DNA of 14,191 bases, from positions 1 through 14,191 of the forward strand of contig JANPJS010000296.1 of assembly GCA_031425655.1 (NCBI GenBank), written 5' to 3'. The notes under the pieces are model-generated. The model was not told the origin of the DNA and made no database searches. It saw nothing but the letters and a program-made list of their open reading frames with translations. Below, one piece after another: positions 1 through 14,191 of the stretch. The stretch is from Abditibacteriaceae bacterium. Its GTDB lineage: Bacteria; Armatimonadota; Abditibacteriia; Abditibacteriales; Abditibacteriaceae. A program made the translations under genes and the position numbers. Each line of letters starts with the position of its first letter. Within the stretch, counting starts at the first letter, position 1.

Positions 1-27
1 CTTGGCGCTCTTGGCGTCTTGGCGGTT
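1..27. repeat. Short tandem repeat (CTTGGCG x3, ending GGTT); probably one arm of an intergenic inverted repeat cut by the window edge
   Basis: cttggcg-ct-cttggcg-t-cttggcg-gtt lies just past the rplT stop. It ends in GCGGTT like the right arm at 4321-4352. Confidence 0.55.
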
Positions 28-31
28 GATA

Positions 32-397
32 TTAAGCGGCTTCGGTCAAAGCGCCTTTGGCGATTTCGGCGATTTTGGAGAACGCCGCCGCATCGTGAAT
101 GGCGACTTCACTGAGCATCTTGCGATCTACCTGAACGCCGGCTTTGAGCAGGCCGTTAACCATGCGCGAATACGACAAGCCGTTCAAGCGAGCCGCCGCG
201 TTGATGCGGACGATCCACAAACGACGCATTACGCGCTTGCGATTCTTGCGGTCGCGGTAGGCGTATTGCCCGGCGTGCATGACCGCTTCGTTCGCAGTGC
301 GAAACCAGCGATGCTTGGCGCCGTAGTAGCCTTTGGCTAAGTCACGAATTTTCTTGTGCTTAGCCGAAGCCGTCATTCCCCGTTTAACGCGGGCCAT
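32..397 (-). CDS. rplT: 50S ribosomal protein L20
   Basis: MARVKRG...AKGYYGAK...[29 protein letters not shown]...DRKMLSE signature; GAGGAG RBS; follows rpmI. Confidence 0.99.
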
Positions 398-479
398 TCT
401 TACTCCTCGATTGGTGACTTAGAAGTTTGGGAACTCAGGTCAGCGTGCTGCCGAAGTCCCTAAATCACCACAAAACTAC

Positions 480-677
480 TTAAATTCCCAGCAACTGCTT
501 GATGTTTTGCGAATCGCTTTTGGCAATCGTCATCGCGCCGTTGTTGTTACGCATCTGCGTGGTGCTGCTGCGCTTGCTTTGCAAGTGGGCCAGGCCCACT
601 TTGCGACGGCGCAGTTTCCCGCTGCCGGTGACGGATACGCGCTTGGCGACCGCCTTGTGTGTTTTCATTTTGGGCAT
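480..677 (-). CDS. rpmI: 50S ribosomal protein L35
   Basis: MPKMKTHKAVAKRVSVTGSGK signature. Start placed at ATG 677 (GGAG RBS upstream) instead of the ORF-track 692. Confidence 0.97.
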   Translation of the reverse strand: MPKMKTHKAVAKRVSVTGSGKLRRRKVGLAHLQSKRSSTTQMRNNNGAMTIAKSDSQNIKQLLGI

Positions 678-698
678 CGTGCTTTTCTCCAATAAAAA

Positions 699-1550
699 TC
701 AATGACTCGGCTTGGCGTCGTCGGCGGTTTCATCCTCGGCGGCTTCGTCTTCGACATCATCGTCGTCAACGTCCTCGTCTTCGGATTCATCGCCCTCGGC
801 CACGATGTCATCATCGGTGTCGTCTTCTTCGTCATCCGGCGCATCGGCTTTGCGCTCGGCTTCGAGGCGAGCCTGCAAGGCCTCGAATTCCAGCTCCTCT
901 GCGTCCGGCTCTTCGACTTCGGGTTCGCCGGGTGCCGGAACCGCTTGGCCTTTGGCTTTCCACGATTCCTTAATCACTTTAGGCAACGGTTTCACGCCGG
1001 GCTTGACCGTTAAATTCATGGTCATGTCGCGGCCCTGCTTGGTGATGTAGCCTTCGATAGTCGAGATTTCGGCCAGAGCTTCGGCGACTTTTTCCAGTTG
1101 CTTGCGCCCGATTTCGGGATAAGCGTTTTCGCGGCCCTTGAACTGGCAAACCGCGCGCACTTTGTGGCCTTCGCGCAAGAACTTCTCCGAGTGGCGAATC
1201 ACGACGTTGCGGTCGTGCTCGCTGGTCTGCGGATGCAGGCGCACCATTTTGAGTTCGGTGGCGGCGCCTTTCTTGTGCGCTTGCTTTTCGCGCTTGCTTT
1301 TCTCATATTTGTATTTGCCGTAATCCATGATGCGGCAAACCGGCGGCTGCGCCTGGGGCGCGACGAGGATCAAATCCAAATCGCGGTCGCGTGCGATGTC
1401 AATCGCCTCGCGCGTCGGCAAAACGCCAAGCTGCGCGTTTTGGTCGTCAATGACGCGCACTTGCGGATAACGAATGCGGTCGTTGATGAGCGTTTGATCT
1501 CGCTGATAATGTCGTTGCTGTGGCCTTGAGCCACGCGGACGCCTTCCTAT
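699..1550 (-). CDS. infC: Translation initiation factor IF-3, with non-canonical AUA start and long acidic C-terminal tail (~283 aa)
   Basis: INDRIR..QVRVID...DLDLILVAPQAQPPVCRIMDYGKYKYE...FLREGHKV...FKGRE motifs. The frame stays open upstream of 1460 to ATA at 1550, which is 7 nt after GAGGTG (1558-1563) and just after an in-frame TGA. Confidence 0.96.
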   Translation of the reverse strand: MGRRPRGSRPQQRHYQRDQTLINDRIRYPQVRVIDDQNAQLGVLPTREAIDIARDRDLDLILVAPQAQPPVCRIMDYGKYKYEKSKREKQAHKKGAATELKMVRLHPQTSEHDRNVVIRHSEKFLREGHKVRAVCQFKGRENAYPEIGRKQLEKVAEALAEISTIEGYITKQGRDMTMNLTVKPGVKPLPKVIKESWKAKGQAVPAPGEPEVEEPDAEELEFEALQARLEAERKADAPDDEEDDTDDDIVAEGDESEDEDVDDDDVEDEAAEDETADDAKPSH

Positions 1551-1606
1551 ACCAAATCACCTCTGTGCTCTGACCGATTTTGAATACCAGCCAGCAAACC
1601 TATGCA

Positions 1607-1635
1607 ATTATGCCAAAAACCACGACAAGTTCCAA
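1607..1635 (-). promoter_or_regulatory. Putative sigma70 promoter for infC-rpmI-rplT
   Basis: TTGGAA-17 nt-CATAAT with TG extension on the - strand, about 55 nt upstream of the infC start. Confidence 0.5.
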
Positions 1636-1679
1636 CCTTAGTGGCTGTTAAAGAATAAATCCCCGATTTTCGGAGTTTG

Positions 1680-1804
1680 AATGGAACACGGGCTTCGCAC
1701 ACGGAAACAACACAGAAGGCACTGATCAATCCAAAAAATCCGTGTCAATCCGTGTCGTTTCGGGCGCCCTCTGGGCAGGATCGGCGAAGCCGCCGTGTTC
1801 CATT
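1680..1804. repeat. Palindromic intergenic element (REP/MITE-like), family A copy 1
   Basis: Termini aatggaacacgg / ccgtgttccatt are perfect inverted repeats, with inner gcttcgc/gcgaagc and gaaacaacacaga / tccgtgtcgtttc arms. Homologous to 9886-9994. Confidence 0.85.
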
Positions 1805-1822
1805 GAAACTTCCAACCTCAAT

Positions 1823-3751
1823 TCAAGCCGAAGAACCGGATTTCTCTTCTTCGACGAGTTTCGCGATAAGTTCGGTGCGGGACATTGAGCCTAAATCTTG
1901 ACGCCCGCGCCCGCGCAGCGAAACCGCGCCGTTTTCCACCTCGCGGTCGCCGATGACGGCCATGTAAGGAATCTTCTGCGCTTCGGCGATGGCGACTTTG
2001 GCGCCGACTTTCTCGTTGTCGAAATTCATCTCGACGCGAAAACCTGATTCCGTAAGCTGCGCCGCGACTTGGCGCGCATAATCCTGATGGCGGTCGGCAA
2101 TCGGCAGAAGCATCACTTGAACCGGCGCCAGCCAAAGCGGAAATGCGCCCGCAAAATGTTCGATCAGCACGCCCATAAAGCGTTCGATGCTGCCAAACGG
2201 CGCGCGGTGAATCATCACGGGGCGGTGCGCTTTGCCGTCGGCGCCGATGTATTCCAAGCCGAAGCGTTCGGGCAAAACGTAATCAACTTGGACCGTGCCA
2301 AGCTGCCACTGCCGGCCAATGGCGTCGTTGACGATGAAATCGAGTTTCGGGCCGTAAATCGCGGCTTCGCCTTCGGCCACGAAGTGCTCCATTCCTAATT
2401 CCTGCACGGCGCCGAGCAAGGCGCTTTGTGCGGCTTCCCACGCTTCATCGCTGCCGATGTATTTTTCGCCGTTGTTCGGATCGCGCAGGCTAACGCGGGC
2501 GGTATAATTCAAATTCAAGCGGCGCAAAACTGCGAGAACCAAATCCACATTGGCTTTGAATTCATCGGCGAGTTGGTCGGGCGCCACGAAAAGATGCGCG
2601 TCGTCCTGTGTGAAGCCGCGCACGCGCGTTAATCCGCCGACTTCGCCGCTTTGCTCCCAGCGATAAACGGTGCCGAATTCGGCCAGTCGCAGCGGCAAAT
2701 CACGATACGAACGCTGCTGGCTCTTGTAAATCTGAATGTGAAACGGGCAGTTGACCGGCTTGAGCACGAATTCTTCGCCGCTGTCGCTGGTCATGGTCGG
2801 GAACATGGATTCCTTATAAGCCTCCATGTGCCCAGAAATTTTAAACAATTCGGTGCGCGCGATGTGCGGCGTGTAAACCGGCTGATAACCGCGCTTGACC
2901 AATTCTCCGCGAATATAATCTTCTAAAACGCGGCGAATCGTGGCGCCTTTGGGCAGCCAGAGCGGGAGGCCGGCGCCGACTTCGGGCGAAAGCATGAACA
3001 AACCCAGTTCGCGCCCCAGTTTGCGGTGGTCGCGCGCTTTGGCTTGTTCGAGGCGCTCCATGTGCTCGTCAAGTTCTTTTTGCGACGGATAACTGGTGCC
3101 GTAAAGCCGCTGCAACTGCTTGTTATTGGCATCGCCGCGCCAGAAAGCGCCGGACGCGGCCAGTATTTTCACGGATTTAATCAGCCCGGTTGAAGGCAAA
3201 TGCGGCCCGCGACAAAGGTCAACCCAATCGCCCTGCCGGTAAAGCGTGATTTTCTCGTCGGCGGGAATGTCTTCGAGCAACTCGACTTTGTAATCTTCGC
3301 CCAAACCGGCGAAAAGCTGGCGCGCTTCGGCGCGCGAGACTTCTTCGCGCAGAATCGGTAAATCGGCTTTAGCCAATTCGCGCATTTTGTCTTCGATGGC
3401 CGCAAAATCGGCTTCGCCAATCGGCGCCATGTCAATATCGTAGTAGTAGCGATCCTCAAGCGGCGGGCCGACCGTTAATTTCGCGTTCGGATAGAGCGCT
3501 TTAACCGCCATCGCCATCAAGTGCGTGCTGGAATGGCGATAAATTTCGCGCCCTTCGGCATCGTTCCAAGTCAGCAGGCGAAGCCCGCAGTCGCCGGGCA
3601 AAGGCCGCGTCAAATCCCACGGCTGACCGTCCACGATTGCGCCCAGCGCAGCCTGCGCCAAACGCCGACCGATGCTTTCGGCCACTTGTTTAGGCGAAAC
3701 ACCGTCTTCAAATTCTCGAACACTTCCGTCAGGAAAACTCACGCGCATCAT
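1823..3751 (-). CDS. thrS: Threonine--tRNA ligase
   Basis: TGS N-terminus, editing motifs RHSSTH and DLCRGPH, RDHRKLG, KPVNCPFH, GLTRVRGFTQDDAH, YGPKLD, MIHRAPFGSIERF, anticodon-binding domain; upstream of infC. Confidence 0.99.
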   Translation of the reverse strand: MMRVSFPDGSVREFEDGVSPKQVAESIGRRLAQAALGAIVDGQPWDLTRPLPGDCGLRLLTWNDAEGREIYRHSSTHLMAMAVKALYPNAKLTVGPPLEDRYYYDIDMAPIGEADFAAIEDKMRELAKADLPILREEVSRAEARQLFAGLGEDYKVELLEDIPADEKITLYRQGDWVDLCRGPHLPSTGLIKSVKILAASGAFWRGDANNKQLQRLYGTSYPSQKELDEHMERLEQAKARDHRKLGRELGLFMLSPEVGAGLPLWLPKGATIRRVLEDYIRGELVKRGYQPVYTPHIARTELFKISGHMEAYKESMFPTMTSDSGEEFVLKPVNCPFHIQIYKSQQRSYRDLPLRLAEFGTVYRWEQSGEVGGLTRVRGFTQDDAHLFVAPDQLADEFKANVDLVLAVLRRLNLNYTARVSLRDPNNGEKYIGSDEAWEAAQSALLGAVQELGMEHFVAEGEAAIYGPKLDFIVNDAIGRQWQLGTVQVDYVLPERFGLEYIGADGKAHRPVMIHRAPFGSIERFMGVLIEHFAGAFPLWLAPVQVMLLPIADRHQDYARQVAAQLTESGFRVEMNFDNEKVGAKVAIAEAQKIPYMAVIGDREVENGAVSLRGRGRQDLGSMSRTELIAKLVEEEKSGSSA

Positions 3752-3776
3752 AAAATTGCCTCAAAACAGCCTTTCA

Positions 3777-3806
3777 ATTATGACAGCATCGCGCGCGGCG
3801 GGGCAA
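3777..3806 (-). promoter_or_regulatory. Putative thrS promoter
   Basis: TTGCCC-18 nt-CATAAT with TG extension on the - strand, 25 nt upstream of the ATG. Confidence 0.4.
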
Positions 3807-3936
3807 GCCGAACCGTTCCTCAAACAAAATGCGGCCTCATTGATCTCTGCGGTAAAAACAAGGCCGATTTCGCGCGTCGTGTCAAGTCTGGAAAGCGGCT
3901 CGTGGCCGTGTCACACTGAGCGCCTAATGAACCCAA

Positions 3937-4362
3937 AAGAGAAATTAACCGCCGATGCACGCCGATAAACACAGATGATATAGAGATAAGAATTCGGTCG
4001 GTTTCAGAAATGATGCCGGCGGTTTTTTCATCAAAAGCAAAAGGGCGATTTTCTTTTGTCCTATCTTGGGTCTTAGAGTCTGTGCTCGAATAAAGTTATT
4101 TGGGTAAAAACGGCCCAACGGCAAAAAATTGAGTGGCAAAAAATAAGGGCATCCATGGCATGTCGGATGAGAAATCCCACTTTCTCACCATTTTTTGCCA
4201 CTCAATTTTTTGCCACTCAATGGCAACGGACTGAATAACTCTTTTTGAGCACAGACTTTTAGCAGATTTGATTTTGGCAACATTCAAACCCGGCATCATT
4301 TCTGAAGCACGACCAGGAATTCATCTGCGTTTATCAGCGTGCATCCGCGGTTAAATTCTCTT
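3937..4362. repeat. Composite of four nested inverted-repeat pairs
   Basis: Pairs are 3937-3978/4321-4362 (38/42), 3996-4025/4286-4314 (17-bp perfect core), 4077-4100/4234-4257 (21/24) and 4120-4144/4190-4214 (25/25). Confidence 0.92.
4076..4258. mobile_element. Putative MITE (IS5-like ends), 183 bp, nested in the composite repeat
   Basis: Terminal inverted repeats gagtctgtgctc... / ...gagcacagactt are flanked on both sides by TTA (4073-4075, 4259-4261). No credible ORF inside. Confidence 0.55.
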
Positions 4363-4372
4363 CATCGCAGCC

Positions 4373-6130
4373 ATGTTTCGTAAGCATCAAGATCAGTTCG
4401 GCCAAATTTGCGCGGCGATTCGCAGCGGCGAAAAGCGCCATATTAAGCGCATCGTCTGCGCGACCACGCCGGGCGGCGGCAAAAGCCTACTGCCGCTGAT
4501 TGCCGCGAATGAATTGATTCCCGCCATCGCCGAGCGCCTTTGCTGGGTTGTGCCGCGCCGTGCGCTGCAATTGCAGGCCGAACAAGAGTTCGTCCAAGCA
4601 CGAGGCCGCCAACTTCTCGGACACCAGCACGTCATTCGCCGCGCCGTCAACGAACTTGATCCGGCGCGCGGACTTTCCGGTTTCGCCACCACTTATCAAG
4701 CTATCGGGCTGGGAAACGCGCATTTAGTCGAAGAATTCAAGCGTTATCGCTACATTTTGGTGCTGGACGAGCCGCATCACGTCGAAGAAGGCGGGCTGTG
4801 GTCTACGACGCTCGAACCTTTGGTCAACCGCGCCGCGCTGACGGTTTTTATGAGCGGCACGCTGGAACGTGGCAATCGCAAGCGCATCGCGTTTTTGCCT
4901 TATTTGGCCACCAAAGATGGCGAAGTCGTGGATTTATACGGCGACCCGCAAACCGCCGGCATCAATTATTCGCGGCGCGATGCCCTTGTCGAAAAAGCCA
5001 TTTTGCCGATTCATTTCGAGCTGATGGACGGCACGAGTGAATGGATCGGGACCGACGGTGAAACTTACAGCATTCGCTTGTCCGAAGCCAACAAAAACAC
5101 CGCCGAAGCGGTTTATACGGCCCTCAAAACGCAGTTCGCCGAGCAACTTCTCGACGAATGCTCCGCGCATTGGGTGAGTTACAAAAAATCGCATCCGCGC
5201 TCGAAATTGTTGGTCGTGACGGCCAACATCGAAGACGCCCAAAAATACGTGGATTATCTGCTGTCGCAAGGCATCTCCGCCGCGATTGCCACCAGCGAAG
5301 ATTCCTCTAAAGCCGCCGCCAACATCGAACGCTACAAAGAGTGCGGCACGGCGAAAGCGATGGACGCTTTAGTCACGGTGGCGATGGCTTACGAAGGTTT
5401 GGATGTGCCGCCGATCACGCACATCGCGTGCTTGACGCACATTCGCAGCAAGCCATGGATCGAGCAAATGCTGGCTCGCGCCACGCGCTTCGACGCGGCT
5501 GCCGGCCCGTGGGAAAGCCAGATGGCCTACGTTTACGTGCCCGACGACCGCAATATGGTCGGGATTATTCAAGCGATGGAAAACGATCAGCGTGTCGCCG
5601 TGCGCGGCATGGTTTTCGACGCCGACGAAACGCCGCCCAACATCGGCGAAGCCAGCGAACGCTCAACTATCACGCCAGTCGGCAGCCAGGCCGAGCAAAG
5701 CCGCTGGAGCCAAATGGGCAATCTTTTCGCGTGGGCCGGCGAAGAATGGGCAATGGGCGAAGAAAAGCCCTTTTCGCCCGCCGCGTCCGCGCAACTGACT
5801 TTGCCCAGCACCGCACAGCCGCATTTGCCCAACCTCACGCCGAGCCAAATGGAAGCCGATCTGCGCCGCAAAATTGACGACTACTGCAAAGACCTCGACC
5901 GCTATCAATTCGGCGGCAAGTGGGGCGCAGCCAACGCCGCCATCACGCGCCAATTTTCCACGCCACGCTCGCAAATGGCGCTTTCGCAACTCAGCAAAGT
6001 CGTGCAGTGGCTCGAAGAAACTTACAACCTCGGTCGCCCCGTCGCACCGCCCCCACGCCGCGCCGCTTCGCCAAAACCAGCGCAGCAGAGCCACGTTTTG
6101 GTATTTCCCACGCGCAGCAAGGCGGATTAG
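4373..6130 (+). CDS. Superfamily 2 DEAD/DEAH-box (ResIII-like) helicase
   Basis: Q-like FRKHQ, Walker A TPGGGKS, Ia WVVPRRAL, Ib TTYQ, Walker B LDEPHH, III SGT, V MAYEGLDVP, VI EQMLARATR, plus a low-complexity linker and a small helical C-terminal domain. Confidence 0.92.
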   Translation: MFRKHQDQFGQICAAIRSGEKRHIKRIVCATTPGGGKSLLPLIAANELIPAIAERLCWVVPRRALQLQAEQEFVQARGRQLLGHQHVIRRAVNELDPARGLSGFATTYQAIGLGNAHLVEEFKRYRYILVLDEPHHVEEGGLWSTTLEPLVNRAALTVFMSGTLERGNRKRIAFLPYLATKDGEVVDLYGDPQTAGINYSRRDALVEKAILPIHFELMDGTSEWIGTDGETYSIRLSEANKNTAEAVYTALKTQFAEQLLDECSAHWVSYKKSHPRSKLLVVTANIEDAQKYVDYLLSQGISAAIATSEDSSKAAANIERYKECGTAKAMDALVTVAMAYEGLDVPPITHIACLTHIRSKPWIEQMLARATRFDAAAGPWESQMAYVYVPDDRNMVGIIQAMENDQRVAVRGMVFDADETPPNIGEASERSTITPVGSQAEQSRWSQMGNLFAWAGEEWAMGEEKPFSPAASAQLTLPSTAQPHLPNLTPSQMEADLRRKIDDYCKDLDRYQFGGKWGAANAAITRQFSTPRSQMALSQLSKVVQWLEETYNLGRPVAPPPRRAASPKPAQQSHVLVFPTRSKAD

Positions 6131-6666
6131 CGCGCGGTAGTAAGTTGTGATTTGCGCGGACGGCCACCTTTCGCGCCGTTGGCGCGACTGGCGGCGGTTT
6201 TGGCCTCGCTCTTGACACTGCCGGCACGCCGCGCAATTTCGCGCACCGTTGGGCCGCCGCGCAGGCGACTTAATAACTCCTGGCGCTCTATCGAGGCCGA
6301 ATCCAACGCGCCGGATTCGATTAAATGGCGCATCCACTTGAGTGTTCCAAAGCTGCCCGCCGCCAAGTCTTGCACCAATAAATCCGCGTCCAATTCTTCC
6401 CAATGCAAACCCATACCGCTGCACAAAATTTCTACCTTTTCTATCAATTCGGGCGGCGCTCCAGCCACTCCCTGTAGCAAACGCACCGGAACAAGTAGCA
6501 CGGCGCCGCCGCGCAAGCCCAACACAAGATGGCCGCTGCTCGCTTCGTAATGCGCCGATACCGCACGCACTTCGCTGACTTCCGCTTCCATGCCGCGCCA
6601 TTCGGCGGCCGCCAAGTCGTCATCGGTGGCAGGCGTGAAAGCCGCAGGATTACCGTTATTCGCCAT
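6127..6666 (-). CDS. DUF2442-like protein (putative antitoxin-type partner)
   Basis: L.L.LRGG....VP...LQG...A..E...VEI...G.GLHWEELDADL.V..L pattern and C-terminal KSEAKTAASRANGAKGGRPRK tail. Start placed at ATG 6666 (GGAG RBS); the GTG at 6675 is an alternative. Confidence 0.85.
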   Translation of the reverse strand: MANNGNPAAFTPATDDDLAAAEWRGMEAEVSEVRAVSAHYEASSGHLVLGLRGGAVLLVPVRLLQGVAGAPPELIEKVEILCSGMGLHWEELDADLLVQDLAAGSFGTLKWMRHLIESGALDSASIERQELLSRLRGGPTVREIARRAGSVKSEAKTAASRANGAKGGRPRKSQLTTAR

Positions 6667-6913
6667 GAATTTCACTCCACTGTTCGAGCAAGAGCGTCAA
6701 ATTTTCCGTCACAATTTGCAAAGCGCGACGCTGCGTCTGCCGGTTTAAGCCGTGTGCCTCGCGCACCCATAAAACGCCCGGCTCCCGTCCCTTTTCACCA
6801 TTGAGATAGACCACAAAAACGCCATCACCCTGTTTAATATGAACATGGGGCGGGAAGTGATCACGCGTGTAAATCAAGACCTGAAAACCGGCGATACGAA
6901 GCACAGTCGGCAT
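6656..6913 (-). CDS. DUF4160-like protein (putative toxin-type partner)
   Basis: MPTVLRIAGF...IYTRDHFPPHVH...L..W.EIHG pattern; 85 aa; overlaps the start of the DUF2442-like gene. Confidence 0.88.
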   Translation of the reverse strand: MPTVLRIAGFQVLIYTRDHFPPHVHIKQGDGVFVVYLNGEKGREPGVLWVREAHGLNRQTQRRALQIVTENLTLLLEQWSEIHGE

Positions 6914-6923
6914 GACAAATCAC

Positions 6924-6952
6924 ATTAAACCAAATCGGTTAGGTTTTTGCAA
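6924..6952 (-). promoter_or_regulatory. Putative sigma70 promoter of the DUF4160-DUF2442 pair with an operator-like palindrome
   Basis: TTGCAA-17 nt-TTTAAT (TG extended) ends 10 nt before the ATG. An AACC-N5-GGTT palindrome (6928-6940) lies in the spacer. Confidence 0.6.
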
Positions 6953-6990
6953 AATAAAAGCGTCTTCAATTTTGAAGGCGCTTTTACTTT
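6951..6990. terminator. Intrinsic terminator, probably bidirectional, downstream of lpxD
   Basis: taaaagcgtcttca-attt-tgaaggcgctttta hairpin with A and T runs on both sides. Confidence 0.75.
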
Positions 6991-6994
6991 ATCT

Positions 6995-7223
6995 TCATGT
7001 TACGCAGTTGAGGTGTGTTAGGCGGATAAACCACTCAGGCATTGAGTCATTCTGAGTCCTGCCCAGAGGGCACCCGGAAGAATCTAGGCGTAAGAGCCTC
7101 CTCACTCAGCATGAGCAAAAGCACCGCAGAGGCCGAGATTCTTCCGGGTGCCCTCTGGGCAGGACTCAGAATGACAGCGCTTCTTGAATTTGCCTGCCTA
7201 ACACACTCCACTGTGTAACATGA
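6995..7223. repeat. Nested inverted repeats: outer imperfect ~35-bp pair around a perfect 40-bp REP-like pair
   Basis: Outer pair is tcatgttacgcagttgaggtgtgttaggc / gcctaacacactccactgtgtaacatga. Inner 7046-7085 is the exact reverse complement of 7136-7175, with a 50-bp spacer. Confidence 0.92.
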
Positions 7224-7225
7224 GT

Positions 7226-8392
7226 TTATCCCAGCTTTTTCAGCACCAATTCGAGTTGCTCTTGCAGCACTTTGACTTGCTTTTCCAAGTCGCGCACGGT
7301 GCGCGCGGTTTCGGGGAGTTTGCGCCACGCGGCTTCCATTCTCATGCGCTGACGACCGGGAATGGCGGGCGTGCCGGCCACGAATTCGCCGTCGGGCACG
7401 TCGTCCATCACGCCGCTTTTGGCGGCGACGATGGCGCCTTTGCCGATGCGAACGTGGTCGCGCGAGCCGGCTTGTCCGGCTAAAATCGCGCCGTCTTCGA
7501 CGATTACGCTGCCGCTTAAGCCGGCTTGGCCGCAAATGATGCAGTTGCGTCCGATTTGCACGTTGTGCGCGATTTGCACCAGATTATCAATCTTGCTGCC
7601 GACGCCGATGCGCGTGGCGCCCAATGTGGCGCGGTCAATAGCGACGTTAGCGCCGATTTCCACGTCTTCTTCGATAATCACGGTGCCGACTTGCGGGACT
7701 TTATAATGCTTGCCTTTTTCGTCGGGCACATAACCGAAGCCGTCGCCACCGATGACCGTGCCCGAATGCACACGCACGCGCGCTCCGATGCTGACGTGAT
7801 TGCCAATGACAACCGAAGGAAAAAACACGCAGTTTTCGCCGATTTGCGCGCCGTCGCCGATGACGACGTGAGGATAAAGAATCGCGCCGTCGGCGATGCG
7901 CGCATGGCGTCCGACGTAGCAAAATTCGCGGATAGTGACGTTTTCGCCGATAATCGCCGTTGGCTCAATGATGGCCGAGGCGTGAATGCCCACTTCGGGC
8001 TGCGGGGCCGGCTGAAAAAATTCCACAACGCGCGCAAACGCCAAGCGCGGATTGCCCGAAAGCAAAACCGGCTTTCCGGTTTCGCTTTGCACGCGGCGCG
8101 CTTCGGCTTCGCTGCTGGTCGGCACGATCAGCGCCGCTGCGGCGCTGTCCATCGCTGAAGTCACGCGATGATCTTGATCCACGAAGGCTAAGGCGCCCGG
8201 CACCACTTCGTCAAGGCTGGTCACGCTGGTAATGACCGTTTCCGCATCGCCGATGAGTTCGGTTTCGAGCAGGCGCGCGATGTCGCCCAGAGTCATCTGG
8301 CGCGCGTTGAAAGTGCGCGTTTCATCGCTCGCCTTCACGGTTTTCACCGCAAGATGGCCCTTGGCTGTGGTGGTGGAGTGTGTTTTAGCCAT
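7226..8392 (-). CDS. lpxD: UDP-3-O-(3-hydroxyacyl)glucosamine N-acyltransferase
   Basis: NPRLAFA, hexapeptide repeats, HSGTVIGGDGFGY, KVPQVGTVIIEEDVEIGAN.AIDRA, KIDNLVQIAHNVQIG, GTPA. Confidence 0.98.
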   Translation of the reverse strand: MAKTHSTTTAKGHLAVKTVKASDETRTFNARQMTLGDIARLLETELIGDAETVITSVTSLDEVVPGALAFVDQDHRVTSAMDSAAAALIVPTSSEAEARRVQSETGKPVLLSGNPRLAFARVVEFFQPAPQPEVGIHASAIIEPTAIIGENVTIREFCYVGRHARIADGAILYPHVVIGDGAQIGENCVFFPSVVIGNHVSIGARVRVHSGTVIGGDGFGYVPDEKGKHYKVPQVGTVIIEEDVEIGANVAIDRATLGATRIGVGSKIDNLVQIAHNVQIGRNCIICGQAGLSGSVIVEDGAILAGQAGSRDHVRIGKGAIVAAKSGVMDDVPDGEFVAGTPAIPGRQRMRMEAAWRKLPETARTVRDLEKQVKVLQEQLELVLKKLG

Positions 8393-8463
8393 CGAAATTT
8401 ATGCTCCCGTGTCAATCATCAGATTTTTGTGCGTTCGCGCTCATTGGCAGCTATCTTAGCAAA

Positions 8464-9855
8464 TCACGACAAATTTAAAAGGCGAAGCGCTTCGCCGGTG
8501 CGGTCGGGCGTGCCTTTCGCGTGGCGTGTTTGCAGCTTCCAGCCCCGGCGCCGGGCAATGGCCTGCGCCCATCGCTCGGCTTCCTGCCACGCTTGACGGC
8601 GCAAAGTCTGCGCGCGATTCAATGCGCGCGGCGCGCTTTGCAAAGCCCGAATGGGCCGTGCCGCGATAGTTTTCTCGCCCGAAAACGCGCCTGCCGACGA
8701 CACGAGCGAGCCATTGGTTGAAATTATTTCTTTATCAATTCGATGAGCGATGGCGTTGCCGCGCACCCACGCCAGCGCTCCGGCTTGGCTTGCAGGGCTG
8801 TTTTCTATGCCTTGCGCGGCTAATCCCGCGCCCGGCAGGCGAATGAAAAGCAAGCCGTCCGGCGCGCCGGTTTCGGCGGGCGAAAAGCCGGCGGCGATGC
8901 GCTCTCGCAGCGCGCCGGCCACGCTTTCTCGCAGCGCGGTGTCCTGCTTGGATTGGGTTTGCAGGCGCTCTGCCATGCTCGTTTTGCCTTCGTTGCGCAT
9001 TTTTTCCGGCATCTCGAATTGTAGTTTCTTCAATTCTTCCAGGCGCGCGTTTTCCTGAACGCGCAATTCCCCACGCCACTTGGCTTCGAGATAACGTAAG
9101 CGCATCAATGCGGCAGCGCGCTCGGCGTCGGGCAGCGGAGAGTTATCGAAGAGCTTCGCGTTCAGGTTCGAGAGCAGCTTCAAGCGTAAATTCGTCATTT
9201 CCAATTGCACGTCGAGCGGCGGCAAAATCGGCTCTAAACCCGTGAGCGATAAGCGTTGCTGAGCTTCGATTTCGTCTTCAAGTTCGGTATGCCACAGGAT
9301 ATGCTCTTCCTCGCGCGCGGCTTGCTGGCGTTCGGCGATGTCGCCTAAAAAGCCGGTAAACGCGGCCTGCTGGCGGCTTTGCGCGGCTTTTTCCAGAGGA
9401 ACAGCCTCGCGGGCGCCCAGCCGTTGCGGCGGACGGCTGTAAGCCGCGACTTCGCCGATGGGCGCGCCGTCTTCGGTTTCGCTCGTCGCTTGCGGCGGGG
9501 CCGACACCGCGCGTTGCAGCGGCGCGCTGCGCAGTTCTACCGCTTGCGGCGACTGCGGCGCCGATAAACCGGAAAAGCTCAGGGTTTTGTCGCTGCGTTT
9601 TTCCAGTGCGTTCGCCAATCGCCACGCCGGATGACGCGCGGCGATGGCCGCCACGTCAATAAAAGCCACAGGCGTTTGCGCGGGCGCAGACGCCGCGCTT
9701 GGCGTATTCAAGCGTTGCTGCGTTGCTTTGAAAAACGCGCCGAAATCGGGCGGCGCCTGGCCGGGCGCGCCGCTTTTAGAAGTGCAGCCGGCCAGCCACA
9801 GCCCCGCCGCGCTCAAAGCGGCGCAGCGCAATCTGGTTTTAAGCGCGCATTTCAT
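8464..9855 (-). CDS. Hypothetical lipoprotein with Skp/OmpH-like termini and coiled-coil core (463 aa)
   Basis: Signal peptide with lipobox LAG-C from ATG 9855; VAFIDVAAI...HP near the N-terminus; IARRRGWKL...DRTGEALRLL at the C-terminus; located between skp and lpxD. Confidence 0.75.
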   Translation of the reverse strand: MKCALKTRLRCAALSAAGLWLAGCTSKSGAPGQAPPDFGAFFKATQQRLNTPSAASAPAQTPVAFIDVAAIAARHPAWRLANALEKRSDKTLSFSGLSAPQSPQAVELRSAPLQRAVSAPPQATSETEDGAPIGEVAAYSRPPQRLGAREAVPLEKAAQSRQQAAFTGFLGDIAERQQAAREEEHILWHTELEDEIEAQQRLSLTGLEPILPPLDVQLEMTNLRLKLLSNLNAKLFDNSPLPDAERAAALMRLRYLEAKWRGELRVQENARLEELKKLQFEMPEKMRNEGKTSMAERLQTQSKQDTALRESVAGALRERIAAGFSPAETGAPDGLLFIRLPGAGLAAQGIENSPASQAGALAWVRGNAIAHRIDKEIISTNGSLVSSAGAFSGEKTIAARPIRALQSAPRALNRAQTLRRQAWQEAERWAQAIARRRGWKLQTRHAKGTPDRTGEALRLLNLS

Positions 9856-9885
9856 AGTGTTACGTCCTGAGAGCTGAACTTTCGC

Positions 9886-9994
9886 AACGGGACACGGAGC
9901 CTTCGGCCACACGGAAACAACACGGATTTTCACAGATCAATCCAAAACCGTGTCAATCTGTGCTGTTTCCGTGTGCGAAGTTCCGTGTTCCATT
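9886..9994. repeat. Palindromic intergenic element (REP/MITE-like), family A copy 2
   Basis: aacgggacacgga..cttcg..cacacggaaacaacacggat...atctgtgctgtttccgtgtgcgaagttccgtgttccatt is self-complementary and shares long blocks with 1680-1804. Confidence 0.85.
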
Positions 9995-10059
9995 ACAAAG
10001 TTTCACGCTCTCGCTCGTCCTTGTGTGCAAGTTTTGACCGCCGGCGCTGCCAAACGACG

Positions 10060-10093
10060 CACGCCCGCAAATCGTGTTCGATTCGCGGGCGTG
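10060..10093 (-). terminator. Stem-loop downstream of skp (terminator or mRNA stabiliser)
   Basis: 15-bp stem cacgcccgcgaatcg-aaca-cgatttgcgggcgtg on the - strand, 21 nt after the stop; weak U tail. Confidence 0.55.
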
Positions 10094-10114
10094 GAAGACA
10101 TTTGCGCCGGATTG

Positions 10115-10741
10115 TTACTTGTTGAGCGCTTCAACCACATCGTTGGTGATGTCCACAGAGTCTTCGTTCCACACCAGAGCGCGCTTGCGGATGACCATCT
10201 TCAAGCCTTTTTTCTTGGCGACTTGGCCGATAACCGTGTTGGCCTGATCGGTGTATTTCTTTTCGGTTTCTTCCTGCTCATCTTTGATTTTGCCGAATAG
10301 CTTGTCGGACAGCGCCCGCAGCGAAGTGTCGTTGCCTTTCGAGTAGGAAAGGAATTTGTCCACTTTGGCTTTTTCGTCGGCGTTGCGCTCCGGCTTGGCG
10401 ATGAGCGCCAGATATTCCGCGCGGCGGTCGGTGCCGGTTTTGACCAAAGTTTGAAAAGCGCCTTCTTCGGGCGTCGTGCGCGGCGATTTCAGAATCGCTT
10501 CGTCGAACTGCTTGCCTTCGTCAGGGCTGAGCAATTCGCGCGCTTCGAGCTGGCGGTCAATGGCTTTGGCTTTTTTATCCAGATCGTCCAACGCTTTTTT
10601 GTAGGCCACATATTTGTCGGCCAATACGTCTTCGTCCACGACGCCGGCGTTGGTCTGCGCCTGCGCCGGTGTCGCCAATCCAAATCCCAGAGCGCAAACG
10701 GCCAACAAGCCCAGCGCTTTCCATCCCTGCTTCAACTTCAT
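10115..10741 (-). CDS. skp: OmpH/Skp family periplasmic outer-membrane-protein chaperone
   Basis: Sec signal ending AQA, GVVDEDVL, long helical core, C-terminal VAKKKGLKMVI...VDITNDVVEALN; AGGAG RBS; upstream of lpxD. Confidence 0.85.
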   Translation of the reverse strand: MKLKQGWKALGLLAVCALGFGLATPAQAQTNAGVVDEDVLADKYVAYKKALDDLDKKAKAIDRQLEARELLSPDEGKQFDEAILKSPRTTPEEGAFQTLVKTGTDRRAEYLALIAKPERNADEKAKVDKFLSYSKGNDTSLRALSDKLFGKIKDEQEETEKKYTDQANTVIGQVAKKKGLKMVIRKRALVWNEDSVDITNDVVEALNK

Positions 10742-10831
10742 AGTTCTCCTTGAATGATGCCGCGACGCTGCTTTTCGTCGCGTCGGGGCGACAGTTTGCC
10801 GTATCTTCGAGCGTTTGGCACGCTCCAGACG

Positions 10832-10872
10832 GCAGCGAACCCCGACGCCATTGGGCTATCAGGGTTCGCTGC
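10832..10872. terminator. Stem-loop downstream of moeB
   Basis: gcagcgaaccc ... gggttcgctgc perfect 11-bp stem, 12 nt from the moeB stop. Confidence 0.5.
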
Positions 10873-10884
10873 GCGCCGCACTTT

Positions 10885-12030
10885 TTAATAACGAGGCATT
10901 TCCTGATCTACCTGCGAGGCCCACGCATCAATGCCGCCCGCGAGGTTTTTCAGCTTGGAAAAGCCCATTTTCTGCAAAAATCCGATGGCTTTGGCCGAAC
11001 GCATTCCGTGATGGCAATAGACAACCATGTCGTCGGCGGTATCGAGTTCGTTCATGCGTTCCGGCAAATCGCCTAAAGCGATCAATTTGGCGCCGGGCAG
11101 GGTAGCGATTTCCCATTCCTGCGGTTCGCGCACATCGAGCAGCGTCAGTTTGCGGCCCGTTGCCAGCGATTCCTGCAACTGCTTGGCGGTAATGGCTTCC
11201 AGCGGGCCGGAGTCTTCGTCTTCGTTGCCGCGCCCGTAGCCGCAAAAATAATCGTAATCCTGCAACTCGGTGATGGTGCGGTGATCACCACAAACCGGGC
11301 AGGACGGGTCTTTGCGAATCTTGAGTTCGCGGAATTTCATGTCCAAAGCGTCGTAGAGCAGCAGGCGGCCAACCAGAGGCCGGCCTTTGCCCATCAGCAA
11401 TTTGATGGCTTCGGTCGCCTGAATGGTGCCGACCACGCCCGGCAAAATGCCTAAGACGCCACCTTCGGCGCAACTTGGCACCATGCCCGGCGGCGGCGCT
11501 TCGGGATACAGGCAGCGATAGCACGGCCCGTCGGGCGCGCAAAAGACGGTGCTTTGCCCATCGAAGCGGAAAATCGAGCCGTAAACGTTGAGTTTGCCCT
11601 CGAAAATGCAAGCATCGTTGACCATGTAGCGCGTCTGAAAATTGTCCGTTCCGTCCACAACGATGTCGCAGTCACGGATAAGCTCGCGCACGTTTTCGTT
11701 GGAAAGCTGATCTTGAATCGCGTTCACTTTAACGTGCGGATTGACTTCGTGAATGCGCCGCTTCGCCGATTCGACTTTGGGCACGCCAACCGACGAGGTA
11801 TCGTGCAAAATCTGGCGCTGCAAATTGGAAACGTCCACCACGTCCGGGTCAATGATCGTCATTTCGCCGACGCCGCTGGCCGCCAAATACAGCGCGGACG
11901 GCGAACCCAATCCGCCCGCACCGACCATAAGAATCTTTGATTCTTTGAGCTTTTCCTGTCCTTGAGGCCCGACTTCGGGCATGATGAGGTGCCGTCCGTA
12001 GCGCAGCACTTCCTGATTCGTGAGTTTCAT
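10885..12030 (-). CDS. moeB: Molybdopterin-synthase adenylyltransferase / sulfur-carrier activating enzyme, MoeB/MoeZ type (ThiF + rhodanese)
   Basis: RYGRHLIMPEVG..GQEKL, VGAGGLGSP, SNLQRQ, DGTDNFQTRY, CYRC, SCAEGGVLG, CPVCG; rhodanese domain DVREPQEW...YCHHGMRS...LAGGIDAW. Confidence 0.95.
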   Translation of the reverse strand: MKLTNQEVLRYGRHLIMPEVGPQGQEKLKESKILMVGAGGLGSPSALYLAASGVGEMTIIDPDVVDVSNLQRQILHDTSSVGVPKVESAKRRIHEVNPHVKVNAIQDQLSNENVRELIRDCDIVVDGTDNFQTRYMVNDACIFEGKLNVYGSIFRFDGQSTVFCAPDGPCYRCLYPEAPPPGMVPSCAEGGVLGILPGVVGTIQATEAIKLLMGKGRPLVGRLLLYDALDMKFRELKIRKDPSCPVCGDHRTITELQDYDYFCGYGRGNEDEDSGPLEAITAKQLQESLATGRKLTLLDVREPQEWEIATLPGAKLIALGDLPERMNELDTADDMVVYCHHGMRSAKAIGFLQKMGFSKLKNLAGGIDAWASQVDQEMPRY

Positions 12031-12236
12031 TTCTGCAACCTTAAACTCGAATTTTCAGCAAAACCGCGTCTTTCGCGCGCTTTTCGCTGTCCTGCGTTGC
12101 CTAAACGCCGTAAAGTCCCCGGCGTTTCCCCTTTAGTCTACCTGCGAGGGGTGTATTTGATTTTAGCGAAGGGCGGCAAGCTCTCGCGCGGCTTAAATTT
12201 TCCCATAAACGCGCTTCATCGGCTAACCTGATAAAT

Positions 12237-13163
12237 ATGCCTGAGATTTTTAAGATTTGCGTTACGAGCCACTTTGAAGGAACGGCCCGCAGGATTTTAG
12301 AAGACACCCCGCCTCATATTGTGAGTTTTGACAAAAACGATTTGGCTTTGGCCGACATCGCGTTTGGACAGCCCGACGTGCAAACGCTGATGCAATCGCC
12401 GTCGCTGCGTTGGGCGCACATTTCCAGCGCCGGTTATACCAACTACGACCGCGACGACGTGCGCGCCGCATTGCAAGCGCGCGGCGCGATTCTCACCACC
12501 AGCTCGCACGTTTTTAATGAGCCATGCGCGCAACACGCCGCCGCGATGATTCTGGCGCAGGCGCGCCAATTGCCGCAATCGTGGCAGGAGCGCGGTCAGT
12601 GGAACGGCGGCGAACGCCGCGCCAACAGCTTTTTGCTCAACCAACAAACGGTGCTTTTTCTCGGTTTCGGCGCCATCGGAGTGCGTTTGGCGGCGATGCT
12701 GACGCCTTTTGGCATGAAAATTACCGCGCTGCGTCGCCAACCAAGCGGTGACGAAGGCATAAAAATCATTGGCGAAGATCAACTCGGCGAAGCGTTGAGA
12801 ATTGCCGATCACGTCGTTAATATCTTGCCGGAAAACGACGCAACGCGCGGCTTCGTTTCCGCCGCGCGATTGGCGCAAATGAAGCGCGGTGCGCGTTATT
12901 ATTCCATCGGACGCGGCTCGACGACCGATCAGGAGGCGCTGCTTGAACTCTTACAAATGGGCCATCTCGGCGCGGCGTATCTCGATGTAACCACGCCCGA
13001 ACCTTTGCCGCCGGAGCACCCGCTGTGGGGTGCGCCCAACTGCTTCATTACGCCGCATTCGGCGGGCGGCCATCAAGGCGAAGATATTCGTTTGGCTTAC
13101 CATTTTTGTGCTAACCTGCGCGCTTTTCAAGCCGGTAGGGGATTAATAGATCGCGTGATTTAA
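12237..13163 (+). CDS. D-2-hydroxyacid dehydrogenase, NAD(P)-binding
   Basis: GFGAIG Rossmann motif, IGRG (catalytic Arg), LDVTTPEPLP (Glu), ITPHSAG (His). Confidence 0.93.
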   Translation: MPEIFKICVTSHFEGTARRILEDTPPHIVSFDKNDLALADIAFGQPDVQTLMQSPSLRWAHISSAGYTNYDRDDVRAALQARGAILTTSSHVFNEPCAQHAAAMILAQARQLPQSWQERGQWNGGERRANSFLLNQQTVLFLGFGAIGVRLAAMLTPFGMKITALRRQPSGDEGIKIIGEDQLGEALRIADHVVNILPENDATRGFVSAARLAQMKRGARYYSIGRGSTTDQEALLELLQMGHLGAAYLDVTTPEPLPPEHPLWGAPNCFITPHSAGGHQGEDIRLAYHFCANLRAFQAGRGLIDRVI

Positions 13164-14170
13164 TGACCCCGCTTCTGCTTTTAGTCGGCCCGACGGGAAG
13201 CGGTAAAACCGCAACGGCCATCGAATTGTGCCAAATGCTTGATGGCGAAATCGTGTCTGCGGATTCGATGCAAATCTATCGCGGCTGCGACATCGTGACG
13301 GCCAAACCGAGCGCCGCCGAACAAACTGCCGCGCGCCATCACCTGATTGACATTTGCGACCCGCGCGAAACTTATTCCGCCGCACGTTGGGCCGACGATG
13401 CGCGCCGCGCCATTGACGACATTGCTTCGCGCGGAAAAACGCCGATTATCGCCGGCGGCACAGGCTTCTATATTCGCGCGCTGCTTGACCCCGACCTCGT
13501 GGCGCCGGTGCCGCCAAACCCCGAACTGCGCGCTGAACTTGAAACTGAACTGGCCGCGCACGGCAAGCAATGGCTGCACGAAAAACTGCGTTCGCTGGAC
13601 TCTGCCGCCGCCGCGCGTTTGCATTTCAACGATGTGCATCGTGTAATGCGTGCGATTGAAGTGGTGGACGGCGGGAGGCGGACGGCGGGAGGCGGGAGGC
13701 GGGAGGCGGACGGCGGGAGGCGGGAGGCGGGAAGCGGACGGCGGGAGGCGGACGGCAGTCAGCTAAGCGACCAACTGCCTCCTGCCTCCTGCTTCCTGCC
13801 GTCGGTCTTCGGCCTCGCCGTGCCGCGCGAAACGCTTTATCTACGACTCGAAACGCGCGTGGACGCGATGCTGGCAATGGGCGCCTTAGACGAACTGCGG
13901 GGTTTGCTCGAAAGCGGCGTTCCGACTGACGCGCCGGCTTTGCAGGGCGTTGGTTATCGCCAGCTTTTGCCGGCGCTGGATGACCCGTCGCAACTGCCCG
14001 CCGCCGTCGAATTGTGGAAACGCGACACACGCCGCTATGCCAAGCGCCAGATGACGTGGTTTCGCCATCAATTGCCGACGCAATGGTTTGAAATAGATGA
14101 ATCGGAGCCGTCAGACATTGCGCGACAAATCGCGCTGCAATGGCGCGCCGGGCACCACTCAGAACGATAA
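13163..14170 (+). CDS. miaA: tRNA (adenosine(37)-N6)-dimethylallyltransferase
   Basis: GPTGSGKT, EIVSADSMQIYRG.DI.TAKP, HHLIDI, GGTGFY, RAIEV, GVGYRQ, TRRYAKRQMTWFR; TAATG stop/start overlap with the upstream gene. Confidence 0.98.
   Translation: MTPLLLLVGPTGSGKTATAIELCQMLDGEIVSADSMQIYRGCDIVTAKPSAAEQTAARHHLIDICDPRETYSAARWADDARRAIDDIASRGKTPIIAGGTGFYIRALLDPDLVAPVPPNPELRAELETELAAHGKQWLHEKLRSLDSAAAARLHFNDVHRVMRAIEVVDGGRRTAGGGRREADGGRREAGSGRREADGSQLSDQLPPASCFLPSVFGLAVPRETLYLRLETRVDAMLAMGALDELRGLLESGVPTDAPALQGVGYRQLLPALDDPSQLPAAVELWKRDTRRYAKRQMTWFRHQLPTQWFEIDESEPSDIARQIALQWRAGHHSER
13663..13802 (+). repeat. Heptamer tandem repeat (GGCGGGA/GGCGGAC x13) plus inverted heptamers (CTGCCTC-like x4), in frame within miaA
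   Basis: 13 units at 13663-13753; complementary-type units at 13775-13802. Confidence 0.92.
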
Positions 14171-14191
14171 ACGGGAAGGCGGAAAGGGCGG

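Follow-up and report, generated by a model that had tools for sequence, protein, structure and literature searches.

How did four inverted-repeat pairs come to lie one inside another within 426 bp between two genes? The stack occupies positions 3937-4362 of the window, by which we mean the whole 14,191-nt stretch of DNA analysed, contig C296 (G000:C296) of a 5.98 Mb assembly with 57% GC in 327 contigs. On one side is thrS (minus strand, start 3751), and on the other a plus-strand superfamily-2 helicase gene (ResIII/DEAD/Helicase_C, 4373-6130), a downstream host gene and not a mobilising gene. The reading we favour, with a probability of roughly 0.87, is that a non-coding mobile stack arose in the helicase leader through three insertions. 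First to enter would have been a hairpin doublet linked to GxxExxY genes (IR1); a 133-bp IS1-type MITE (IR2) would have inserted into IR1, and a 183-bp IS5-type MITE (IR3), already carrying the innermost pair (IR4) as its core, would have inserted into the IS1-type MITE.

The outermost right arm stops 10 nt upstream of the helicase ATG. A leader motif at 3864-3923, kept in three congeners, anchors the empty site described below and may have a promoter-like function; a promoter scan returned one weak site only, belonging to thrS. The stack separates this conserved motif from the helicase start codon, and an effect on helicase expression is predicted. Elsewhere in the window, a DUF4160-DUF2442 gene pair (6127-6913), which we take to be a putative toxin-antitoxin pair, is convergent with the helicase, and the miaA gene carries an in-frame 7/14-bp tandem repeat (13649-13767) that accounts for approximately 35 extra residues.

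All four concentric pairs described in the first-pass annotation were recovered at the same positions. The IR1 arms (3937-3978 on the plus strand and 4321-4362 on the minus strand) differ at 4 of 42 positions. In IR2 the arms match perfectly over a 17-bp core (4003-4019/4290-4306), and the repeat as a whole reaches out to 3996 and 4314. The IR3 arms (4077-4100/4234-4257) have 3 mismatches in 24, and the true ends lie one base further out at 4076 and 4258, while the IR4 arms (4120-4144/4190-4214) match at 25 of 25 positions. The sequence between the arms is non-complementary, as had been noted, the IR3-IR4 spacers being mismatched at 16 of 19 positions; a recent fold-back origin of the IS5-type MITE was therefore rejected. 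GAATTC, which had been assigned to the outer ends of IR2, lies outside that repeat and belongs to an 8-bp target duplication, A(A/G)GAATTC, at 3988-3995 and 4315-4322. Two small hairpins reported within IR4 showed no conservation when diverged copies were aligned. The four pairs had also been called unrelated; this holds for IR1 and IR2, which are separate, and fails for IR3 and IR4, which travel as a single unit.

BLAST of the region against its own genome gave full-length matches for 4072-4262 only. This segment contains the youngest layer, a 183-bp element at 4076-4258 on the plus strand with IR3 ends (4076-4100 and 4234-4258), flanked by TTA target duplications at 4073-4075 and 4259-4261. 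The genome holds 16 full copies (181-199 bp) and 3 partial copies. Ten of the 15 other full copies are 93-99% identical to the window copy, the nearest at 98.9%, and an identical TNA triplet flanks both sides in 14 of the 16, at unrelated sites. The combined IR3+IR4 element thus has the hallmarks of a MITE: 25-bp inverted ends, a length of 183 bp, within the 70-300 bp usual for such elements, with no ORF of 50 aa fully inside, a target duplication, an empty site, and a dispersed multi-copy family.

No transposase with IR3 ends was found among the 327 contigs of this assembly, and the IS5-family matches at C52, C110, and C267 have ends that differ from IR3. In relatives, IR3-type ends bound elements of approximately 880-900 bp with two reading frames (G002, of the same genus, G021, and G009). 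The frames of one such element (L064, G002) match DUF4096 (E 5e-26) and DDE_Tnp_1 (E 6e-19), and those of two others (L041 and L042) resemble them by inspection. Compared with IS5-family insertion sequences of this DUF4096 + DDE_Tnp_1 type, the MITE has like ends, identical at 19-21 of 25 bases to the autonomous ones, and the same kind of 3-bp TNA duplication, but it has no transposase and no match beyond the outer 25 bp. As regards the subgroup of the MITE and its partner, we take the TNA duplication and GAG ends to recall IS1031 and the two reading frames to recall IS427. We infer that an IS5 transposase mobilised the 183-bp MITE in trans and that the TNA target was chosen by sequence. Records with paired IR3 ends come mostly from Abditibacterium or Abditibacteriaceae. 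In G014, G020, and G042 these ends surround a doublet of another family, and in G021 no recognisable core.

IR4 itself is a hairpin doublet (4120-4214) with a 15-bp internal periodicity, and it forms the core of the MITE in 16 of 16 full copies. Since the doublet is fixed within the element, the site records three insertions and not the four originally proposed. Free IR4 doublets occur at C106, C152, C45, and C60, and at C106 IR4 stands on either side of a 261-aa gene that scores above the TIGR04256 GxxExxY cut-off (53.5 vs 35 bits). That gene (L068, 377-1162, G000:C106) is a long GxxExxY variant with a C-terminal extension, and its contig holds five IR4-type loci. In two MITE copies (C256 and C319:1110) the stretch enclosed by the IR4 arms has been flipped, which demonstrates recombination across them. 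An exact-pattern scan of metagenome contigs for IR4 returned 3 loci, none informative. IR4 was captured by the IS5-type MITE earlier, and elsewhere than at this site.

Subtraction of 186 bp, that is, the inner MITE and one TTA, restores the layer outside it to a length of 133 bp, equal to that of its siblings at C254, C66, and C127. Its left part (3996-4072, plus strand) comprises the IR2 left end, with a 1-bp deletion, and interior sequence; its right part (4262-4314, plus strand) carries the IR2 right end. The nearest sibling, at C254, is identical in 99 of 132 aligned columns (75%). A 772-bp element at C251 is bounded by IR2-type ends and an 8/8 duplication and encodes InsA/InsB domains (DDE_Tnp_IS1, E 1.4e-37); with an InsA zinc ribbon/HTH, an IS1 DDE domain, and a length of ~770 bp, it corresponds to an autonomous IS1 partner.

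Target duplications of the IS1 family are 8-9 bp long. In the window the left copy (3988-3995, plus strand) is identical to the right copy (4315-4322, plus strand) at 7 of 8 positions, and the last two bases of the right copy overlap the IR1 right arm, so that the duplication straddles the loop-stem junction of IR1. In sequencing run X5, position 4316 is A, as in the left copy, and 4321 differs. Other family members match at 8/8 (C251), 6/8 (C66), 3/8 (C254), and 1/8 (C127, and a broken IS1 at C135). The window MITE resembles IS1-family insertion sequences in its GGT-initial ends, like those of the 772-bp InsA/InsB element, in its probable 8-bp duplication, and in its AT-rich target; it differs in being 133 bp long, non-coding, decayed, and interrupted by a second MITE. 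An IS1 transposase would have mobilised it in trans, the AT-rich target again being chosen by sequence. The window had been noted to contain no mobilising gene; candidates are found elsewhere, for IS1 in the same genome (G000:C251) and for IS5 in relatives. Mobilisation of MITEs in trans is established MITE biology, as set out in the accessible part of PMC2229807.

The outermost layer belongs to a hairpin-doublet family whose arms have a 10-bp internal periodicity. With the rest of its AT-rich spacer (3979-3987), the reconstructed empty doublet measures 99 bp, with a spacer of 15 nt. A motif scan found 105 IR1 arms in the genome, 84 of them paired into 42 pairs, of which 37 lie outside called genes; spacers are 7-85 bp in 35 of the 42 pairs, with a mean GC of 0.38. 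Arm identity averaged 0.91 within pairs and 0.83 between pairs (0/2000 permutations; 33 pairs tested). Any inverted copying of the flanks by IR1 doublets is marginal (0.44 vs 0.39 over the outer 10 bp; 51/2000 permutations). The first-pass annotation had mentioned a link between such repeats and GxxExxY genes, and the link is seen here: one IR1 pair encloses a GxxExxY (PF13366) gene at C298, and two IR1 pairs flank another at C126. By inspection, inverted-repeat arms, mostly of distinct families, flank all 9 PF13366 genes. IR1 and IR4 are thus two arm families that join this pairing of GxxExxY nuclease and hairpin. The association suggests, less firmly than the transposase links above, that the doublets may spread by a GxxExxY-nuclease route without target duplication.

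Several related repeats were observed. Between the arms of two IR1 pairs (C169:12971-13416 and C269:1754-2342, G000) lie 380-520 bp that look like coding sequence and have no relation to GxxExxY, possibly a result of gene capture. Within the window, 1669-1815 and approximately 9890-9990 are gene-less doublets like the arms flanking the GxxExxY gene at C215; the former, situated in the spacer between thrS and infC, is interrupted in one arm by a small palindrome. A palindrome of ~20 bp, with 130-225 matches genome-wide by motif, occurs within the arms of several unrelated repeat families (for example window 1758-1780, C175, C186, and C298), as well as in 14 IR1 arms and the broken IS1 at C135. 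Of the elements seen here, it is the most promising case of insertion genuinely directed by repeats.

Alleles of the site bear on the order of events. In a 247-bp contig from run X5, position 4070 is followed directly by 4257, so that 186 bp (the IS5-type MITE and one TTA) are missing, and the sequence continues through IR2 and IR1 into the helicase. This two-layer allele comes from one contig at a depth of 3.4, with 39 letters on the short side, in a strain approximately 4% diverged; another X5 contig covers 3855-4047. No joints were listed among contigs of runs X1-X4. A 142-bp joint in run X6, with 21 letters on the short side, was discounted, since it probably comes from a different element bounded by these ends. 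In the congeners G001-G003 the distance from leader motif to helicase ATG is 36-55 nt, against 449 nt here, so that three of three are without the stack; there is no sign of a duplication at the empty site, and the helicase is not adjacent to thrS. The helicase leader in one of them (L005, G003) has a remnant of a different tandem-arm repeat at the same site, a sequence that suggests independent reuse of this leader.

The X5 contig lacking exactly 186 bp, together with the empty congeners, supports serial insertion in three events. The intermediates that had been predicted for this site are therefore represented by a zero-layer state in three congeners and a two-layer state in X5, and each layer is separately dispersed, in line with the original idea of serial insertion of independent multi-copy families. 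The order IR1, IS1-type MITE, IS5-type MITE follows from the target duplications and agrees with the degree of decay, nearest-copy identity being 75% for the IS1-type and 98.9% for the IS5-type MITE. An allele holding only IR1 did not turn up at this site, and IR1 is placed before IR2 on the strength of the 7/8 duplication.

The first-pass annotation had explained the nesting by structure-directed targeting, in which the hairpin or cruciform loop extruded by one element serves as the target of the next. The two inner insertions have ordinary IS1-type and IS5-type target duplications, so such targeting is unneeded, and we consider it unlikely. It was scored as the site lying between inverted arms, on crude gene calls, with 9 of 179 MITE copies near contig ends left out. 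Pooled over families, 18 of 170 sites lay inside inverted-repeat pairs against 10.8 expected (AT-matched, P=0.024 uncorrected, ~1.7-fold), and three of seven families had P values of 0.01-0.04 (A 6/22, C 5/24, D 3/14). Enclosure of other repeats by 4 of 42 IR1 doublets and the position of the IS1-type MITE at a loop-stem junction point the same way, and targeting of REPs by IS elements is described in the accessible part of PMC1525189. The IR3 family itself behaved as by chance, with 2 of 16 sites enclosed against 1.0 expected or, counted otherwise, 3 of 16 where 11% of intergenic TNA sites are enclosed (P=0.26). The excess was absent from the two largest families (B 1/38, E 1/51), and enclosure was seen for 0/5 sites in F and 1/6 among IS1-type elements. 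Given how many repeats the genome contains, some 6-11% of its intergenic sites fall inside inverted-repeat pairs in any case. The IS5-type MITE, moreover, entered a weakly structured part of the IS1-type MITE at a normal TTA. The small pooled excess is consistent with AT-rich targets and with survival where an insertion does no harm. Strict targeting of loops is unsupported, though some weak structural preference may operate. Under sequential insertion by sequence-chosen targets, nesting would persist because the spacer of an existing parasite offers a harmless landing place.

It is very improbable that the 426 bp constitute one functional rod-like ncRNA or a single element, an alternative raised in the first-pass annotation. 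The predicted fold is very stable: it reaches -196 kcal/mol, where shuffled sequences give -106 +/- 5.5 (z -16.4; 0/100 shuffles equally stable), and some arm positions co-vary among copies. Such co-variation is, however, expected from arm homogenisation in DNA. The complete stack occurs once only among the 41 genomes searched, its layers are separate dispersed families, and alleles with zero and two layers exist. Rfam gave 4 matches over the window at E<=1, all far below threshold, and the sole overlap scored 27.7 bits against a cut-off of 117; neither a conserved single unit nor a match to a known family of structured RNA was found.

An assembly artefact from collapsed repeats deserves hardly any weight: in run X1 the inner 190 bp of the MITE have a depth of ~275-415, about 25-35x that of the flanks (~11), none of the contigs listed from the runs spans the stack in one piece, and position 4162 is T in all X1 and X3 contigs and G in the window, but two single-copy X1 contigs (depth ~11) are identical to 3500-4100 and 4233-4779 and cover both junctions, one contig of a second sample (X3) covers 4075-4363, a third (X5) shows the precise empty site, and both target duplications are in register. 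X1 may be the source sample; the mismatch at 4162 means that single bases within the high-copy MITE may be uncertain. The four nested pairs are real, and are neither one RNA nor an assembly error.

The combination of IS ends and doublet core in the IS5-type MITE recurs across the genome. Its intergenic DNA holds approximately 1,000 inverted-repeat pairs, and at least 56 of them have a further pair inside, an undercount because the redundancy filter removed the window's own stack. A doublet core was present in 143 of 179 MITE copies, covering seven end-families and 15 shell-core combinations, against a background of 4.7% of 3,000 random intergenic windows; the former figure is biased upward, as families were chosen from nested pairs; core motifs were written after viewing, and copies are non-independent. 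By family, counting both orientations, cores were found in 24/26 (A), 29/39 (B), 14/26 (C), 12/14 (D), 42/52 (E), and 6/6 (F) copies. Coreless families also exist, namely the IS1-type MITE and a 209-bp IS5-type family. The ends of shells B and C are also those of autonomous DDE elements (C281 and C114), and the ends of shell E those of IS5 remnants at C52 and C267. Relatives searched for an autonomous partner to shell A or shell E yielded only short elements, and E-type ends there carry yet other cores. MITE halves reassort around cores to give both symmetric and mixed copies. Some of the shells and cores we take to be ISAs1-like, RAYT-type, or DUF559-type.

Three further arrangements were noted. 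A second stack in the window (6997-7222) consists of a shell-A MITE around a CGTC-type doublet (7046-7175; label after PMC3733652, as given in the available part of that paper), with a small palindrome in each arm and a TTTATC repeat on both sides. Shell D copies (for example C42:2316, C91:2276, and C10:10576) are TA-flanked, and most of the 14 abut repeat arms on both sides; these MITEs are possibly REP-targeted. At C198:4899-6249 (G000) the nesting order is reversed, a DDE transposase gene lying inside 49-bp arms of a family that serves elsewhere as a MITE core.

The step of the proposed history that we hold least firmly is that MITEs here would often form around, or capture, doublets, the composite then multiplying as a unit and its halves being reshuffled by recombination across the core arms. 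A stronger version, which we put forward only tentatively and think doubtful, is that nuclease-linked doublets seed the birth of MITEs: unrelated DDE IS ends (IS5, ISAs1-like, and others) would repeatedly close around them, and the doublets would in effect hijack the transposases. The doublet would then sit ~10-55 bp inside each IS end, where a central hairpin might improve the transposition substrate, or permit fold-back copying and the swapping of halves. If true, this would amount to a two-tier hyperparasitism, with a second dispersal route for the doublets and Russian-doll stacks across a bacterial family.

Taken singly, the parts of the stack are of known kinds; what deserves further study is the shell-core architecture. 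A literature search, mostly outside subscription journals and supplements, found no account of MITEs with REP-doublet cores or of GxxExxY-linked repeats. A close parallel to IR1 and IR4 is the REPIN-RAYT system, as described in the accessible part of PMC3116915. Both consist of extragenic, hairpin-forming doublets of inverted arms with a spacer and no target duplication, the arms are more alike within a doublet than between doublets, and both cluster around a small nuclease-type gene. The arms of IR1 and IR4, in contrast, are 10- or 15-bp tandem repeats and not palindromes, they lack a GTAG end, and the flanked genes found here encode PD-(D/E)XK GxxExxY proteins, not the RAYT tyrosine transposase.

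The bacterial MITEs Correia/NEMIS, RUP, and Nezha, from the available portions of PMC2229807, PMC3184786, and PMC10969869, resemble the two MITEs of the stack: they are short and non-coding, end like insertion sequences, occur in many copies with target duplications and empty sites, and lie next to genes with long predicted stem-loops; RUP is reported there to insert into IS elements. The stack differs in that two MITEs of different transposase families are nested one in the other, in that the core of the inner MITE is a doublet that also occurs free and flanks a nuclease gene, and in that the IR3 ends carry other cores in relatives.

Repeats nested in repeats are also known from the REP dimers inside longer palindromes of Anabaena variabilis (GTAG-15) and Halothiobacillus (CGTC-1), described in the accessible text of PMC3733652. 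There, as here, a repeat doublet lies within an outer inverted repeat, but in that text the outer palindromes are not tied to IS ends, whereas the shells described here have IS5-type, ISAs1-like, or other DDE ends, duplications, and swapped cores. IS elements that target or sit in REPs (PMC1525189 and PMC3184786, in the parts available) present the opposite geometry: in the former the IS lies inside or beside the REP, while here the doublet lies inside the IS ends. The origin of the interiors of bacterial MITEs is raised as a question in the available part of PMC2229807. At least 15 shell-core combinations with a recognisable free-living interior offer a test of the role of a hairpin core in MITE formation and movement, and because the stack is fully resolved through all four layers and the site has natural alleles with 0, 2, and 4 of them, each step of its assembly lends itself to testing.
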